In this document: piece after piece, positions 1-64,000 of the stretch
Position numbering within the stretch: the stretch's first letter is position 1
How the letters are laid out: each line of letters starts with the position of its first letter
Position numbers and translations under genes: made by a program
Notes under the pieces: generated by a model
Database searches by the model: none
Told to the model about the DNA's origin: nothing
Seen by the model: only the letters and a program-made list of their open reading frames with translations
Assembly: GCA_039740895.1 (NCBI GenBank)
Contig: JBCLGS010000001.1
Span: forward strand, 4,013-68,012
Direction: 5' to 3'
Origin: Parcubacteria group bacterium
GTDB taxonomy: Bacteria > Patescibacteriota > Minisyncoccia > Phycocordibacterales > DATDWN01
DNA length: 64,000 nucleotides

Positions 1-49
1 CAGTTTAATTTGTAACTTAGGTTCATTCATTTACTATTACTGATGTAGT

Positions 50-1156
50 CTATATCCCCTCCTTCTGTAGTATTTCAAGAGCTTTTTTGGCGTCCTTGGA
101 AAGTTTTTTTGGAATCAAAATGTGAACTTTTATCAAAATATCTCCGCGTCTGCCTACATCATATGGAACACCTTTGCCTTTGATACGAAGTATTTCGCCA
201 AATGTAATTCCTTCAGGGATTTTTAGTTTTATTGCACCATCTAAAGTTTGGATATTTTGTTCGCCACCAAGCATTGCTTCCGTCAGCTTGACATTCAAAT
301 CCATTATTAGGTTTTGTCCGTCCCTTCGGAAAAGTGAATGTTTCTTTACATAAACTTTAATATACAAATCCCCCGATTGTCCGAGAGAGATAGCTTCGCC
401 CGCGCCAGAAAGTCTTATCATTTCTCCACTATCAATACCTGCTGGAATTTTAACTTTAATTTCAGTTTCTTTTTTCAATATTCCATGCCCCCGACAAATT
501 CCACATTTTACCTTTGGAACTTTTCCAGAACCATGACAAGCTTCACAAACCACCTGTGATTCAAATTGTCCGAAAAATGTTCTCTTCAATTCGCGAATCT
601 GTCCTTTGCCATTGCAAGTCTGGCATGTGACAAGCTCGCTTCCTTTCTCACTACCCGTTCCAGAACAGTGATCACATTTTGAAACTTTATTAAGTAGAAT
701 TTTTCTTTCAACACCGAAAATAGAATCTTCAAATGAGATTTCAATATCAATGGAAATATCACGGCCGCGTTTTGCTTGCTGTCGTCCTCTTCCACCAAAA
801 ACATCACCGAATATATCTCCTAGGTCAAATTCAAATCCCCCAGAATTTCCTCCTTGAGTAAACTGTGAGAAGTCAAAATCACCAAATCCGCTTGAAAATC
901 CCGAGCCCGTCGAGGGACCAGCACCTTGTCCTCCACCAAATCCAGATGATGGACCTGCTGAACCATATGAGTCATATTGCTGTCTCTTTTTCTCGTCTGA
1001 TAGGATAGAGTAAGCTTCATTTATTTCTTTGAATTTTTCTACATCTCCACCTTTTTTGTCGGGATGAAATTTGTGCGCCAAAGTACGATAGGCCTTTTTA
1101 ATTTCCTCATTATCTGCCTTTTTGTTTACGCCTAGAATGTTGTAGTAGTCTTTCAT
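50..1156 (-). CDS. dnaJ: Molecular chaperone DnaJ
   Basis: J domain with HPD (KFHPDK), Gly/Phe-rich linker, four CxxCxGxG repeats ([32 protein letters not shown]). Confidence 0.95.
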
Positions 1157-1158
1157 AA

Positions 1159-1200
1159 TACGAAATAACGAATTAATACACGAATGGCTACGAATAAATA
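1159..1200. repeat. ACGAAT-repeat element, copy D1
   Basis: tacgaaataacgaattaatacacgaatggctacgaataaata abuts the dnaJ start. It is near-identical (2 mismatches seen) to the reverse complement of 8853-8890 and shares acgaatggctacgaataaat with 6263-6283. Confidence 0.7.
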
Positions 1201-1327
1201 CTGACCAATTATTGTATTATACACTAATTTAGACAAAATTATACTTGACTATTTATCCAGTAAGTTGTCTTGCTTGTTTTTTTATTTTAAAAAATGTTTT
1301 TTCCATGAGGGGTACCCTTCGTGGATT

Positions 1328-1894
1328 TTAATGACCTTTAATTATTACGGTCTCTGTTAAATCGTCAAAAGTAACAGGAACAGAAAAAATAACATGGGCA
1401 AGTTGGGATGAAATATATTCTGTATTTGAGGTAGGTACGAAATATTTTTTAGATACAATGTGAACATAACCATTTGATATTTTTGACTCTCCGTTGATAA
1501 AACTTGTGGTTATAGAAAATTCATTTTTACTAATATTAACTGATGCTCTTCCGTATTTTTTTACATTGATGATGGCAAGAAATATTGCGTAATTTGAATT
1601 GTCTGTAGCATAAATATGAGATTCTTTTGTGTCAGATTGTAAAATGTTAAGTTTATCAATTTGTTTTAATGATCCATGCATGAGTATAGATTGATTTGTT
1701 GTATTGTCTGAATTTTTCTGATTTATAAAATCCATAAAATCAAATACGCCCTCTGTAACAAGATGATCGAAAAAGCCAACAAGATTTTTTAATCCTTTAG
1801 CTTTTATGTATATATTAATTATATCTCTTTTTAATACAGGGCTCATAGAAGTTAAGTATAACAGAAAATGCGTGCTTCTCAAGGAAACACGCAT
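1328..1894 (-). CDS. Hypothetical protein, possibly last gene of the radical SAM operon
   Basis: Long ORF starting 8 nt after the small peptide ORF stop. An alternative start is Met17 at 1846. No recognisable motif. Confidence 0.5.
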   Translation of the reverse strand: MRVSLRSTHFLLYLTSMSPVLKRDIINIYIKAKGLKNLVGFFDHLVTEGVFDFMDFINQKNSDNTTNQSILMHGSLKQIDKLNILQSDTKESHIYATDNSNYAIFLAIINVKKYGRASVNISKNEFSITTSFINGESKISNGYVHIVSKKYFVPTSNTEYISSQLAHVIFSVPVTFDDLTETVIIKGH

Positions 1895-1902
1895 TGCACC
1901 AA

Positions 1903-2067
1903 TTAGCGCCCGTCTTTATTCCAACCCTTATCCCAACTTTTGTCGAAGGTCTTTGGACCCAGAGAAAAGTTGGGGTTATTACTTGGTTGGATTTTTTTCA
2001 ACAACTCCCTGACTCGAACGGCTTTTTCAACCACTTGATCAGGTACTTCCAAGGTTGTACTTCCCAT
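1903..2067 (-). CDS. 54-aa candidate RiPP precursor peptide (not in ORF track)
   Basis: ATG at 2067 follows AAAGGAG with an 8-nt spacer, 43 nt after the rSAM stop. Translation by hand: MGSTTLEVPDQVVEKAVRVRELLKKIQPSNNPNFSLGPKTFDKSWDKGWNKDGR. The C-terminus carries three aromatic-x-Lys units. Confidence 0.55.
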   Translation of the reverse strand: MGSTTLEVPDQVVEKAVRVRELLKKIQPSNNPNFSLGPKTFDKSWDKGWNKDGR

Positions 2068-2110
2068 ATTTAAGGCTCCTTTCCGTATTCAATCTACCAT
2101 ATGCGGAGAA

Positions 2111-3202
2111 TCATAGCAACTTCAGAATCACCTCCACTGGTATCTGTTGAGAATTTTTACAATGGAGAGTTTCTGTCGCTACAATCTGCCCAAGCTCAAA
2201 AAACTTATTTGAAGCTTGTCCCCCGCGACAATAATCAAAAAACTTGCACTCTGATCGACATCGCTCAACACCTTGGAGATATTCTCGAACATAGAGTGAT
2301 TTCTGTCCCCGTTCCAATATCGTTGTAAAATCATTCACAAAAAGGTTGCCTGCGATAAAATCGTTGTGAGCGAGTGACTTTGCCCCCAACATTTCGGGAG
2401 AAAGAAGAACAATGTCTCCATTCCATCCAATAGTTGGGAAAATATCTTTCCTGTTCGGGATCGGTTTTGTTTCGCCAATCAACGAACCCATCCATTGGAT
2501 AATATTTGTGAATTCCCTCACTCGTATTTTCGGATTTTCATACCATCTGACGAAGAGTTCTTCCCAAAATCTTGCAACTTCTTCTCCCCCGGCAGAACCA
2601 GAGTTCATACCAAGCCGTTCCTCAAGGTTAACACCAAGAGACTCACACCCAACTTGACAGAAGAAGTCATAAATCTCAGAAGCTTTAAGTAACGATTCAT
2701 TTGTGATCACTGCTATGCAGGTGAAGTTAATATCGTACATCTTCAACAAACTCACGCCACGCATGATTTTGTTAAAAGATTCATTTCCCTGCCAATCCGT
2801 ACGATTAGTATTGAGCAAATGAGGACCGTCGATGCTTACTCCAACTTCGAAATCATAATTTTTGAAAAGTCTACACCACTCTTCATCAATCAATGTCCCA
2901 TTAGTCTGTACACAATGACTAATTTTGCCAGCCTTTCGTAGGTTTTCTAGTGGTGCAATCAGTTCTATAAAATGGTTTGCACCGTATGCTAGAGGTTCGC
3001 CACCATGCCAGACTAAAGGGACATTATATGGAAGATTTAAATCACCAATACCTTTTGCCAGATGTGTGGTCAACCGATTATCCATGCGAAAATTTTTATC
3101 TCTTGATGGGAGATAACAGTATGAGCAATTGAGATTGCAGACAGTTGTCGGTTGCAACACAATTTGCCCTAAAAAGAAAAAATCGTCTTCAAACAGATTC
3201 AC
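2111..3202 (-). CDS. Radical SAM protein with SPASM/twitch-like C-terminal Cys cluster (AslB/anSME-like fold)
   Basis: CNLNCSYC (CxxxCxxC) near the N-terminus, GGEPL, Cys-rich C-terminus CRSECKFFDYC...HC. GTG start preceded by AGGAG. Confidence 0.9.
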   Translation of the reverse strand: MNLFEDDFFFLGQIVLQPTTVCNLNCSYCYLPSRDKNFRMDNRLTTHLAKGIGDLNLPYNVPLVWHGGEPLAYGANHFIELIAPLENLRKAGKISHCVQTNGTLIDEEWCRLFKNYDFEVGVSIDGPHLLNTNRTDWQGNESFNKIMRGVSLLKMYDINFTCIAVITNESLLKASEIYDFFCQVGCESLGVNLEERLGMNSGSAGGEEVARFWEELFVRWYENPKIRVREFTNIIQWMGSLIGETKPIPNRKDIFPTIGWNGDIVLLSPEMLGAKSLAHNDFIAGNLFVNDFTTILERGQKSLYVREYLQGVERCRSECKFFDYCRGGQASNKFFELGQIVATETLHCKNSQQIPVEVILKLL

Positions 3203-3444
3203 ACAAGCTCCTTTCTGCTTATATGCAGACCAATCCTAACTTATTGTCAAAATCACAATTCTAAAAAGCATATTACCATACCTATTTATTATTGTCTAAT
3301 TTAAAATCCCCAGTTTTGTATTGACTTTAAAAACACCTAAAATAATGGCTTTGTTTAGCCGTTTATAGATAAATAGGGATGAGTACATTATTTCCCATAA
3401 TTCTATGTCGCAATTAGAACACGTGTTTTTATATTATATTGTAC

Positions 3445-3690
3445 TTATCCCCATTTCCCCAAATCACTAAGCGAATCAATTTCTATAGGCATGATTTCTT
3501 TACTCTCTAGAATTTTATTCAAATATATTTTTGTCATATCGAGCGGAATAAGTCCTGTAAAATTATGTGCCAATATTATTTCTGCATCTGATACCTCAAA
3601 AACCACACCAACACTTTGCATCACATGAGCATGGTTCGGTCTTTTATATGTCACTAATACAGTATCTCCTTTTTTATAATTTCTTGTCAT
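3445..3690 (-). CDS. Hypothetical protein (81 aa)
   Basis: ORF overlapping the upstream ORF by 17 nt, suggesting an operon. No known motif. Confidence 0.45.
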   Translation of the reverse strand: MTRNYKKGDTVLVTYKRPNHAHVMQSVGVVFEVSDAEIILAHNFTGLIPLDMTKIYLNKILESKEIMPIEIDSLSDLGKWG

Positions 3691-4174
3691 AAAATTCTAA
3701 ATTTGTAATGAAAGATTTTGGAATAGCAATAAAAGTTGGCTTTTCTACAGGATGATTATCGATCTTTATGCCAGTCTTTATTGTCTCTGGGTCTTTTATG
3801 ATAACGGCGTCTGGTGTAACTTTATATAAATTACCTTCACTATACATAACAGTACACTTATCTGACATACTTCCGTTTGTAAAATGAACTATATCTGTCC
3901 AATAAATACCGATATCCGAGCCTATTCGAGAAGATACATCAGATAAATCGGATTGTATCTCTCTATTTTTTCCTTTTAAAATTAAAGCTTGTTTTGGGAT
4001 AAGTAACCCCTCTTCCGCGACTCCATTTTTTTCAGTAAAAGAAATCGCTATGTGTTCACCAGAGGAAATAATGAGATTGCCGATTGCTATATTTGTCTTG
4101 AAATTTGTATGCTTAAGATCCTGTTCCGTATAGTATAGAGCATCTATGTATCTAATAGCTATAATTGTATTCAT
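3674..4174 (-). CDS. Hypothetical protein (166 aa)
   Basis: ORF downstream of the dnaK terminator. No known motif. Confidence 0.5.
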   Translation of the reverse strand: MNTIIAIRYIDALYYTEQDLKHTNFKTNIAIGNLIISSGEHIAISFTEKNGVAEEGLLIPKQALILKGKNREIQSDLSDVSSRIGSDIGIYWTDIVHFTNGSMSDKCTVMYSEGNLYKVTPDAVIIKDPETIKTGIKIDNHPVEKPTFIAIPKSFITNLEFYDKKL

Positions 4175-4199
4175 GGTATTTAGTATATCAAATAGAAAA

Positions 4200-4219
4200 G
4201 GGAACCGGTAACGGTCCCC
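4200..4219 (-). terminator. Rho-independent terminator after dnaK
   Basis: The minus strand reads GGGGACCGUUACCGGUUCCC followed by UUUUCUAUUU. Confidence 0.65.
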
Positions 4220-4240
4220 TTTATCCCCAAATATATAAAA

Positions 4241-4263
4241 AAAGGTGACTGACCCCTTTATCC
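4241..4263. repeat. 3'-end hairpin motif E (aaaggtgactgacccctttatcc)
   Basis: Lies 2 nt from the dnaK stop. Same motif family as 41940, 45376-45457, 45883, 48685, 36829 and 52613. Confidence 0.6.
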
Positions 4264-4264
4264 A

Positions 4265-6202
4265 CTATTTCCCCTCCTCACTCTTCTTCTCTTCAAAATC
4301 AGCATCTCTGACTTTTCCCTCTTGGCCGTCCGCAGGATTAGGCTCACCTTCTTTTGGGGCTGACTGTGCCTGTTCTTGTGCAGCTTTGTTCATTAGCTCT
4401 CCAATCTTTGAAAGTTCGTTTGATAAGTCAGAAGTTGTTGATTTTATTTTTTCCATATCTGGAGTGGTGTTGTCCTTTGCAGTTTTGGCGTCAGTTATTT
4501 TATCTTCAATTGATTTTCTTAGCTCTGCAGGAACTTTGTCCCCCGCATCTCGCAAAGATTTCTCCGCAGTGTAAATCATTTGTTCTGCAATATTTTTTGC
4601 CTCAATAACTTCTTTTTTCTTGGCATCTTCAGTGGCATGAACCTCAGCATCTTTCTGCATTTTTTCAATATCATCTTTTGAAAGACCCGAACGAGCTTCA
4701 ATGCGGATGGATTGTTCTTTGCCAGAAGCTTTATCTTTTGCCTTCACAGAGAGAATTCCATTTGCATCCAAATCAAACATGACCTCTATTTGTGGCATGC
4801 CTCGTGATGCTGGTGGTATTCCATCTAAAATAAATTGTCCAAGAGACTTATTGTCTCCAGCCATAGCGCGCTCACCCTGGACAATGTGAATTTCTACACT
4901 AGTTTGATTATCAGCAGCAGTGGAAAAGACTTGTGAACGAGAGGCTGGAATGGTCGTATTTCGCTCTACAAGCTTCGTAGCAACGCCCCCCATAGTTTCT
5001 ATACCAAGCGACAGAGGAATGACATCTAGGAGTAGTACATCCTTTACTTCACCCGACATAATACCTGCCTGAATAGCCGCCCCAAGTGCCACAACCTCAT
5101 CTGGATTGATTGTTTTATTTGGATCTTTACCGAAAAACTCCTTTACCTTGTCTGACATTTTTGGCATACGAGTTTGACCTCCGACTAAAATAACTTCATT
5201 GATTTCAGATATTTTAAATCCTGAAGCTTCCATTACACGCTTTGTGATAGACATTGCTCGGTCAATAAACTCAGAAGCTAACTCTTCAAGTTTTGCTCGG
5301 CTTATTTTTATAAGCAAGTGTTTTGGACCAGATGCGTCTGATGTGATGAATGGAATATTTACTTCCGATTCCATTGCAGTTGAAAGTTCTATCTTTGCTT
5401 TTTCTGCAGCTTCATCAAGTCTCTGAAGTGCAAGCATATCTGTTCGCAAATCTATTCCTGATTCTTTTTTAAATTCATCTGCAAGGAAATTTATAATTTT
5501 CTGGTCGATGTCTTTTCCTCCAAGATGACTATCTCCGTCTGTTGCTTTGACTTTGATGTCACCACCAACTTCATCAACATCCACTTCAAGAACTGAAATA
5601 TCAAAAGTTCCACCCCCAAAGTCGAAGACAACAATCTTTTCATCCTTTCGGCTCTTATCAAAACCGTAAGCAAGTGCGGCAGCTGTTGGTTCATTGATAA
5701 TTCTCAATACTTCAAGACCAGCAATCTGACCTGCATCCTTTGTAGCTTGTCTTTGTGCGTCGTTGAAATACGCAGGAACAGTAATGACAGCCTGAGTAAT
5801 TTTCTCGCCAAGTTTTGCTTCAGCATCTGCTTTCAATTTTCCAATAATCATAGCTGAGATTTCTTCTGGAGTGTATTCTTTGTCGTTCATTTTTACTTTC
5901 ACTCCACCAGTTGCTGATTTCAAAACTTCGAAAGGAACAATGGCTTTGTCCTTTTGAACCCCAGCGTCGTCAAATGTGTGGCCTATAAAACGCTTGATAC
6001 CATAAACAGTATTTTTAGCATTTGTTACAGCTTGTCTTTTGGCAAGCAAACCAACAATTCTCTCGCCAGTTTTTGAAACAGCCACAATAGAAGGAGTGGT
6101 TCTTGCACCTTCAACATTTTCCAATATTTTTGGTTGGCCGACTTCCATCACAGCGACAGCAGAGTTGGTGGTTCCAAGATCGATTCCTATAATTTTAGAC
6201 AT
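4265..6202 (-). CDS. dnaK: Molecular chaperone DnaK (Hsp70)
   Basis: [18 protein letters not shown] and [11 protein letters not shown] signatures over the full length. Confidence 0.97.
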
Positions 6203-6262
6203 AATTTTTTAGTGATTATTTTTTGTAATAGTAAAAGATACGAAAATGAAATCCGGAAAATT

Positions 6263-6310
6263 AACGAATGGCTACGAATAAATTCAAAATGCATTATTCG
6301 TATACATTCG
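6263..6310. repeat. ACGAAT-repeat element, copy D2 (palindromic form)
   Basis: cgaatggctacgaataa (6265-6281) faces ttattcgtatacattcg (6294-6310), an inverted repeat with 2 mismatches, upstream of the dnaK start. Confidence 0.6.
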
Positions 6311-6324
6311 CAACTACCCTAAAT

Positions 6325-6636
6325 TCATTTTCGTATTTCTGTAGGTGCCCTAGGTTTAGAACCTGATGAGTATAATATATTTGATACAAAATATGGAGAA
6401 ACAATGTTTCTATCAAAACAAAGTGTTGTATAAATAGATTTTTCAGTATTTAATCCTGAAAGAGCGTAGATTTTATTTTCTATATTCAACCCCTCCTGTA
6501 TCTCTACGGCTCCTACGAGCCGAGCCTTCATTCGCCCACCACACTGATACACGCAGAAAGTAGCACGAACAAGTCGCCCGCTTGAGTCGCGTAATATTTT
6601 CTCTATGAAATTACCTTTTGATGGTGTAAGTTGCAT
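6325..6636 (-). CDS. Doubtful ORF in the grpE-dnaK spacer
   Basis: 103-aa ORF with no SD and no motif. It contains a locally GC-rich hairpin-prone core and may be non-coding. Confidence 0.2.
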   Translation of the reverse strand: MQLTPSKGNFIEKILRDSSGRLVRATFCVYQCGGRMKARLVGAVEIQEGLNIENKIYALSGLNTEKSIYTTLCFDRNIVSPYFVSNILYSSGSKPRAPTEIRK

Positions 6637-6665
6637 ATTGTTAAAACAGAATTATAACACATTTT

Positions 6666-7256
6666 CTATTTATCAAAGTGTAGGACCTTCACTTTCGGTG
6701 CGCGGATTTCCTTTCCATTTAATGAGTAGCCGACACGGAGAACTTCAAGTATTTTTCCATCTTCATCTTCATTTTCTGTTGGCATACTTTCTACAGATTC
6801 ATCTCTGTTGTGGTCGTACTTCTCCCCTACTGGGTCAACAATTTTCAAACCACTCTGTGTAAGAACATTTATGAGTTGAGAGTGAATGTATTCCACACCA
6901 ACTCTCCAATTTTTATCAGCTTTTTCCCAAGCTTCTTTGTTTTTAAAGGCAGATTCAAATGAGTCCAAAACCGTAAGTAGTTCAGCAATAATATCTTCCG
7001 TAGCAAATTTGACCAACTCCTTTTTTGTCTCATCGTCTTTCTTCCGAAGATTTATGAAGTCTGCTTTTTCTCTCTGCCAGCCGTCCAAAAGCTCCGAGTT
7101 TTTCTTCTCAAGTTCTTTTATTCTTTCCTTGAGTTGTTTAACTTTAACAGAATAATCGCTACCTGTCACCTCAGTGTTGTCTTCAAAGATAAAATCATCC
7201 CCTGGGTCGGTATCTATCTCTGGTTCTATGTCTTTTTTTATTTCGTCATCTTTCAT
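6666..7256 (-). CDS. grpE: Nucleotide exchange factor GrpE
   Basis: Acidic N-terminus, coiled coil and a GrpE C-terminal beta domain (ILEVLRVGYSLNGKEIRAPKVKV). Positioned upstream of dnaK. Confidence 0.9.
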   Translation of the reverse strand: MKDDEIKKDIEPEIDTDPGDDFIFEDNTEVTGSDYSVKVKQLKERIKELEKKNSELLDGWQREKADFINLRKKDDETKKELVKFATEDIIAELLTVLDSFESAFKNKEAWEKADKNWRVGVEYIHSQLINVLTQSGLKIVDPVGEKYDHNRDESVESMPTENEDEDGKILEVLRVGYSLNGKEIRAPKVKVLHFDK

Positions 7257-7286
7257 AAAGTGTATATTACCATATCTTTCGTTTTC

Positions 7287-7564
7287 TCAAAACATGTCTT
7301 TTTTGAGACATTGCACAGGATATTAGAAAACAACGACGAAATTAAAGAAAGACCGAAGCACTGTTTGACGAAGTCGTAATCGACGAGGTGAGAAGCGAAG
7401 CTTCGCAAGACCTTGAGTATTTTGTAATCAAAATGCAAAAGGTGTACTGCTCCTGTAAGGAGTTTGCGAGAGGTCTTCGTAATGAGGAAGATTGTTTTCT
7501 TGATATCCGAGCATAGCAAAAGCCCACCAGGGCTTTCCGTGTCTCAAAAAAGACATGTTTTGAG
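7287..7564 (+). repeat. Structured palindromic element C1 carrying the conserved core (7389-7460)
   Basis: 25-bp perfect terminal inverted repeats (ctcaaaacatgtcttttttgagaca / tgtctcaaaaaagacatgttttgag). A 72-nt core is shared with 25727-25802 and 63641-63717. Confidence 0.8.
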
Positions 7565-7568
7565 ATTT

Positions 7569-8003
7569 TTATCTTTTTGACCACTGTGGGGCTTTTCGAG
7601 CTTTCTTCAGACCGAATTTTCTTCGCTCTTTAGCTCGGGGATCTCGTTTTAGGAATCCGGCTTTTTTCAAATCTTTTCGTAGGTCAGCTCTGTATTCAAC
7701 AAGCGCCCTTGCAACTCCGTGTCGCATAGCTTCTGCTTGTGAGTGGAGTCCTCCGCCGACAAGCTTTACTGTGACTAAGAATTTCTCTTCTGCACTAAGA
7801 CTTGCAAAAGGTTGCTTTACCACTACCTGCATTTCTTTTATTGAGAAGTATACGTGAAGTTCTTTGTCATTTACTTCAAACGACATCTTTGATGCTGGAG
7901 TGATGCGTATGCGGGCAATAGCGGTCTTTCGTCGTCCAACAGTTTCAATATATCTGTCGTCACTACTCTTGTTTATTTTTTTGATTGTTTTTATTTCAGC
8001 CAT
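7569..8003 (-). CDS. rpsI: 30S ribosomal protein S9
   Basis: C-terminus GGGLHSQAEAMRHGVARAL...RDPRAKERRKFGLKKARKAPQWSKR. Confidence 0.95.
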   Translation of the reverse strand: MAEIKTIKKINKSSDDRYIETVGRRKTAIARIRITPASKMSFEVNDKELHVYFSIKEMQVVVKQPFASLSAEEKFLVTVKLVGGGLHSQAEAMRHGVARALVEYRADLRKDLKKAGFLKRDPRAKERRKFGLKKARKAPQWSKR

Positions 8004-8009
8004 TTTGTT

Positions 8010-8354
8010 TTAACTAATTTTCAAATTATTCATCATTTTCTGTCGAAGTTTATTCTTTGGAAGCATACCTGAAACAGCTGACTTGAATAGCTCGCCGTGA
8101 CCTTTCTTCTCAATAACCTGTTCCATTGTTGGCTGTCTGAGACCTCCTGGGTAACCAGAAAAGTGATTGTATGTCTTTTGAGATAGTTTACTTTCTGTAA
8201 TATCTGCTTTAGCAGTATTGACAATTTCTACAGAAACTTCAGGGATTGAATTTCTAGTGAACTCTGGCAAATTTTTTCCCATTAGCAATACTGCCACTTC
8301 TGAAGCAACTCGTCCTACCTTTTTTCCTTCTGCATCTATAATGTGTTTTGTCAT
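8010..8354 (-). CDS. rplM: 50S ribosomal protein L13
   Basis: MTKHIIDAEGKKVGRVAS is an L13 N-terminus. The ORF-track start at 8381 is a TTG inside repeat A1, so the ATG at 8354 is preferred. Confidence 0.9.
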   Translation of the reverse strand: MTKHIIDAEGKKVGRVASEVAVLLMGKNLPEFTRNSIPEVSVEIVNTAKADITESKLSQKTYNHFSGYPGGLRQPTMEQVIEKKGHGELFKSAVSGMLPKNKLRQKMMNNLKIS

Positions 8355-8371
8355 GTTTTTTACCTTATCAT

Positions 8372-8497
8372 AAACTTTCAAATTTGACCAAGGTCGCGTA
8401 TAAAATTTGAAAAAAAATTGGAGCCTACCTGAGTGCGTAGGCGACGATTCTTTTTCAGATTTTAGACGATGAAATTGGGCATAATTTGGAAGTTTTA
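8372..8497. repeat. Structured intergenic element A1
   Basis: ~125-nt imperfect palindrome with central hairpin gcctac-CTGAGTGC-gtaggc (8423-8442). Its end runs into the rplQ stop codon. Confidence 0.8.
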
Positions 8498-8845
8498 TTA
8501 TACGAATTCTATTATGGCCATAAGGCTTCCGTCACTCTTTCGCGCTGGTAATTTGGTGATGCGTGTATAACCACCTTTTCTGTCTAGATATTTTGGAGAA
8601 ATATCATTGATAATTTTTTCTGCACCAAGAGCACCAATTTTTGATATAAGAAGTCTTTTTGATATAACTGTGTTTGTTCTTCCAGAAGTAATCATTTTCT
8701 CAGCGTATGGTCGAAGCTCTCGCGCCTTTGCATCTGTAGTCTTGATTTTACCTTCTAGAACTAATGCTAAAGCAAGCGACTTCATAAGTGCGTTTCGTAC
8801 TTTCTGTTCTCTTCCAAATTTTCTTTTTGTATTATGATGTCTCAT
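8498..8845 (-). CDS. rplQ: 50S ribosomal protein L17
   Basis: MRHHNTKRKFGREQKVRNALMKSLA is an L17 N-terminus. Confidence 0.95.
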   Translation of the reverse strand: MRHHNTKRKFGREQKVRNALMKSLALALVLEGKIKTTDAKARELRPYAEKMITSGRTNTVISKRLLISKIGALGAEKIINDISPKYLDRKGGYTRITKLPARKSDGSLMAIIEFV

Positions 8846-8852
8846 TGTATTA

Positions 8853-8890
8853 TATTATTCGTAACCATTCGTGTATTGATTCGTTATTTC
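8853..8890. repeat. ACGAAT-repeat element, copy D3 (inverted relative to D1)
   Basis: tattcgtaaccattcgtgtattgattcgttatttcgta lies between rpoA stop and rplQ start. Confidence 0.7.
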
Positions 8891-8896
8891 GTATAT

Positions 8897-9859
8897 TTAT
8901 TTTAAATTTATTCCGAAACCATTTAATATTTCTTTAATCTCATTCAAACCCTTTGAACCCAAGCCATCAATCTCTAAAATATCCTTTTCTTTCTTTCTTG
9001 CAAGTCCTCCAACTGTTCGAATGTTTGCGTTTGCAAGTGCATTCTGTGTTCTGACTGAAAAATTTAATGTTTCGATTCGTGTTTTTAATGAATCTTCATC
9101 GATCTCTGAATCCGCTTTACTGACTTTTTTGTCTCCTTCCTTGTAGTCAGTAGCGAAAACTTCATCTTCTTTGAAGCCAATAATGGCCTTAAGTTGATTT
9201 ATCATTGTATCGATTGATTTCTCAAGAGCTTCTTTCGGAGAAATTGTTCCGTCTGTTTCAATAAGAATTTTTAGTCTGTTGAAATCTGTTCTTTCTCCAA
9301 CTCGCATATTCTCTACTTCATAACTAACTCGTCTTATAGGTGAAAAAATAGCGTCAAGAGTAATGAATCCAATATCAACTCGGTTTTTCTGTAATGTGTC
9401 TTTTGATATAAATCCAAGTCCTTTTTCTGCGTGGATTTCCATATCAAGCTCAGCTGTCTTATCTGTCATCGTAGCAATGACAAGCTCTGGGTTTAGGATT
9501 TCAACACCACCTGAAACTTTGATGTCTCTGGCTGTAACATCCTTAATACCCTTCACTTTTAATGTAAAAACTTGAGGTTCATCGCTAATGATTCGAATTC
9601 TAACTTTCTTAAGATTAAGCAAGATACCAACGGCATCCTCTTTAACACCAGGAATAACTGAAAACTCATGATTAATACCCTCAATTTTGATTGAGGTTAT
9701 AGCACTTCCTTCTAGAGATGACAAAATAATTCTTCGGAGAGAGTTCCCAAGGGTATGTCCATAACCAGGGTATAGTCCATCAATCTCGTAAGAGCCGACG
9801 AAATCTACTTCTGATACAATCTTTGGCTTCGATGGTAAAATAATTGTATTGTCAAACAT
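8897..9859 (-). CDS. rpoA: DNA-directed RNA polymerase subunit alpha
   Basis: N-terminal assembly domain (GHTLGNSLRRILLSS-like) and C-terminal HhH domain (LNFSVRTQNALANANIRTVGGL). Confidence 0.95.
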   Translation of the reverse strand: MFDNTIILPSKPKIVSEVDFVGSYEIDGLYPGYGHTLGNSLRRIILSSLEGSAITSIKIEGINHEFSVIPGVKEDAVGILLNLKKVRIRIISDEPQVFTLKVKGIKDVTARDIKVSGGVEILNPELVIATMTDKTAELDMEIHAEKGLGFISKDTLQKNRVDIGFITLDAIFSPIRRVSYEVENMRVGERTDFNRLKILIETDGTISPKEALEKSIDTMINQLKAIIGFKEDEVFATDYKEGDKKVSKADSEIDEDSLKTRIETLNFSVRTQNALANANIRTVGGLARKKEKDILEIDGLGSKGLNEIKEILNGFGINLK

Positions 9860-9941
9860 AAAATTTAATTAATATTAGATTATATTATTATATAAAAGCT
9901 TGTAAATTCTACACTAATTTTATAAATAAAGCAAGTTTTTT

Positions 9942-10067
9942 AAAACTTCCAAATTTAGCCAAGATCAAGTATAAAATTTGAAAAAGAATTGGAGCCTACC
10001 TGAGTGCGTAGGTGACGATTCTTTTTCAAATTTTAGACGATGAGATTGGTTATAATTTGGGAGTTTT
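9942..10067. repeat. Structured intergenic element A2
   Basis: 17-bp perfect arm aaaatttgaaaaagaat / attctttttcaaatttt and hairpin gcctac-CTGAGTGC-gtaggt. Its end overlaps the rpsD stop. Confidence 0.8.
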
Positions 10068-10674
10068 ATCTACTATAGAACTCAATTACGGTATTAAGAT
10101 CAAACATATTATCGGACTGAACATACACTGGTGCACCCGTAATCTCGGCAACCTTCTTGATTATGTCAAACTTGATCCATGAAGGTGTTGTTACACTTTT
10201 CAATCTCTCATCAACATTTGCAAATAATGGTTTTGTCTTTGAACTCTCACGGATTTCAATCTTATCACCTATTTTCACTCGAATTGAAGGTATATCTACT
10301 CGCTTTCCGTTTACAAGAATGTGGCCGTGAGAAACAATCTGTCGACTACCAAGTCTTGTATTTGAAAGACCTATTCTACATATAACATTGTCCAGTCGTG
10401 TCTCTAGAAATTCAAAAATAGTTTGTGATTTGTTTGATGATTTCTTTGAAAGAGCCTCTTTAACATAATTTGAAAATGTTTTTTCTGTAAGACCATAAAT
10501 AAATCTAGCTTTTTGCTTTTCTGTTTGCTGTAGAGAATATTCAGATTTTGGTTTAGAAAATCCTTTCTTCCTGCCTTTTCTTTCCATTCTAAGTGCGTAT
10601 TTTTGAGTTTGAGTTTTCTCAAAAATTGGTGCTCCTAGGCGTCGTGCTATTTTGTATTTTGGTCCGATTATCAT
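10066..10674 (-). CDS. rpsD: 30S ribosomal protein S4
   Basis: MIIGPKYKIARRLG N-terminus and an S4 RNA-binding domain (RLDNVICRIGL...SRQIVSHGHILVNG). Confidence 0.95.
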   Translation of the reverse strand: MIIGPKYKIARRLGAPIFEKTQTQKYALRMERKGRKKGFSKPKSEYSLQQTEKQKARFIYGLTEKTFSNYVKEALSKKSSNKSQTIFEFLETRLDNVICRIGLSNTRLGSRQIVSHGHILVNGKRVDIPSIRVKIGDKIEIRESSKTKPLFANVDERLKSVTTPSWIKFDIIKKVAEITGAPVYVQSDNMFDLNTVIEFYSR

Positions 10675-10696
10675 AATATGTTTATTAATTTATTTA

Positions 10697-10822
10697 AAAA
10701 CTTTCAAATTTGTTCAAGATCGCGTATAAAATCTGGAATTGAATTGAAGACGTACTGAGTGCTACGTCGCCAATTCAATTCTGGATTTTAGACGATGAGA
10801 TTGGACATAATTTGAATGTTTT
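10697..10822. repeat. Structured intergenic element A3
   Basis: Same architecture with different arms (ctggaattgaattg / caattcaattctgg) and hairpin gacgta-CTGAGTGC-tacgtc (10749-10768). Its end overlaps the rpsK stop. Confidence 0.8.
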
Positions 10823-11252
10823 ATACTCTTCGTGACTTCTTAGGTTTGGGTCCATTATGTGGAACTGGAGTAACATCCTTGATTCCTGTTATGCTGATTC
10901 CTTTTGAAATAAATCCTCTGATTCCTGACTCTCGTCCTGAACCTACACCTTTTACAATAACTGCAACTTCTCGCATACCCATTGTTGCTGCCTTGCCTCC
11001 GAGGATTTCACCAACCTTTGCTGCTGCAAATGGAGTACCTTTCTTGGCACCCTTGAAGCCGATTGATCCACTTGAAGATGAACCTAGGACATTACCTTTG
11101 GTGTCTGTAAGGACGATTTTGGTGTTGTTGTATGTAGACTGGATGTATAGTCGGCCAACTTCAACTTTCTTTTTTGAGACAGCTAAAACCGGAGTAGCTT
11201 TTACTTCTCCTTCAGTATCACTTCCAGTTTTTACGATTCGTTTTTTTCCCAT
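10821..11252 (-). CDS. rpsK: 30S ribosomal protein S11
   Basis: GRLYIQSTYNNTKIVLTDTKGNVL...GFKGAKKGTPFAA. Confidence 0.95.
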   Translation of the reverse strand: MGKKRIVKTGSDTEGEVKATPVLAVSKKKVEVGRLYIQSTYNNTKIVLTDTKGNVLGSSSSGSIGFKGAKKGTPFAAAKVGEILGGKAATMGMREVAVIVKGVGSGRESGIRGFISKGISITGIKDVTPVPHNGPKPKKSRRV

Positions 11253-11267
11253 TTTATTAATTTATTT

Positions 11268-11451
11268 AAAAACTTTCAAATTTGTTCAAGATCGCGTATA
11301 AAATCTGGAATTGAATTGAAGACGTACTGAGTGCTACGTCGCCAATTCAATTCTGGATTTTAGACGATGCTCCATTGTTTTCTTATGAGCAAAGCGAGTT
11401 AGAAAACAAGCAGTACCCTTGTGGCAAGATTGGACATAATTTGGAACTTTT
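11268..11451. repeat. Structured intergenic element A4 with nested 57-nt insertion (11370-11426)
   Basis: Near-identical to A3 over the first ~100 nt, then a 57-nt insert between gacgatg and agattgg. Its end overlaps the rpsM stop. Confidence 0.8.
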
Positions 11452-11830
11452 ACTTCTTATCGGCAGCTTTCTTGCCAGACGCCATCGTCTTTCTGACATT
11501 TCCTCGTCTTGTTCTGGAATTTGTTTTTGTTCTTTGTCCTCGTGATGGAAGACCTTTTGCATGTCTGGTTCCTCGGTAAGTTTTGATATCCTTTAGTTGC
11601 TTTATGTTTCTAGCAACTTCACGTTTCAAATCTCCTTCTATTTTATACTCTTCTATAATCTTTCGAATTGTATTTTCTTGGTCAACCGTTATCTCTTTTG
11701 GCTTTAAACCGTGAGGAACCTTTGCCTTATCTAATATAGTATGTGCAAGAGGTCGTCCAATACCATAGAGGACTGTTAATCCAATTTCAATTCTTTTTTC
11801 TTCCGGTAATGTGATTCCAAGTATTCTCAT
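11450..11830 (-). CDS. rpsM: 30S ribosomal protein S13
   Basis: MRILGITLPEEKRIEIGLTVLYGIG N-terminus and a basic C-terminus. Confidence 0.95.
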   Translation of the reverse strand: MRILGITLPEEKRIEIGLTVLYGIGRPLAHTILDKAKVPHGLKPKEITVDQENTIRKIIEEYKIEGDLKREVARNIKQLKDIKTYRGTRHAKGLPSRGQRTKTNSRTRRGNVRKTMASGKKAADKK

Positions 11831-11870
11831 TTTATATTTTTATATTTTTTACTTTATTTTAAATCCTGTG

Positions 11871-11988
11871 AAATTTCAAATATGGATGAAATCCGAGGCG
11901 GACGAGAATTTTGTTTGGAGCCGTACTTATCGTACGGTGACAAACAAAATTTGAAGTCCAACGATGGAGTTCGCCATATTTGAAATTT
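11871..11988. repeat. Structured intergenic element B1
   Basis: 15-bp perfect terminal inverted repeat aaatttcaaatatgg / ccatatttgaaattt and central hairpin ccgtac-ttatc-gtacgg. Related copy at 59182-59305. Confidence 0.75.
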
Positions 11989-12104
11989 TACCCTTGGCGC
12001 TGTTTGTGTCGGGCGTTGGATTTGCATGTAATATAAACATAGCCCTTTCTTCGGACTACTTGGCATTGCGCACATATTTTTTTAACTGATGATTTTACTT
12101 TCAT
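11988..12104 (-). CDS. rpmJ: 50S ribosomal protein L36 (not in ORF track)
   Basis: Hand translation: [38 protein letters not shown]. Sits between infA and rpsM as expected. Confidence 0.9.
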
Positions 12105-12106
12105 AT

Positions 12107-12140
12107 TACGAATTATCACGAATTTATCGAATATACGAAT
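12107..12140. repeat. ACGAAT-repeat element, copy D4 (diverged)
   Basis: tacgaattatcacgaatttatcgaatatacgaat has four CGAAT units at 8-10 nt spacing and fills the infA-rpmJ gap. Confidence 0.5.
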
Positions 12141-12141
12141 G

Positions 12142-12360
12142 CTACATTCTTTTGACTATTCTTCCTTTACCTCCGTATGGGTCTATTTCTACCACGACCT
12201 TGTCTCCTATCAAAACTCTGATTCTATGCAGTCGCATTTTACCAGACAGATAACAAAGAATCTCCTCATCATCACTTTTTCTCACTCTGAAAAAAGCGTT
12301 GGGTAAGGCTTCCGTAACCGTACCTATTATACTGTTATCTTTTTTACTTTGATCGTGCAT
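12142..12360 (-). CDS. infA: Translation initiation factor IF-1
   Basis: S1-like fold sequence [14 protein letters not shown]...[18 protein letters not shown]. Confidence 0.95.
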
Positions 12361-12481
12361 TTGTGCTTTTAAAGCGTTTCAAAACTACGAGGTACATACT
12401 AGCAGAAAAGCACTATATTAGTCAATACCTTATAGTATTCTTAATAACAAAATCTCAAAAATAGCCTCAAAATGTTCTTGC

Positions 12482-13060
12482 TTACAGCAAAACATTATTG
12501 ATGCATGATTTTTGTTGTGCAAAAATCAAAAACTCCCTATTTTTGCCCTTCTCGCCGAGGATTGGTGATTCTGTTTCAGAAAGGATTTCGAGACCGAGGG
12601 ATTTTAATTTTTCTCTAACTTTTTCCAAAACTTCCGGAATAAACTCCTCCTCTAGCTTCCCTTTACGAATCATTCTTTGCTCCGCCTCATAGTGTGGCTT
12701 TAGCAATACTATAATATGCCCACCTTCTTTCAAATTTAGCAGAACATTTGGAATGACTTTTTCTAATTTGGTCCAGCTGGTGTCCACAGATATTAAGTCT
12801 GGCTTTTCTGGTAGCAAAACATGCATGGCATTGTTTCTCTCTAGCACTACCACTCTTTTGTCCTTTCGAAGCTTCCAGTCCAAAACGCCATAGCCAGTCT
12901 CTACTGCATAAACCTTTAGAGCACCGTTCTGAAGTAGACAATCAACGAAACCGCCCGTACTGGAGCCAAAATCAGCACAAATAAGACCCTTGGGGCTAAA
13001 TCCAAAGGTTTTTAAGGCATGTTCCATCTTCTCCCCGGCACGAGATACATATATAGTCAT
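12482..13060 (-). CDS. tlyA: TlyA/FtsJ-like rRNA methyltransferase
   Basis: SAM-binding DFGSSTGGFVDCLLQNGA. The start is taken at Met44 (13060) because upstream codons are encoded by palindromic element C4. The last codons and stop lie in a 30-nt palindrome shared with mnmA. Confidence 0.75.
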   Translation of the reverse strand: MTIYVSRAGEKMEHALKTFGFSPKGLICADFGSSTGGFVDCLLQNGALKVYAVETGYGVLDWKLRKDKRVVVLERNNAMHVLLPEKPDLISVDTSWTKLEKVIPNVLLNLKEGGHIIVLLKPHYEAEQRMIRKGKLEEEFIPEVLEKVREKLKSLGLEILSETESPILGEKGKNREFLIFAQQKSCINNVLL

Positions 13061-13260
13061 TTGAATATATTTTTTAAGACACGCATAAAGCCTTGGTTGG
13101 CTTTTGCTATGCTCGGATATCAAGAAAACAATATACTCGATACATAGCCCTTTCGCAAACTCCTCGTCGAGTACGACTTCGTCAAACAATGCTTCGGGCT
13201 TATTTCATCTTCGTATTTGTTTTCTAATATCCTGTGCAATGTCTTAAAAAATATATTCAA
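13061..13260 (-). repeat. Structured palindromic element C4 (homolog of C1, inverted, core absent)
   Basis: 21-bp perfect terminal inverted repeat ttgaatatattttttaagaca / tgtcttaaaaaatatattcaa. The reverse complement aligns with both C1 arms but joins cgacgagg directly to agtttgcga. Confidence 0.8.
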
Positions 13261-13265
13261 ATGTC

Positions 13266-14660
13266 CTACTGACTAAGAGTATTTACCAACTTCACTTTAT
13301 TAGGATCATTAGGAATTATCTTATTCCAAATTGGCTGTATTTTTATCCATGATTCTTTGATTGATTTATAGTTTGAAATTACAATTCTAGCTTTGTCATC
13401 CGAAAGACCAAGAAGATCTGATTTTAATTTATTTTCATCAAATATCCATTCAAACTTGGCGTCTCCCTTTAATGTAAAATCCAATGTATTTGAGGTGTTT
13501 GATTCAAATGTGGAATCTGTTGGATATGAAAATTCAAAACTTTCTAGATTTGAAATTTTTACCATATCGACTGTCATACTAGCCAATGCCTTACTTATTA
13601 TCGCTCTAGACAAAGAACCTTTATCAAAAATTATTGCAATCGCCGTGCCTTTCTTTCTTAACACAGCACTATTTTCTGCACCAGGTTCTGTTGCCTGTGT
13701 AATAGCTGAATAAACATAAGAAATACTACCTGTGTACAAAACGAAATTAGCTGGAATTTGAGACAATATTTCTCTTGAAAGGTACTCTTTAACTTTTGCC
13801 TCAAGTTCTGCCTCGGTAGCTTTCAAGACACCACCCTCCACCACTTTTTGCATACCTTCAAAACCTCCAGACATAGGTGTTTTAGATCTGGCATATATTT
13901 TTGAAAAACGAGGGTCACTTTTAAATCCAGGAATAGTAAAATCCTTTAATCCAACATTGTATTTATCACCAGGAGCATCTGCATATACATCAACCAAAAC
14001 ACTTCCAGCAATTGCCGTCTTACCTGGAATGTTTATTGCGCCAACAGATTTGAATATTAGACCTTCTAGTGTCTGAAATCTTGTGTTTATTAATAGTTTT
14101 TGAGGCTCAACACTATAGTTGTTATAAACCATGATCTGTCCTGTAGCTTTTCGGCTAACTTTTTGTTCGCTAGTGGCCGATACTGTCTTTTCCATATCTT
14201 TACTTAATACGACAGTCTGAAACGCTAAACCTCCATTATTGTTGTCTTTTTTAGCAGTAAATTTCTCATCAAATGTAACTATCTCATTCTTTGGAGTGAC
14301 TCCCACTATAGCACTTTTAAATAATGCTGATATTCCAAACACTAGAGCAATTACAAATAGCAGAATTGCTCCATATAATATTTTCTTTGATGACTTTGGT
14401 CTATCTTCATATTCAAAAGCGTATTTTTCCACTTCAACTTTATTAGATTTTGGAGGAATTTTTATTTCTTCCTTCTCAATTTTGATACCAACACTTCTTC
14501 CTAAAGGAGAAACTTTTTTGGGTTTGATATCAGAAAAAGCAACAGCGCTTGAATCTGGGGTTATTCGCTCTCGTCTTGAAGGAATACCGACATTTCGAAT
14601 TGATCTGTGTGCCGGCACAATATCTTGAACTAATTTTTTTTTAGGTTTTATATCATCCAT
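13266..14660 (-). CDS. Hypothetical membrane-anchored protein (464 aa)
   Basis: Single predicted TM segment (ILYGAILLFVIALVFGISALF) after a basic N-terminus. Sits downstream of an actin-like ATPase gene. Confidence 0.6.
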   Translation of the reverse strand: MDDIKPKKKLVQDIVPAHRSIRNVGIPSRRERITPDSSAVAFSDIKPKKVSPLGRSVGIKIEKEEIKIPPKSNKVEVEKYAFEYEDRPKSSKKILYGAILLFVIALVFGISALFKSAIVGVTPKNEIVTFDEKFTAKKDNNNGGLAFQTVVLSKDMEKTVSATSEQKVSRKATGQIMVYNNYSVEPQKLLINTRFQTLEGLIFKSVGAINIPGKTAIAGSVLVDVYADAPGDKYNVGLKDFTIPGFKSDPRFSKIYARSKTPMSGGFEGMQKVVEGGVLKATEAELEAKVKEYLSREILSQIPANFVLYTGSISYVYSAITQATEPGAENSAVLRKKGTAIAIIFDKGSLSRAIISKALASMTVDMVKISNLESFEFSYPTDSTFESNTSNTLDFTLKGDAKFEWIFDENKLKSDLLGLSDDKARIVISNYKSIKESWIKIQPIWNKIIPNDPNKVKLVNTLSQ

Positions 14661-14730
14661 AAACTAATTACATTCTAACTTAAACTACTCCAATTGCAAA
14701 ATAAATATGTTGATAAAAATAATTTGGGAA

Positions 14731-15927
14731 TTATTTTTTTATAATCTTGCTTAAGAAAACCGCAAGTAGTCCGATAAATTCATCTGATATTACTCTAGGG
14801 TCACATTCATATATTTGTGAAAGAATTTCATTATTTATGTGAATCACATTTGCATTCTTTCTAAAATTTAAAGTTAAACCAGTTTTAGGTAGTTTGATAC
14901 AATCAGAATAAAATGATGCTACATCGTCATCTGCTGTCAAAAATATTTTCGAGGGTAGCACCATATTGGAAGATAAGTCTAAAAGCGCGTCTTCTAAATA
15001 AATGGACCATTCTTTTTCCACATCTGTTAATACTTCATATACAGTATCTTTACTTTTATCATCAATCTTCTCTAGCATATAAAGTCGAAACATTGACTGG
15101 GCTAATTTATGGGATATATTTAGTTTTTTAGAAATTTGCCTAATGATAAAATTTCTACCAGAAAGAAACGATGTATTTTTTATCAAGACTCCACTCTGCA
15201 CGAGACTTATATCGGTCGTCTCTCCTGTCACATCCATGATAATAAAATCATTATCAGAAACAAAAAAATCTCTAATGACTAAGAAAGAAACGAGTGAAAA
15301 TGAGTGCAAAGATATATCTTCATCAGAAAGACCTGTGTGTTTAGAAACTATTGAACGAACTTTACCAGCAACAGCTTTTGATACTGCGGACAGACAGACA
15401 GAAGCATCAAGAATATTTGTTTTTTTCCCAATAATATTTTTTAATGAATAATCATTTAATCTTGAAGAAACAATTGTCTTATCGAGTACTTCAATAGAAT
15501 TGGTATGCAGACTTTTTAATGTTTCGCTTTCTAATTCATTTTTGAAAACAACCTCTTCTTTATTAATAACATCATTAATAAACGCCTCTGTAACTATAAA
15601 AGGTTTTTCTTCAGAAATATGAATTAATTTTGTATTAAGCACTATCCAAGGAGAAGAGAATGAGACTACGACATTTGATATTTTTGTATGTTTTTTGGCC
15701 TGATCTTTAGATATATCGCTCAAAATATCATTCAGTAGCCCGTACATATTATTCGCTAATTTTGTGTTGCTTTGTATATCTACTATATCAAATGCTTTTC
15801 TAGAACAATATAAGATTTTTGTTTTTTTAAAAGGAGAGGAAATAGCAATAGCTCCTGCAATACTTCCATTGCCGATATCAACTAATAAGGAGAGGTTTTG
15901 TTTTTTTCCGAATATATTTTCAAACAT
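14731..15927 (-). CDS. Actin-like ATPase, FtsA/PilM family
   Basis: Phosphate-1-like LLVDIGNGSIAG and IIMDVTGETTDISLV motifs. Confidence 0.55.
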   Translation of the reverse strand: MFENIFGKKQNLSLLVDIGNGSIAGAIAISSPFKKTKILYCSRKAFDIVDIQSNTKLANNMYGLLNDILSDISKDQAKKHTKISNVVVSFSSPWIVLNTKLIHISEEKPFIVTEAFINDVINKEEVVFKNELESETLKSLHTNSIEVLDKTIVSSRLNDYSLKNIIGKKTNILDASVCLSAVSKAVAGKVRSIVSKHTGLSDEDISLHSFSLVSFLVIRDFFVSDNDFIIMDVTGETTDISLVQSGVLIKNTSFLSGRNFIIRQISKKLNISHKLAQSMFRLYMLEKIDDKSKDTVYEVLTDVEKEWSIYLEDALLDLSSNMVLPSKIFLTADDDVASFYSDCIKLPKTGLTLNFRKNANVIHINNEILSQIYECDPRVISDEFIGLLAVFLSKIIKK

Positions 15928-15964
15928 AAGTTTTATTATACCATATCTCTATTTGTTATTTATT

Positions 15965-16600
15965 TTACTTAAGCATTTTTAAAAGTATAGGGTAGATTCT
16001 ATCAGCAATTTTTTGGTTTCCGATATCGTTTGGATGAATAGAATCCGCCATATATCTATCATCTGCTATTAAACCATCTAAAACATTTGAAACAAAAGCT
16101 GTATGATATTTATCTCTCAATTTTTCGAATTCGGTATCAAATTTATCACTCAGTATTCCACCTCTAATTCCAAGGAGTACCACAATAGTGCCTCTTCTTT
16201 GGAGGTCGGCGATTATTTTCTCCAAATCAATAAATGTTTCTTCTTTGGGAATTTTTTTTAAATAATCATTTCCACCAAAAAGAAGTAGGACAATTTTTGG
16301 ATGATATTTATCAAATTGGTTTAATCGAGCTATCCCGTCTGCTGTAGTATTTCCAGAAATTCCTAAGTTGATTATAGGGATACCTATTTTTTTTGAAAGA
16401 AGCGACACAAAATTTTTACTTTCGCTCGACGCTCCTGTTCCTACAATTAAACTATCTCCGAAAGCAATGATATCTGTTCCACTGGAAGGATAATTGACTA
16501 TTTTATCTTCTCGAATAAATTTGAAATAAAAAATAGCAAACAAAATAAATACGATTGAAACACATATAGCGTAAATGACTTTTTTGTTTATGGAATACAT
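15965..16600 (-). CDS. SGNH/GDSL hydrolase
   Basis: Block I FGDSL, block III GGNDY, block V DSIHPN, with an N-terminal TM anchor. Confidence 0.85.
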   Translation of the reverse strand: MYSINKKVIYAICVSIVFILFAIFYFKFIREDKIVNYPSSGTDIIAFGDSLIVGTGASSESKNFVSLLSKKIGIPIINLGISGNTTADGIARLNQFDKYHPKIVLLLFGGNDYLKKIPKEETFIDLEKIIADLQRRGTIVVLLGIRGGILSDKFDTEFEKLRDKYHTAFVSNVLDGLIADDRYMADSIHPNDIGNQKIADRIYPILLKMLK

Positions 16601-16966
16601 ATGATTATGGCTGTATCAAAGAAATTAGCTCTTTTTCTGACAAAACAGGAACTCCTTCTTTTAATGCTTTTTGGTACTTACTTCCAGGCTCATTTCCTAC
16701 TACTACGAATGAAGTCTGTTTTGAAACACTTTCTGTAATTTTCCCACCAAGTTCTTTAATTTTTTTCTTGGCATCATCACGACTCATTGTTTCAAGTGTA
16801 CCAGTAATGACAAAAGTTTTGCCAGCTAATTTCTGACTTATAGTCTGAGATTTATACGGTAATATAGAGACTCCATTTTTGAAAAGTTTTTCTATAAATT
16901 TCAAATTATCTTTATTTCGGAAATATTCAAAGACACTTTTAGAAACCACTGGTCCTATATTTTCAA
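16599..16966. repeat. 368-bp direct repeat, left copy (duplicate of ligA 3' end)
   Basis: Matches 18445-18812 at an offset of 1846. Both boundaries were mapped by eye and the encoded residues are identical. Confidence 0.85.
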
Positions 16967-16970
16967 ACAT
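16605..16970 (-). CDS. Stand-alone BRCT-domain ORF, chimeric duplicate of the LigA C-terminus
   Basis: The last 119 residues are identical to the LigA C-terminus. The first codons MFENI and upstream sequence match the start region of gene 14731-15927. Confidence 0.6.
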   Translation of the reverse strand: MFENIGPVVSKSVFEYFRNKDNLKFIEKLFKNGVSILPYKSQTISQKLAGKTFVITGTLETMSRDDAKKKIKELGGKITESVSKQTSFVVVGNEPGSKYQKALKEGVPVLSEKELISLIQP

Positions 16971-17012
16971 AAGTTTTATTATAACATATCTTGATACGAT
17001 TTTTTTATAATT

Positions 17013-18200
17013 TTAAACATCTTGCTGGGTATTTTGAGGAGCAGGCTCTCTTTTTCCAGCTATTGTGTTCATAATCTCAGGAAGTTTTTCAAGTTTTATA
17101 CGCTTAAGAAAATCAGTTGTTCCTTCACTTAATTTGTCTTGATTCATTAATTCTATTGCTTTTTTTAAATGTTTTTTAGTAAACTTCTCTTCGTACTTCC
17201 AGATACCTTTTTGTTCCAATTCATATTCAAGTACACGCTTACGAGCATCCATTTCCGTAGGATTAGAAAAATATTCATTATCCTCTTTTGCATCCGAGGA
17301 TAATGAACGATATGCTTTTTTGTACAATTTTTTAGCATACCTTGACATATATTTGTTATCATCTGTAATTGCATGCTGTCCTTCATGAAGAGCCACGGGT
17401 TCATTCATTAAATGAGCATCAGAGCTGATAATGTATTTACCTTCTAATTCAGGTCTTCCAGTTCCAGAATTATAAGAAATATACTCCCCAGCAACTCCTT
17501 TATCCAGAGGGTGATGTTGATCCTGAATTCTTAGATTGTCAGATACTGCAATACCTTTTCTACGTTCTATTTCCTCATCAGATAGACCCTCAAATTTCTT
17601 AGCTTTTAAAGCATATTCCGGAGAATGTACTACTCCTGCCAACCACCTTCTTTGGTCATCAGCATCTTTATAATTAAGTTCAGCTTCCATCTTAAGTTTA
17701 TTAAATTCAGATTCCCCTACTAAATTATATTCCCGATGAGTTTTTACATATTTTTTATACTTATCATAACTTTCAAATGCTATTCGTTGAGGATTATTTT
17801 TTTCAATTTCCACATGTGCTCTTTCACCATTCGTTGTTTGTGCTTCTATACCACCTGCCATAGAAGCTAGTACTCCTATAGCCATAATTTTTTTAAAACT
17901 TTTATATAATCCACTAGCTGAATCTTTGATGCCACTTAGTGCAGAATTTGTGCCACTTGATTCCATGCGTGATGTAACCTCATCAGAAGTAAATCCTAAT
18001 CTTTCACCAAAACCAATCACATTTGGAGTTACAGTGTCTGCTTTTTCGTCAAATGAAGCTATTTCCGCATCAGATTTTAGATCTAATTCTTTTATTTCTT
18101 CTGTTTCTGTTAAGGGTAATGCTTCGGGTGATACTTCGGGCAGTACGGTACCCTCTTTTAAAGACAAGTCATCTTCTTTTTGTTTTTGTTCAAAATTCAT
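17013..18200 (-). CDS. Hypothetical HExxH protein (putative Zn metallopeptidase-like), membrane-associated
   Basis: ALHEGQHAITD contains HExxH. One hydrophobic segment (IMAIGVLASMAGGI) and an acidic N-terminus. Confidence 0.6.
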   Translation of the reverse strand: MNFEQKQKEDDLSLKEGTVLPEVSPEALPLTETEEIKELDLKSDAEIASFDEKADTVTPNVIGFGERLGFTSDEVTSRMESSGTNSALSGIKDSASGLYKSFKKIMAIGVLASMAGGIEAQTTNGERAHVEIEKNNPQRIAFESYDKYKKYVKTHREYNLVGESEFNKLKMEAELNYKDADDQRRWLAGVVHSPEYALKAKKFEGLSDEEIERRKGIAVSDNLRIQDQHHPLDKGVAGEYISYNSGTGRPELEGKYIISSDAHLMNEPVALHEGQHAITDDNKYMSRYAKKLYKKAYRSLSSDAKEDNEYFSNPTEMDARKRVLEYELEQKGIWKYEEKFTKKHLKKAIELMNQDKLSEGTTDFLKRIKLEKLPEIMNTIAGKREPAPQNTQQDV

Positions 18201-18202
18201 AA

Positions 18203-18361
18203 TTACATTTTTAAATCTTTACGCAACCTTTCTATTTTTTCTTTTTCAAGCTGTCGTCTAAAATTAGAAATTATTTTTTCTTGCTCTTCACTCAATTCAC
18301 CTAATTGCTCTTTGAATTTTAGAAAAGCTATTTTAATTTTTGATATGTTATCTTGAGACAT
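18203..18361 (-). CDS. Small coiled-coil ORF (52 aa, not in ORF track)
   Basis: Hand translation: MSQDNISKIKIAFLKFKEQLGELSEEQEKIISNFRRQLEKEKIERLRKDLKM. The stop is 2 nt before the start of 17013-18200. Confidence 0.4.
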   Translation of the reverse strand: MSQDNISKIKIAFLKFKEQLGELSEEQEKIISNFRRQLEKEKIERLRKDLKM

Positions 18362-18444
18362 TTGAGTTAGTTGGATTCAAGTTTCTAATACAAATAGTAT
18401 AACCTAATTGCACATGAACAACAAATCATATTCATTTTAAATGA

Positions 18445-22282
<3,838 letters not shown>

Positions 22283-22688
22283 AAAATATGATAACACAAA
22301 AACTACTTGAGACCAATGGTTTTTCTATTTTTGTCACTCGTAAATCAAGAGAGTAAATCTCGCTATTTTTAGGTTCTTTGTTTAAAACTTTATCGGTAAT
22401 TACTTTTTCTAGACCATCTATACGGACAATTAGTCTATCTTCTGTTTCCATTATTTCTTTTCTTAATCCAATCCCCAGAGAAAATATCTCAGATTTTAGT
22501 TCTTTGTGCACAGAATCAAAACCCTTGGCTACCATAATGGCAGAATTATCAAGCTTTGTATCAAAATCTTTTGTTACAGAAATAAAACCCTTATTCATCA
22601 TGGTGGCCAAATCATCAATTGTCACACTTTTTATTTTTTTGGAAGTTTCTTTTTTCATTGTTGTTATTATATCATATCAAAAAATAAG

Positions 22689-23288
22689 TCAAAGAAACTT
22701 TTTTAATATTTGAAAATCTTTTAAGAGTAATTCTTTCTGCGAGCCGTTGTATAAAGCCACGGCTGGGTGATATAGAGGAATGACTGTTACTTTACCATTT
22801 TTTGTCTTGGCCACAAAGGATTTCCCATGCATCTCACCAATAGGTCCTAGTAAATCCTTTAACCCAAGACGATTCCTAATATAGACCATTGAAAATCGGC
22901 CAAGCGTAGCAATGACTTTGGGCTTTATTATTTCTATTTGCCTATCCAGAAATGGAGCATATAATTCTATTTCGGCAGGTGTTGGGTCACGGTTTTCTTG
23001 AGGCCTATCCTTCACAATATTTGTAATGTAAACATCTTCGCGTTTTAGACCGATTGAAGCAATCATTTCGTCTAGAAGTTTTCCTGACCGCCCACAAAAA
23101 GGCCGAGCCGTCTCAGCTTCTTTCTTTCCCGGTGCTTCGCCAATGAACATTATTTTTGCATTACAATTCCCTTCTCCAACTACAGGAAAATATTTATTTT
23201 CTATTCTGTATTTATATAAAGGAGATTTTTTAAATTTCAAAAGCTCTTCATAAATCTCTTTCATTTTTTCACTTCTCGTTTCTTTCAT
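22689..23288 (-). CDS. Uracil-DNA glycosylase, family 4
   Basis: GEAPGKKEAETARPFCGRSGKLLD and HPAVALYN motifs. Confidence 0.88.
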   Translation of the reverse strand: MKETRSEKMKEIYEELLKFKKSPLYKYRIENKYFPVVGEGNCNAKIMFIGEAPGKKEAETARPFCGRSGKLLDEMIASIGLKREDVYITNIVKDRPQENRDPTPAEIELYAPFLDRQIEIIKPKVIATLGRFSMVYIRNRLGLKDLLGPIGEMHGKSFVAKTKNGKVTVIPLYHPAVALYNGSQKELLLKDFQILKKFL

Positions 23289-23291
23289 TAA

Positions 23292-24140
23292 CTATAATGA
23301 TTTTATTTCCTCTAAAACTTTTTTGGCTTCCTCGCCCTTTACTCCAACTGACTCAAGTAACTCTGGATTTTCTGCAAGTGTTTTACACAAAACAATTCCT
23401 CGAGAAAGCAATTCTTTTTTTGCAAAACCTTCCAGAGTGACAAGGCAGGTTAGCGGATGAAGTTTGGCTTCAAGTATCATGTCGTGCAGATTTCCATGCT
23501 CGGGATAATTCCAACCTATCATTATCAAACGGTTCCCATGATGTGAGCCATACTCTATAGCGGTGCTTGTAAATTTTGTATTTGTAATAAGCCAACCTTC
23601 ATCTAGTTTTCTTTTCTTTCCACCATACTCAAATGTTTGTGTGCTTAAATCGTCAAATCTCTCTTTGACATACAAAACAATCTTCAAATCTGATTTCACT
23701 CCAAGCTCATTATGAAATTTCGCTTCCACCATTATAAGCTTCTGGTCGTTCCATGCTACGACATCCATTTCGTGTTCTACATACTGTCCCTTGACCACCT
23801 GACCGGTCAAAGTTTCAAAACCTTTTGTTTTAAATATCTCTGCAACATAATCCTCAAATGGAAAGCCAGAAGGTCCAAGTTCCATAATGGCTCTTTTCAA
23901 CGAATATCTTACTGCTACTGGGCGATTCTCTTCATGAAGTAAAGTAAAAGCACGATGATAAATATCGTATGTCGTCATACCATCAATCAAATCGTTTTGG
24001 ATTGTATTTATAATAGACTGGACATCATTTGAGCTTGCTCCAGCGTGCTTTAAAGAATGTTCAAGTTTAGAAACATCAAATAATTCCCGAGTGCCATCGG
24101 CTTTTATAATATAAATTGGTTCTGTATTCATACAAAACAT
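23292..24140 (-). CDS. ATP-cone domain protein with restriction-endonuclease-like (PD-(D/E)xK) C-terminal domain
   Basis: N-terminal ATP-cone (IIKADGTRELFDVSKLEHSL) and later MDVVAW...VEAKF. An alternative start is at 24131. Confidence 0.7.
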   Translation of the reverse strand: MFCMNTEPIYIIKADGTRELFDVSKLEHSLKHAGASSNDVQSIINTIQNDLIDGMTTYDIYHRAFTLLHEENRPVAVRYSLKRAIMELGPSGFPFEDYVAEIFKTKGFETLTGQVVKGQYVEHEMDVVAWNDQKLIMVEAKFHNELGVKSDLKIVLYVKERFDDLSTQTFEYGGKKRKLDEGWLITNTKFTSTAIEYGSHHGNRLIMIGWNYPEHGNLHDMILEAKLHPLTCLVTLEGFAKKELLSRGIVLCKTLAENPELLESVGVKGEEAKKVLEEIKSL

Positions 24141-24167
24141 TATCGCATATTTATAGCTTGGAGCAAA

Positions 24168-25586
24168 TTATAGCGTTTTTTCGATAATTCCTCCGCCAAG
24201 ACACTTATCCCCCCGCCCGCCTCGACCATGAGAGCGTGTCGGGCAGGCATCATACAAAACAGCAGACTGTCCAACCGCCACGCCATTTTGAGGTTTGTCA
24301 AACTTAATTACATAACATGCAGGACTTTTTTTTGAGCTATCGAAAAAATGTTCTTGCTTACGCAAAACATTATTTTCGATCCGATTTTCCTTGTTGGAAA
24401 ATCGTCTGCGTTCTCGTGCAGAAGGCTCTCTTCTGCAAGTCCTACTAATAGTGCATTTTTGTTTTTCTTGACGATATCTTATTCGGACTAGACATTTTAG
24501 AGGAAGTTTTGGTTCGGTGTTTGAAATAAAATGCATATCTGAAACAACAACTTCAGAAGTGCTGAAAACATCCTCAGCTTCAGTTTCTTTATTTGCGACA
24601 GTAATGGTATTTTTATCCAAATCTTTTGCTACCACAAAATACCGAGGCTCATTTGGAGTTTTTTTCAAGATATTATATCCCTGTCTAGCACCTATGGTGT
24701 AAAAAATTGCACCATCGTGATATCCAATAACTTCACTACTAGTATTCAAAACATCTCCCCGTTTAGTTTTTATAAAGTGAGATAAAAATTCACGCATATC
24801 AAGTTTGCCCAAAAAACAAACCCCTTGGCTGTCTTTCTTTGTGGCTGTTGGTAAACCAAACTTTTCCGCGAGCTTCCGAACCTCTGGCTTTGTCATCCCA
24901 CCAATCGGAAAAAGTGAACGAGAAAGCTGTTCTTGATTCAGTGTGTATAAAAAATATGATTGATCTTTATTTTTATCAACTGATTCATGGAGTTGATACT
25001 CGTAATTAAAAATCTCTTTCTCGTCATATCCTTTGGGGAGCACGGATATTTTTCTGTTGAAAAATTCCTCAAGTCTCGCCTGCCCGGCTTGCGAAGTCTC
25101 CCCAAAGGATACGACATCAACGAGATTTTTTTTACTTATCAATCCTATTTGACTATAGTGACCAGTGGCAATAAAATCTGCACCCATCTCCAGTGCCTTT
25201 TTTAAAAAGACACCAAATTTTACATATTTATTACAAAAAACATCTGGGTTTGGAGTTCGTCCCATTTTATACTCTCTTATCATATAGTCAGCAACTTCTT
25301 TCTTGTATTCAGCTTCACAATCCATGGTCAGGAAAGGAACACCGAGTGTGGCGCAAACCCGCATAGCACTTCGTCTTTCTTCCTTCCAATCACATGGCAA
25401 AAAATCTGGATGCCAGGTCTTCAAAAATACACCTGTCACGTCGAAACCATCCCTAAACCCCTCTGGGGTCGGGCGACCAAATAATTTTTCAAAATTATTT
25501 GGTGTAGCCTTTTGTAAGAGCGCCAAAGCCACAGAGCTATCCACTCCACCTGAGACACCTACGAACACCTTTGGCTTTTTATTCAT
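24168..25586 (-). CDS. mnmA: tRNA 2-thiouridine(34) synthase MnmA with in-frame insertions
   Basis: PP-loop VGVSGGVDSSVA, GHY and a C-terminal LGGGII. It is longer than I recall for typical MnmA, owing to inserted segments. Confidence 0.9.
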   Translation of the reverse strand: MNKKPKVFVGVSGGVDSSVALALLQKATPNNFEKLFGRPTPEGFRDGFDVTGVFLKTWHPDFLPCDWKEERRSAMRVCATLGVPFLTMDCEAEYKKEVADYMIREYKMGRTPNPDVFCNKYVKFGVFLKKALEMGADFIATGHYSQIGLISKKNLVDVVSFGETSQAGQARLEEFFNRKISVLPKGYDEKEIFNYEYQLHESVDKNKDQSYFLYTLNQEQLSRSLFPIGGMTKPEVRKLAEKFGLPTATKKDSQGVCFLGKLDMREFLSHFIKTKRGDVLNTSSEVIGYHDGAIFYTIGARQGYNILKKTPNEPRYFVVAKDLDKNTITVANKETEAEDVFSTSEVVVSDMHFISNTEPKLPLKCLVRIRYRQEKQKCTISRTCRREPSARERRRFSNKENRIENNVLRKQEHFFDSSKKSPACYVIKFDKPQNGVAVGQSAVLYDACPTRSHGRGGRGDKCLGGGIIEKTL

Positions 25587-25623
25587 TCACAAGTTATAAC
25601 ATAAAATTAGAAGATGGTAAAAT

Positions 25624-25865
25624 AAAACAAACTAAATAATACCTTTTCTGAGACCCCGCAGACCTGAAGCAGGTTTTGTCAACGACCCGACTGAAAGGAG
25701 GGCTCATTGACAAATTCAGGTCGAGGTGAGAAGTGATAGTATCACTTCGCAAGACCTTGAGCGTCTGTAGTCAGATGCGAAAGGTGTACTGCTCCTGTAA
25801 GGAGAGAATTCAAAACCCGCTGGGGTTTTGAATGTTCTCAGAAAAGGTATTATTTAGTTTGTTTT
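25624..25865 (+). repeat. Structured palindromic element C2 carrying the conserved core (25727-25802)
   Basis: ~30-bp terminal inverted repeats (aaaacaaactaaataataccttttctgaga / tctcagaaaaggtattatttagtttgtttt). Its end overlaps the mltG stop. Confidence 0.8.
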
Positions 25866-26883
25866 ATTTGAGATATTTTTGCTTGTTAATAATATGCTCA
25901 GCAAAAGTTTTTGCGTAGTGAATTGTGCCATCTTTTTCTGTGAGAAAATAAAGATAATTTGTTTTTATAGGTGTATATGCGGCAATGATAGCATCGATAC
26001 CGGGGTTTGATATTGGTCCTATAGGAAGACCTTTATTTGTGTAAGTATTGTAAGGAGAATCTATTTTCAAATCATCCAAAGTTAATTCGTATGTATTTTT
26101 TCCATTTATATATTTAAAAGTCGCATCAACTTGTAGTGGCATACCGATAGCAATTCTTTTCCATAAAATACCTGCCACTATTTGTTTGTCTTTAGGAAGT
26201 GCCTCACCTTCAAGGATTGAAGCCATAATGATGATATCACTAATTGATTTTTTCGTCGTTTGAAGATTTGCAACTTGGAGAATTTTCTTATTGAAATTAT
26301 TCTTCATCAATTCTATAATGTCTGCAGGTTTCGCACTCATCGATACAAAATATGTATCAGGAAATAAATAGCCTTCATATTTTTTGGCTGAATCAACGAA
26401 TTCTTTTTTATTAAATTTCAATAAATTTTTCTCAAGATAATCCCCTATCTGAAATACATTCCAACCTTCTGGTATTGTAATTTTAATTGTATTGATTTGA
26501 AATACTCCATTAACCAGTCTGCGTGCCAACATGAACGAACTTTCTTTCTTGGACAACAAATAATCACCAGCGATAACCTTTTTTTCACCACCAAAAAGAA
26601 TAACCAGCGAACGGAAAACTAATTCCGAACCAATAATATTCTTATTCTTCAAATCAACTGTAATGGACTGGAGAGATTCTCCAAAGCGTATTGTCAAAAC
26701 ATCTCCAACAGGAAAATTTGTTGGTGTAGTGAACAAAAGAACAGAAATAAATGCAAAAATAAAAGCTGTAATAAAAGCTAAAATTGCTTTTGGTCTGGTA
26801 ACTTTCTGATATTCCACATACACCTTAACCTTTTCAGACCAAGATTTCAAAAAAATAATATATTTTGGGTCTTCCATAGGCAA
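25864..26883 (-). CDS. mltG: Endolytic transglycosylase MltG (YceG-like)
   Basis: N-terminal TM and a YceG domain (LEGYLFPDTY, ASILEGEA, SPYNTYTNKGLPIGPISNPG). Confidence 0.88.
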   Translation of the reverse strand: MPMEDPKYIIFLKSWSEKVKVYVEYQKVTRPKAILAFITAFIFAFISVLLFTTPTNFPVGDVLTIRFGESLQSITVDLKNKNIIGSELVFRSLVILFGGEKKVIAGDYLLSKKESSFMLARRLVNGVFQINTIKITIPEGWNVFQIGDYLEKNLLKFNKKEFVDSAKKYEGYLFPDTYFVSMSAKPADIIELMKNNFNKKILQVANLQTTKKSISDIIIMASILEGEALPKDKQIVAGILWKRIAIGMPLQVDATFKYINGKNTYELTLDDLKIDSPYNTYTNKGLPIGPISNPGIDAIIAAYTPIKTNYLYFLTEKDGTIHYAKTFAEHIINKQKYLK

Positions 26884-26886
26884 TTA

Positions 26887-28149
26887 TTATGACGGTAGGT
26901 TTGATGGAGCCTCGGCCTTCTTAGAGCCAATACGCGTGAATGTAGGAGTGGTAGAAACGCCTCCAGGAAAATGATACATTGTGGCAAGCTCCTCGGTATT
27001 CAAAACAAAATGTGGACTTTTAAATGGCCTATAAAAATAGGCTCGTCGTTTATATGCATTAAGTAAATTTTGTTTTGCAAAATCAATATTTTTTTTGGGT
27101 CTATCTTTCCATGCAAGTAAAACTGGCTTATATTTTGGAGGAGGGGCACCACGAGCAGTTTTAAACCCATTTAAAGAATTTGAATTAAAATGCATTATGC
27201 CTCCAACCAAACCCCCAATGTTATTTGAACTACCTAGGCTTTTCGGTGCTGTATATATTAGTCTAATACCTGTATCAAATCCATTTTTTGAGATACTTCG
27301 CTCAAGTGCAGCCACAGTATCTGTTTCACCTTTAGTTAAAAAGCGTGTAGAACCAGGAATTATTTTTCCGTCTTCGCCTTTTTCACCTTTACTTTTTGCT
27401 AAAATTTTATCAATTTGAACTTCAGCATCTTTTTTCCATTTCTTATCGATAAATTTTCCGGGTTTATCAGGATCTGGGTCTTCATCTTTGTGTGCTCGAA
27501 TAATAATCTGAACCCAAGCCTGATAACCCTTACCAAGTGAGCCAAGTGCTTCAATGAGTGGAGTTAGTGGGTCAATTTTAAACTCTTCTTTTGGATCTTT
27601 ATCCATACCATAATCTAAATAAGTTTTTATTGGAAAAGCATCTGGTTTAGTTAGATCAAATTCCGTGGCAAACATATCAGTTACTTCAGGATTATAATTC
27701 ATTGGAAGAGTATAATCTGGAACCTCATAAATCTCAATTCCAGGAAATTGAGAATATAAATTGGCTTCAATTTGATTTTTTGAGCCCTTCTCGCACCATA
27801 TGAAAAAATGCACTCCTCCATCAATTGAAACCATTTCAAGAGAAAAATGTTGTCTGACTTGTCCTTTCCAATATTTTTCAAACCAACTTCCTTCCCGTAA
27901 AGTAGTCCATAAACCGCTAATAAAAAACTCTGCAGCCAAAGGTGATTTAAACATTTCTCTAGGAAGTTTTATTTCCAATAAAATGTATGTTGTTTTAGCA
28001 AAAAATTGAGCACGTCTATAGTCAACCCACAAATCCCACAGTGCCCATCCCAAAATCACAGGTATCCAAATAAATGACGTGTTATAAAGATACTTAAATG
28101 TCATCGCTATAGTTGGATCAGAAAAAAACTTTATATATGAATCAAACAT
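26887..28149 (-). CDS. Hypothetical membrane protein (420 aa)
   Basis: Two N-terminal TM segments and a C-terminal LNTEELATMYHFP motif. No assigned function. Confidence 0.6.
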   Translation of the reverse strand: MFDSYIKFFSDPTIAMTFKYLYNTSFIWIPVILGWALWDLWVDYRRAQFFAKTTYILLEIKLPREMFKSPLAAEFFISGLWTTLREGSWFEKYWKGQVRQHFSLEMVSIDGGVHFFIWCEKGSKNQIEANLYSQFPGIEIYEVPDYTLPMNYNPEVTDMFATEFDLTKPDAFPIKTYLDYGMDKDPKEEFKIDPLTPLIEALGSLGKGYQAWVQIIIRAHKDEDPDPDKPGKFIDKKWKKDAEVQIDKILAKSKGEKGEDGKIIPGSTRFLTKGETDTVAALERSISKNGFDTGIRLIYTAPKSLGSSNNIGGLVGGIMHFNSNSLNGFKTARGAPPPKYKPVLLAWKDRPKKNIDFAKQNLLNAYKRRAYFYRPFKSPHFVLNTEELATMYHFPGGVSTTPTFTRIGSKKAEAPSNLPS

Positions 28150-28174
28150 ATAGTGAAGTATAACAAATTTTAAT

Positions 28175-29245
28175 TTATACTGCTATGTATTTACCTTCTT
28201 TATTTTTCTTAAAAAACTTTGGATTCTGTAGGTTTACCATGATAGTGTTTTCCTTTACATATCTTTCCTTCAAAACTTTTTCAATGACTTGTTCCTTTGT
28301 AAGTGGGCCGTTCTTTTCTAATACCCCTCGGATAACATCCTTGACCACACCTGACATATATCCCCATTCTCTTAGAGCATATAGTCCTCGGCCAACCAAA
28401 ACAAATCGAGGGTCTTTAATGAGCTCGTTGTGTGTTGTGGCAACATGAGCTTTTTTCTTGAACAATTCTGTAATAAGTTTTGCAACCTCTCGGAAGTGAA
28501 TTGGTGAACCATGTCGTCGGATAACTAGAAAAGCATAATCTCGCATACCTTTCGCATTGATGTTTGGAGAACCAGTCTTACCCCATTCGCCCAGCGGGTT
28601 TTTATCAATCAACTTTGAAAGATGTAACCATCTCTTTGCTATTTCTTGATTTTTGTATTTATCTGAAACATCTATCAAATTCTCTAGAAACTTTTCAATC
28701 ATATCTGATTCCAAAAGAATTTCTTCGTCTGAAAGTTTGCTGTATAGCTGTCGAAGAGACTCGTGAATCTTCTTTGCAAGATCCTTATCTACATACCATC
28801 GATGTTTAAATTCTTCGTCTTCTTTTTCCTTTATAAAATCTTCACCAATAATAAGCAAAAAATGGAGATGATTTTGCGTTGATTTATCTTTAGATAGATG
28901 TGCTAGAAAATGCTCTTCAGAAACTATTGTTCCCAAGTCTGTCATGATCTTTTTCAATTCATCAAAAGCTGGCTTTTCCTTGATATATTCTTTGGATTTT
29001 CTAATACTTGCGATTGAATAGTTTTCAATTTGTCGTACCCGCTCACGAGTGATTTTATACTTCTTTCCAATAGCCTCAAGGGTCATTCTTTTTGTCTCTG
29101 CACCAAGACCTATGCGGCTTATCAAAACATCCTGAGCTCTATTTGAAAGAACTGAAAGTAGACGCTTTGTTACTTGTTTAGGTTTGAATGTGATTGGTGA
29201 TTTTTCGCTCATATTTATAATGTTTCTAATTGATAATAAATTCAA
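28175..29245 (-). CDS. Sigma-70 region-4-like HTH protein with HARE-HTH-like C-terminal domain
   Basis: TLEAIGKKYKITRERVRQIENYSI (region 4.2-like) and C-terminal FLVIRRHGSPIHFREVAKLI. An alternative start is at 29212. Confidence 0.6.
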   Translation of the reverse strand: MNLLSIRNIINMSEKSPITFKPKQVTKRLLSVLSNRAQDVLISRIGLGAETKRMTLEAIGKKYKITRERVRQIENYSIASIRKSKEYIKEKPAFDELKKIMTDLGTIVSEEHFLAHLSKDKSTQNHLHFLLIIGEDFIKEKEDEEFKHRWYVDKDLAKKIHESLRQLYSKLSDEEILLESDMIEKFLENLIDVSDKYKNQEIAKRWLHLSKLIDKNPLGEWGKTGSPNINAKGMRDYAFLVIRRHGSPIHFREVAKLITELFKKKAHVATTHNELIKDPRFVLVGRGLYALREWGYMSGVVKDVIRGVLEKNGPLTKEQVIEKVLKERYVKENTIMVNLQNPKFFKKNKEGKYIAV

Positions 29246-29303
29246 ACTAACTTCAAACTAACTTATGGGTTATTTGTATCATTATTGTCCATTTAAGTCA
29301 AGT

Positions 29304-31766
29304 CTAGACAACAATACTCACCAACTTGAGAGGAACATATATAATCTTGCGTATTTCTTTGCCAGCGATCCACTTATCCACATCCTCCAATCTCTTCACA
29401 TATTCTATAATGTCCGCCTCTGACATATCTGAAGTGATAAATGTCTCGGCTCGAACCTTTCCATTGATTTGGATTGCTATTGTTATCTCAGTTTCTTTCA
29501 TTTTGTTTGGATCGGCTTTAGGCCAAGCTTCCGTGGACAGGATTTTTTTGTCCCCCAATTCAGCCCAAATCTCCTCCGTGACATGTGGTGCAAATGGTGA
29601 CAACACTTTCAAAAACATTTCGAAATCACTCTTTCTAATTTGTTCTATCTTATCCATAAAATTAACCAAAATCATCATTGAAGAAATAGCGGTATTGAAC
29701 CTCATACTCTCAATATCATCAGATACTTTTTTCACTGTCTTATGTAGAAGTGTTTCAAACTTTTTGTATTCCTCCGTGGTAAGGACCGTCCTTGCCATGT
29801 TTGTGTCAAAGACCGTCTTTGACACAACTTTATTTTGAATTTTCCAGACACGCTCAATAAACCTTCTGACACCTATTATATTGTCCTCACCCCAAGCAAT
29901 GGCTTGGTCAAAAGGACCCATAAACATTTCGTACATTCGGAGTGTATCCGCACCATAAGTTTTAACAATATCATCCGGATTTATAACATTACCTTTTGAC
30001 TTGGACATTTTCTCTCCATTTTTAGCTAAAATCATGCCGTGAGAGGTACGCTTTTTATAAGCTTCTGAAAATGGCACAAGTCCGATGTCGAACAAAAACT
30101 TATTCCAGAATCGTGAATATAAAAGGTGAAGTGTTGTATGTTCCATTCCGCCATTATACCAATCTACCTGCATCCAATATTTCAATTTTTTTATGTCTGC
30201 AAACTTTTTTGAATTTTTTGGATCACAATATCTCAAGAAATACCAAGAAGAACCAGCCCAGTTTGGCATTGTGTCTGTTTCTCTCTTTGCTTTTCCAAAA
30301 CACTTAGGACACTTCGTATTAACCCATTTTGAAATACCAGCAAGTGGAGACTCTCCGCTATTCGTAGGCTCATACTTTGCAATTTTTGGAAGCTTCAATG
30401 GTAAATCTTTTTCTGATAGCGGAACAACTCCGCACTTATCACAATGAACAACAGGAATTGGTTCTCCCCAATATCTCTGTCGTGAAAAAACCCAATCGCG
30501 AAGTTTATATTTCGTAACCCACTTTCCACCAACAAATTTTGTGATTTCTTTTTTTACTAATTCTGAATCCTGACCATCAAATTTTCCTGAGTTAATCATT
30601 TTTCCATCTCCAACATATGCAGAATTTCCATCTCCACCTGAAACCACAACCAAGACAGGCAAATTATATTTATTCGCAAAAGCAAAATCACGCTCATCAT
30701 GAGCAGGTACAGCCATCACAGCTCCTGTACCATATGTCGCAATCACATAGTCCGCGATAAAAACTGGAATTTCTTCATTATTTGCAGGATTAATTGCTAT
30801 CAACCCTTTTAGTTGTACACCAGTCTTTGCTTGCCCTGAGCCCGTCGAAGGGTCTTTTTCGTCTGCTGAGCGTTCTATTTCTGCCTTGGCTTTTGCTTTC
30901 ACTATATATTTTTCAACTTCTTCCCAATTTGAGATTTTAGATTTAAGATTTGAAACCAATTCATTTTCTGGAGCAAGTACAACATAAGTGGCGCCAAAAA
31001 TAGTATCCGGTCGTGTCGTAAAAACTTTTATTTCATCTTCAACATTTGAATTTGAACTTTTAATTTTAAAACCTATCTCCGCTCCCTCACTTCTTCCAAT
31101 CCAGTTTCTCTGTTGAAGTTTTATTTTTTCCAGGAAATCGACATCGTCCAAATCCTTATCTAGTTTATCAGCATATTTTGTTATGCGAAGCATCCACTGT
31201 TCCTTTTCGCGTTTCTCAACTGGCGTGCCACATCTTTCGCAACAACCACCAACAACTTCTTCATTTGCCAATCCAATTTTGTCCTTTGGACACCAATTTA
31301 TATTTATTTTAGCTTTGTATGCTAAATCATGTTTTAAAAACTGCAAGAAAAGCCACTGAGTCCATTTATAATATTTTGGGTCAGTGGTGTTTACTTCTCT
31401 GGACCAATCAAAAGAAAAGCCAATTGACTTTAACTGTCTTCGAAAGATGTCCGTGTTTATCTTGGTAACTTTTTCAGGAGAAATTCCAGTTTTAATAGCG
31501 TAGTTTTCTGTAGGTAATCCAAAAGCGTCCCATCCAATAGGATATAAAACATTAAACCCCTCCATCCGTCGTTTGCGAGCGATAATATCCATTGCTGTAT
31601 TACTACGAATATGCCCGACATGAAGTCCCTCGCCTGATGGATATGGAAATTCTATAAGTCCGTAAAATTTAGGTTTTTTTGAAAAATCAGAGGCATTAAA
31701 AACTTCTTTCTTTTCCCATTCTTTTTGCCATTTGGCTTCAATTTTTTTATGATCGTATTCTTTCAT
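29304..31766 (-). CDS. leuS: Leucine-tRNA ligase
   Basis: HVGH and KMSKS signatures, with editing domain. Confidence 0.96.
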   Translation of the reverse strand: MKEYDHKKIEAKWQKEWEKKEVFNASDFSKKPKFYGLIEFPYPSGEGLHVGHIRSNTAMDIIARKRRMEGFNVLYPIGWDAFGLPTENYAIKTGISPEKVTKINTDIFRRQLKSIGFSFDWSREVNTTDPKYYKWTQWLFLQFLKHDLAYKAKININWCPKDKIGLANEEVVGGCCERCGTPVEKREKEQWMLRITKYADKLDKDLDDVDFLEKIKLQQRNWIGRSEGAEIGFKIKSSNSNVEDEIKVFTTRPDTIFGATYVVLAPENELVSNLKSKISNWEEVEKYIVKAKAKAEIERSADEKDPSTGSGQAKTGVQLKGLIAINPANNEEIPVFIADYVIATYGTGAVMAVPAHDERDFAFANKYNLPVLVVVSGGDGNSAYVGDGKMINSGKFDGQDSELVKKEITKFVGGKWVTKYKLRDWVFSRQRYWGEPIPVVHCDKCGVVPLSEKDLPLKLPKIAKYEPTNSGESPLAGISKWVNTKCPKCFGKAKRETDTMPNWAGSSWYFLRYCDPKNSKKFADIKKLKYWMQVDWYNGGMEHTTLHLLYSRFWNKFLFDIGLVPFSEAYKKRTSHGMILAKNGEKMSKSKGNVINPDDIVKTYGADTLRMYEMFMGPFDQAIAWGEDNIIGVRRFIERVWKIQNKVVSKTVFDTNMARTVLTTEEYKKFETLLHKTVKKVSDDIESMRFNTAISSMMILVNFMDKIEQIRKSDFEMFLKVLSPFAPHVTEEIWAELGDKKILSTEAWPKADPNKMKETEITIAIQINGKVRAETFITSDMSEADIIEYVKRLEDVDKWIAGKEIRKIIYVPLKLVSIVV

Positions 31767-31797
31767 ATTATTCTCATAATACCCTAAAAATCTCTGG

Positions 31798-31838
31798 TTA
31801 GCAAAATCCCCAAGGAGAGTCCTTTGGGATTTTGCTAA
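31798..31838 (-). terminator. Long hairpin between 31886-32854 and leuS (terminator or attenuator-like)
   Basis: 13-bp perfect stem ttagcaaaatccc / gggattttgctaa plus an inner 4 bp. On the minus strand a U-run follows after 6 nt. Confidence 0.45.
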
Positions 31839-31885
31839 ACCACTTCTACATAGGTTAGACCTATGTAAAATTTAATTACTTATCT

Positions 31886-32854
31886 TTATTGGGTAAGCAT
31901 TGGGATATTGGTATATTGTATTGGCGTTACCACACCATTAAAACAATGTCTTCCAGCAGGATGTGTCTCAGAAATATTATCATAACCTAAAACCCTAGTA
32001 GGTGAAGTGTTTTGATAACTATCTCCTTTTGTGTCATCTGTTGTATTCTTATTAAATACAGCGCATACACTATATTCAGTTTCGCTTATTTTTATATACT
32101 CGTATGGTTTTCCAGTCTGACTATCATTCTTCGTAAGATAAGAATTAAATGTGGATAAATCATCAATTGTTTGTGGCAAAAAGCCCTTAATATCGTAATA
32201 ATATTGTATCTGGCTATTTAGATTTACCAAATGAGAAACTTTTTGATTATCGTATTTTAAAAGTTGTTGTGTCCGAGGTGAACCAAGGACTGAAAACCCC
32301 CAGACGATTGAAAATAAGATAACTGCAACAGACACACCGAGCCAGATTTTTTTTGAAACACTTGTAAGTTTTTCACGAAGGTCTGAAATATAATATAGGA
32401 AAATCATTACAGCCAAAACAAGTACCACTAAGATTTTCATCAAAAACCCGACAGTTAACTCCTGACCATCAATGAAGTAGTAGAGTACAGTTACCAAATC
32501 TCCTGCGATAGCAAGCCCTGCGATGAATAAAGTGATAAATGTCAGCCATTTTCGTATACCTACATGTCTTTTCTCAGGCTCGGAAGCATAGCTCTTTTCC
32601 AAAAGCCACATAAGCAAAATGTAAATTGGAAAGAAAATAATAAGTGTAGCTACTGGAAAGCTTATTGAGCTACTAGAATTGTAATAATAGGAATAAGAGT
32701 TTATTAATGGAAATGCTTTGTTGATGGCCGTGAATAGAAGATTTATAAGATTGCCCGCGACAGTAAACATTGCGACTATCGCACCGAGATTTAAAAAGAA
32801 GTCTTTGGCGCTACTTTTAGGTTTAACTGTGTATGTAATTGTGTTTGGTTCCAT
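31886..32854 (-). CDS. Polytopic membrane protein (DUF5671-like)
   Basis: Multiple TM segments and a C-terminal soluble domain. Confidence 0.6.
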   Translation of the reverse strand: MEPNTITYTVKPKSSAKDFFLNLGAIVAMFTVAGNLINLLFTAINKAFPLINSYSYYYNSSSSISFPVATLIIFFPIYILLMWLLEKSYASEPEKRHVGIRKWLTFITLFIAGLAIAGDLVTVLYYFIDGQELTVGFLMKILVVLVLAVMIFLYYISDLREKLTSVSKKIWLGVSVAVILFSIVWGFSVLGSPRTQQLLKYDNQKVSHLVNLNSQIQYYYDIKGFLPQTIDDLSTFNSYLTKNDSQTGKPYEYIKISETEYSVCAVFNKNTTDDTKGDSYQNTSPTRVLGYDNISETHPAGRHCFNGVVTPIQYTNIPMLTQ

Positions 32855-32905
32855 ATGTTTAATAAATGATAAATGATAAATTTCATTTCAAATTATACCA
32901 CAATA

Positions 32906-33967
32906 TTAAATCTTAAACTCTACGATATCTCCATCTTTGACTACATACTCTTTTCCTTCTGTCTTGACCAATCCTTTTTCGCGAGCGGAAGCATATGAGC
33001 CAGAAGAAAGTAAGTCTGTATTATGGACAACCTCCGCTCGAATAAATTTATCTTTGAAATCTGTGTGAATAGCCATACCCGCGACAGGAGCTGTTGAGCC
33101 TTTAGCCACTGTCCATGCCCGAGTCTCGTCTTCACCTGTAGTAAAATATGTAATCAAATTTAAAAGCTCGTAGCCCTTTTTTATCAAATCATCTAGCCCT
33201 TTTTCAAAGACGGGATCAACTTCAACATACATTCCAGGTATTTTATAAGAATCATCCCCGCCCGAATGACTGGTATCATCCGGTCGGGCGGGCCTTCTAT
33301 TTTCTGTCGCTTCAGAAGTATTCAGAACATACATAATTGGCTTCATGGTCAAAAGAGAAAGTTGTTTTATGACAGGCAATTCTTTTTCATCCATCTCTAA
33401 AGTATTTGCCAATTTGCTATCCTTAAGGTGAGCTTCAACTCTCTTTAATAATTCATCTTCAAACTCAGCTTCTTTTTTGCCCCTTCCAGGGATAAGTGTT
33501 CCCTTACCAGCTTTCACATCTTTTTGGATGTTACTGAGCCTTTTTGTCACAGTCTGCAAATCTGCTTGAATAAGTTCAAAATTTATAATTTCAATATCAA
33601 AAAGAGGGTCAATTCTGCCGCCAACATGAATAATATCTTTGTCCTCAAAAATGCGAACGACTTGCGCAATGGCATCCACTTCTCGAATATTTTGTAAAAA
33701 TTTATTTCCCAAACCTTCACCCTCTGAAGCACCTTTGACAAGACCCGCGATATCCACAAACTCCACCACTGCTGGAATAGTTTTTTTAGATTTTGAAAAT
33801 TCTGAGAGTTTCCAGAGTCGCTCGTCTGGCACAGGAACAATACCCACAGACGGGTCAATAGTACAAAAAGGATAATTCTCCGCTGGCACGCTTTTTTTCG
33901 TCAGCGCATTAAAAAGCGTGGATTTCCCCACATTTGGCAAGCCGACGATTCCAATCGAAAGATTCAT
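32906..33967 (-). CDS. ychF: Ribosome-binding ATPase YchF
   Basis: [19 protein letters not shown]-loop and a TGS-like C-terminus. Contains a GC-rich palindromic insert. Confidence 0.93.
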
Positions 33968-34081
33968 CCTCTAATTATGTCTTATTTTCGGCTAAAATTC
34001 AAATAATTTTTTCAATTCCAATAAAGACACCCAATTTCTTTATCCAACTACTTTTTTTCTAAATCATTTGAGCTTATTCGT

Positions 34082-34885
34082 TTAGTGACAATTTAATGCT
34101 TTCCGCCAACCGGAAGCTTGAGCTTCAGCTTCGGTGCAAAACCATTTTTCACCACGGCTTTCGCCAATTGTTGTCTTTAAATACGAACCGCACCCTTGCA
34201 TATGGTAGATCTTCTCACCGGATGTGCTTATGTTGCCCTTGATGGTGCACGAAGGGTCCGTGGCGGATGTTTGCGATGCTGGTGTTACGACAGTGGCTGG
34301 AGCCGTTTCTGAAGTACAGGCGGTCCAAAGACCAATTTTATCTTCCCTTGCTTTCTTTTCAGCTGCTACAAACTTGTCTTGGTATTTGATATCCGGTGGA
34401 TATGAATATGACTTGGCAAACCCCTGTTCCACCAGCTCTTGATTGATTAAGGTATCGCCGAGCCATATATAACGAAGTAGCCGATTGTATTTATCTCTGT
34501 CAGTAATGTCTTTCTCTAATCTTACCATCTTACCTTCCACGAGCTCTTTATTTTTCTTTGATGCTTCCACACCAAAGCATTGTACTGGCTTTCTCGGGTC
34601 AACGGTCTCTGGGGTATCAATACCAATATAGCGGACTCGTTCACCTCCTTCTATTTCAATAGTATCACCATCAACGACACGGGTTACTTTCACAAGAGTA
34701 CCTGATTGTGTACTCGTACCAACTGTTCCGATATTTAATGGGATAAGATTTTCTGATTCGTGAACCGTCTGTCCTGTCGCTTGCAGGTTCACTTGGTTTC
34801 TAGTCAACAATGTGCCAATAAAGATACCTGTAACAAGTAGCACTACACTTCCAGCTAGATATAAAATTTTCTTTGAGATGAACAT
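34082..34885 (-). CDS. Secreted thermonuclease (SNase-like) with Cys-containing C-terminal domain
   Basis: VVDGDTIEI...VRYIGIDTPE and C-terminal KIYHMQGCGSYLKT...FCTEAEAQASGWR. Confidence 0.85.
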   Translation of the reverse strand: MFISKKILYLAGSVVLLVTGIFIGTLLTRNQVNLQATGQTVHESENLIPLNIGTVGTSTQSGTLVKVTRVVDGDTIEIEGGERVRYIGIDTPETVDPRKPVQCFGVEASKKNKELVEGKMVRLEKDITDRDKYNRLLRYIWLGDTLINQELVEQGFAKSYSYPPDIKYQDKFVAAEKKAREDKIGLWTACTSETAPATVVTPASQTSATDPSCTIKGNISTSGEKIYHMQGCGSYLKTTIGESRGEKWFCTEAEAQASGWRKALNCH

Positions 34886-34984
34886 ATTAAATAATTATTT
34901 TAACACATCTTTACCTATAGGAAGGAGCTTTTTCACCATCAGTACCGTTACCATCGTCTTTTTTCTAGTTTGTCTGACATATTT

Positions 34985-35428
34985 TTAAGGCAGTTTTAAA
35001 GTATTGTTTTCAAAAACTTCAGGGCACTCATCTTTTAGATGGTTCATAAATAAAAAATCTGATGTTAATCTTCTTCTCTCTTCTTCCCTTTCTTCAATGG
35101 TCCATCTATCACTCAATAATTGTGCTAACTCACGAGTTCTTCTTATTGATCGTTCTCTGTATTTGTAGATTTGAAAAAATACAACCCAATATATTATAGC
35201 GAGTAGCCATATAGCTACGGAAACATCATCATCTTCTCTGTTAATAAAGATAGGGTCCCACTTCACAAAAAAGTACATCAGTATAGGGGGAAATGTTAAC
35301 AACAAACCAAATAAAAAGGCGTGGAGTGATTTTTTTAGTTTATCTGATTTTTCTTTTCTTTCTTCCTTTCGAAATATTTCATTAATATTATCATCGATAT
35401 TTTGATTTTTCATATTTTTTATATCCAA
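34985..35428 (-). CDS. Hypothetical membrane protein (147 aa)
   Basis: Two TM segments. No known motif. Confidence 0.5.
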   Translation of the reverse strand: MDIKNMKNQNIDDNINEIFRKEERKEKSDKLKKSLHAFLFGLLLTFPPILMYFFVKWDPIFINREDDDVSVAIWLLAIIYWVVFFQIYKYRERSIRRTRELAQLLSDRWTIEEREEERRRLTSDFLFMNHLKDECPEVFENNTLKLP

Positions 35429-35462
35429 TATTAGACATTTTTATTGTAAGCTTAAGGAGTAC

Positions 35463-35852
35463 CTAGTTTATACTTGGTGCTAAGTTAACTTGCACACCAT
35501 TGGCAACTAAGAGTCCATTCTCTACTAATTTATCGGTTACTTCTCTAATCCTGTCTATTTCCTCTGGGTCAGTTCTTGTAATTTCAAAAATTTTTGAAAT
35601 ATATTGAGGAATTTGATCTCGCATAATACCAATATGTACTGCTCTATGGAAAAACCACTCCACAAACGCGCCACAGAGATGAATACTGAGGAAAATGATC
35701 AAAATAACTTCTGGTTTTGAAGATATTTGAACTTTCCATATCTCTGGTGCGGACCATGCAAAAACATATATGGTCACGAACAGAGATACTGCTAATGTCA
35801 GTAGAAATACCAATGGATTGAATGGTTTTCTAAAAATCTTTTTTTTTGACAC
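35463..35852 (-). CDS. Hypothetical membrane protein (129 aa)
   Basis: Two TM segments. No known motif. Confidence 0.5.
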   Translation of the reverse strand: MSKKKIFRKPFNPLVFLLTLAVSLFVTIYVFAWSAPEIWKVQISSKPEVILIIFLSIHLCGAFVEWFFHRAVHIGIMRDQIPQYISKIFEITRTDPEEIDRIREVTDKLVENGLLVANGVQVNLAPSIN

Positions 35853-35943
35853 AGTTAGCCTCCTTTTTATCAGGGAATTTTAATTCAAAAAACAATTCCT
35901 TCGTAAGGGTACAGTATATTGTATCTAATAGCAATGTTTTTAT

Positions 35944-36105
35944 ATGAAATTATTATTCACTCAAAAAGTCTATGCAGTAGTCAAAAGAATTCCTAAAGGA
36001 AAAACTTTAATGTATAAAGAAGTAGCACGACATGCTGGTAGTCCTCTTGCATTTCGTGCAGTAGGAAATATCTTAAAAAAGAATTATTTCCATTCTTTCC
36101 GTTAG
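35944..36105 (+). pseudogene. Truncated MGMT/Ogt-family DNA-binding domain (53 aa, active-site PCHR missing)
   Basis: Hand translation: MKLLFTQKVYAVVKRIPKGKTLMYKEVARHAGSPLAFRAVGNILKKNYFHSFR. It stops just before the position where PCHRV is expected. Confidence 0.7.
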
Positions 36106-36246
36106 GATGAGATTATACTTTTTGGGAGACTTGCGAACGCGACTGGCGTGAGTACGAGGAATTTTCTAGTAAGAAAATATCCGTGCTCCCAAGAAAACCT
36201 GTTCAAAACCAGAATTATTTGGTACTATCATGATAGGAGGAATTCA

Positions 36247-36663
36247 ATGACAATGAATTTAAATAGTTTTTTCGAATTAAACCAGAAATCAGAGGAAATT
36301 GTCAGGAGAGCCAAGGTCATTGGTCAAATCTTTTGGTGGGCTGAATCCAGAGAGACTCTGAAATTAAGCACAAAAGGTTACAGTAAAGTATTTTTTTTCT
36401 GTAACATAGAAGGCTATGAGAGCCCATCAGATGTCGGAAATAGAGGCATGATGATGACCTTTTTTAGAGAGGTTACAAAGAAAGCGACAGGATTTAGTCA
36501 TCATGAAGTAGATGCTAAATCTTTTAATCAAGCCTGTTCAATTCTGTTTGGCAACCCCAACCACTATTTCCAGACTCTTTTTCGGGTGTACGAACATGAC
36601 CTGAATTATGGAGATGTCTTGAAACATTTCCTTCCCAGAGTTCCTCAAATATCTTGGGAATAA
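36247..36663 (+). CDS. Hypothetical protein (138 aa)
   Basis: ATG at 36247 preceded by TAGGAGG. The ORF-track start at 36148 is less likely. Confidence 0.55.
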   Translation: MTMNLNSFFELNQKSEEIVRRAKVIGQIFWWAESRETLKLSTKGYSKVFFFCNIEGYESPSDVGNRGMMMTFFREVTKKATGFSHHEVDAKSFNQACSILFGNPNHYFQTLFRVYEHDLNYGDVLKHFLPRVPQISWE

Positions 36664-36670
36664 GCATTTC

Positions 36671-36699
36671 CCGCCAGTGTAACATCTGGCGGTTTTTTT
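36671..36699 (+). terminator. Rho-independent terminator
   Basis: ccgccag-tgtaacat-ctggcgg followed by ttttttt. Confidence 0.85.
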
Positions 36700-36828
36700 C
36701 TTTATTTTTTTTCTTTATTTTTCAAAAAATACTTGATACCAAATGGCTAATATATATAGAAGATAAATTTTTCGTGTATTGTCTTTCTTTTCAATAATCT
36801 GTTGGTTGATAATTTTTTCAATTCCAAT

Positions 36829-36853
36829 AAAGGTACCTGGCACCAATTCTTCC
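36829..36853. repeat. Motif E variant (aaaggtacctggcaccaattcttcc) with shared upstream aattttttcaattccaataa
   Basis: The upstream 20 nt is also found at 34005-34024 (aattttttcaattccaataa). Confidence 0.45.
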
Positions 36854-36939
36854 AATCAGACTATATATTCAAGTCAAAGTATTGTATATTAATTTTACAA
36901 CTAAATAGTTAGTAGTAGCCTAAACCAGTAATGATACAG

Positions 36940-37052
36940 GTATGGCAAAGGTCCAGTTAGACATCAAAGAACCAATCATGGGGTTGTCTAACTGGCCATA
37001 TCGGGAAACCGATATGAGTGACTTCGGTCACTACCTATGTGGTGGGCTTTTT
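36940..37052 (+). ncRNA. Candidate structured RNA or leader (unclassified)
   Basis: Three hairpins: an 11-bp stem 36953-36963/36985-36995; catatcgg-GAAA-ccgatatg (36997-37016); agtgac-UUCG-gtcact (37017-37032). A GGGCUUUUU tract follows. Confidence 0.45.
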
Positions 37053-37169
37053 ATATATAAAAAAAGGATTTAATCCATCTTATGACCCAATTAAGACCGT
37101 AAACTTGACAAGTTAATAAGTTACATGGTATATTGTTACTAATTTTTAATACAGCATCAAAAAATTAAT

Positions 37170-38765
37170 ATGAAAAATAAAATAAACATTGTTTTCATTT
37201 TCTTATTAGGAATAATTTTAATACCACAGATAGCCTTGGCGGCTTGGTGGAATCCTTTTAGTTGGAAAATTTTTAACAGAACTTCTACACCAGTAACTAA
37301 TATAACGATTTCTAATAACACTGAAGTACAATCGTCAACACTTATTAAGTTTGATGACGCTGTTATTAAATCAGTAATGATGATTAAGATTTTTGATAAT
37401 AATGAGAATAGAATTATCTCTTCAGGATCAGGAATTTCTCTCGGTGGCTTTGGGAATATTTTAACAAATTATCATGTAGTTGAAAAAGTTTTTTCAAATC
37501 CTAGTAGATATAAAGCTTATGGGTGTGTGACGATCTCATTGAACACAGCTCCAGAATGTAATTATTTGCTCAGCACCACAAGAAAACTATTAAACGATAA
37601 TACTGTTAATGCAAAATATAATAAAAATTTAGATTTAGCCCTACTTTACATAGATCAAATTAAGATAAATGATGAGTGGACATCAATTATAAATATATCA
37701 CTTGATAATTTAAAAGATCGCTCTATAAATCTTTCTTCTTATACAAAAAACTATAATGATTTATTGGTTGGTAGCCCAATATATTCAGTAGGTTATCCAG
37801 ATTATGGAGGTGAAAAGACAATTCAAGTTGATGGTGCAGTTGAAAAAATTATAAAAGATCAACAAAGTGGTCAAATACTTATACTAAGTTCCTTAAATAT
37901 ATCTCATGGAAATTCTGGTGGTCCTGTTTTTAATTCCAATGGTGAGTTAGTGGGTGTCACAGTTCAGTGTCTTACGGCTTTTTTGGGAGCTTATGAGTGT
38001 CTAACAAATAGTGGTATATTCATTCCCTTACCAACAGTAAATTGGTGGTACACGAAAGTTAATAATTCACACATAATATCGTGGCAAGGGAAGAATTATT
38101 ATTCTTCTAATAATGGTATTTCTGATAATACTCAAAAGACTGCTTTTTGTAGTGTGCCACTAAAACAAAATTCTTATTATGACGCTAATGTTTCAACAGA
38201 TAATTGTATATGTAAATCTGGGTTTTCTAAAAACTCAAACGGGGATTGTGTGAATGGATCAGGATATGTTGATCCAAGTTTGCGCTATGGCAAGCTAGCT
38301 GATCCAGAAGCAGAAAAGAAAGCCCTCCAGGCTCTCGATAGTTTGTTTAGTGACTTAAACCAAAATTCAGTACAAACACCTGTTCTAAGTTATTTGTACA
38401 ACAACTATAATCCTGCTATTTTAAAAGGTAATGCGGGGGAAGAGTACAGAAACAAAGGTTTGTATTCTGCTGCAGATGGGCAAAAAACCGATGCGACTAA
38501 TTATCTTAATCTTGCAATAAATTCTTATGATGATGCATTAAGAATCTTAGGTAATAATCCGCCAATGGAATGGAAAAGATCATATGATTGTCTTGTTTCT
38601 GGGTTTAATAATGCACGCAGTGCTTCACAGATATTGTTACAAGGTGTTCCATATTTTAAAGTGAGTATGAAATCTGTGGACTATTTGAATCAGGCGCAAG
38701 TATTGCTTAATAAAGGTATTTTAGATTCAGTGTGTGCTTCAAATAATGCTCCAAGTTTAAAATAA
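37170..38765 (+). CDS. Secreted trypsin-like serine protease (S1 family) with C-terminal extension
   Basis: Signal peptide; TNYHVV (His), LDLALL (Asp) and HGNSGGPVF (Ser). Confidence 0.8.
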   Translation: MKNKINIVFIFLLGIILIPQIALAAWWNPFSWKIFNRTSTPVTNITISNNTEVQSSTLIKFDDAVIKSVMMIKIFDNNENRIISSGSGISLGGFGNILTNYHVVEKVFSNPSRYKAYGCVTISLNTAPECNYLLSTTRKLLNDNTVNAKYNKNLDLALLYIDQIKINDEWTSIINISLDNLKDRSINLSSYTKNYNDLLVGSPIYSVGYPDYGGEKTIQVDGAVEKIIKDQQSGQILILSSLNISHGNSGGPVFNSNGELVGVTVQCLTAFLGAYECLTNSGIFIPLPTVNWWYTKVNNSHIISWQGKNYYSSNNGISDNTQKTAFCSVPLKQNSYYDANVSTDNCICKSGFSKNSNGDCVNGSGYVDPSLRYGKLADPEAEKKALQALDSLFSDLNQNSVQTPVLSYLYNNYNPAILKGNAGEEYRNKGLYSAADGQKTDATNYLNLAINSYDDALRILGNNPPMEWKRSYDCLVSGFNNARSASQILLQGVPYFKVSMKSVDYLNQAQVLLNKGILDSVCASNNAPSLK

Positions 38766-38805
38766 TTATTTAAGCACTTATGAAGTGCGTATAACAATTT
38801 AAAAT

Positions 38806-39282
38806 ATGAAATATTGTATACATTGTGGAACAGAATTATCTAATGAAGCTAAATTTTGCTCATTTTGTGGTAAATTATCAAAGTTACATGAGGAAAACAG
38901 TTCAAAAAATACCCATTCTGAGTTTCAACAGCCACAAACTGAGAAACATGTAGATAATGTAAAGAAAGTTGTTATAAAAACAACCAAATTATCCAAATTA
39001 TTTTCAGCAAAAATTGGACGGGGAGATTTTGCTCTACGTTATTTTCCGACTATTTTTGTAGTATATTTTGATAGTAAGTATTCATTTCTCCCATCAATTT
39101 TTGGGGATATATTATCAGGTATAATTCTACTTGCACTTATTTTGTATGGAATTTTATTGGTTATTCAGCGTATAAACGATTTAGGATGGTCTCGCTGGTC
39201 TGCACTTTTAGGATTGGTGCCAATAGTAAACATTATTTTTGCTATGCGTTTATATTTTAAAAAAGGAATCGATGACAAATAA
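38806..39282 (+). CDS. Zinc-ribbon plus DUF805-like membrane protein
   Basis: CIHCGTEL...CSFCG ribbon and a C-terminal RINDLGWSRWSALLGLVPIVNIIF. Confidence 0.7.
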   Translation: MKYCIHCGTELSNEAKFCSFCGKLSKLHEENSSKNTHSEFQQPQTEKHVDNVKKVVIKTTKLSKLFSAKIGRGDFALRYFPTIFVVYFDSKYSFLPSIFGDILSGIILLALILYGILLVIQRINDLGWSRWSALLGLVPIVNIIFAMRLYFKKGIDDK

Positions 39283-39898
39283 AAGGAAAATTTCTTGGGG
39301 AATATTTATTGTAACTATTATTATAGTCGCTTTTGGTATATATCAGAATATTGGTAAATCTGGTTCGGTTCCAACACCAGAATCATCATCAAATCCAATT
39401 ATTGACCCATTAGTTATTCAACAAAACCAAAAAAAGTTTCTTGAGTTAATTAATCCATTACTTAGTAGATATGATTTTCTTATTAAAGCGTCAGAAATAT
39501 CGCTGCCCTATCTTGAAAATGGGCACCAAAGAAATATGAATACCATAGCAAGTTTACAAAATCTGCAAATTAAATTTTTTCGTAACGATGTCGATAGTGT
39601 TATTAAGTTGCTTATGGTAGAAGAAGAGGCATTACTAGCATCTGTTGATTATGTAAAAAGTGTGCAAGAATATGCAAAAAAAATGAAAGGTGTTTGGGGT
39701 GAGTATTATAATACTTTCGGAACACGACCGATTGACGCTAATTCAAGAAAAGCTGTAAATATGGCTATGGGTGAAATCGATATATTGTTATTTTTGTTTA
39801 TTCCAGATGATCCAAATAGTATCTTCGCTACGACTAGTGAGAGAGAATCAAAAATTGATGAACAGGTGCGTTTAATGTTTCAACGTTTAAACAATTAA
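39272..39898 (+). CDS. Hypothetical membrane-anchored protein
   Basis: Start taken at MTNKRKISWGIFIVTIIIV, overlapping the upstream stop. One TM. Confidence 0.5.
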   Translation: MTNKRKISWGIFIVTIIIVAFGIYQNIGKSGSVPTPESSSNPIIDPLVIQQNQKKFLELINPLLSRYDFLIKASEISLPYLENGHQRNMNTIASLQNLQIKFFRNDVDSVIKLLMVEEEALLASVDYVKSVQEYAKKMKGVWGEYYNTFGTRPIDANSRKAVNMAMGEIDILLFLFIPDDPNSIFATTSERESKIDEQVRLMFQRLNN

Positions 39899-40109
39899 AT
39901 ATAATTAATATTAAAAATCGTGGCTGCTTTAAGGTTACAAATAAAAATATTCCAACAATCAAAAAAATCAATTCATACCACAATTTCATTATTTAAGCTA
40001 TTATAAACCCAATGCTAAACCACTTCAAAAAACCATTAATCCAAAAATTGTTTTCAATAAAAATTGGAAGACGGCTATATATATTTTTTATTAATAAATA
40101 ATAATTAAC

Positions 40110-41000
40110 TTAATACCAACAAATTTCAACTTCCTCACCTATTTTTTTATTCAAATATTTTTTAACCTCGCTTATTCCACCAATCTCGTCAATCAAACCG
40201 AGATTTTTTGCCTTTGCGCCTAACACAGAGGATCCGTCAGCTATAGCGTGAACTTTCTCTATCGGCATGTTTCTGTTTTCAGAAACAGCTTCTATGAAGT
40301 TATTGTGTATAATTTTAAGATCTCGCATGAATATTGCTCTTTCTTCTTCTGTAAGAACCTTGTCTGGGTCTCCTGCATCTTTGAATTTTCCAGCACTAAG
40401 TTGGATATAATTATTACCTTCTTTTTGGTTCTTCCCTATATTATCTAAGTAGGAAGAAGTCACACCAATACTTCCGACATCTGAATTTATGGAAGCAAAG
40501 ATGCGGTCGGCGCCTGTACTGGCCCAATAAGCCGCAGACTGACCGGATTCACGGATTAAAGCCACTGTAGGTTTTTTCGCATTCTTTAATGCATTGGCTA
40601 CTTCTTCAGCAGCTACCGGATAACCGCCTCTCGAATCAACTTCAAGCACGATTGCTCTGATTTTCTCATCATCTTCAGCTTGCTCGATATAGTAGGTAAT
40701 ATTTTCACTAGCCACAAAATCGGAGTCTTCTATATCTTTTGGCAGGTATGTTTCTAATGACCCATGAAGATTTATACCCATAACATTACATTCTGGTGTA
40801 TCTGTGGTTGAATCAACCATGAGAGCAGTAGGATTTTCAGATCTATAGATTACATCATATACAGCGTAGCTCGACATGCTTAATGCAAAAAATAAGATAA
40901 TAAAACCAATAGCTGAATAAACCGGTTTAGTCCTATTTAAAAAAGCCAATATGAATTTTTTGATGTTATAAAACATTGATTTTGTACCACTATTATACAC
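40110..41000 (-). CDS. sppA: Signal peptide peptidase SppA (S49, 36K type)
   Basis: VLEVDSRGGYPVAAEEV, SAAYWAST and KFKDAGDP motifs. An alternative start is at 40976. Confidence 0.85.
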   Translation of the reverse strand: MYNSGTKSMFYNIKKFILAFLNRTKPVYSAIGFIILFFALSMSSYAVYDVIYRSENPTALMVDSTTDTPECNVMGINLHGSLETYLPKDIEDSDFVASENITYYIEQAEDDEKIRAIVLEVDSRGGYPVAAEEVANALKNAKKPTVALIRESGQSAAYWASTGADRIFASINSDVGSIGVTSSYLDNIGKNQKEGNNYIQLSAGKFKDAGDPDKVLTEEERAIFMRDLKIIHNNFIEAVSENRNMPIEKVHAIADGSSVLGAKAKNLGLIDEIGGISEVKKYLNKKIGEEVEICWY

Positions 41001-41049
41001 AAATCTATCTTATGTCAAGTTTTGGGGTGGATAACTGGATTTTCCACTA

Positions 41050-41229
41050 TTATAGGTCGTCTTTCAATTCCACAGCATCGTCCTCATCCAAACCTTCGTC
41101 CATTAGCTCTAAAACATGTTCAGCTTCCTCTTTATCTAGGTCGTGATTTTCCATGATCTCCAAAACTTCCTCGGTTGGAGCTTCATCATCATCTTCATTC
41201 CCTTCTTTTTTTTCTAAATCATCAGACAT
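41050..41229 (-). CDS. Small acidic ORF (59 aa, not in ORF track)
   Basis: Hand translation: MSDDLEKKEGNEDDDEAPTEEVLEIMENHDLDKEEAEHVLELMDEGLDEDDAVELKDDL. Begins 10 nt after the upstream stop. Confidence 0.4.
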   Translation of the reverse strand: MSDDLEKKEGNEDDDEAPTEEVLEIMENHDLDKEEAEHVLELMDEGLDEDDAVELKDDL

Positions 41230-41238
41230 TATGGTTTA

Positions 41239-41850
41239 TTACAAATGATAATTAGACTTACTTATTGCATCTTCAATATAAGCCTTGAAAATGACTCTGT
41301 CTTCCTCCAACGGAGGTTTTTCACAGAAAGCTCTCAAGACATACTCACCGTCTCCTTCTAATCTATAAACCCAAAACCAAAATCCTGTATCTGGCTTGTC
41401 TATAAAGGCGATGTATCCCTGAACACCACCATAATCATTATCTAATGCATCTAAAATAACAAACTTACTTTTATAATAATCCTTGCTAAAATTACCCAAT
41501 CCACACTTCATATCATTGTTTGTTGCGGTTATAGCATCTTCTTCTACCCCGTTATTTGTTCCATTCACGTAACTATTTAATGCTGTGCGAAGATGCTTAA
41601 TGTATGGACTCTCATAAATTTCTTTTTCAGTTGGATATTTGCCAATTCTTGGAGGATATTGCGATTCAGCATATTTTATCGCTTCCGCAATTTTTTCCTC
41701 ATCCCGTCGGGTAGAATCACCGATATACACCGCTTCATTTTTTGTTTTATAAAAATTTACTGAAGCGTATAAAATTACGAAAAATAGCAATAGCAATAAT
41801 ACTGCTATTATTTTGTGTTTTTTTATTCTAGCTAAAATTTTATTTTTCAT
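41239..41850 (-). CDS. Hypothetical membrane-anchored protein (203 aa)
   Basis: N-terminal TM. No known motif. Confidence 0.55.
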   Translation of the reverse strand: MKNKILARIKKHKIIAVLLLLLFFVILYASVNFYKTKNEAVYIGDSTRRDEEKIAEAIKYAESQYPPRIGKYPTEKEIYESPYIKHLRTALNSYVNGTNNGVEEDAITATNNDMKCGLGNFSKDYYKSKFVILDALDNDYGGVQGYIAFIDKPDTGFWFWVYRLEGDGEYVLRAFCEKPPLEEDRVIFKAYIEDAISKSNYHL

Positions 41851-41939
41851 ATTTATCTATATACTTCTGGACAACACCAGAGACGGTTGAGTAATTTATA
41901 TTTTTATTTTTACAATATTCGCCCTTAAACCAGTCCAAT

Positions 41940-41962
41940 AAAGGTGCCTGACCGCTTTATCC
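41940..41962. repeat. Motif E (aaaggtgcctgaccgctttatcc), overlaps the stop codon of 41957-42664
   Basis: Matches the motif family, with the stop codon TAA inside the cTTTAtcc tail. Confidence 0.6.
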
Positions 41963-42664
41963 ACAAGGTCCATCTTTTCCCCAATCACAAGGCCATACGG
42001 TTATGTTTGTTTTTGTAAGCGCATCAATATCTGTTTCTGCTGGTTCAAAATCTTTAATACCTGCGCTATTTTGCCCATCAATAATGGCATTGTAATATAA
42101 GAAATCTAGGTCTTTGATAGCGTTCAATTCAAAACCAAGTTCACATTGAGCAATCATTCCAGGAGTACCAGAGCCATATCTAAATGCGTTACTAGCTTTG
42201 CAATACGAATCTCTATAGGCCTCAAAACCTATTCTCCACTTTCTAATTTTCTTCTGTTCACCTGCCAATGGTAAACCACTACCCATATTGTAGACATTAA
42301 CCTCTTTATCATTCATTGTCTCAAGTTTGCGCTGTTTCCATTCGCGTTCTGCTGAAGCGCGATCAACTTGATCAATCATGCATTTATTCCAATCCTGTTG
42401 AGAATCAAAACCGCATACATATCTATTATCTGTTGCATTATTACGATTATCTATCTTCTTTATTGCTATTGCGCTTTCACTTTCCGCAACAATCACGGAT
42501 GACGGGGTTGCGCTTGCTGGTACTACAGCTACGCTCGTAGTCGATAATTCATTCGTATCAGTTTTATTAAAAATACTCCAGCTAAACGGATTCCACCACA
42601 CAGCAAGAGCAACTTGTGGAGTAATAAATATTGCTAAAATTAAAATTGAAAGATATTTTTTCAT
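41957..42664 (-). CDS. Secreted hypothetical protein (DUF1311/LprI-like, tentative)
   Basis: Signal peptide followed by the WWNPFSW motif, then a Cys-containing domain. Confidence 0.55.
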   Translation of the reverse strand: MKKYLSILILAIFITPQVALAVWWNPFSWSIFNKTDTNELSTTSVAVVPASATPSSVIVAESESAIAIKKIDNRNNATDNRYVCGFDSQQDWNKCMIDQVDRASAEREWKQRKLETMNDKEVNVYNMGSGLPLAGEQKKIRKWRIGFEAYRDSYCKASNAFRYGSGTPGMIAQCELGFELNAIKDLDFLYYNAIIDGQNSAGIKDFEPAETDIDALTKTNITVWPCDWGKDGPCG

Positions 42665-42683
42665 ATTATCTATTATAACCCTA

Positions 42684-42920
42684 TTATTTTTTAGTTAAAT
42701 TTTCTACAATTTCCTCCGCCTCTTTGTTGTAAAAACCTTCTACTTTCGAACCCCATTCCCAACTACAGCTGTCGCAGTGCCAGTCAGGATCCTCGCCAGT
42801 CACACAACAACCACCTAAATAAACATCATCAGGAATTTTATATGAAGGATCTGGATATCCGTATTGGATCCTCATGACCTTCTCTGATTTACATTTTGGA
42901 CATTCAGCTGGTTTTTTCAT
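42684..42920 (-). CDS. Small zinc-ribbon protein (78 aa)
   Basis: CPKC...CDSC Cys pairs. Its start overlaps the HNH gene end. Confidence 0.55.
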   Translation of the reverse strand: MKKPAECPKCKSEKVMRIQYGYPDPSYKIPDDVYLGGCCVTGEDPDWHCDSCSWEWGSKVEGFYNKEAEEIVENLTKK

Positions 42921-43287
42921 ATTTATCTATATACTTCTTAACTACATTTGCTACAGTTTCTTCATTGATAATTTTTACCATAGAATTCTTTCCTTCAGCA
43001 CAATATCCCTTCTTAAACCATTTCAACAAAGATTTGCTACCACGACTAGAATTGCAAGACTTACAACAAATCGCAACGATTTCTGAAACAGGTTTGCCTT
43101 CTCTCATATAACATCCAACACTATCCCAGTCAGGCTTATGGTTCAGATGCTCTAATTCGTCCCAGTCTACACGCGTTTCTGTGTGATGAGTTTTATCAAA
43201 ATCTTTTCCGCAATAAACACAGACTTTATCTCTCTTTCTTATTTCAGCCAATGTTTCTTCTGATGGTCTAGTGGTTTTAGCTTGCAT
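42904..43287 (-). CDS. HNH endonuclease-like protein
   Basis: CVYCGK...EHLNH...CCKSCNSSRGSK, i.e. Cys pairs flanking His/Asn. Its start is 1 nt after the DUF2779 stop. Confidence 0.7.
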   Translation of the reverse strand: MQAKTTRPSEETLAEIRKRDKVCVYCGKDFDKTHHTETRVDWDELEHLNHKPDWDSVGCYMREGKPVSEIVAICCKSCNSSRGSKSLLKWFKKGYCAEGKNSMVKIINEETVANVVKKYIDKYEKTS

Positions 43288-43288
43288 A

Positions 43289-44794
43289 TTATTTTTTTAT
43301 ACTAATTATCTCCAATAATCTTTTCCATATTTCAACCATGGCGAAAGTGTCCAGTTCGCAGTATTTCAACAAATCATTAACAATTTTTTCTTTATCATTG
43401 CCATTTTTACCATAAAGAAATGTGTCCATCCATATACTTTGAGCGTAAGTACCACCTTGGATGTTTAGAATCTTATATGATAGCTCAGGTATCATTACAG
43501 GCAATACAGCCTTGAGAGAAGCACTTCCGTAGAAATCCTTATCTACAAACCAACCTTTAGAAAAAGGAACTTTCAGGTCTTCCATTCTATTATTCAAATC
43601 CTCCAAAAAACTGGCATAATCTGGAAACATCTCCCCCATTTCTGTATTCCTACTTTTTTCAAAAGACATATGCCAAGCAAGTACTGTTCCATGCTTTCCG
43701 ATATCCCCTTTCAATTGTTTCAAAAGTGATTCAACAGGATTGGAACTATCTGTATGTAAAAACTCCTTATGAACAACTTCTGCTTCTGGTGATTCTATCA
43801 CATGCAAAGAATACTGAAATGGAATTTGTTGATATGGTTTTGTCCCGTCATAGAGTGGAACTATTCCCTGTGCTGTCTCATAGTCAAAAAAGTACAATGG
43901 AAATTGAAGCGAATTCATAAAATCCTTTATACTTTCTTTATCAAGAAGTCTATCAGCACCTTTCACTGCTTCCGCCTGCAAAGTCTGAGTTCTGTTCAAT
44001 TCAAAATCATCTGGGATATCCTCAATTTTAGAAATACCTAAATCCTCCAACTGCCCGACTTTTTCGGGATTGATTCCTGCTAGATAGTAGACGCTTTGTG
44101 GGTCCAAAGTTTTTGGTGAAAGTTCTTCAAATATTTCCATCCATTGCTCAAAAGCCTTATCAAAATCTGTATTTACATATCGTGGCGATGGGTCTGGCAT
44201 TTTTGCTTGGCTCGCTACAACAAGTGCCTTTTCAATATTCTTTCTTGTCTTCACCATTGCTTCTCGAACTCTTTCTGTAACATCTTCAACTGACACAAGT
44301 TTTTCAGATTCAATTTCACCTGAACGCACATACTCATTATTCACAAAAGCAACTGAAATATCTTTCACCACTAATCCAGCTCCTTCAATGACAATTGTCT
44401 GAAAAGCCAAATCCTCAATATGGTCATCTTTTACGCTTGTTGTTGATTTTATTTCAACAAGATTAAAAGTATTATCTTCAGCTCGCTGTAGCACATCTAC
44501 GATACAAGTAATATTTCTTGCTTCAAACCTACCCTGAAAAATTGTACCAGCACCACTTTTTAATACAACTTTTGTTCTTTCAGGTAAAGCCAGATATTCA
44601 TCATATCCGTTAAAACTAAGCATCACTCCTCCGGGAAATAATTCCTGTGCATACTTCTCAAAATCATGTCCTGCGTCAAACCTAGCCTGAGTTGATTCAC
44701 TAACTGCCGGCAATTTTGACTTATCATGCTTTTTCAGCCACAACCACGCTGGGTGCTTCAAAAACATCATGTATTCTGATTTAGAAAGTATCAT
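43289..44794 (-). CDS. DUF2779-family protein (Cas4/RecB-like nuclease N-terminus plus RNase-H-like exonuclease C-terminus)
   Basis: N-terminal SKSEYMMFLKHPAWLWLK, IVDVLQ...LVEIKS (D..E.K) and C-terminal FFDYET...WHMSFE...CELDTFAM acidic motifs. Confidence 0.65.
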   Translation of the reverse strand: MILSKSEYMMFLKHPAWLWLKKHDKSKLPAVSESTQARFDAGHDFEKYAQELFPGGVMLSFNGYDEYLALPERTKVVLKSGAGTIFQGRFEARNITCIVDVLQRAEDNTFNLVEIKSTTSVKDDHIEDLAFQTIVIEGAGLVVKDISVAFVNNEYVRSGEIESEKLVSVEDVTERVREAMVKTRKNIEKALVVASQAKMPDPSPRYVNTDFDKAFEQWMEIFEELSPKTLDPQSVYYLAGINPEKVGQLEDLGISKIEDIPDDFELNRTQTLQAEAVKGADRLLDKESIKDFMNSLQFPLYFFDYETAQGIVPLYDGTKPYQQIPFQYSLHVIESPEAEVVHKEFLHTDSSNPVESLLKQLKGDIGKHGTVLAWHMSFEKSRNTEMGEMFPDYASFLEDLNNRMEDLKVPFSKGWFVDKDFYGSASLKAVLPVMIPELSYKILNIQGGTYAQSIWMDTFLYGKNGNDKEKIVNDLLKYCELDTFAMVEIWKRLLEIISIKK

Positions 44795-44820
44795 AATACC
44801 CCAAGTCTATACTTTTAGCC

Positions 44821-45027
44821 CTAAATGTAAAGAAGTTTTTTGAGCCACTCTAGGAAAGACTTCTTTGGTTTTGTGGGTTCTGAAATTGGTTGTGGACTAA
44901 CATCTATTGGGACATAATTGTCGGCCATTACATTTTTGTTAAGATTATCCACAAATTCTTGCGCCATTTTATCCATCATTTTTCTATGTTCTGGTGAATA
45001 TGTTACTTTTTTTAATTTTTCTTCCAT
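44821..45027 (-). CDS. Hypothetical protein (68 aa)
   Basis: ORF only. Confidence 0.35.
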   Translation of the reverse strand: MEEKLKKVTYSPEHRKMMDKMAQEFVDNLNKNVMADNYVPIDVSPQPISEPTKPKKSFLEWLKKLLYI

Positions 45028-45375
45028 TTTTTTATTTCTTAAAATAATAATTTTCTATTATCCCCTAGCTTTTAGATTTGTGGACGAGACAAACGAAAAA
45101 GCGACTAGGAGTTTTGATCCAGCTCGACTGCTGAATGAAATCTCCCAACCGCTTTTTACCCGAACAATTTCTTGTTTTAGGGTTTGGTCAGTCGCTTATA
45201 TCTTGTGGCTCCTCGCAGATTTCCCAAGTTGCCTATCCCCTGCAAAAGCAAAGGAAGATATAAACAGTCCGAATTAGCTGCACGGACTACAGTATTGATA
45301 ACTCAATGAACTACACTAGCAGTATAGCATAGTTTGTGTAAAAACACCAAAATATTTAGTAATAACTATATAATG

Positions 45376-45457
45376 ATGGCTGACCCTATTTCCCATGAAT
45401 CAAAGGTATCTGACCTCTTTATCTCTTTAATTAAAGGTGACTGACCCCTTTTCCTCC
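45376..45457. repeat. Three tandem motif-E copies (45376-45394, 45403-45425, 45433-45457)
   Basis: atggctgaccctatttccc, aaaggtatctgacctctttatct and aaaggtgactgaccccttttcctcc. The third supplies the last 9 codons and stop of the DUF262 fragment. Confidence 0.7.
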
Positions 45458-45658
45458 TGCAGTATGCGATTCTGTTAAAAATATTATTGTTCCCAATAAA
45501 TGGAATTCATTCTCTCTTAAATAATTGATATCATTAAATAGCGCGTCAAGTTGTTTAACACCCCATGCATATCTTCTTTGATAAGGAGGTATAAAAAATT
45601 GTTCATTTGTGCTAATAAACAACTGTATTATTGATTGTGTGTTGGGTGTGATTTTCAT
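45431..45658 (-). pseudogene. N-terminal fragment of a DUF262 (GmrSD/ParB-like nuclease) gene
   Basis: FFIPPYQRRYAWGVKQLDALFNDI is the DUF262 signature. The ORF ends after 75 aa, before the expected DGQQR, inside motif E. A strong SD is retained. Confidence 0.7.
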
Positions 45659-45805
45659 ATTTTTAAATGTTCCTCCTAGTGTAGCATATTAACGCTAATC
45701 TGAACCGCTCCAACATACAACAACCCAGCGGTCAGCCAATTCATCGCTTTCCCATACTTCTCCTTAGTTTTTGGATCTAGAGTAGTCAGATACATTTGAT
45801 TTACC

Positions 45806-45907
45806 TCTCCCTTTCTTCCTCATTGTGGTTTCAAGACCAAACTTTTTTATTACCTTATCAAATTTCCTTCGGTTTTAAGAATAAAGGTTCCTGACACCCT
45901 TATTCCC
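45806..45907. repeat. ~100-bp direct repeat R1 (34-nt perfect core 45835-45868)
   Basis: gaccaaacttttttattaccttatcaaatttcct is identical at 48636-48669, and flanks are similar. Ends with motif E (45883-45907). Confidence 0.75.
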
Positions 45908-45925
45908 TAATAATATAACTTGCTT

Positions 45926-48088
45926 TTACTCATTGATTGTCTTTTCTGCAAAAATCACAGCTTCGGTATTTTCTGGGTTCATAAGAACTGGCCACCAAAA
46001 TGGTGTATCGCGCCAGCCACTATCTTTGTCACCATTTTGACGTATCAGCATTAAAGCAGGAATATCTTGTGCAATATCTCGTGCGACAGAACGTACTGAT
46101 TTTCCACTTCCTCCGTCTGGGTCGTCTGAGATACGACCATCATTCTTATGTCTACTCAGATTCATGTTCTTTCGTATAACAATCCACACCTTTCCGCGCT
46201 GTTCGATATTTTTACTATTCACAGACAGGTACTCCATGCTCGACCTAAAAGTACTCCAACTCCATGCATACAAAGGATCCAGTTCTAGCGTCTTTTCAAT
46301 CAGGCTTACAACATGAAGTGCTTCCTTCAAATCAACGCTAACTGAGCCATTTTCATCAATAGTCGCAAACCATTCACTTACTATTCCGTCTACTTCAGCA
46401 ATTACAGATTCAATATGTGTTTTATATCCAGACTGAAAACCAACTGGTAACATTCTTTTGTGCGGCTGTAGTGTAGCAAGAGAAGATAGCAGTAATTTAT
46501 TTGGGGAACACGGCACCAACTTACCTGTTACATCCTTCCTAATAAAATATACTCCTTGCTCATGGCTTCCCCTCTCAAATGCCTCTCTTAGCGCTGAATC
46601 AAATTGGTGTATTCGTCTCATCACTTCGTAAATATCACGTGTTGTATAAAATCTTGTAACAGCCAGGTCCTCTCTTGATCTTGCCCCATACATACGTGAA
46701 TGTTGCAGGACGGTATCTTGCTGAAACTTCTTAGGGCTTCTTCCATAATAAAAACCTATGAGATTATTTATGGTCACCCCACGGTCAAGAATCTGACCGC
46801 CAACAAAAATATTCATTGGGTTACGTAGTTTAAGTTGGCCCTCATTATCGAGCAATTCTTCAACATCTTTATCAGAGTTTACAACAATGGTAACAATATA
46901 TTCCTTTATAAGCGCCTCTAAAGAGTTTTCTAGTACAACATCTATAGAAGGAATCACCATCCCGTCAACTTTCTGCAATGATTTTATGATATCATCATAA
47001 GCTTCTCGCAGGAGTTGACGAACAACTGGCTTGTCACTTTTTGCAGCAATGGCAAGCTGAGACACAATCGCTTTAATCACTTCAGCTTGCCAATGATGCG
47101 AAGCTCTACTTATTTCACTATGTGCTATAAGTGCATACTTCTGCACTTTTTCATTAGTAGATTCTTGTTGAAATCTTCTTATAACACTACCTACTATAAA
47201 ATTTATAACAGCAGAACGAAGTGACTTAATTTTTTCAGAAAATAACACATCGTCCAGTTTTAATCGACGAGAGTCTGATTTTTTTAATACATCACGTTCA
47301 TCCGTAGAAACCTCTTCATACACGTTATACGCTATTGAATCCTCGTCGTCACTTTCTTCAAAATAAAACTGACCTCCAACATAATTATCATGAATTGGTA
47401 CTAATGTAGTAAAAATGGGTCTCCTTGGAAGGAATTTCATGTTTGCTGTCTCTTCTGTGGTGGGCTGAAGGTATAAAGAATATGGAGTAGCGGTAACCTG
47501 CAGATAATCTACCTCTTTAACAATATTCCAGAGCTCGTCAATTTGTGACGATATTCTACCAACCTCTATCGCTTCCTCATGTTTTCTAAAACTAATGCTG
47601 GCAAAGTCAGCTTCATCGTCAATGATAAGAATCTTCTTTTCGCGGAGATCCGGATAAACACTAGCAAGCGTTTTAAGAATCCGTCTCATGTTATTGACTT
47701 CCTTCTTAACAATAATGATTAGTTTTTTATTACGCTCATACCCGGTTAGATTGTCTGGCATATGCATAATATCAAACACATCCACAAGGTCCTCTTCGAT
47801 AAATTCCTTAAAGTCTTTTCCCATTCTATGCACAGTCTGCGTCAAGAGGGCTTTCGTGCCTTTAGTAAGAATGATCGAAACATCGTACCCCTTATCAAAA
47901 GCAAGGGCCATGATTCCAATAAAGGCTCGCGTCTTCCCACTCTGAATTTTCCCGAGGAGTATTCCAGGCTTCTTTGAAGAGGTATCATTCTCGAGTAATT
48001 TTGTGACTGTTTCTTTCATGCACTCCACAAGATCTGGCGCATCTTCACGCATGCTTACAAGTCTGTTGAACATCGTTTCTTTTTCCAT
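45926..48088 (-). CDS. Z1-domain P-loop NTPase (restriction-system-associated family)
   Basis: Walker A GKIQSGKTRAF, Walker B IIDDEADFASI and a large C-terminal domain. Assignment to Z1 is from recalled family features. Confidence 0.6.
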   Translation of the reverse strand: MEKETMFNRLVSMREDAPDLVECMKETVTKLLENDTSSKKPGILLGKIQSGKTRAFIGIMALAFDKGYDVSIILTKGTKALLTQTVHRMGKDFKEFIEEDLVDVFDIMHMPDNLTGYERNKKLIIIVKKEVNNMRRILKTLASVYPDLREKKILIIDDEADFASISFRKHEEAIEVGRISSQIDELWNIVKEVDYLQVTATPYSLYLQPTTEETANMKFLPRRPIFTTLVPIHDNYVGGQFYFEESDDEDSIAYNVYEEVSTDERDVLKKSDSRRLKLDDVLFSEKIKSLRSAVINFIVGSVIRRFQQESTNEKVQKYALIAHSEISRASHHWQAEVIKAIVSQLAIAAKSDKPVVRQLLREAYDDIIKSLQKVDGMVIPSIDVVLENSLEALIKEYIVTIVVNSDKDVEELLDNEGQLKLRNPMNIFVGGQILDRGVTINNLIGFYYGRSPKKFQQDTVLQHSRMYGARSREDLAVTRFYTTRDIYEVMRRIHQFDSALREAFERGSHEQGVYFIRKDVTGKLVPCSPNKLLLSSLATLQPHKRMLPVGFQSGYKTHIESVIAEVDGIVSEWFATIDENGSVSVDLKEALHVVSLIEKTLELDPLYAWSWSTFRSSMEYLSVNSKNIEQRGKVWIVIRKNMNLSRHKNDGRISDDPDGGSGKSVRSVARDIAQDIPALMLIRQNGDKDSGWRDTPFWWPVLMNPENTEAVIFAEKTINE

Positions 48089-48091
48089 AAT

Positions 48092-48412
48092 TTATTTTAT
48101 TTGAATTATCTTCATCACTTCGTCGCCATAGCGATTGATGACCTTATATGGGAATCTTGCCTGTTACCGGCTTGGCAAATGGTCTTGAGATGGTGGAAAC
48201 GAGTGAATCAAAAATGTCAGGGTTTATATCTACCTTGGGGGCCTTCTTGAGTTTCTCGTAGGGGTTCTCAAATGACTGGGAATATGCGATTGCGGACGCT
48301 TCAATTTCTTTGCTACCTCAGTTTGAGTCAACTCTGCTTCTTCCAGGGCTTTCCGCAATCGCTCGACAAAATGGGCGTATTCCTTTGTTTGTCTTGACTT
48401 AGTCGTATACTA
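48092..48412 (-). pseudogene. Decayed XRE-family HTH gene (no start codon, at least two frame changes)
   Basis: Frame 1 reads FVERLRKALEEAELTQTEVAKKLKRPQSHI, then shifts. The final frame ends ...VINRYGDEVMKIIQIK with its stop 3 nt before the Z1 ATG. No ORF of 60 aa or more on either strand in 48089-48712. Confidence 0.45.
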
Positions 48413-48580
48413 CTATGTTCTATCTAAATTGTCAATAGCCCACTCCAGCTCATTAAAACTGTTAGCTAGCCAAGAATGAATATCTCGCAAATAGGTTACA
48501 GTATTTCCATATAAAAATGGAAATAAAGTACGAGATATCCAAACAAGTACCACAGCACAGCATCTATTCCCCCACAAAGA

Positions 48581-48602
48581 GAAAAGGTGTCAGGAACTTT
48601 TC
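48581..48602. repeat. Motif E, inverted orientation
   Basis: gaaaaggtgtcaggaacttttc; its reverse complement resembles aaaggttcctgacaccctt at 45883. Confidence 0.45.
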
Positions 48603-48605
48603 TTT

Positions 48606-48707
48606 GCCTCCCCATCTTCCCCGTTGTGTTTTCAGGACCAAACTTTTTTATTACCTTATCAAATTTCCTCTCGATTTAACAAACAATGGTGCCTGACCCA
48701 TTTTCCC
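48606..48707. repeat. ~100-bp direct repeat R2 (34-nt perfect core 48636-48669)
   Basis: See R1. Ends with motif E (aatggtgcctgacccattttccc, 48685-48707), whose stem is AATGG/CCATT versus AAAGG/CCTTT elsewhere. Confidence 0.75.
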
Positions 48708-48712
48708 ACCTT

Positions 48713-49813
48713 TTAAGTTTTTTTATTCTTTTCCCTCAATTTTATTTTTCGTTTTTCGACAAATTGTTCTTGGTGTTTGAAATATTCGCTTAAGTAAAAG
48801 TTTTGCTGCATCATATTTGATAAGTGTTTAGACCAAAAAATGTTGTCTGGTCTTGCTGGGGTTAAGATACATTTTTTATTTGTGTCAAAATAAAACTTAT
48901 CCTTATTAACCGCCTCATCGTGTGTAAAATCTAAATTACGGTTATCCTCTTTGTTGTCTATTGAAAAATCAATGATGTTGATTTGTTCAACCTGAATTGG
49001 ATCAAACAATTTACCATTTTCCAAAATTAAACAAGGGTGATTTTGACAATAATCCAGCAAATTTCCTGTATCATATTTACTATTTTTTAACTCATAATAA
49101 ATGTCCTTCAATAACTGTTTTAATTCAGTCTGTCGTTCTATGCCTATTATTTTCATATTGATACTATATAAGGCAAAAAATAACATAACTAAATCAATAT
49201 CTAAACATATTTCTTCATTAGCAAATTCACAGGCTGGATTAAATAATAATTCGTTAGTCGTATGTGATTTGATAACGTCTTGCTGACCGCCAGCAATATA
49301 AACATAAATATAACCCTCCAATTTTTCATTTCCTATATTCACAGGATTGGAAATATTATTTTTTCTTTTTATCACAGAGTTTTTCCAACTTGGAAACCTC
49401 TCATTTAATTTTTTAAAAGCACTTCTCGCTGTTTGCGAGGAAGAAACACCATCCTCATTTCTTATTGAAATCATTGAAGAAACAACCTCATCAGAACCTA
49501 ATCGACTTTTTATAACATTAAATAATGAATTCTTATCTTCATCTACGTTAAAATAATCTTCATTGATAAATTCCACAACAACACCACCAGAGAAGGTCTC
49601 TAGTTGCTCAAGTGTGAGTTTGTTTTTATTTACGGTTTTCCAAGAAATTAGAACACGATTCTTACGAGATGTTCGTTTTTGAAATAACTCATCAGGAACA
49701 TTACCTTGTGCAGTTTTCCCGCATAGATTTGTTAATTTTGTCCTAATTTTATCACCTTTATCAAAACTATTTAAAAAATTAATTGTTTTATTTCGTAATT
49801 GATTTTTTTTCAT
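48713..49813 (-). CDS. Putative type II restriction endonuclease (by position only)
   Basis: Start MKKNQLRNK lies 4 nt after the C-protein stop, and the gene is divergent from the methyltransferase. No recognised catalytic motif. Confidence 0.45.
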   Translation of the reverse strand: MKKNQLRNKTINFLNSFDKGDKIRTKLTNLCGKTAQGNVPDELFQKRTSRKNRVLISWKTVNKNKLTLEQLETFSGGVVVEFINEDYFNVDEDKNSLFNVIKSRLGSDEVVSSMISIRNEDGVSSSQTARSAFKKLNERFPSWKNSVIKRKNNISNPVNIGNEKLEGYIYVYIAGGQQDVIKSHTTNELLFNPACEFANEEICLDIDLVMLFFALYSINMKIIGIERQTELKQLLKDIYYELKNSKYDTGNLLDYCQNHPCLILENGKLFDPIQVEQINIIDFSIDNKEDNRNLDFTHDEAVNKDKFYFDTNKKCILTPARPDNIFWSKHLSNMMQQNFYLSEYFKHQEQFVEKRKIKLREKNKKT

Positions 49814-49817
49814 ATTA

Positions 49818-50048
49818 CTACTTTTGATTAAAAATTTTTCTGATATCAATATCAAGCGCATGAAAAATTTTTATGAGCGTATGGACAGATGCTTTGCGTC
49901 TATTTGTTTCAATATCACTTATAGATTTTGCCGCTAGGTTGACGGTGCGCGCGAGTTGCTCTTGTGTTATTTTTTTTGCTCGACGAAAATCGCCAATTTT
50001 TGATTGGATTTCATTCTGCACCTTCAAAAAGTCTATATTGGGGAGCAT
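49818..50048 (-). CDS. XRE-family HTH controller (C) protein
   Basis: ITQEQLARTVNLAAKSISDIETNRRKASVHTLIKI is a typical HTH_3, and the gene sits immediately upstream of the putative REase. Confidence 0.75.
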   Translation of the reverse strand: MLPNIDFLKVQNEIQSKIGDFRRAKKITQEQLARTVNLAAKSISDIETNRRKASVHTLIKIFHALDIDIRKIFNQK

Positions 50049-50125
50049 GTTTAAATTTTAACTTATATTATGATACAATATAACCGGCTAACTGCCGTAG
50101 TAAAAAATGATTATTAAGTAAAAAT

Positions 50126-52198
50126 ATGCTAAAATATAAAAATATGAAAAGTTATATAATGGAACTGAAGAATTTAAAAGATCACCTTGATTTTTCTATT
50201 TCAAATAAAAAATTGATTTCGCTAGCTTTGAGTGTTTCTAGGGTTGCAGACAAGAAACTTACAATCCATATAAATGATTTCAAATCAAAATACAATATTA
50301 AGCTTTCAGCCTTGCAGAGAAATAGTATTCGCGACTATATTTTAGATTTAGATAGTTGGAAAATAGAGGGAATCTCTCCGATAGAAAAAAATATAATTCA
50401 TGAAAATGATATTTTATTCGCTATCAATCTTATGAATATTGGTATAGAAAGAAATAAAACAAAGGTTGTTGGAACAATAAAATCTCGTTTAAACAAAAAA
50501 GAGAAGGAGGGAGAGAATACTTTAAATTATTTAGAAATAATTAAAGAATATGAAAAAAATAAAAATCAATTTTTAATTATAGAAGTTCAGCCAGATAAAA
50601 AAAATACAACTACAATAGTCAAATCAATAATTGACCAAGAATACAAAAATTTAGCAAATTATCATTACACAGCAATAATTTTTAAAGATAATAGCTGGAG
50701 TACAATTTCAGAAATTGCTATATATTGTGAATCCTTTAAACAAGAAAGTAATTTCGGAGTATTTAATAAGAAAAAAAACGAAAAAATAGATGAATTAAAT
50801 AACTTTATTAGGAAAAATAAGAATATTAAATATACGAAAGAAATTGAGAATAATATTAAACATCTTTTTCATGGTGTTCCTTATGGTTTTCAATTTAATG
50901 ATTTAATTATTTCAGATAATGACAATACAAAGATTTTAATCATTCAGAAAATTGAATTGGATGAAACAATTTTACCTTGCCCAGCCTGTATGGAAAAAAT
51001 GGTTCGCGGTAATTCATACCCAAAACTTCTTCTGAAAAGTTTTGAGTGTCAAAATTCTAATTGTCCAAGTCGGAGTAAAATTGGTCGAGGAAAAAGATTT
51101 GATTATTTTAATGTAAAAAGAAATGTTTATCTTAAACTGAATGACGAAAATAATTTAATAAATAAGGATTTGTTGAAGAAGTTTCGTAGAGATATTTTTT
51201 CAAACAAAGATGATATTTACGATATGTTAATTCAATTTTTTTCTTGGTCTGGTGACAAAGTTAAATATATTTCAAATATTGGAAAACTAAATACAAAACA
51301 AGGACATAATAGAAAAATTGAATTCTATAATATTGACACTTATAAAATAAATAAATTTAGTGATACATTATTAAACTCCTTACTTAAAGAAGTTATTAAG
51401 AACATAAACATAAAACCTGAGGAGCCAAGTAATAAAATTATTGAAGATGATTTTAGTATTTATGAGGGTAATTCATCAAATATACTTAATAACATTAAGG
51501 AAAAAATAAATGGGGTTATAACTTCTCCACCTTACTATAACGCAAGGGAATATTCTCAATGGCCAACAATGTTGTGCTATCTAATAGATATGGCTGTAAA
51601 CGCCAAAGCAGTTTTTGAAAAAATGGAAAATGGAACTTACTATTTTTATAATATTGGTGATATTGTTGGGCAAGATAACATGTTTGTTTCGTCCCACATG
51701 TCTAAGCGTCGCTTAATGCTTGGTTTTTATAGCATTTCAATTTTTGAAGAGCTTGGTTATGAGTTAGTCGAAAATATTATTTGGGATAAAGGTGAGGTCC
51801 AATCAAAACGTAATTCAACCGAAAATATTTTTCCAACTTATATAAAACCTATAAATTGTTATGAGCACATATTGATCTTTGGTAAAAAGGCTAAAAAAAT
51901 AAAATTACAAAAAAATGTTTTTAAGATTGATACTGTTAAAAAAATTAATTCTAAGGGTGAAAACATACTTGGACATACAGCACCTTACCCAGAACAACTT
52001 GTTGAATTAATTTTTCCTTACATAGATAAAAATAAAGGTTACCTTTTAGATCCATATCTAGGAAGTGGAACAACAGTTATCGCTGGCTATAAAAATGGTT
52101 TTAAAACTGTTGGTATTGAATATGATAAAAATTATTTTGAGCTTGCCAATAAACGAATTAAATCGTCAATTGATAATTCCCAGCAAGGTCTTTTTTAA
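50126..52198 (+). CDS. DNA methyltransferase (N4/N6, beta-class order) with ~470-aa N-terminal extension containing a zinc ribbon
   Basis: Motif IV SPPYYNA precedes motif I DPYLGSGTT. Ribbon CPACMEK...CQNSNCPS. Confidence 0.85.
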   Translation: MLKYKNMKSYIMELKNLKDHLDFSISNKKLISLALSVSRVADKKLTIHINDFKSKYNIKLSALQRNSIRDYILDLDSWKIEGISPIEKNIIHENDILFAINLMNIGIERNKTKVVGTIKSRLNKKEKEGENTLNYLEIIKEYEKNKNQFLIIEVQPDKKNTTTIVKSIIDQEYKNLANYHYTAIIFKDNSWSTISEIAIYCESFKQESNFGVFNKKKNEKIDELNNFIRKNKNIKYTKEIENNIKHLFHGVPYGFQFNDLIISDNDNTKILIIQKIELDETILPCPACMEKMVRGNSYPKLLLKSFECQNSNCPSRSKIGRGKRFDYFNVKRNVYLKLNDENNLINKDLLKKFRRDIFSNKDDIYDMLIQFFSWSGDKVKYISNIGKLNTKQGHNRKIEFYNIDTYKINKFSDTLLNSLLKEVIKNINIKPEEPSNKIIEDDFSIYEGNSSNILNNIKEKINGVITSPPYYNAREYSQWPTMLCYLIDMAVNAKAVFEKMENGTYYFYNIGDIVGQDNMFVSSHMSKRRLMLGFYSISIFEELGYELVENIIWDKGEVQSKRNSTENIFPTYIKPINCYEHILIFGKKAKKIKLQKNVFKIDTVKKINSKGENILGHTAPYPEQLVELIFPYIDKNKGYLLDPYLGSGTTVIAGYKNGFKTVGIEYDKNYFELANKRIKSSIDNSQQGLF

Positions 52199-52364
52199 AA
52201 TATTCGTTTACATCCATACCCCACGGCACACGCTCATAATCTTTGAGCTCATTATCGGCTTCCTGTTTCCCGTCATCATCTAAACAAATTTCCGCCTCTT
52301 CATCACGCTCGCCAATCTGTTGCCAAATAATTTTAATGGTTCTTTTGGTAATTTTAAGGTCTAC
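52158..52364 (-). pseudogene. Remnant of a type I R-M HsdM-like C-terminus
   Basis: Hand translation: ...IKIIWQQIGERDEEAEICLDDDGKQEADNELKDYERVPWGMDVNEYFKKDL. It resembles the conserved HsdM tail (..LRD.ENVPL..I.EYF..EV). No start codon, and it overlaps the MTase 3' end. Confidence 0.45.
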
Positions 52365-52426
52365 CTCTCTTCCTTTATCCCGCCTATTTTAAAGAAAGTA
52401 GTTCTTTTAAAATCTGATCTAGATCT

Positions 52427-52600
52427 TCTTATATCGATGAATCAACTTTTCCAATATGTTTTATAGCTCTTTAACCTGTTAGTTATAATAGAATCATTAC
52501 TTTCATTCCACAACAAAGAAGCATCTTTGGTAGAAAAGATAGTTTTGGAAGACCTTAACAAGATCTCTAAATATTCCCCTTTTATTGGTTTTTTATCCAT
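52427..52600 (-). pseudogene. Truncated AbiEi-like antitoxin N-terminal fragment (57 aa)
   Basis: Hand translation: MDKKPIKGEYLEILLRSSKTIFSTKDASLLWNESNDSIITNRLKSYKTYWKS. It stops where the L.RL.RG.Y segment is expected. Confidence 0.35.
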
Positions 52601-52612
52601 ATTTATGACCAG

Positions 52613-52635
52613 AAAGGTGGCTGTACTTATTTTCC
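52613..52635. repeat. Motif E variant (aaaggtggctgtacttattttcc)
   Basis: Lies 10 nt downstream of the stop of 52645-54330. Confidence 0.4.
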
Positions 52636-52644
52636 ATCTTTGTG

Positions 52645-54330
52645 TTATATCATAGCTTTTACTATATCTTCTGTTGTTATATTTTGATTGTTTTGTAATT
52701 TTAATTCTAGGTCGAGGAATTTCTGACTTCTTTTATCACCTATTTTTTCGAATAATGTACGCATACGATTCAAACTATAGATGAAATTGGGTTGAAGATA
52801 AAGAGCTTTCAGGTATTCTTGTATAGCTTCTTCTGTTTTACCATCTGCTATCAGACAATTTGCCAGATTATGATGAGTTTGGGGGTAAGAATCATTGAGC
52901 TCTATCGCCTTTCTATAGTGAGGTATAGCAGAGACGCAATCCTCTTTGTCGGCATACTGCATGGCAAGATTATTGTAAATACGAGCAGAAGAAGTTGAGT
53001 ACTTTAGCTCGTTATTATAGAATTTGATCGGATCCCCCCACTCTACATTACGAGCTATAATTCTAAAAGAAAAAAGAATTAAAATTAATATTAAAATATA
53101 GAGGATTATTTGTCGAGTCATGAAAGAAAATTTGTCAAAATATAAGTCATAGAGATAACATATACAGAATATCAAACCGATGATGGGTGTATAGAGCCAG
53201 TGTTCAAGATACATAGAATTCACGGGAATAATACCAGAGACAGGCAGGAGTGCTATGATGAACCAAGATAAACCCAAAAAAAGTTCACCCTTTTTTTTAA
53301 TTATGGAAACAACAGCAAGAGTACCACCTGCTAGAATTGAAATAATGCTAAAAATAGACTGCATGGATAATAAAGAATAAAAAGCTATATAAGGCTTCTC
53401 ATAGTTTAGTCGCCATGGCCAGAGGATCATTTTGAAATATTCTGGCAAGATGTGTATGAATGTCATTAAACGAACCCACAGATTTGAAGTATATGAATTT
53501 ATCTCTCCAAAAAGACCCGCAACTCCGGTGAAATTTAAAAATTGAAACCTGATAAATAAAAAAATAATAGAAATAATAAATAAAATAGAAAATATAGTTA
53601 TGGGTCTTGATATCTTTACGACTTCCCCTCTCTTATATTTATAAATAAATATAAGAGCAATCAAACCTAGAGAAACCACTTGACTCTCTTTTGAGAATAA
53701 ACCGAGTATAAACACAAGACAAGATAATAATACTAATTTAATAAAGATTTTCTTTGTTATATCTCCAAATGATTCGATGAATAGTATTACAGTTAAGAGT
53801 ATGCTAGAAAGCACCAGTGGCTCAGATAGTCCAGATATGTAGCTGACAGCCTGAGTCAGTATCGGGTGAAGGAGGAAAAATACGGAACCAAAGAGCGCTG
53901 TGTGGCGACGTAAACCAAGCTTGGTAAACAATATGAAAATGAGAAATCCATTCATAATATGTAGGAGTATGGGTACAAGGTGGAAGAAGAATGGCGTCAA
54001 ACCAAAAAGGGTGTAAAGGACAGTATAGATGAGCTGCTGATTCGGACGATAGAAATTATCCCCTACGAGGCCAGAGCCGGCAGTCGTGCTCGAAGTGTAA
54101 ATAGTACCGATATTTGAAAGTGAGCGAATCATAGTATTATTCTCTATGAAAATATTGTCATCGAAGATGAAGTGTCCGAATAATACATTGGCGTAAACAA
54201 ATAGTGTGATACAAAACAAAAAATAGAAAACTGAGCGTTGGCTAGATGTGACCTTATCAATTAATTTGCTGATACTTTTAATCATATTTGTATCTTCTAT
54301 GAAATGCCAAGAAATAGGGACAGCCGCCAT
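52645..54330 (-). CDS. Polytopic membrane protein with C-terminal TPR repeats (TMTC/PMT-like glycosyltransferase family, tentative)
   Basis: About ten or more TM segments, FIFDDNIFIENN near the N-terminus and C-terminal TPRs (YNNLAMQY...AIELNDSYPQTHHNLANCL). An alternative start is at 54285. Confidence 0.7.
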   Translation of the reverse strand: MAAVPISWHFIEDTNMIKSISKLIDKVTSSQRSVFYFLFCITLFVYANVLFGHFIFDDNIFIENNTMIRSLSNIGTIYTSSTTAGSGLVGDNFYRPNQQLIYTVLYTLFGLTPFFFHLVPILLHIMNGFLIFILFTKLGLRRHTALFGSVFFLLHPILTQAVSYISGLSEPLVLSSILLTVILFIESFGDITKKIFIKLVLLSCLVFILGLFSKESQVVSLGLIALIFIYKYKRGEVVKISRPITIFSILFIISIIFLFIRFQFLNFTGVAGLFGEINSYTSNLWVRLMTFIHILPEYFKMILWPWRLNYEKPYIAFYSLLSMQSIFSIISILAGGTLAVVSIIKKKGELFLGLSWFIIALLPVSGIIPVNSMYLEHWLYTPIIGLIFCICYLYDLYFDKFSFMTRQIILYILILILILFSFRIIARNVEWGDPIKFYNNELKYSTSSARIYNNLAMQYADKEDCVSAIPHYRKAIELNDSYPQTHHNLANCLIADGKTEEAIQEYLKALYLQPNFIYSLNRMRTLFEKIGDKRSQKFLDLELKLQNNQNITTEDIVKAMI

Positions 54331-54447
54331 TTAAAACTACTATATTTTCTTTGGTCTTCCAACCCCGCGTAATTTCTGCTCCAAACTGTATTTATTAATT
54401 ATATACCCCCTTAATTATTTATCAATTTAATGTATAATATAAAGATA

Positions 54448-54480
54448 TTTTTACTATATAAATTATTTATATAGTAAAAA
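54448..54480. promoter_or_regulatory. 33-nt perfect palindrome in a divergent intergenic region
   Basis: tttttactatataaat-t-atttatatagtaaaaa. Confidence 0.4.
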
Positions 54481-54508
54481 GAAGTACAAACCTTATAAGT
54501 AAAAAATA

Positions 54509-55048
54509 ATGTGTGAAATAATAGGAATAATCACAAAAACAAAGAGAAATATATTACCAGAAATGGTAAGTGCACTATCTCGTCTAGAGTATAGAGGATA
54601 TGATAGTGCTGGAATAGTTTTTCCATATGATAATAAATTATCAACACACAAGTGTCTTGGAGCACCATCTCTAAACTTACATGCCAAAGATATTTATGAG
54701 GGTATAAAAAATGAGTCACCAATGTTAAGTATTGGAATAGGACATAATAGGTGGGCTACACATGGTAAACCAAGCATAAAAAACGCACATCCACATGTCG
54801 ATATGTGTAATACTGTTGCAGTTGTTCATAATGGAACTATTCTAAACTATAATTTTCTAAAAAAAGAACTTGAGGGGTCAAATATTATATTCTCATCTGA
54901 AACAGATACAGAAGTTATACCTCAGATGATAGCGTTTTATATTAGAAATGGCGATACAATGAGAAAGGCTTTTAAAAAAACCATTAACAATTATTTCTTC
55001 AATGCGAGTCTCGCCTTTTTAATTGCGAGACGCTTCTTTGTTTTGTGA
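54509..55048 (+). pseudogene. glmS: Truncated glmS (N-terminal part of the glutaminase domain only)
   Basis: MCEIIG (Cys2 nucleophile), HNRWATHG, VVHNGTILNY and SETDTEV. Homology ends near residue 160, and the tail is antisense to a small basic ORF. Confidence 0.75.
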
Positions 55049-55095
55049 GAACGAGTTGCTTTGTTTTTTGTGTTTGTAGCTAATCTTTTTGCCAT
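54991..55095 (-). CDS. Small very basic ORF (34 aa, not in ORF track)
   Basis: Hand translation: MAKRLATNTKNKATRSHKTKKRLAIKKARLALKK. No SD, and its identity is not recognised. Confidence 0.3.
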   Translation of the reverse strand: MAKRLATNTKNKATRSHKTKKRLAIKKARLALKK

Positions 55096-55135
55096 ATAAT
55101 TTTACTATACACTAATTTATCAAAATAAGATATAT

Positions 55136-55522
55136 CTAAGTCATTGGTTCAAGACAAACAGAATTCATACAATATCTTTTTCCTGTGTTGGTTGGACCAT
55201 CATCAAATACATGTCCGAGATGCGCTCCGCATTTTGCGCAAGTAGCTTCTGTCCGAGTCATCTCTCCAGAATTATCTAAACTTTCCATAATAGCTCCGGA
55301 CAATGCATCATCAAAACTAGGCCAGCCAGTACCAGAATCAAATTTTGTATCCGCAGAAAAAAGTGGATTGCCACATGCAGAGCAGGCAAAGACTCCGCCT
55401 TCTGTAACTTTCAGTTCTTTACCAGAAAAAGGAGCTTCTGTTCCTTTTTCTCTCATAATTTTATACTGTTCCGGAGTCAAAAATTCTTTCCACTCCTCAT
55501 CTGTTTTTGGAAGTAAATTCAT
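55136..55522 (-). CDS. msrB: Peptide-methionine (R)-S-oxide reductase MsrB
   Basis: CxxC pairs (CSACGN, CAKCGAHLGH), GWPSF and RYCMNS. Start taken at MNLLPKTDEEW. Confidence 0.92.
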   Translation of the reverse strand: MNLLPKTDEEWKEFLTPEQYKIMREKGTEAPFSGKELKVTEGGVFACSACGNPLFSADTKFDSGTGWPSFDDALSGAIMESLDNSGEMTRTEATCAKCGAHLGHVFDDGPTNTGKRYCMNSVCLEPMT

Positions 55523-55559
55523 GCTTACATTATATACTAAATAAAGGGATTTGAGAGCA

Positions 55560-56084
55560 TTAAACACCGCTAACTAGAATAGAAACTGTGCGCTCACGGT
55601 CGTGGTCTAGCTCAATTAGCATGATTTCTTGCCATCGTCCGCGGAGAAGTTTCCCGTCGTCGACAATGAGTTGAATAGCTGGGTGAATCATAAGTGCCTG
55701 TGCATGAGCATGACCATTTATACATTCTTGTATCACTCCATTTTCATCTGGTTCGCAAAGATGTGTATTGCGCTTACCGTTAACATTTTCTGCACAACGA
55801 ATATCATTGTGCCCGTACTCAAGTGTGGGATGAGCAAAATTATCCAAAATTTTTTGAAGATCAGAAGCATAGCCAATCTCCTCAGATGGACCTATCAGGT
55901 TTTTTTCATTTTCATTTACCCAAATACCACAAGTGGTGTGATGTGTTTGGATTAGAACAGTTCCACTTTTTATTTGTGAGTCTAAAATAACTTGTTCTAC
56001 ATCAGATGTGATAGTGATAAATTCTGTTCTATACTTAGTCTGATATTTTTTCGTATCTAAATGCGTTTTAAAGTTGTTATTCAT
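55560..56084 (-). CDS. YjbQ/UPF0047-family protein
   Basis: TVLIQTHHTTCGIWVNENE and later His-rich motifs fit UPF0047. Assignment is from recalled family features. Confidence 0.55.
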   Translation of the reverse strand: MNNNFKTHLDTKKYQTKYRTEFITITSDVEQVILDSQIKSGTVLIQTHHTTCGIWVNENEKNLIGPSEEIGYASDLQKILDNFAHPTLEYGHNDIRCAENVNGKRNTHLCEPDENGVIQECINGHAHAQALMIHPAIQLIVDDGKLLRGRWQEIMLIELDHDRERTVSILVSGV

Positions 56085-56129
56085 TTTTATAAAATAAATT
56101 TTAAGGTAAGAATATTATATAACAAAAAA

Positions 56130-56354
56130 TTACATAAGTCCCCTCAAGTCAGCCTCATGTCTTTTTACAACTTCCTGAGTTGCAGCCATCTGACTCTTAC
56201 CTTTCTTCATCTCTGCTTGGACTTCAAGACCAATCTTCTGAAACAAGTCTGGATTTTTCTCCAGCATGGCAAAAACTTTGTCTTGGTCCCCTTGTGGCAC
56301 ATCTTTCATCTTATTTGCCAGCATTTTTCTCATTAAAAACGATTTTATAGACAT
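56130..56354 (-). CDS. Hypothetical protein (74 aa)
   Basis: ORF only. Confidence 0.4.
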   Translation of the reverse strand: MSIKSFLMRKMLANKMKDVPQGDQDKVFAMLEKNPDLFQKIGLEVQAEMKKGKSQMAATQEVVKRHEADLRGLM

Positions 56355-56398
56355 AAATTTATTTTTATTTTTATATCTATATATGCTATCATAAAAAT

Positions 56399-57193
56399 AT
56401 GAAATGGAAAGTAATTATTGCACTGTTTGTTATAGCTATTGGTGGTCTAGTTAGCACTGTAAAATATTATGGTTTTGAATGGAATGTCTTGGCCAATTTA
56501 ACATTTTACGAAAATCTAGCAAACCCATCTATAAAAATAATCAGAATTCAAGAAGGATTACGAAAAGAAGAAGTGTCAAAAGTCATTGGCGACAAACTCG
56601 GCTGGAATACAACTCAAAAACAAGAATTTGAAAACGCTCACCTAGCCCTAGGTAAAACAAATGTTGAAGGATACCTTTTCCCAAAAACCTATATGATTTT
56701 AAAAACTAATTCTCCAAAAGAGGTTAGTAAAACCATCACAGATGAATTCAAAACCCAGACGAGCACAATAAAAAAAGCTAAACAAACCAAAATTATTAAC
56801 GAAGAAACAGCGATTAAAATTGCTTCTATTATTCAAAAAGAAGCTGGACATAAAAGTGATATGAAGCTTATTTCTGGAATTATCTGGAATCGCATTTTTA
56901 AGGGAATGAAGTTAGAAATGGATGTCACTCTCCAATATGCAAAAGGTAGTGAGGCAGGTGGTTGGTGGCCAGAAATTGAACCTGAAGACAAAAAAATTGA
57001 TTCTCCGTACAATACATATATGTATTTTTCCCTACCGCCGTACCCTATCGCCAGTCCAGGACTGACCGCTATTGAAGCAGCTTACAACCCTCAGAAGACG
57101 ACCTGTATTTTCTTTTTACATGACAAAAAAGGAAAAATGCACTGTTCTGCAACATACGAGGAACATAAAAGAAATATTCAAAGATATTATTGA
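56399..57193 (+). CDS. MltG/YceG-like transglycosylase, second paralog
   Basis: VEGYLFPKTY, ASIIQKEA and SPYNTYMYFSLPPYPIASPG. Confidence 0.8.
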   Translation: MKWKVIIALFVIAIGGLVSTVKYYGFEWNVLANLTFYENLANPSIKIIRIQEGLRKEEVSKVIGDKLGWNTTQKQEFENAHLALGKTNVEGYLFPKTYMILKTNSPKEVSKTITDEFKTQTSTIKKAKQTKIINEETAIKIASIIQKEAGHKSDMKLISGIIWNRIFKGMKLEMDVTLQYAKGSEAGGWWPEIEPEDKKIDSPYNTYMYFSLPPYPIASPGLTAIEAAYNPQKTTCIFFLHDKKGKMHCSATYEEHKRNIQRYY

Positions 57194-57205
57194 TTCTAAT
57201 CCAAG

Positions 57206-58753
57206 ATGAAAAAAGGTTTTATAATTATTTGTATATTTCTTTCTCTCTATCTGGCATTTTTTGTCACCCAAAAAATAAACTTTCTAACGGCGGACTTAGG
57301 AAGACATGTAAAAAATGGGGAGATTTTTCTAAATAGTGTGCAGTTTGGTGCTTCCAAAACTGCCATATTACACACCAATTTTTACTCAAGCACTTTCCCC
57401 GAATTCCCTTTTATCAATCACCACTGGGGTAGCGGAATTTTAGTTTATTTAATTTATTTGATATCTGGCTGGAATGGCTTGTCCATCGCCTACATAATTT
57501 GCTTCATTCTAGCCCTCATCTTTTCTCTATTAGTAGCAAGGAAAGATGTTCCATTGTGGAGTGTTGGACTATCTGGTTTTTTTCTAGTGCCGATGATTGC
57601 AAGCCGTATGGAAGTCAGACCAGAAGTTTTGAGCTACCTTTTTATCTGTGTTTTCATTTATCTACTCTACCAATTTTCTAAAAATCAAATCTCATATAAA
57701 TTACTTTTTATATTGCCCGTGTTGGGGTTGCTCTGGTCAAATATTCATATTTATTTTATTTTCGGAGTTTTTATAATTGGAGTATTTCTTTTTGAAAAGT
57801 TAATTAATCGTGATTTTGTTAGTGCAAGAAAACTATCTATTATTTTAGGACTAACAGGCCTAGCCACACTTATCACACCCTACGGTCTACTAGGTGCTCT
57901 ATACCCTTTTACTATATTTGCGAACTATGGTTATCTAATTGTTGAAAACCAATCAATCCCTTTTCTGGAAAATCTATCATTTGCCAATCCAAACTTCCTT
58001 TGGTACAAAATAACACTCTGTCTAATTGTCATTTCCTCAATCATAATCTTGGTCAAAAAAAGAAATGATTTTATCATTTCACTTTCAATAATCTCTCTGA
58101 CATTCGCTGTTCTAGCTTTTTTTGGCATTCGCCACCTATCAGTTTTCGCGCTAGTATCACTTCCGCTTCTCGCTTATAATTTTTCAATAATTAGAGAATT
58201 ATTTTTCAATAAAATAAAGAAAGAAAATTTCGCTATTGGTCTTGGAATTATTTTCTGTCTTATTTTTTTTACCGCCACTGTAAATTTTTGGAATAAACTA
58301 CCGTGGAATACAAATTTCGGTATTGGACTACTTCCAGAAAGTTTGAACTCTAGCCAATTTATAAAAAATACGAACATCCATGGACCAATATTCAATAATT
58401 ATGATATCGGAGGATCTATGATATTCACTCTCTATCCGAAAGAAAAAGTTTTCGTGGATAATAGACCAGAAGCCTACCCAAAAGAATTTTTTAGCCAAAC
58501 CTACATAGCTATGCAAGAAGATGATTCTGTCTGGCAAAAAATTTCTGAAAAAGAAAAATTTAATTCTATTTATTTTTATCGTCTGGACTACACACCATGG
58601 GCTCAAAAATTTTTGATAGAAAGAGTAAAAGACCCAGAGTGGGCTCCAGTGTATGTTGATTCTCAAACAATTATTTTTTTAAAGCGAAATAATCAAAATA
58701 AATATATAATAGAAAAATATGAACTGCCAAGAGAAATGTTTAATATAAAATGA
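57206..58753 (+). CDS. Polytopic membrane protein (515 aa)
   Basis: Many TM segments. No assigned family. Confidence 0.6.
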   Translation: MKKGFIIICIFLSLYLAFFVTQKINFLTADLGRHVKNGEIFLNSVQFGASKTAILHTNFYSSTFPEFPFINHHWGSGILVYLIYLISGWNGLSIAYIICFILALIFSLLVARKDVPLWSVGLSGFFLVPMIASRMEVRPEVLSYLFICVFIYLLYQFSKNQISYKLLFILPVLGLLWSNIHIYFIFGVFIIGVFLFEKLINRDFVSARKLSIILGLTGLATLITPYGLLGALYPFTIFANYGYLIVENQSIPFLENLSFANPNFLWYKITLCLIVISSIIILVKKRNDFIISLSIISLTFAVLAFFGIRHLSVFALVSLPLLAYNFSIIRELFFNKIKKENFAIGLGIIFCLIFFTATVNFWNKLPWNTNFGIGLLPESLNSSQFIKNTNIHGPIFNNYDIGGSMIFTLYPKEKVFVDNRPEAYPKEFFSQTYIAMQEDDSVWQKISEKEKFNSIYFYRLDYTPWAQKFLIERVKDPEWAPVYVDSQTIIFLKRNNQNKYIIEKYELPREMFNIK

Positions 58754-58776
58754 AACTTTCAATAGCTATTTATTAT

Positions 58777-59166
58777 TTATTGGAAATCAATTTCAAAAGG
58801 ATACATTCCCATACCACAAGTTCCATTGAGTAACCCTGCTTTTGGATTGCCTAAGTCTATATCTGTTACCCCTGACTGCGATAAGTTTTGAGCAATGTCC
58901 ATACTTGGAATACGGACTGTTGAAGAACAATCAAAGGTGCCGTTTGTATTGACTCGAAGAATTGTTGGGATACCAGCTTTTGCAGTACTTTTTCTCGGTA
59001 GATATCCTCCTTTTGCTGTTAAATCTATAATTTGTTTTCCATCTACAATAGCCACATTATTTACCGAAACAGTCTGATCACCCGAAGAAGTTCTTAATCC
59101 CGAAGAGAGCATCACTCCGACGATGATTAAAATTCCAAAGATAATTGAAAAGAATATATATTTCAT
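58777..59166 (-). CDS. Cupredoxin-like secreted protein
   Basis: Start taken at MKYIFFSIIFG. Has FDCSS and a C-terminal GTCGMGMY Cys/Met cluster. Last gene of the copper operon. Confidence 0.6.
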   Translation of the reverse strand: MKYIFFSIIFGILIIVGVMLSSGLRTSSGDQTVSVNNVAIVDGKQIIDLTAKGGYLPRKSTAKAGIPTILRVNTNGTFDCSSTVRIPSMDIAQNLSQSGVTDIDLGNPKAGLLNGTCGMGMYPFEIDFQ

Positions 59167-59181
59167 CTTATTTTGTTTTTT

Positions 59182-59305
59182 AAAAACTTTTATAATTTGA
59201 ATGAAATCCGAGACGGACAAAAAATTTGTGCGAAACCGTACTCCTGTACGGTGACAAACAAATTTTGAAGTCCAACGATGGAGTTCGTCAAATTTGAAAG
59301 TTTTT
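59182..59305. repeat. Structured intergenic element B2
   Basis: Shares atgaaatccgag, hairpin ccgtac-tcct-gtacgg, gtgacaaacaaa and gaagtccaacgatggagttcg with B1. Confidence 0.75.
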
Positions 59306-59306
59306 A

Positions 59307-60395
59307 TTAGAAATTAAATATAGGGGGTATTACATTTATTACCACCAAACTGTTTATTATATTAAACAGAGCAAACATTATAACAATAAGTCCGGCAGAT
59401 TTAAAGAAGATTCCCCGGGAAAAATAACTGCTTGAATTATTTTGGAAACTTAGCGAACTAAAACTGACAAGGGCTAGTGCTGGAAGTGTACCCAAGGCAA
59501 AAACAAACATTGTCATTGCTCCAGTCCAAAAAGTCCCAGTTGATAGAGCATAAATCTGCATTGATTGGGTAAATCCGCATGGTAGAAAAAAAGTAACAAT
59601 ACCAACCAAAAGTGGTGTCAGCGTGTGATTCAGTTTTGAAATTTTCATAGCATTCTTTGAAAGGAACTTTGGCATACTAGGTTGAAGTTTTTTTGAAAAA
59701 TGAAAAACATCAAGCAAATTTAATCCCATAATAAGCATGACCAGTCCAATTATAAAACCGAGGATAAATGTTGCCGAAGTGTTTAATTGAAATACGGCAC
59801 CGAGTGCCCCAATTATTCCACCGAGGATAAAAAAGGAAACCAGTCTTCCTCCATGGAACATAAGCTGAGGTTCAAATTTCTTGACCCGACGGGTCAATGA
59901 CACATGTTTATTATCTTGTAAAGATGTGTCTTCTTTTGCAAAAGTGGCTGACATAGAAAGTAATAGTCCGCCTACAATTGCCAAACATGAAGACAGAGAT
60001 GCAATAGCACCAATAATAAATACCGTGCCGTAATTCATTTTGGATGCATCAACTAAATTAACAAGTCCCATTTTTTGAAGCAAAACAAAAAGAACTGCAA
60101 AGCCGATGGCAATAGGTATCGCCACTTTAAAATCCTTCCAATTTTTATCTGCCTTTTTTTTATCAATTGACACTACATATTTATATTTCGCAAGTAATGT
60201 GGAAAAATCTTCCGCAATAGATTCTGGTGGCACACCTTCAAAGTCCCCTGTCACTCTCAAAGTTTCGTGCTTCAAGTCTACCTTCACATTTTCAACATAA
60301 GAAAGATCTTTTATTTCCTCTTCAATGATAAGTCCGCATGATTTGCAGTGCATTCCACTGACATGAAATGTATATGTTTTTGATTCTCTTTCCAC
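59307..60395 (-). CDS. HMA-domain membrane protein (DsbD_2/UreH-like permease family, tentative)
   Basis: N-terminal GMHCKSC heavy-metal-binding domain, then about six TM segments with FFLPCGFTQ. Confidence 0.65.
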   Translation of the reverse strand: MERESKTYTFHVSGMHCKSCGLIIEEEIKDLSYVENVKVDLKHETLRVTGDFEGVPPESIAEDFSTLLAKYKYVVSIDKKKADKNWKDFKVAIPIAIGFAVLFVLLQKMGLVNLVDASKMNYGTVFIIGAIASLSSCLAIVGGLLLSMSATFAKEDTSLQDNKHVSLTRRVKKFEPQLMFHGGRLVSFFILGGIIGALGAVFQLNTSATFILGFIIGLVMLIMGLNLLDVFHFSKKLQPSMPKFLSKNAMKISKLNHTLTPLLVGIVTFFLPCGFTQSMQIYALSTGTFWTGAMTMFVFALGTLPALALVSFSSLSFQNNSSSYFSRGIFFKSAGLIVIMFALFNIINSLVVINVIPPIFNF

Positions 60396-62713
60396 TATAG
60401 TTTTTTTGATTTTAATCTTAATGAATTTGATACAACTGAGACAGAAGACATCGCCATGGCGAAGCCAGCAAAGACAGGATTTAGTAGCCAGCCAGTAAAA
60501 GGATAGAATAGACCAGCAGCAAGTGGGATACCTACTATATTATATATGAATGCCCAGAATAAATTTTGCTTGATACCTCGCATTGTCATTTTTGAAAGCT
60601 TGATCGCTTTGACAAGTTTTGATATATCTCCGCCAAGCAGAGTGATGCCAGCCGACTCTATAGCCACATCTGTGCCAGTACCCATTGCAATCCCAACATC
60701 GGCTTGAGCGAGAGCTGGAGCATCGTTTACTCCATCTCCTGCCATTGCTACGATTCGTCCCTGTGACTGCAACTCTTTAATTTTTGCCAGTTTATCTTGT
60801 GGCAGAACATGTGCGATAACTTCATCTATTCCAACAAGAGATGCGATATGTTTTGCTGCTTTTTCGTCGTCTCCGGTGAGCATAATCACTTTGATACCTA
60901 GTTTGTGGAGATTTTGAACAGCTTCCTTCGATTCTGATTTTACTTTGTCCGCCACCATCACAAAACCAAGTACTCCTTTTTTCGTTGCGAGAATAACCGG
61001 AGTTTTTCCCTGTGAAGTAAACTCATCAAGTTTTGTTGTATCAAAGGAAATATTGAGATCACTTATGAGTTTTGTACTACCGATAAAATATTCTGTTCCA
61101 TTAATCAACCCCTTTATTCCTTTACCTTGTAAATTTTCGAAATTTGAAACTGTATGGATATCAATTTTATTTTCCAAAGCATAATTTACAATTGCGTGAG
61201 CAATCGGATGCTCTGATTTCTTTTCAAGCGAAGCAAGTATCGCTACCAATTCCTTGTCTTTTTGATTTGAAAGATTGATGATATCTACAAGCGTCGGTTT
61301 ACCAATAGTGATGGTGCCTGTTTTATCAACAATGACCGTGTCTACTTTGTGGAGCTTCTCTAATGTTGCGGCATCCTTTACTAGAATACCTTCTTTAGCG
61401 CCTTTACCAACTCCGACAATAATTGCTGTTGGTGTAGCGAGACCTAAGGCGCATGGACATGCGATTACAAGTATCCCAACAAATGAGACAAGGCCGAAAG
61501 AAAGAGCCTGAGAGAAGCCCATGTATTGAGTGCCGACAATAAGCCATGTGCCGAGCGTCAGGAAAGCAATCACAAGAACAATCGGCACAAAAATACTTGA
61601 GATTTTATCTGCTAGTGCCTGAATAGGTGCTTTACTACCTTGTGCTTCTTCAACCATTTTTACAATATGAGCAAGTAGAGTTTCAGAACCAATTTTAGTA
61701 GCCTTGAATGTAAACGAGCCACTTGTATTTATAGTTCCGGACACAACAGTATCTCCAATCTTTTTTTGAATTGGCATTGGTTCGCCAGTAATCATTGATT
61801 CATCTACAAAAGAAGTTCCTTCAGTTAAAATTCCATCTACTGGAATTTTCGCACCGGGTTTAACAATGATTAGATCGCCATGCACAACATCGTTCACTGA
61901 AATTTCTACTTCCTCATTTACCCCGAGTGTAGCCGAGGGGCGAATGACAAGAGCAGTTTTAGCTTGCAAATTTAGAAGCTTTTCTATTGCATCACCTGTC
62001 TGTATTTTTGAGCGTGCTTCCAGATATTTACCGAGCGCGATGAAAGTAATAACTATAATCGTTACATCGTAATATTGATAATCAACATTTATAAAAGGTC
62101 GAAGAACTTCCTCAAAAGCAGAGACTGCAAAACTATATAGATAAGCGGCAACAGTTCCTATGCCGATGAGTGTATCCATATTTGCCTTTCCATATCGAAG
62201 AAATCTGTAGAAGCCGAGAAGGTAGGGTTTGCCAACCACGAAGAGGATATACGTAGCCATTAATGGTAACAAATGATGAAAGAATTCATATACAGTAGCA
62301 CCCATGGCTTCGACAACTTTGTACTCCGCAAGAATGTCCCAGCCCATAACAAAAGTGGCAAACACCGCAATTGGGATTGCAGAGATTACCAGTAATCTCT
62401 GACTTGCCACTTCAGCAAGTTTTTCTTTTTTTGACTGATTTAAGCCGAGATGTTGTGCATGCTCGGAGGCGCTCATACCTGGCATCTCGGATGACATTTC
62501 TTCTTGAATAAACGAATATCCTAAAGGTTCTATTTTTTTGCTCAATTCATTTAGATTTGTTTTAGATTCATCGAAAGACATCTTGGCTTTTTCTGTTCCA
62601 TAACTCACTTCTACACCTGAAACTCCATCTACTTTTTGTAGAGTTTTTTCAATAATACTTGCGCATGAAGCGCAGTGCATTCCTTTTACTCTATATGTTT
62701 TTGTATGATTCAT
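60395..62713 (-). CDS. copA: Copper-translocating P1B-type ATPase
   Basis: GMHCASC, CPC, DKTGT and GDGVNDAP. Confidence 0.95.
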
Positions 62714-62726
62714 ATATATTTAATAA

Positions 62727-63005
62727 TTATTTTCTTTTTAATCTATAAACTTTTAATATTTCTTCGGTTGCTACTGCGGGCTTTCCACTTTGCATTTGAT
62801 GGACTACGCAAATATTCAAATGGCTCTCCATCAGTGCATCTTCTACACCAGAAAGAGCCTGCTTCACCGCAGATGTCTGTGTAATAATATCAATACAATA
62901 TGTCCCCCTACTAAGCATTTCTTGAAGCCCTCTGACCTGGCCTTCAATTATTTTCAACCTTTGAATTAGCTTGTTATTATTATTCTCATTATTATTCATT
63001 GTCAT
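62727..63005 (-). CDS. csoR: CsoR-family metal-sensing repressor
   Basis: RLKIIEGQVRGLQEML...YCIDIITQ...H..C matches the CsoR/RcnR pattern. Confidence 0.88.
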   Translation of the reverse strand: MTMNNNENNNNKLIQRLKIIEGQVRGLQEMLSRGTYCIDIITQTSAVKQALSGVEDALMESHLNICVVHQMQSGKPAVATEEILKVYRLKRK

Positions 63006-63013
63006 ATTACCTT

Positions 63014-63044
63014 ATAGTATGTACCCCTAGGGGGTACTAGTCAA
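63014..63044 (-). promoter_or_regulatory. csoR-copA promoter with embedded CsoR-type operator
   Basis: The minus strand reads TTGACT-N-TACTAT with the perfect palindrome GTACCCCTAGGGGGTAC (63021-37) between the -35 and -10. Confidence 0.7.
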
Positions 63045-63170
63045 GTAAAATTGCCTGTGGATAAAAGTAGTCAAATCAAAGTCTCTTGAAAAATAGCCTC
63101 GACCTTGCATCATAAATAAAATAATGTAGAATGTAGTTTGTTCATATATTGTCAGATTCACATATATTTT

Positions 63171-63299
63171 GGGCCCGTAGCTCATCTGGTAGAGTGAGTT
63201 TGGGATAGGGACCCAAACGCAAGACCGGAGGCGCGACGGCGCTGAGGTGGGGTCGAAAGATTTTTCAGTAGAAAAATACTTTTGACCAGCATTTGCAAT
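63171..63299 (+). pseudogene. tRNA-Ala 5' fragment interrupted by a 92-nt structured insert
   Basis: The first 24 nt are identical to tRNA-Ala at 63319. An insert spans 63195-63286, then agcatttgcaat matches the anticodon-loop region. No 3' half. Confidence 0.6.
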
Positions 63300-63318
63300 T
63301 TGTTTAATATATTTTATT

Positions 63319-63391
63319 GGGCCCGTAGCTCATCTGGTAGAGCACATCATTTGCAATGATGGGGTGGCAGGTTCGAGTCCTGTCGGGTCCA
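63319..63391 (+). tRNA. tRNA-Ala(UGC)
   Basis: Folded by hand as a cloverleaf: acceptor GGGCCCG/CGGGUCC with G3-U70, anticodon loop UUUGCAA, T-loop UUCGAGU, discriminator A. CCA is not encoded. Confidence 0.9.
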
Positions 63392-63583
63392 CAGAAAAAT
63401 CCGCATTACAGCGGATATTTTTGGTGGTGTTTGTTTGAAAAAGTCAGAACCCATTTCGAGCAGAACCCCTAGCTTCGCACGCTCCGCGTGCGTGGTGGCT
63501 TGAAACTCAATCGTACGCTCCGATTGCGCCTCGGGCGCGCTCGCGGACTCGCGCGGGCAAGGGAACACTTGTGCAGAGCCAAA

Positions 63584-63746
63584 ACCCAAAAATTTTCCTT
63601 CCTTTCTGATTTAATTCGGCGGGGGGTGTGGGGGGTGAGGTGCGACAACTGGAAGCACCGCAAGATCTTGAGCATTTTGTAATCAAAATGTGAAAGGTGT
63701 ACAGTTTCTGTAAGAAAACGACAAAAAATGGAAAGGAAATTTTTGG
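63584..63746 (+). repeat. Structured element C3 carrying the conserved core (63641-63717)
   Basis: Outer stem ccaaaaattttccttcc / ggaaaggaaatttttgg. The core shares GCAAGAYCUUGAG, the attttgtaatcaaaat hairpin and AAAGGUGUAC with C1 and C2. Confidence 0.7.
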
Positions 63747-63942
63747 TTTTGCTTCGTCGCTTCAGTCTCCGAAAAGAGCAATCTAATTATGACATTTTTG
63801 TTTGCTCTTTTCTACATCTTCGCGGCGACCCGAGGCGCATACAATTCGGTTTGCGTTGTTGTTTGTAGCTACTTGGCGAAAATCGTGAATTTGATTTCGC
63901 AATTTTCTTTTTTCAATCCTCCAAATTTTTCTTTAGTGGCTT

Positions 63943-64000
63943 CTAACGAAGCGTACTGCCAACAAGAATGCCGTTGGCCCAATAGAATCCAGTACCGCCG
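63943..64000 (-). CDS. 3' end of a CDS running off the window
   Basis: The minus frame reads ...GGTGFYWANGILVGSTLR then stop. It is too short to identify. Confidence 0.25.
   Translation of the reverse strand, partial: GGTGFYWANGILVGSTLR

Follow-up and report, generated by a model that had tools for sequence, protein, structure and literature searches.

A putative mobile double-hairpin element read in frame within mnmA of a Patescibacteria bacterium, with a sister copy at the end of a tlyA-like gene

The window, that is, the whole 64,000-nucleotide stretch of DNA analysed here, carries on its minus strand an intact mnmA gene for tRNA 2-thiouridine synthase (24168..25586, 472 aa), in which Pfam recognises the tRNA_Me_trans HUP, PRC-barrel and C-terminal domains. 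MnmA orthologs are 356-445 aa long, and the window protein, at 472 aa, keeps every column that is invariant across 120 of them. The closest relative, L001, has syntenic DNA 95% identical to the window, and when inserts are excluded the two mnmA genes differ by 19 synonymous and 4 non-synonymous changes. Because of this excess of synonymous changes and the retention of the invariant residues, the gene, with its inserts, reads as functional.

The original prediction held that about 40 extra residues interrupt the C-terminal domain of MnmA, and ortholog alignment gives 39. The whole extra segment, at what we call site 2, occupies 24324..24440 of the minus strand (39 codons, TCRREPSARERRRFSNKENRIENNVLRKQEHFFDSSKKS) and encodes TCRREP...SSKKS between ...CTISR and PACYVIKF, as delimited by tblastn and ortholog alignment. 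Extra residues are found there in only 2 of 120 close MnmA orthologs, the window itself (38-39 aa) and L001 (6 aa), which refutes the idea that they are an ancestral feature of the domain. Three consecutive hairpins had been described in this DNA and all three are present on the minus strand. The large imperfect hairpin hp3 (24339..24380) has a 19-bp stem and the loop ttac and includes a 30-mer common to tlyA; hp2 (24382..24404) is a perfect 9-bp hairpin, CGATTTTCC-aacaa-GGAAAATCG in mRNA sense (forward-strand loop ttgtt). The third, hp1 (24417..24437), has 8 bp (tgcagaag/cttctgca) and a 5-nt loop, rather than the 7 bp and loop gctctc first given. This hairpin is older, being found in L001 as well (TCTGCAGAAG-AGAGC-CTCCTGCAGA), and belongs to an 18-nt, 6-aa insert, (T/I)CRREP. 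An outer stem, in which AGGACTT (24321-24327) pairs with AAGTCCT (24437-24443), closes the 151-nt fold, for which -51.5 kcal/mol was calculated against -27.3 +/- 3.4 for shuffled sequences (z = -7.1; 0 of 200 shuffles as good); for the site-2 RNA, z lies between -6.4 and -7.1.

In a pairwise DNA alignment, L001 lacks exactly 99 nt at this site (24318..24416, minus strand, 33 codons), which we read as a recent insertion consisting of a 90-nt element (24327..24416, a boundary that follows from the 9-bp direct-repeat model) and one 9-bp direct repeat, the placement being ambiguous by a few bases inside the repeat. The repeats, CCTTCTGCA at 24417-24425 and AGTCCTGCA at 24318-24326 (mRNA sense), are about 7/9 identical, the empty site in L001 reads CCTCCTGCA and matches them, and CTGCA is repeated at both junctions. 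The 3' arm of hp1 is the apparent target of the 99-nt insertion. Relative to the window, L001 also has a 36-nt gap at another mnmA site and a 27-nt gap in leuS, and all three gaps are multiples of three. The site-2 insertion is real and specific to the lineage of the window, the site being filled in the window and empty in its close relative. Instead of a fresh insertion, a replacement of the allele by recombination could explain why the two genomes differ here, because the 3' third of mnmA is 72-82% identical to L001 and the part upstream is 97-99% identical.

The original prediction also pointed to a recurrence of the 30-mer, with a one-base difference, near the end of a gene for a tlyA-like (FtsJ-family) rRNA methyltransferase (12482..13060, minus strand, 192 aa, Pfam FtsJ). 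The 30-mer at 24345-24374 does recur at 12469-12499 with one extra base (31 nt, 96.8% identity, BLAST E = 1e-7), and a match with at most three mismatches was absent from all of 100 shuffles. The extra base produces CTGTAAG, whose TAA, at 12482-12484 in the hp3 loop, is the tlyA stop codon, as had been claimed, and the native C-terminal codons are displaced. Alignments and a covariance model, R1 (93.9 bits), delimit a second double-hairpin copy of 70 nt in the last codons of the gene (12457..12526, minus strand). It is flanked upstream by GAGTTTTTG (12527..12535) and downstream by GAGATTTTG (12448..12456), direct repeats with 8 of 9 bases in common, and beyond the latter lies what remains of the displaced native C-terminus (12430..12447, minus strand; TTA TTA AGA ATA CTA TAA = LLRIL-stop). 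The TlyA-like orthologs have 181-193 aa and end in ...GKNKEFLLYLKxx; virtual excision of the element with one repeat (79 nt) yields ...GKNREFLLLRIL-stop, resembling the ortholog ends GKNREFLIYLKN and GKNKEFLLYLKQE. The length of this copy is not divisible by three, but it sits in the last codons. At both loci a 9-bp hairpin stands at the same spacing from the large hairpin and carries compensatory changes (GATTTTCC/GGAAAATC versus GATTTTTG/CAAAAATC), and both copies abut a pre-existing small hairpin. We considered whether the hp2-like hairpin at tlyA is native coding sequence, since LIF fits the ortholog motif, and rejected this because the same hairpin occurs elsewhere in L037 and L041 and a native-like C-terminus is restored downstream on virtual excision.

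The model R1, built from the two window copies, finds further matches at L037:604-687 and L041:4902-4985 (E about 1e-7) in two metagenomic Paceibacteria, both inside mnmA in a different loop, and a borderline fifth match in L049 (E = 0.012). We therefore speak of a repeat family in the sense of four firm copies in three organisms. Comparison of the window copies alone shows compensatory change at 5 of 23 pairs; in the five-match alignment, which includes borderline L049, 99% of the cells pair and 12 of the 23 pairs change on both sides, values reached by none of 500 shuffles, and slid controls pair at 40-64%. The mnmA genes of L037 and L041 are 80% identical in DNA, and the orthologous copy keeps its hairpins through compensatory change. 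The hp2 hairpin is kept with such changes in all four family copies and has the conserved sequence YGATTTY..ACNA..RAAATCR. The two-hairpin module recurs in the same order and spacing at three independent sites, the host MnmA proteins being only about 64% identical. The copies are read in different frames and their peptide is not conserved; the loops are 4-5 nt long and variable between copies, and the outer closing stems, built from host flanking sequence, also differ. The alignments show the element to belong to a family with a conserved, covarying double-hairpin structure. A unique or chance match of the 30-mer is refuted by the second hairpin with its compensatory changes and by the R1 members in L037 and L041. 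The window itself, searched by sequence with filters off, holds just two copies in 64 kb. The hp3 core ATGTTTTGC-N3-6-GCAAGAACAT gave 26 single matches from unrelated phyla in a contig collection that lacks the source genome and is uninformative on copy number.

In an AlphaFold2 model, the MnmA core has a confidence above 90 and superposes on E. coli MnmA bound to tRNA (2DEU) with a TM-score of 0.91. The insert corresponds to residues 383-421, modelled at a confidence of 48-73 between strands E376-383 and E424-433, and all three MnmA inserts are modelled as low-confidence excursions between consecutive strands. The predicted position of the site-2 insert is a β-turn between adjacent strands of the C-terminal barrel, where it would be compatible with the fold, in line with the surface loop suspected earlier.

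Inserts are also found elsewhere in mnmA and in other genes. At site 1 they occur in about 45 of 120 MnmA orthologs (47 have at least five extra residues) and can be grouped into a few peptide families that recur, with frame and orientation varying. The window's own site-1 element is shared with L001, where it is read in another frame, flanking 7-nt and 5-nt indels compensating for each other; its hairpin arms covary while the flanks are 97-99% identical. In L033/L035 the site-1 family is inverted and still open. Among 57 metagenomic loci (L032-L088), a sample independent of gene calling, every full-length mnmA gave one uninterrupted tblastn match in a single frame, with inserts of 5-46 aa. 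In-frame palindromes were found in a Mur-ligase-like gene (L044, L045, L047, L066, L084), in a gene of L041 read as HolB-like and at another mnmA site in L036, and genes other than mnmA have recurrent insert sites of their own. Just two coding segments of the window fold with z <=-5, both in mnmA; across 48 loci, strongly folding segments reach a density of 0.44 per 10 kb in mnmA, against 0.37 in other long ORFs. This near-equal density, together with the recurrent sites of other genes, led us to reject mnmA as a specific target, and since similar in-frame palindromes occur in other Paceibacteria genes, permissive loops, not mnmA itself, are favoured as the explanation of where inserts lie.

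The segment is probably one copy of a mobile element that is small (about 70-90 nt), non-autonomous and composed of two hairpins in tandem. It would have inserted beside the older mini-hairpin, in the turn between two strands of the MnmA C-terminal barrel, and the inserted sequence would be transcribed and then translated into 33 residues that form a basic surface loop, probably disordered, on an enzyme that stays functional. We read the insert as a translated loop because its 99 nt are a multiple of three with no in-frame stop. The sister copy would have landed in the last tlyA codons, where 79 nt shift the frame and would only swap the last five residues for a new tail ending at a stop inside the element. 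Movement by a staggered-cut event is suggested by the 9-bp direct repeats; as these are imperfect (8/9 and about 7/9) and lie in AT-rich or repetitive sequence, they could also be due to chance or microhomology. The element itself is most likely selfish or neutral DNA. Its copies would persist only in spacers, near gene ends or in permissive loops, places where an insertion can be tolerated by the host protein, and this would account for the recurrence of inserts at the same loops.

A bolder version of this reading, which we consider doubtful, is that these inserts represent a previously undescribed mobile hairpin system of Paceibacteria. In such a system, short modules of one or two hairpins, lacking terminal inverted repeats, would enter existing hairpins at their 3' arms, duplicate roughly 9 bp and pile up as nested clusters of palindromes where essential genes have permissive loops (MnmA, Mur-ligase-like, LeuRS, HolB-like), the stems of the modules being actively kept paired over long divergence. 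If true, this would imply a hairpin-specific recombinase of a new type or a host function for coding-region hairpins.

An unlikely alternative is that selection maintains the double hairpin as a functional structure, in RNA or in single-stranded DNA, and that the peptide is a by-product; the structure might act in cis to control mRNA stability, RNase processing, ribosome pausing or protein binding. The strong covariation (12/23 pairs), the orthologous copies of L037 and L041 still paired at 20% DNA divergence, the unconserved peptide in differing frames and the location of both strongly folding coding segments of the window in mnmA are all as this alternative would have it, and hairpins kept by compensatory change over such divergence could point to function rather than junk. 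However, the copies occupy unrelated places (sites 1 and 2 of mnmA and the 3' end of tlyA) and are missing from most orthologs and from the 95%-identical strain, and over 48 loci the fold density in mnmA hardly exceeds that in other long ORFs. Neither an Rfam match, even at E = 10, where only noise was seen in mnmA, nor a terminator-like site inside either copy, in a scan for terminators and promoters, was found; at the Rfam gathering score nothing lay in or near the insert, and the best sub-threshold overlap (15.8 bits, E = 5) is noise. The loops are not conserved, nor are they similar to the anticodon loops of the MnmA substrates. Moreover, template switching within quasi-palindromes can give apparent compensation without selection and could mimic what is seen here; we infer that the hairpins stay paired either through intrastrand template switching or through selection. 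A more specific idea, that the hairpins mimic tRNA anticodon arms for MnmA autoregulation, was rejected on account of the variable 4-5-nt loops, which lack UUC, UUU or UUG.

Returning to the mobile element, terminal inverted repeats are not found, since neither the 90-nt nor the 70-nt copy has ends that are inverted repeats of each other, and the termini differ between the copies, and Pfam detects no transposase in the 54 window ORFs scanned (of 59 long ORFs listed), including no Y1-transposase, RAYT or TnpA gene. The putative target duplication of 9 bp is imperfect at both copies, two cases that both lie in low-complexity sequence. A simple cut-and-paste model does not predict closing stems that are host-derived and variable, and we rejected these stems as a simple product of the direct repeats for want of a base-by-base fit. 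A proposal slightly less probable than a functional structure is that no dedicated mobile element is involved, and that local strand-switch or fold-back errors produced the hairpins, the likeness of mnmA and tlyA reflecting one ectopic copy or gene conversion between hairpin-prone sites. The host origin of the differing closing stems, the covariation of the site-1 arms between two strains with 97-99% identical flanks, the lack of terminal inverted repeats and of a transposase in the ORFs scanned, and the small hairpin already present beside both insertions speak for it. Fold-back, however, cannot yield the same module, order, spacing and hp2 sequence at three independent sites, and direct repeats of similar length flank both window copies.

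We also considered that the insert is an intervening sequence, one that is either excised from the mRNA in the manner of an intron or a bulge-helix-bulge motif or passed over by the ribosome, as happens in phage T4 gene 60 and at mitochondrial 'byp' elements. The compact fold, the closing stem that joins the flanks and the CTGCA at both junctions would be in keeping with this. Against it, the 99-nt insert and the 117-nt site-2 segment are both multiples of three without a stop in the mnmA frame, as are all inserts examined, and the 99-nt insert is open in 4 of 6 frames, which only 2 of 5000 shuffles equal. Similarly, the sister family is open in both orientations, and the 7-nt and 5-nt indels of L001 restore the frame, which is relevant only if the sequence is translated. 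No ribozyme or intron family of Rfam matches, and known self-splicing introns are longer than the 90-117 nt of the segment. This explanation is very improbable, and because of the compensating indels and the frame kept in all full-length mnmA genes, the insert would be translated and not removed from the mRNA. An assembly artefact or chance similarity, which might be raised as the 99-nt insert is seen in one metagenome-assembled contig alone, is scarcely credible given that the insert is in frame, that the family was recovered from the independent assemblies L037 and L041, that hp1 and the site-1 element are also in the independent assembly L001, and that shuffles gave no chance matches.

In-frame palindromic 'selfish DNA' in housekeeping genes is best known from Rickettsia. 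The same behaviour is now seen in Patescibacteria, another group with very small genomes, where several element families occur, insertions return to certain loops, and two near-identical strains read one element in different frames. Judged from the sequences compared, in-frame hairpin inserts appear to be a habit common across the Patescibacteria group; we found no description of such elements in Patescibacteria in the literature searched. For annotation, this means that inflated lengths and odd low-complexity loops in Patescibacteria proteins are probably inserted repeats, not new domains. The inserts amount to natural insertion scans of permissive loops in protein evolution, filled and empty sites can tell close strains apart in typing, and stems kept paired in elements whose mover is not seen in the window ORFs scanned with Pfam are of interest for mobile-element biology.

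Among known systems, mitochondrial double-hairpin and byp elements are short and mobile, consist of one or two hairpins and invade the coding regions of compact genomes. Ribosomes skip the byp elements, for which an in-frame length is not required, whereas the Paceibacteria inserts always keep the frame and their hosts are bacteria, not organelles. Translational bypass, as in T4 gene 60 and mitochondrial byp, involves a gap that is out of frame or bears stops, between take-off and landing codons that match, and the present insert is in frame without stops; nor does it match any curated Rfam model of self-splicing introns or small ribozymes. Derivatives of IS200/IS605 have subterminal hairpins and lack terminal inverted repeats, which fits the element, but they make no target duplication and insert 3' of a fixed tetra- or pentanucleotide, and our copies have direct repeats and the differing left flanks ...CTGCA and ...TTTTG. 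The RAYT-mobilised REP/REPIN sequences likewise have an imperfect palindrome as their unit and no terminal inverted repeats. Insertion into hairpins that are already there is known (PMC3184786), and both window copies lie next to a pre-existing hairpin. However, REPs are extragenic, 20-40 nt long and have a conserved 5' GTAG head, and the element is intragenic, with a unit of ~65 nt, two different hairpins and no GTAG. MITEs are defined by terminal inverted repeats, which the window copies lack. MITEs and small ORF-fused repeats (Coxiella QMITE, pneumococcal BOX/RUP/SPRITE, Bordetella BRE, ERIC) are, like the element, small, ORF-less and structured (PMC5896051, PMC3184786); such repeats lie inside genes or lengthen gene 3' ends, as the tlyA copy does, and have flanking direct repeats, present in imperfect form at both window copies, although no parental insertion sequence is seen for the element among the window ORFs.

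The closest comparison is with the Rickettsia palindromic elements (RPE; Ogata et al. 2000), summarised in PMC10969869 and PMC3184786, which also treat repeats fused inside genes or lengthening their 3' ends. RPEs form hairpins, are about 100-150 nt long, and lie in frame in housekeeping genes and also outside genes, with several unrelated families per lineage in a small, reduced host genome; the enzyme stays intact, the translated insert adding a surface segment to it. The element, of about 100 nt, behaves alike in these respects, translation being presumed for the mnmA copy: the 151-nt region folds strongly into three hairpins and a closing stem, and the 99-nt and 117-nt mnmA segments are in frame with no stop. 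There are also differences. The host belongs to the phylum Patescibacteria/Paceibacterota, going by the names of the orthologs, and the likeness drawn here is one of behaviour, with no relationship in sequence to be expected. The element has two tandem hairpins and a variable closing stem, and 2 copies are seen per 64 kb against tens per Rickettsia genome. Each RPE family is reported to encode a conserved peptide (PMC10969869), while the peptide of the element is not conserved and its frames differ. The idea put forward originally, of a coding-tolerated palindromic element analogous to the RPEs, is borne out by an insert that is in frame, stop-free, placed at a predicted turn and absent from a 95%-identical strain. 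The comparison supports an element that would work like the RPEs, and we file it as their analogue rather than as a member of that group.

The mnmA gene (24168-25586, minus strand) lies in a window of 35% G+C whose source genome belongs, judged by the names of orthologs, to the Patescibacteria (Paceibacterota-like), and it encodes 472 aa, compared with mostly 356-380 aa in relatives. Ortholog alignment showed that the C-terminal domain is interrupted by 39 residues (...CTISR/PACYVIKF), in agreement with the approximately 40 of the original prediction. Among 120 close orthologs, residues at this position (site 2) were found only in the window and in its nearest relative, P0002, and the segment is thus an insertion and not an ancestral feature. 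Its DNA forms the three predicted hairpins, hp3 (24339-24380, imperfect 19-bp stem), hp2 (24382-24404, perfect 9-bp stem) and hp1 (24417-24437), although in the last the stem is 8 bp and the loop 5 nt, instead of 7 bp and 6 nt. An outer stem (AGGACTT/AAGTCCT) encloses the whole segment, and the region folds at -51.5 kcal/mol, compared with -27.3 +/- 3.4 for shuffled sequences (z = -7.1). As predicted, the 30-mer within hp3 recurs at the 3′ end of the tlyA-like gene (12469-12499, E = 1e-7; no match in 100 shuffles) with a one-base difference, an extra base creating the TAA that ends this ORF.

The mnmA and tlyA copies share hp2 as well as hp3 at equal spacing, and 5 of the 23 pairs are changed on both sides between them. 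Searching the window with filters off, a covariance model built from both (R1) detected these two copies only, and two independent contigs of metagenomic origin yielded clear members (L037:604-687 and L041:4902-4985, E about 1e-7). Since hp2 is also shared and members exist elsewhere, the 30-mer match is neither unique nor due to chance, and the segment belongs to a structured repeat family. Both metagenome copies lie within mnmA in sense orientation, but in another loop (site 1, directly after ATGHYA). In an alignment of five matches, the fifth of which (L049) is borderline (E = 0.012), pairing extends to 99% of cells and two-sided changes affect 12 of the 23 pairs, a result biased toward structure by fitting to the covariance model; none of 500 shuffles scored as high, and sliding the partners lowered pairing to 40-64%. 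The mnmA genes of L037 and L041 share 80% DNA identity, so that their copy is probably orthologous, with its stems kept by compensatory change, and counting it so gives three independent insertion events of one module. This module reads YGATTTY..-NACNA-..RAAATCR, usually followed by TGCA and then by an imperfect hairpin of 15-19 bp.

The junctions were compared with sequences free of the element. Orthologs of tlyA terminate in ...GKNKEFLLYLKxx, and in the window the 3′ end reads GAGTTTTTG, a 70-nt element, and then GAGATTTTG. When the element and one repeat (79 nt) are virtually removed, the ending ...GKNREFLLLRIL-stop reappears, indicating that the element entered the last tlyA codons, where it causes a frameshift, takes the place of five residues and provides the present stop. 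In mnmA, CCTTCTGCA and AGTCCTGCA flank a 90-nt element, where L001, the contig of P0002 (GCA_039740855.1), has the empty site CCTCCTGCA. In both genes the flanks look like imperfect 9-bp target duplications, and from these two cases only, we infer that the duplicated stretch would be the 3′ arm of a small pre-existing hairpin. Closing stems vary from copy to copy and are built with host flanks, the copies have no terminal inverted repeats in common, and a Pfam scan of 54 of the 59 long ORFs listed for the window found no transposase. Separately, a perfect 19-bp hairpin in another Paceibacteria contig (L030:610-660) has the last tlyA codons as its 5′ arm and the TGA stop in its loop, and overlap of hairpins with the ends of genes seems common among these bacteria.

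L001 is syntenic with the window and 95% identical in DNA. Of the site-2 segment it contains just the 18-nt hp1 mini-hairpin (ICRREP), and exactly 99 nt are missing. L001 also lacks a 36-nt hairpin of 75% G+C (24213-24248) inserted in frame at a third mnmA site, between two strands near the C-terminus (ACPTRSHGRGGR), which is missing from all 119 other MnmA orthologs too, and 27 GC-rich nt in leuS (30829-30852 and 30867-30869; in frame, ...DPSTGSGQA...). All three differences are multiples of three. When the insert zones are excluded, identity across mnmA is 97-99%, and the 19 synonymous and 4 non-synonymous changes indicate purifying selection. The final ~340 nt (24168-24500) are only 72-82% identical, compared with 97-99% in the preceding 1080 nt, and the gene next to mnmA is 100% identical across the 114 nt covered by L001; this pattern points to either a tract of recombination or element-associated mutation.

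The site-1 insert of the window (25008-25145, core 25030-25110), unrelated to the double-hairpin element, is a Y-shaped palindrome (z = -8.2) that lengthens the protein by 46 aa; its 33-nt inverted arms enclose two inner hairpins. The L001 copy (L001:7566-7646) carries deletions of 7 nt and 5 nt, one on each side, so that its core is read in another frame (RLRKAGSRDLRNFSPEKYPYS versus GETSQAGQARLEEFFNRKISV) before reading returns to the original one. A model of this element (R2) detected it reversed in mnmA of L033 (2781-2864) and L035, and outside genes at 36116-36196 of the window and L032:9359-9490. The stop of a 53-aa ORF (35944-36105), by eye resembling the beginning of a DNA-binding domain of MGMT type (…AFRAVGNILKKN…), lies ~10 nt ahead of the copy at 36116-36196, and the ORF may therefore have been truncated by this insertion; a LOOT RNA (Rfam RF03000, 73.7 bits) lies ~700 nt away at 36917-37032. 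About 45 of the 120 MnmA orthologs have site-1 inserts (47 with at least 5 extra residues), which group into a small number of recurrent peptide families encoded by the same DNA in various frames and orientations. A fourth extra segment (25452-25508, TPNNFEKLFGRPTPEGFRD) contains a perfect 12-bp palindrome (25476-25503) and is occupied in 7 of 120 orthologs, among them P0002, P0003, P0004 and P0012. Unlike the other inserts, its amino acids are conserved in a handful of orthologs only ~60% identical, and it may be an old insert now fixed.

Removal of the site-2 insert before translation is disfavored by several observations, and translation is the favored reading of these sequence comparisons. 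Each full-length mnmA among 57 metagenomic loci, collected by peptide pattern and tblastn independently of gene calling, gave one uninterrupted single-frame match despite inserts of 5-46 aa. The frame change and recovery in the L001 site-1 core argues likewise, as do the reversed and extragenic copies of that element. The 99-nt insert is stop-free in four of six frames, equalled by 2 of 5000 shuffles, a significance weakened by the coupling of both strands through palindromy, and it matched no intron or ribozyme family. In an AlphaFold2 model (120 input sequences, mean confidence 83), whose core matches E. coli MnmA-tRNA structures at TM-scores of 0.89-0.91, the inserts at site 1 (residues 148-193, strands E145-151/E195-201), site 2 (383-421, E376-383/E424-433) and site 3 (447-458, E441-446/E461-471) are low-confidence excursions between successive strands, site 2 falling between E. 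coli residues 334 and 344.

A special targeting of mnmA was rejected, because strongly folding segments are similarly dense in mnmA and other long ORFs (0.44 and 0.37 per 10 kb, and 2.8 elsewhere; 48 loci) and other ORFs carry in-frame palindromes, including perfect GC-rich ones. A Mur-ligase-like gene (by eye) has perfect GC-rich palindromes of 20 bp or more (CCAAGG/CCTAGG/CCTCGG-type) at one recurrent site, …DANLRLP/insert/FVAEACEY… (L044:3341, L045:3841, L047:3101, L066:1221, L084:2261), and others lie in a HolB-like gene (by eye; L041:1621) and at another mnmA site (L036:5861). One palindrome gives the peptide PRTPLG from one strand and PRGVLG from the other. In the window, a scan for perfect hairpins (stem of 9 bp or longer) gave 28 overlapping calls (about 17 distinct loci, about ten within long ORFs), compared with 0-6 (mean 2) in shuffles. 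The leuS gene contains a perfect 12-bp palindrome at 29801-29827. Inserts gather in certain permissive loops.

Other repeats accompany these elements. A structured element of ~250 nt, with inverted arms of 59 nt and an inner 30-mer that is conserved (ATGCGAAAGGTGTACTGCTCCTGTAAGGAG), occurs at 25620-25869, 7285-7565, 13058-13263, 63652-63714 and L001:8404-8483; the window carries it between yceG and mnmA, whereas L001 has nothing there and a copy downstream of mnmA instead. It has no match in Rfam and is classed as another mobile repeat. Four copies of a 117-nt repeat (8355-8471, 9926-10042, 10681-10797, 11253-11369), each a 32-nt inverted repeat with an 8-nt loop (z = -5 to -7), occupy spacers of the ribosomal-protein/rpoA operon, and two copies of a strongly folding ~115-nt repeat (11874-11989 and 59189-59303; 78-93% identical; z = -6.6 and -4.0) include one between rpsM and rpmJ. 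The BRCT-encoding 3′ end of ligA is present twice, as a 300-nt direct repeat (16594-16893 and 18440-18739, 99% identical) flanking a 395-aa ORF (17013-18200) with no Pfam match, an arrangement that looks like an insertion bringing a replacement gene end.

The double-hairpin element is not a REP, since it is intragenic, larger and without a GTAG head, nor a canonical MITE, since it has no terminal inverted repeats. Our search of a limited literature collection found no description of such elements in Patescibacteria/Candidate Phyla Radiation, and the element sits within a phylum-wide pattern apparently not described before. Small repeats that lie inside genes or lengthen gene 3′ ends, including the Rickettsia palindromic elements, are known (PMC10969869, PMC3184786), and the double-hairpin element behaves like these, being fused within one gene and extending the 3′ end of another. 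The finding is real, and its reading as an in-frame palindromic element analogous to those of Rickettsia holds, the likeness drawn here being one of behavior.

Follow-up and report, generated by a model that had tools for sequence, protein, structure and literature searches.

In the window, that is, the whole 64-kb stretch of DNA analyzed here, the genes mltG and mnmA flank a composite element designated C2 (Table 1). A preliminary description had put its terminal arms at ~30 bp; they are indeed exact reverse complements, and pairing extends 4 nt further on each side, resulting in a perfect inverted repeat of 34 bp. Chance repeats were controlled for with 30 first-order Markov resamples of the window, in which the longest perfect inverted repeat within 400 nt was 12–15 nt (19 nt in one case), as compared with the 34, 26, and 24 nt observed in the window itself. 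Folding of the segment 25615–25875 (261 nt) against shuffled sequences yielded z = −12.8 on the plus strand and −14.3 on the minus strand. The mltG stop codon lies within the terminus of C2, as had been noted before, which places the last codon, AAA, and the TAA inside the right arm. The conserved core postulated for C2 also proved real, as judged from its score with a covariance model (R1, see below).

The internal hairpin, by contrast, had been described as 8 bp long but measured 10 bp (25809–25818/25823–25832). It resembles a weak bidirectional terminator with just three G-C pairs, and counterparts adjoin one arm in two related elements of the window, C1 and the 13058 element. A terminator scan of 25400–26000 revealed no terminator-like site and did not flag this hairpin. 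For the 5′ module, nhmmer found no homologue among the other loci fetched, and the only Rfam hit was weak and sub-threshold; when it was used to scan metagenomes, all 57 matches were unrelated gut sequences. Nor did nhmmer, run with the arms and modules of C2 on the whole set of related loci (∼0.9 Mb), yield a homologue of the modules or another arm match at E < 1.

Table 1. Features at the C2 locus and at related loci of the window.
Feature	Position	Strand	Remarks
mnmA	24168–25586	−	flanks C2
Inserted segment	25602–25863		262 nt; 10 nt (TTTGTTTTCG, gene sense) in the sister strain
Extra 18 nt	25602–25619	−	between arm and mnmA −10 box
Left arm	25620–25653		inner 12 nt (CTTTTCTGAGAC) common with C1; outer part locus-specific
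5′ module	25654–25723	+	copy-specific hairpin, closed by GACCTGAA/TTCAGGTC; ends CGAGG, leading into the motif
Three-helix motif (C2 copy)	25724–25808	+	antisense to mltG and mnmA; R1 89.8 bits, E = 4e-22
Small hairpin	25809–25832		10 bp; A-tract, CCC/GGG, U-tract; loop GCTG
Right arm	25836–25869		final 6 nt TTATTT, i.e., AAATAA on the minus strand (last Lys codon and TAA of mltG)
mltG stop codon TAA	25864–25866	−	native, found in the empty allele
mltG (YceG)	25864–26883	−	flanks C2
C1	7285–7565	+	between grpE and rpsI; perfect 26-bp arms; motif at 7386–7466
Family A copies	8385–8500, 9950–10065, 11340–11450		gene sense minus
13058 element	13058–13263	−	relative of the C1 scaffold in opposite orientation; no motif; perfect 24-bp arms
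LOOT RNA (Rfam RF03000)	36917–37032	+	full-length; 73.7 bits (gathering threshold 46.4); in a 506-nt intergenic gap
Copy of tRNA-Ala 1–24 plus divergent motif	63172–63281	+	anticodon-loop copy follows; upstream of intact tRNA-Ala
Divergent motif copy	63192–63281	+	R1 21.8 bits; fused to tRNA-Ala copy
C4 motif copy	63633–63721	+	downstream of tRNA-Ala; R1 80.3 bits

Insertion polymorphism and the stop codon of mltG

A MltG homologue with 99% identity is encoded in NCBI assembly GCA_039740855.1 (contig L116), referred to here as the sister strain. By blastn, positions 1–4014 of L116 align with 29877–25864 of the window (97.7% identity) through the stop codon, and the match resumes at the mnmA −10 box (L116 4025–5197, window 25601–24417). 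At the mltG–mnmA junction, L116 contains 10 nt where the window contains 262 nt. More distant relatives have mltG–mnmA spacers of 37 or 122 nt without a C2-like element. C2 is a recent, strain-specific insertion. The reciprocal case was found as well: L116 carries a different copy of the motif (89.7 bits) directly after the mnmA stop codon, a site that is empty in the window (27-nt spacer alone). The two inserts share one orientation, in which the motif runs antisense to the genes. The empty sites lack hairpin potential and fold no better than shuffled sequences (z ∼0), which argues against a pre-existing hairpin or palindrome at the target and implies that the arms came with the insertion or were made by it.

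Comparison with the empty allele also settled whether the native mltG stop codon had been replaced, as had been considered: AAATAA is present there, and the stop codon is thus the native one. No direct repeat was found at the junctions when the filled and the empty allele were compared, i.e., there is no sign of a target-site duplication. Moreover, the two alleles cannot be reconciled by one clean insertion, since 10 nt were replaced and 18 extra nucleotides lie outside the arms, which counts against the reading of C2 as a mobile element favored below. With its outermost 6 + 6 nt (AAATAA/TTATTT and AACAAA/TTTGTT), the C2 stem matches both sides of the empty site, each of which is paired there with an inverted copy of the other.

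Two accounts of the position at the stop codon had been offered previously, an insertion preference at gene ends and selection for a structure starting there. Of the former, the sequence preference is supported because both empty sites read TAA|TTTG while TTTG follows the stop codon in only one of the 55 genes of the window; the evidence from these two events, however, points to this sequence (CAAA|TTA on the motif strand) as the target and not to TTTA/TAAA as had been proposed. Left flanks of the form YCAA|A were present at 5 of 13 inverted-repeat-bounded copies of the motif, a small sample. Space matters, too. The native mltG–mnmA spacer comprises 25 nt and contains the mnmA −10 box, and the final codons of mltG overlap the native −35-like TTGAAA, which precedes TATAAC by 16 nt. 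With the mnmA promoter in a spacer this short, the slot right behind the stop codon is nearly the sole insertion point that would be tolerated, and C2 abuts the stop codon because its target contains TAA and hardly another tolerated site is left. In the filled allele, the displaced TTG is changed to CTC, which is synonymous. There, TTACCA (25620–25615), formed by the extra 18 nt together with the first base of the arm, lies 16 nt upstream of TATAAC (25598–25593) and may possibly replace the native −35 box of mnmA; a consensus scan missed this putative promoter because its −10 box ends in C.

The second account, by which a structure that starts there has been selected for, is not borne out, as the sister strain does without it and the motif occurs elsewhere in every orientation to genes. 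In its most explicit form, it would make C2 a cis-acting mRNA element, i.e., a 3′ stabilizer, a terminator, or an attenuator of translation termination of mltG. REP sequences within 15 nt of stop codons act in this manner, the C2 stem starts at the last mltG codon, a small terminator-like hairpin follows 40 nt downstream of the stop codon in gene sense, and three elements of the window begin 0–3 nt past stop codons. Yet neither a near-identical strain nor the more distant relatives have C2, the motif resides on the opposite strand, so that the mRNA has A-C mismatches in place of its G-U pairs, the terminator scan was negative, and the orientation of other copies is mixed, which together make such a role improbable. 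The position at the stop codon rather reflects the target sequence and little intergenic room. As family A also begins at TAA stop codons, abutment is a general pattern in this genome. The members of family A are separate repeats of ∼115 nt with conserved arms (AAAACTYCCAAATT/AATTTGGRAGTTTT) and a long inner hairpin; they begin at or 0–3 nt after the TAA of ribosomal-protein or rpoA-cluster genes, and in two of the copies this TAA is possibly part of the TAAAAC that ends the element itself.

A three-helix RNA motif dispersed through Patescibacteria

The core of C2 conforms to the pattern GGUGAG-H1-CGC AAG-H2(ACCUU GA GC..GC GA AAGGU)-GUAC-H3 (GUA loop), 85 nt with three helices. In an alignment of 79 copies, from which R1 was built, the junction strands are invariant. 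H1 runs from GAG to CGC and includes an A-G mismatch, H2 (ACCUU-GA-GC...GC-GA-AAGGU) contains tandem G-A pairs, and H3 is capped by the GUA loop. C2 follows the family definition, GGUGAG-H1-CGC AAG ACCUUGAG-H2-CGAAAGGUGUAC-H3, over the full length of the model and with all helices canonical. Covariation was substantial: 95.6% of cells are paired, compared with 79% in shuffles and ∼40% (30–53%) in slid controls, and changes on both sides of a pair amounted to 271 cells versus 61 in shuffles. G-U and U-G pairs are frequent in H2, which identifies the plus strand as the folding strand and points to an RNA.

When one genome per species was scanned for the exact pattern, at least 115 stretches matched; nearly all of those listed are labeled as Patescibacteria (CPR), and the listed ones include Paceibacteria, Saccharibacteria, and Zambryski-, Nomura-, Kaiser-, and Taylorbacteria. 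R1 detected 124 matches in 708 kb (100 loci fetched), as many as 4–5 per 8 kb, and four in the window, all on the plus strand. BLAST against phage records and plasmids gave no match; of two pattern matches in a scan of viral contigs, one failed the model and the other was marginal (10.2 bits, E = 0.37). A gathering-threshold scan of the window with Rfam 15 reported LOOT and one tRNA only and nothing for C2, and an E-value scan of 25560–25920 gave sub-threshold hits alone (≤20.5 bits). A literature search by topic and by motif sequence returned nothing relevant, and the motif appears to be undescribed so far. Several candidate identities were rejected by inspection of the sequence: a hammerhead, for lack of the CUGA turn; a K-turn, for lack of the 3-nt bulge; an anticodon-like H3 loop, as positions 79–85 and 80–84 covary as pairs; and a tRNA primer-binding site, as the complementarity stops short of the tRNA 3′ terminus.

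A few contigs that bear the motif (L039, L044, and L062), as well as Paceibacteria-like MltG and RpoA proteins (P0113 and P0143), are labeled Nitrospira, Acidobacteriota, or Steroidobacteraceae, probably because contigs of CPR were mis-binned into the metagenome-assembled genomes (MAGs) of other organisms.

The genomic context of the motif is varied. Its orientation relative to neighboring genes is mixed, and clustering of neighboring proteins revealed no recurrent one (the largest cluster had four members, all housekeeping). GC skew on the motif-sense strand was negative at 54 loci and positive at 52; this lack of a replication-strand bias argues against a single-strand mechanism like that of IS200/IS605. 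U-runs showed no asymmetry around 104 copies. Genes for tRNAs lie within 300 nt of 33 of 123 copies, on the same strand in 27 of the 33 and with the tRNA upstream in 21. In tRNA-adjacent copies, sequence antisense to tRNA positions ∼53–70 typically precedes the motif and sense sequence of positions ∼52–74 follows it; with these positions copied on either flank, the closing helix mimics an acceptor/T-stem minihelix.

These features could be those of a gene for a functional non-coding RNA, e.g., a tRNA-associated RNA or a ribozyme, transcribed from the plus strand, with the stem insulating its fold and copies arising by duplication and recombination, not by transposition proper. Even between deeply diverged CPR classes, the junction nucleotides do not vary, helices covary with strand-specific G-U pairs, and the proximity to tRNA genes fits as well, as do "open-H1" variants in which the motif replaces the T-loop of a tRNA-like minihelix (L090, L068, and L073) and a promoter-like site on the plus strand (25596–25623). 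In one pair of loci (L019 and L024), the motif occupies orthologous positions, is more conserved than the adjacent coding sequence, and has undergone a compensatory change, which makes a function beyond selfish spread plausible. The deep conservation argues for a cellular RNA function and not for selfish DNA alone, and in this respect counts against the mobile-element reading. On the other hand, the C2 copy is dispensable, being absent from the sister strain; promoter and terminator signals around copies are not consistent, orientation relative to genes is random, and some copies are antisense inside rRNA operons (L105 and L069). The presence of many copies per genome, with unrelated flanks, also befits a repeat better than a gene family. 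A non-coding RNA gene is hence regarded as a possible, though doubtful, identity of C2.

Among individual loci, those with copies in rRNA operons have the motif antisense in the 23S–5S spacer (L105 3850–4415) or just past the 5S gene (L069 1–1170 and L056 1–800). Tandem arrays are present in L073, L096, L041, and L036, with two units 100–230 nt apart or 4–5 per 8 kb; some arrayed units are of the open-H1, tRNA-like type and located directly downstream of the parent tRNA gene. In the sister strain (L122 3747–4260), the tRNA-Ala site contains an extra 276 nt with a 79-aa GIY-YIG ORF, which is flanked by tRNA-Ala fragments, one of them with a 29-nt hairpin in the D-arm. The tRNA-Ala 3′ end with its terminator hairpin (window 63383–63427) recurs as an inverted copy 2.7 kb away (L122 1006–1050). 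The C4 region is not colinear between the window and the sister strain, which suggests an inversion or rearrangement, putatively with its breakpoint at the tRNA 3′ end.

In L009, as in the window at 63172–63281, a copy of tRNA positions 1–24 is joined to the motif upstream of the intact tRNA gene; in L069, the fusion partner is a partial second copy of 5S rDNA. Such fusions could mean that C2 is what remains of a system with structured RNA genes as its targets, be it intron-like, driven by a homing endonuclease, or a retro-element; the motif would then be the mobile RNA and C2 an ectopic insertion. Fusions to partial tRNA or 5S copies at GAG(G)|UGAG beside intact genes (63172–63281, L009, L111, and L069), the sister strain's GIY-YIG ORF amid tRNA-Ala fragments beside a motif copy, further GIY-YIG ORFs near motifs in L084 and L025, and flanking direct repeats of variable length all fit this idea. 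However, neither a group I or group II intron core nor a ribozyme family was detected, GIY-YIG ORFs occur in only ∼3 of 116 loci, and those tRNA copies that are interrupted are fragments and not genes that could be spliced. The "junction microhomology" may itself be illusory because the CGAGG upstream is part of the conserved motif. An intron-like origin is accordingly given little credence. It is conceivable but unlikely that the motif represents a new, Patescibacteria-wide class of active RNA, either a self-processing or self-inserting ribozyme or the recognition core of an RNA- or structure-guided mobilization system. If so, perfect stems specific to each locus and partly duplicated tRNA and 5S genes would result from its insertion, and the mobile element would be of a kind without known counterpart in bacteria.

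Copy-specific arms and comparison with known elements

The arms of C2 had been called unrelated to those of C1. This holds for the outer 12–22 nt, which differ, but not for the inner 12 nt, which are nearly the same in C2 (CTTTTCTGAGAC), C1 (CTTTTTTGAGAC), and the 13058 element (TTTTTTAAGACA) and can be written as CTTTTYTRAGAC. Likewise, the term "terminal inverted repeats" is appropriate insofar as pairing within a copy is perfect, but the repeats are not conserved family-wide; as the arms are locus-specific, the label of a transposon family is only partly right. Among the 94 copies of the motif with full flanks, on which the arm statistics are based, 17 are flanked by perfect inverted repeats of at least 13 nt, compared with none of 93 displaced controls; the arms of C2 are the longest and those of C1 the second longest, and all 17 pairs differ in sequence. 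Another 17 of the 94 copies are flanked by perfect direct repeats of at least 13 nt (1 of 93 controls), the length of which varies from 13 to ∼60 nt. Between two sibling copies in one MAG (L030 and L054), four arm positions differ, and all four differences are compensated. The stems were presumably made or kept complementary by copying at the DNA level, i.e., fold-back, template switching, or arm-to-arm conversion; slow compensation at the RNA level is an unlikely cause of their perfection.

The 13058 element has AGG microhomology where the motif would be expected (junction CGACGAGG|AGTTTGCG), which fits the loss of the motif by deletion from a scaffold like that of C1. This scaffold (TTTTTTRARAC ATTGCRCAGGAWATTAGAAAACAA ... 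TTGTTTTCTTKATATYCGAG ... ATAGCAAAA) is conserved in other Paceibacteria MAGs (L047 and L097). There, the motif occupies a different slot (after ATATYCGAG), so modules are exchangeable.

Arms that differ at every copy bear on the possibility that C2 is a classical MITE, whose arms would be bound by a DDE transposase encoded elsewhere and of which many identical-armed copies should exist outside the window. C2 is small, lacks an ORF, has perfect arms, and is present in one and absent from the other of two close strains; its inner 12 nt recur in C1 and the 13058 element, and family A shows that conserved arms (AAAACTYCCAAATT) do exist in the window. Against this stand the lack of a target-site duplication at the filled site, the 17 inverted-repeat-flanked copies of which no two share arms, the failure to match the C2 arms and 5′ module in ∼0.9 Mb of related loci and in the metagenome scan, and direct repeats of 13 to ∼60 nt around other copies, whereas a DDE enzyme produces repeats of one fixed length. 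A classical MITE is therefore considered unlikely.

Among known repeats, MITEs of the Correia (CREE) and ERIC type from Neisseria and Enterobacteria are ∼100–250 bp long, without ORF, and form a hairpin closed by inverted repeats. They sit in short spacers beside genes and are co-transcribed as long stems; promoter elements can arise through them, and some strains have a copy where others do not. C2 is similar in size, absence of an ORF, closed hairpin, insertion into a spacer, and strain variability. Correia and ERIC elements, however, have terminal repeats conserved throughout the family and TA target duplications, whereas the arms of C2 are copy-specific, no duplication was seen, and a deeply conserved, covarying multi-helix RNA core is carried as cargo. 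REP/BIME sequences and REPINs, mobilized by RAYT, are abundant intergenic palindromes, often just after stop codons, and can affect termination and mRNA stability. C2 shares with them the location of an intergenic palindrome right behind a stop codon, but REP units are short (20–40 nt) and conserved in sequence, while C2 is a composite of ∼250 nt with a three-way RNA core, and a link to RAYT was not found.

Integron attC sites are hairpins that vary in sequence and are defined by structure; they start at or within the stop codon of the ORF that precedes them. C2 resembles them in its hairpin at a stop codon, oriented insertion, and lack of a target duplication; unlike in attC sites, the boxes RYYYAAC/GTTRRRY are absent from its arms, neither a cassette array nor a nearby intI is present (the neighbors are core housekeeping genes), and copies of the motif occur in both orientations across the genome. 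With PATEs derived from IS200/IS605, C2 has in common extensive hairpins and the absence of duplication and, as judged from two insertions, may share a short specific adjoining sequence and a fixed orientation to the target; it differs in having no conserved subterminal hairpins, no link to TnpA/TnpB, and no Rfam match to omega-RNA/HEARO, and the motif has no replication-strand bias (54:52).

Rickettsia palindromic elements are, like C2, small palindromic repeats that spread in a reduced genome; they are conserved in sequence and typically located in frame in coding genes, whereas C2 is intergenic. It is mnmA of the window that has in-frame variable inserts including a palindrome, as is the case for the Rickettsia elements. 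Its product comprises 472 aa, whereas that of the sister strain has 424 aa and those of relatives have 360 aa; the strain-variable inserts (aa ∼148–200, 391–424, and 447–458), among them one with an inverted repeat of 33 nt that is 85% complementary (25008–25040/25098–25130), resemble palindromic elements inserting in frame. Lastly, the mobile BHB introns of archaeal tRNAs (Thermoproteales) are a small RNA module found at many tRNA positions. The motif, too, is associated with many tRNA positions (25/26, variable loop, T-loop) and with a segment complementary to the adjacent exon; the lineage, however, is bacterial, the interrupted tRNAs are partial copies beside intact genes, and the candidate likeness comes without a BHB motif or splicing endonuclease.

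A probable mobile element built around a structured RNA motif

C2 behaves like a MITE or REP-type repeat, yet it has neither conserved terminal repeats nor a target-site duplication. The insertion polymorphism, the target sequence shared by two insertions, the conservation and covariation of the motif, and the perfect but locus-specific arms are best accommodated if C2 is a copy, specific to this strain, of a non-autonomous mobile element organized around a conserved RNA motif of ∼85 nt, which is considered probable though far from certain. C2 would have entered as DNA immediately past the mltG stop codon, at TAA|TTTG. Its cargo would be the three-helix motif of ∼85 nt, read from the plus strand, antisense to the genes at this locus and dispersed through Patescibacteria genomes; the motif would be embedded in copy-specific modules, with the long, perfectly paired stem closing the whole. 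This stem would not represent a conserved terminal repeat for binding a transposase, with only ∼12 inner nucleotides shared with C1, and its outer part may have been kept or made complementary by fold-back or template-switch synthesis or by arm-to-arm conversion. Mobilization would depend on machinery acting in trans; the neighbors examined gave no link to a transposase, reverse transcriptase, or integrase, and no donor copy with C2 arms was seen within the 64-kb window and the fragmentary assembly of the sister strain, whose contigs, as judged from exact-protein matches, do not extend over C1 and the 13058 element. As a consequence of the insertion, the mltG mRNA would have a 34-bp stem at its 3′ end together with the small terminator-like hairpin, and mnmA may have acquired a new −35-like box.

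Patescibacteria have tiny, compact genomes that are thought to hold few mobile elements. Here, two strains ∼2% apart in sequence differ by at least two insertions of a structured element within 10 kb. C2 provides a test case for the origin of perfect, copy-specific hairpin stems, and the motif may explain the frequent contig breaks in metagenome-assembled genomes of CPR. If confirmed, the motif would constitute a new and abundant class of RNA and a marker of strain-level genome dynamics in CPR.

Follow-up and report, generated by a model that had tools for sequence, protein, structure and literature searches.

Within the 64,000-nt stretch of Parcubacteria group DNA analyzed here (the window), the segment from 63171 to 63299 derives from a short tandem duplication of the tRNA-Ala(UGC) gene, of which it is the promoter-proximal stump; this stump is split by an insert that we call W. 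W is a real, complete, structured, and widespread module. It is a sister of another module, C, with both in a modular family apparently confined to Patescibacteria. We think that W is probably a small selfish insertion element, one whose survival depends on sitting in a redundant, partially duplicated copy of a stable-RNA gene.

A tRNA-Ala stump split by an insert

The first 24 nt of tRNA-Ala(UGC) (GGGCCCGTAGCTCATCTGGTAGAG) occur exactly twice in the window, at 63171 and at 63319, with 0 occurrences expected by chance, and the upstream copy matches the intact gene at 24/24 positions. An earlier reading, made from the sequence only, had already equated the two. It had also placed the insertion after GAG in an additional, truncated copy of the gene, and the insert is indeed a discrete module that begins directly past this triplet (nt 22-24), although it is 93 nt long (63195-63287) and not the 92 nt given at the time. 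Beyond the insert come AG and then CATTTGCAAT (63290-63299), which corresponds to tRNA nt 30-39, that is, to the end of the anticodon stem 5′ strand, the loop, and the first base of the 3′ strand. A shared word as long as this 10-mer arose in 3/20,000 shuffles, bearing out the match to the anticodon region that had been proposed. The interrupted copy lacks tRNA nt 25-29 and everything past nt 39; as the same reading had it, the 3′ half is absent, and no second copy of the tRNA-Ala 3′ part lies elsewhere in the window. Features of a functional tRNA gene (complete cloverleaf, acceptor 3′ strand, T arm) are therefore missing from it. Neither ARAGORN nor Rfam calls a tRNA at the stump; both find a single tRNA in the window, the intact tRNA-Ala(UGC), and scans of the locus gave no other relevant match. 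At the gathering threshold, Rfam reports only tRNA and LOOT across the whole window.

The duplication extends upstream of the tRNA. The nine bases 5′ of the stump (ATATATTTT) recur before the intact gene, where they overlap its −10 box. Because this untranscribed −10 region and the leader were duplicated as well, the stump is a DNA-level partial tandem duplication, and origin as a retro-copy is ruled out. The −35-like TTGACC of the intact tRNA-Ala gene is formed by the final six bases of W. As a general rule for the family, an outward −35 box at the W 3′ end was rejected, since a correctly spaced −10 follows in 3/46 copies compared with 8.6% of control hexamers; the −35-like contribution of W to tRNA-Ala in the window may be incidental. 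Coordinates of these features, of the parts of W, and of related modules in the window are collected in Table 1.

Table 1. Features of the tRNA-Ala locus, parts of the W element, and related modules in the window
Feature	Position	Strand	Basis or remark
Family-C core, copy 1	7386-7466	+	R2 82.9 bits; 26-bp perfect flanking inverted repeat
Weak partial R1 match in mnmA	25037-25144	−	E=0.009; mainly a hairpin-B-like stem-loop
Family-C core, copy 2	25724-25808	+	R2 89.3 bits; 34-bp perfect flanking inverted repeat
Second weak R1 match, subtype as in mnmA	36105-36189	+	21.7 bits, E=8e-4
Promoter-like site before the stump	63141-63168	+	TTCATA-16-TATATT, consensus scan
Leader ATATATTTT	63162-63170	+	Read from sequence; recurs at 63307-63315 before the intact tRNA
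tRNA-Ala(UGC) stump, nt 1-24	63171-63194	+	Acceptor 5′ strand and D arm to G24
W element, complete copy, 93 nt	63195-63287	+	Covariance model R1, covariation, MFE fold
W hairpin 1	63198-63218	+	After UGAG
W GCAAG junction	63219-63223	+	
W 3-bp helix ACC/GGU	63224-63226 with 63246-63248	+	Encloses tandem G.A and hairpin A
W hairpin A	63230-63243	+	
W GGG	63249-63251	+	Before hairpin B
W long hairpin B, 35 nt	63252-63286	+	15-bp helix
Promoter-like site, intact tRNA	63282-63310	+	−35 TTGACC, 17-nt spacer, −10 TAATAT
Stump remnant past the insert	63288-63299	+	AG, then CATTTGCAAT = tRNA nt 30-39
Intact tRNA-Ala(UGC)	63319-63392	+	ARAGORN; Rfam tRNA 63.9 bits
Terminator-like hairpin 3′ of tRNA-Ala	63399-63416	+	Sequence scan
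Family-C core, copy 3	63633-63721	+	R2 84.7 bits, E=5e-19; 240 nt 3′ of tRNA-Ala

Structure and relatives of W

W elements are roughly 95 nt long and consist of three hairpins around the conserved junctions GUGAG, GCAAG-RCC-GGA, and GAGG-Y-GGG. The copy in the window runs TGAG-hairpin-GCAAGACC-GGAGG-hairpin-CTGAGGTGGG-long hairpin. Its order had been correctly described from the letters as far as the second hairpin; the terminal hairpin atttttc-agta-gaaaaat noted there is present as well, as the top of the 15-bp helix of hairpin B.

We aligned 19 W sequences (alignment A2), with the window copy as the first row and the structure drawn by ourselves. In this alignment, 96.5% of cells were paired, compared to 72% in shuffles and 35-47% when partners were slid; changes on both sides were seen in 19/27 pairs, and the pair G65.U93 was present in 18/19 sequences. 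A covariance model built from A2 (R1) matches the window W at 94.8 bits (E=1.9e-22; model positions 1-95 of 95), with all four helices matched and no noncanonical pairs flagged. Since the window copy is in the seed, this score is not independent and such a match is expected; independent support comes from the hits to other family members and from the fold of the single sequence. R1 has 67 matches in 100 metagenome loci and also matches named MAGs of Minisyncoccia, Parcubacteria, and Zambryskiibacteriota, and many full-length copies were recovered by a metagenome scan for GCAAGRCCGGAG...GAGGNGGG. The minimum free energy fold of the window copy is exactly the drawn structure (−41 kcal/mol, z=−6.0), compared to −31.8 kcal/mol for the − strand. 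The helices of W are conserved at the single-strand level, on the G.U-bearing strand, which is the strand of the tRNA. They may act in an RNA or in single-stranded DNA during propagation; the G.U pair and the strand bias fit both.

The ends of W (GUGAG ... GUGAC) are noncomplementary. Only 6/66 W copies and 15/101 C copies are flanked by exact inverted repeats ≥12 nt long, and the sequences of these repeats are specific to each locus. Long closing stems are enriched (21/167 versus 0) yet not universal, and we rejected them as a defining feature. W proper lies mostly outside genes; the few cases inside protein genes were unconvincing.

Family C shares part of this design. The pattern TGAG-N(10-40)-GCAAGAYC occurs four times in the window versus 0.5 expected, always on the + strand, in the three family-C copies and in W. 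The family-C core has the order (G)GUGAG-hairpin-GCAAGAYC-UUGAG-hairpin-GAAAGGUGUAC-hairpin, and an exact-pattern scan found it in >114 species-representative genomes, nearly all from Patescibacteria. Its helices covary (98.3% of cells paired versus 82% in shuffles); its junction sequences were fixed by the search pattern, and their conservation is therefore uninformative. A third component is a scaffold, S, with the order CCGGAG-hairpin-CGAGGYGGG-GUC-GCGARA-long hairpin-UGUGACC, in which a C core is nested directly after GGG or is absent. At one locus (L106), there are paralogous scaffold copies with and without a C core between GGG and GTC, and at two others (L055 and L092), W itself has C nested inside. 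W can be described as a fusion in which the first third of C (UGAG-hairpin-GCAAGRCC) is followed by S.

The elements common to W and C are GUGAG-hairpin-GCAAGACC and a helix containing tandem G.A. The family-C feature GUGAG-hairpin 1-GCAAGAYC is found in W at 63194-63226, as GAGUGAG-hairpin-GCAAGACC. The next one, UUGAG-hairpin 2-(C)GAAAGGUGUAC with the helix ACCUU/AAGGU, is absent from W; its counterpart there is GGAGG-hairpin A-CUGAGGUGGG with the 3-bp helix ACC/GGU, analogous in architecture and different in sequence. Also absent is the short hairpin 3 of family C (GNA triloop directly after GUAC), in place of which W has the 35-nt hairpin B. The C-only model (R2) reaches only 15.9 bits on W (E=0.03), by way of the common 5′ third, in the correct register and strand. 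In the sequence-only reading, the insert had the same order as the family-C core with a fully different first stem. Only the first third is in fact shared, and the first stem, UUUGGG/CCCAAA, turns out to be a common hairpin-1 variant of C cores elsewhere (L066, L019). Nor is the insert "core-like", as suggested there, in the sense of a degenerate family-C copy: it is a full-length member of its own family (94.8 bits as a seed member; 67 hits in 100 loci).

R1 also matches two other modules of the window weakly, mainly through its long hairpin, and one of the two lies within a protein gene, mnmA. Compared to Escherichia coli MnmA (2DER), the MnmA encoded in the window has four extra in-frame segments, one of which is a weak partial match to the W model. 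This module codes in frame for amino acids 148-184 and is bounded by CCTTTGGGGAG/CTCCCCAAAGG. A further extra segment, amino acids 382-427, has hairpins of a similar kind between short inverted repeats. Tolerance of in-frame modules in protein genes was seen only for these weakly matching mnmA modules (R1 E=0.009). The window belongs to a Paceibacteria-like Patescibacteria chromosome: its housekeeping genes include dnaK, grpE, rpsI, ligA, alaS, leuS, and mnmA, and its repeat family occurs almost exclusively in Patescibacteria MAGs.

Recurrence at tRNA and 5S rRNA genes

The arrangement at tRNA-Ala is one of a series. When the flanks of 191 W and C elements were compared with the tRNAs of the same loci, 14/191 had a sense tRNA fragment as the abutting 5′ flank. 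In 12 of these, the fragment starts at the tRNA 5′ end, and an intact copy of the cognate tRNA follows 20-220 nt downstream in every case: Ala (window), Thr (L008), Ile (L118), Glu (L127), Gln (L151, L166, L208, and L218), Phe (L055 and L174), Gly (L200), and Ser (L165). The junction follows nt 23/24, at the 3′ end of the D stem, at seven loci; it follows nt 52-54, in the T-stem 5′ strand, at L200, L208, and L222 and falls in the anticodon arm at the tRNA-Phe loci. From 0 to 3 tRNA bases are replaced at the junction, with no target duplication there. A purine triplet precedes UGAG in all copies, and at the tRNA junctions this triplet is the tRNA's own GAG, AGG, or GGG.

Past the element, the pseudo-copy ends at nt 38/39 in the window and at L008, L118, L151, and L218, at nt 46 in L166, and at nt 65-69 in L127, L200, and L208. 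A fixed end of the duplication at the anticodon loop is therefore not general, the ends spanning nt 38 to 69. The duplicated leader can measure 24 to about 50 nt (L208, L218). Near-complete pseudo-tRNA-Glu copies at L127 and L089 carry two insertions each. Elements that lie 3′ of tRNAs (His, Cys, Tyr, Gly, and Glu) are followed by a tRNA copy running from the T loop to the 3′ end, and their GUGACC/GAAUCC junction is the junction of a T-loop insertion. The same layout is found at 5S rRNA, where two loci (L122 and L164) have a 19-nt 5′ fragment, W, 63 nt, and the intact 5S gene, with a second W, antisense, past the gene.

Partial duplicates can also be found with no element between stump and gene. 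At L013 and L061, tRNA nt 1-36/37 and about 44 nt precede the intact gene, and neither W nor C lies in between. Duplication can therefore precede insertion, the link between the two being indirect, and the earlier proposal that the duplication was generated during insertion is not required. Flanking direct repeats of at least 12 nt were seen for 17/55 W copies, compared to 0 in shuffled controls; the long ones are set 20-100 nt from the W 3′ end.

Of 62 W copies overall, 23 have a tRNA within 300 nt, and 19 of the 23 share its strand. Random placement would give 7.0 ± 2.2 and roughly noncoding placement 13.0 ± 2.5 (maximum, 21 in 2,000 trials), so that the enrichment is about 1.8-fold under noncoding placement. 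For C cores, 30/119 are near a tRNA, versus 9.7 ± 2.6. Most W and C copies are away from stable-RNA genes, and some are antisense to the adjacent RNA gene (L061, L103, and L122).

A sister genome allows the tRNA-Ala locus itself to be followed. A contig of GCA_039740855.1 (L235) encodes a homologue 99% identical to the copper ATPase beside the locus; for the CsoR-like neighbor, an exact-protein look-up returned no record. In the orientation of the window, L235 has the same upstream flank, followed by (i) an extra tRNA-Ala stump that ends at GGTAAT and whose D arm contains a hairpin insertion of 28 nt; (ii) a 79-amino-acid GIY-YIG open reading frame (ORF), the last codons and TAG stop of which lie inside the next tRNA fragment, the stop codon being created by a G7T change in that fragment; (iii) the stump nt 1-24, likewise with G7T; (iv) a W identical to that in the window (R1, 94.8 bits); and (v and vi) the same remnant and leader and then the intact tRNA-Ala. 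Downstream of the tRNA-Ala 3′ end, the two loci are unrelated. Since W is identical in both genomes, it predates their split. In the same slot (nt 21/22), either one genome has gained or the other has lost a homing-endonuclease-type cassette that carries a duplicated stump of its own.

An empty orthologous site lacking W was not found; the only close relative found, L235, has it. A contrast of filled and empty sites was seen only for the GIY-YIG cassette and for the nested C core in L106, and the mobility of W therefore rests on copy number, nesting, and recurrent junctions. The mobility put forward in the sequence-only reading agrees with the recurrence at 8 or more tRNA identities and 5S, which fits a module that is mobile or repeatedly copied. 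An iterated profile search found 8 GIY-YIG ORFs in the loci; in the 64-kb window, no GIY-YIG homologue was found. Five of the 8 adjoin stable-RNA genes: tRNA-Ser (pseudo-copy upstream, L023), tRNA-Ala, tRNA-Gln, tmRNA, and one inside a 23S insertion.

Competing readings and known systems

We return to W as a probable selfish element. That it is selfish and nonautonomous is suggested by its multiple copies, by nesting at fixed internal sites, and by the weakly matching module in frame in a protein gene. On this reading, the modules favor stable-RNA genes and enter them at defined points, directly past the D arm (nt 23/24) or in the T loop. Interrupting an essential tRNA gene present as a single copy would be lethal, which would leave surviving copies in a redundant duplicate beside the intact gene. 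Duplication and spread would both probably stem from break repair or recombination at stable-RNA genes. We imagine that small GIY-YIG enzymes might make the breaks, as suggested by the cassette in L235 with its own stump in the same slot, although we only infer the link between the endonuclease and the spread of W. Near the copies, we found no transposase, integrase, or reverse transcriptase. [quoted passage not shown]

It is less easy to accept W as a functional RNA, in which the stump would form the 5′ end of a noncoding RNA or leader transcribed from a duplicated stable-RNA promoter; such an RNA might serve, for instance, in processing, in protein binding, or in regulating the downstream tRNA or 5S, and the duplication would capture a strong promoter. 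We consider this unlikely. The co-orientation of 19/23 tRNA-linked copies with the tRNA speaks for it, but most copies are not beside stable-RNA genes, and those at L061, L103, and L122 are antisense. Strong covariation, the conserved G.U pair on the tRNA's strand, and the junction sequences of W, S, and C conserved in many lineages would all be expected of an RNA, yet none of the known RNA families matches, and a relative with a weak match lies in frame within a protein gene. The stump keeps its own promoter-like site and leader and is identical to the gene (24/24), and W is identical in the sister genome; set against this are the mutual nesting of modules, their pile-up in decaying pseudo-tRNAs (L127 and L089), and an outward promoter that is not general.

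Equally doubtful, in our view, is a gene-restoring cassette. Here, the mobile unit would be W plus the spacer, promoter, and tRNA nt 1-24, entering at nt 24/25 by homologous or site-specific recombination (Campbell type or intron-less homing) and replacing the displaced 5′ part with its own copy, in a mirror image of islands bearing the 3′ part of a tRNA. Leader plus nt 1-24 make up exactly the direct repeat, and the W end with the spacer makes a complete promoter-like site for the restored gene. However, the nt 30-39 remnant lies between W and the spacer, as expected for an insertion inside a duplicated copy rather than for a clean cassette, and the outward promoter does not hold generally. 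The GIY-YIG cassette in L235 has such an architecture, with a G7T on both flanking tRNA copies that resembles co-conversion, and 3′ fragments from the T loop or anticodon loop, the classical att sublocations, flank elements 3′ of tRNAs. Against this, pseudo-copy ends vary (nt 38, 46, and 65-69), no recombinase was found, and a homology of 36 bp is short for RecA-type recombination.

A bolder reading, and one that we regard as rather improbable, takes W, C, and S together as a new class of structured RNA made from stable-RNA promoters, acting as RNA and recognizing tRNA and 5S architecture, such as the D-arm end and the T loop. They might be ribozymes that insert or process themselves, or they might guide or partner a nuclease or recombinase. 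Fixed insertion points, conserved junction nucleotides, and a strand-specific G.U pair would all be accounted for in this way.

That W is a self-splicing or enzyme-spliced intron of the tRNA-Ala gene is highly improbable. Group I introns are common in the tRNA genes of Patescibacteria (PMC13011429), and we saw them at L132 and L178, but the interrupted copy lacks nt 25-29 and all past nt 39, and this missing 3′ exon refutes an intron at the window locus; moreover, an intact gene lies beside every interrupted copy examined, neither Intron_gpI nor another ribozyme model matches even at E≤10, and W, at 93 nt, is much too short for a group I intron. Chance resemblance or a decayed family-C copy, for which E=0.03 with the C-only model might be cited, is just as hard to credit: this reading is ruled out by the end-to-end match of W to its own family model (94.8 bits, seed member), by dozens of covarying full-length relatives, and by the 24-nt and 10-nt tRNA matches, which are far beyond chance.

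Searches against known families were negative. Rfam 15 at E≤10 gave no match to W, S, or C (62000-64000, 25600-25880, and 63160-63320), and the group I intron and self-cleaving ribozyme models of Rfam, again at E≤10, had no hit in 63160-63320 or 62000-64000. By eye, hammerhead ribozymes (CUGAGG...GAAAG) and group I and II introns were a misfit in sequence or context, as were k-turns, Y RNA, retron RNA, omega or bridge RNA, and split tRNAs, all likewise with no Rfam support. BLAST of W against phage and plasmid collections gave no match; there is no integrase among neighboring ORFs, and no Y1/RAYT homologue was found in 13,831 ORFs from 1.7 Mb of loci, a weak test made with two queries. In Rfam and the literature searched, we found no description of the W, C, or S elements, the nearest being the group I introns of Patescibacteria tRNAs (PMC13011429).

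Several known systems nonetheless resemble W in part. Rickettsia palindromic elements (RPEs) are found between genes and in frame inside the protein genes of a reduced genome (PMC10969869). Like them, and like Correia, ERIC, BOX, and RUP elements, the modules described here are short (about 100-150 nt), ORF-less, multicopy, and hairpin forming, and mnmA carries weakly matching insertions of this sort. Unlike RPEs and MITE-like repeats, W has neither conserved terminal inverted repeats nor a short target-site duplication at its junctions, the fixed-length duplication of classical MITEs being absent too. W also differs from them in having a covarying multihelix junction core across many lineages, in being modular and nesting, and in recurring at exact positions within tRNA and 5S genes, each time with an intact copy alongside. 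With REP/REPIN-RAYT and IS200/IS605-derived elements, W shares strand specificity, definition by hairpins, the absence of target duplication, an adjoining purine-rich motif (here RRG/UGAG), and G.T-type pairs on one strand only. It departs from these in that 0-3 target bases are lost upon insertion, Y1/RAYT was not detected (the weak test above), and three to four helices with conserved junctions take the place of one subterminal hairpin per end.

Integrative elements reportedly use att sites in tRNA genes at the anticodon loop, the T loop, or the 3′ end and duplicate part of the gene. As in such elements, direct repeats of tRNA parts flank the insert, and the 3′ fragments begin in the T or anticodon loop; in contrast, the inserts here are about 100-300 nt, have no integrase, and have variable repeat ends, and the window duplicates the 5′ part, with W inside the displaced copy. 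Homing endonucleases of the GIY-YIG type, such as those encoded by the seg genes of T4, can form free-standing cassettes. The GIY-YIG ORF of L235, in the same slot (nt 21/22) and with its own duplicated tRNA 5′ part, is of this kind, whereas W encodes nothing. The group I introns of Patescibacteria have the same host phylum and the same target class, tRNA genes, but those introns lie in the anticodon loop of complete tRNA genes and are recognized by Rfam Intron_gpI (PMC13011429), whereas the 93-nt W comes after nt 24 in a truncated copy and has no match among ribozyme families. The combination of a covarying core, modular nesting, fixed tRNA and 5S positions, and a retained intact gene occurs in none of the systems compared.

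Patescibacteria have tiny genomes, yet the window and >200 related loci carry this modular set of hairpin elements. Through them, stable-RNA genes stand out as hot spots where partial duplication and insertion occur. The elements account for puzzling tRNA fragments and oversized proteins and can mislead the annotation of tRNAs and genes. Should the insertion points be fixed because tRNA architecture is recognized, or because of a link to the small GIY-YIG enzymes encoded in the same slots, these loci would provide a testable model for how selfish DNA persists in single-copy essential RNA genes: an intact copy would always be left beside the insertion.

Inverted repeats and in-frame segments in the window

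Copies 1 and 2 of family C, the sister module of W (a three-hairpin module of about 95 nt), are each enclosed by a perfect inverted repeat of locus-specific sequence, one arm of which adjoins the stop codon of the gene upstream (rpsI, yceG) or overlaps with it. Such long exact flanking inverted repeats are found at only about 13% of elements.

Compared with E. coli MnmA (2DER), the 472-aa MnmA encoded in the window contains four extra in-frame segments, at about residues 26-46, 148-198, 382-427, and 447-458. At least two of these are hairpin rich with short inverted repeats at their borders, resembling the behavior of the Rickettsia palindromic element, and one is matched weakly by the W covariance model. 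That match is to one of the two window copies of another module subtype, which reads GGGAG-ACUU..GCGA..-GAGGAAUUUUC-NAGNA-GAAAAUAUCCGUG-CUCCC; the model detects both copies only weakly.

The LOOT RNA of the window has a 171-aa ORF on one side and the gene for a trypsin-like protease on the other. The region at 41000-63000, left of the tRNA, looks island-like. It contains genes for a DNA methylase, a Z1/ResIII protein, and DUF2779, as well as a copper ATPase gene accompanied by CsoR, DsbD-like, and cupredoxin genes. Many Paceibacteria have this ATPase at 82-84% identity, in differing neighborhoods.

Features in the window and in related loci (L numbers) from other genomes and metagenomes
Feature	Location	Strand	Remarks
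mnmA	window 24168-25586	-	
Further module subtype	window 36105-36189	+	
Further module subtype	window 25037-25144	-	
LOOT RNA (Rfam RF03000)	window 36917-37032	+	full-length; 73.7 bits, gathering score 46.4
Inverted repeat, family-C copy 1	window 7283-7308 with 7541-7566		26 bp
Inverted repeat, family-C copy 2	window 25621-25654 with 25832-25868		34 bp
GIY-YIG ORF, 79 aa	L235 3241-3480 (GCA_039740855.1, JBCLGT010000013.1)	-	between two tRNA-Ala stumps
Small GIY-YIG ORF	L201 5964-6320	+	directly upstream of tmRNA
Small GIY-YIG ORF	L140 7770-8081	-	within 23S rRNA insertion with inverted-repeat borders
Small GIY-YIG ORF	L077 6054-6401	+	runs into tRNA-Gln gene
Small GIY-YIG ORF	L023 7093-7386	-	runs into tRNA-Ser gene
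Bracketed intact tRNA-Ile	L013 6394-6700		partial copies
Bracketed intact tRNA-Pro	L061 200-760	-	partial copies
W copies, both sides of 5S rRNA genes	L122 9987-10383		
	L164 725-1111		
	L178 2376-2469		
GC-rich hairpin insertion	L055 ~4165-4100	-	
	L174	-	
	L235 ~3545-3518		
Group I intron (Rfam RF00028)	L132 5268-5519	-	
Group I intron (Rfam RF00028)	L178 1369-1610	+	

GIY-YIG ORFs and group I introns

Small GIY-YIG ORFs recur at stable-RNA genes. In the sister genome (L235), the ORF ends at a stop codon inside a tRNA fragment, created by a G7T change that is common to both flanking stumps (truncated extra gene copies), and synteny with the window stops exactly at the tRNA 3' end. Two W-bearing loci also contain group I introns, one of them within 23S rRNA.

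Partial copies and other insertions at tRNA and 5S genes

The copies that bracket the intact tRNA-Ile and tRNA-Pro genes are a 5' half, which stops within the anticodon loop (nt 36/37), and a 3' part whose T loop carries an insertion; the two tRNA-Ile half copies overlap by three bases (ATA). At the 5S rRNA genes, the upstream W is preceded by 19 nt duplicated from the 5' end of 5S. A distinct kind of insertion, a GC-rich hairpin of 28-60 nt, sits in the D loop of pseudo-tRNA-Phe or pseudo-tRNA-Ala copies, suggesting that additional small element families are present in tRNA stumps.
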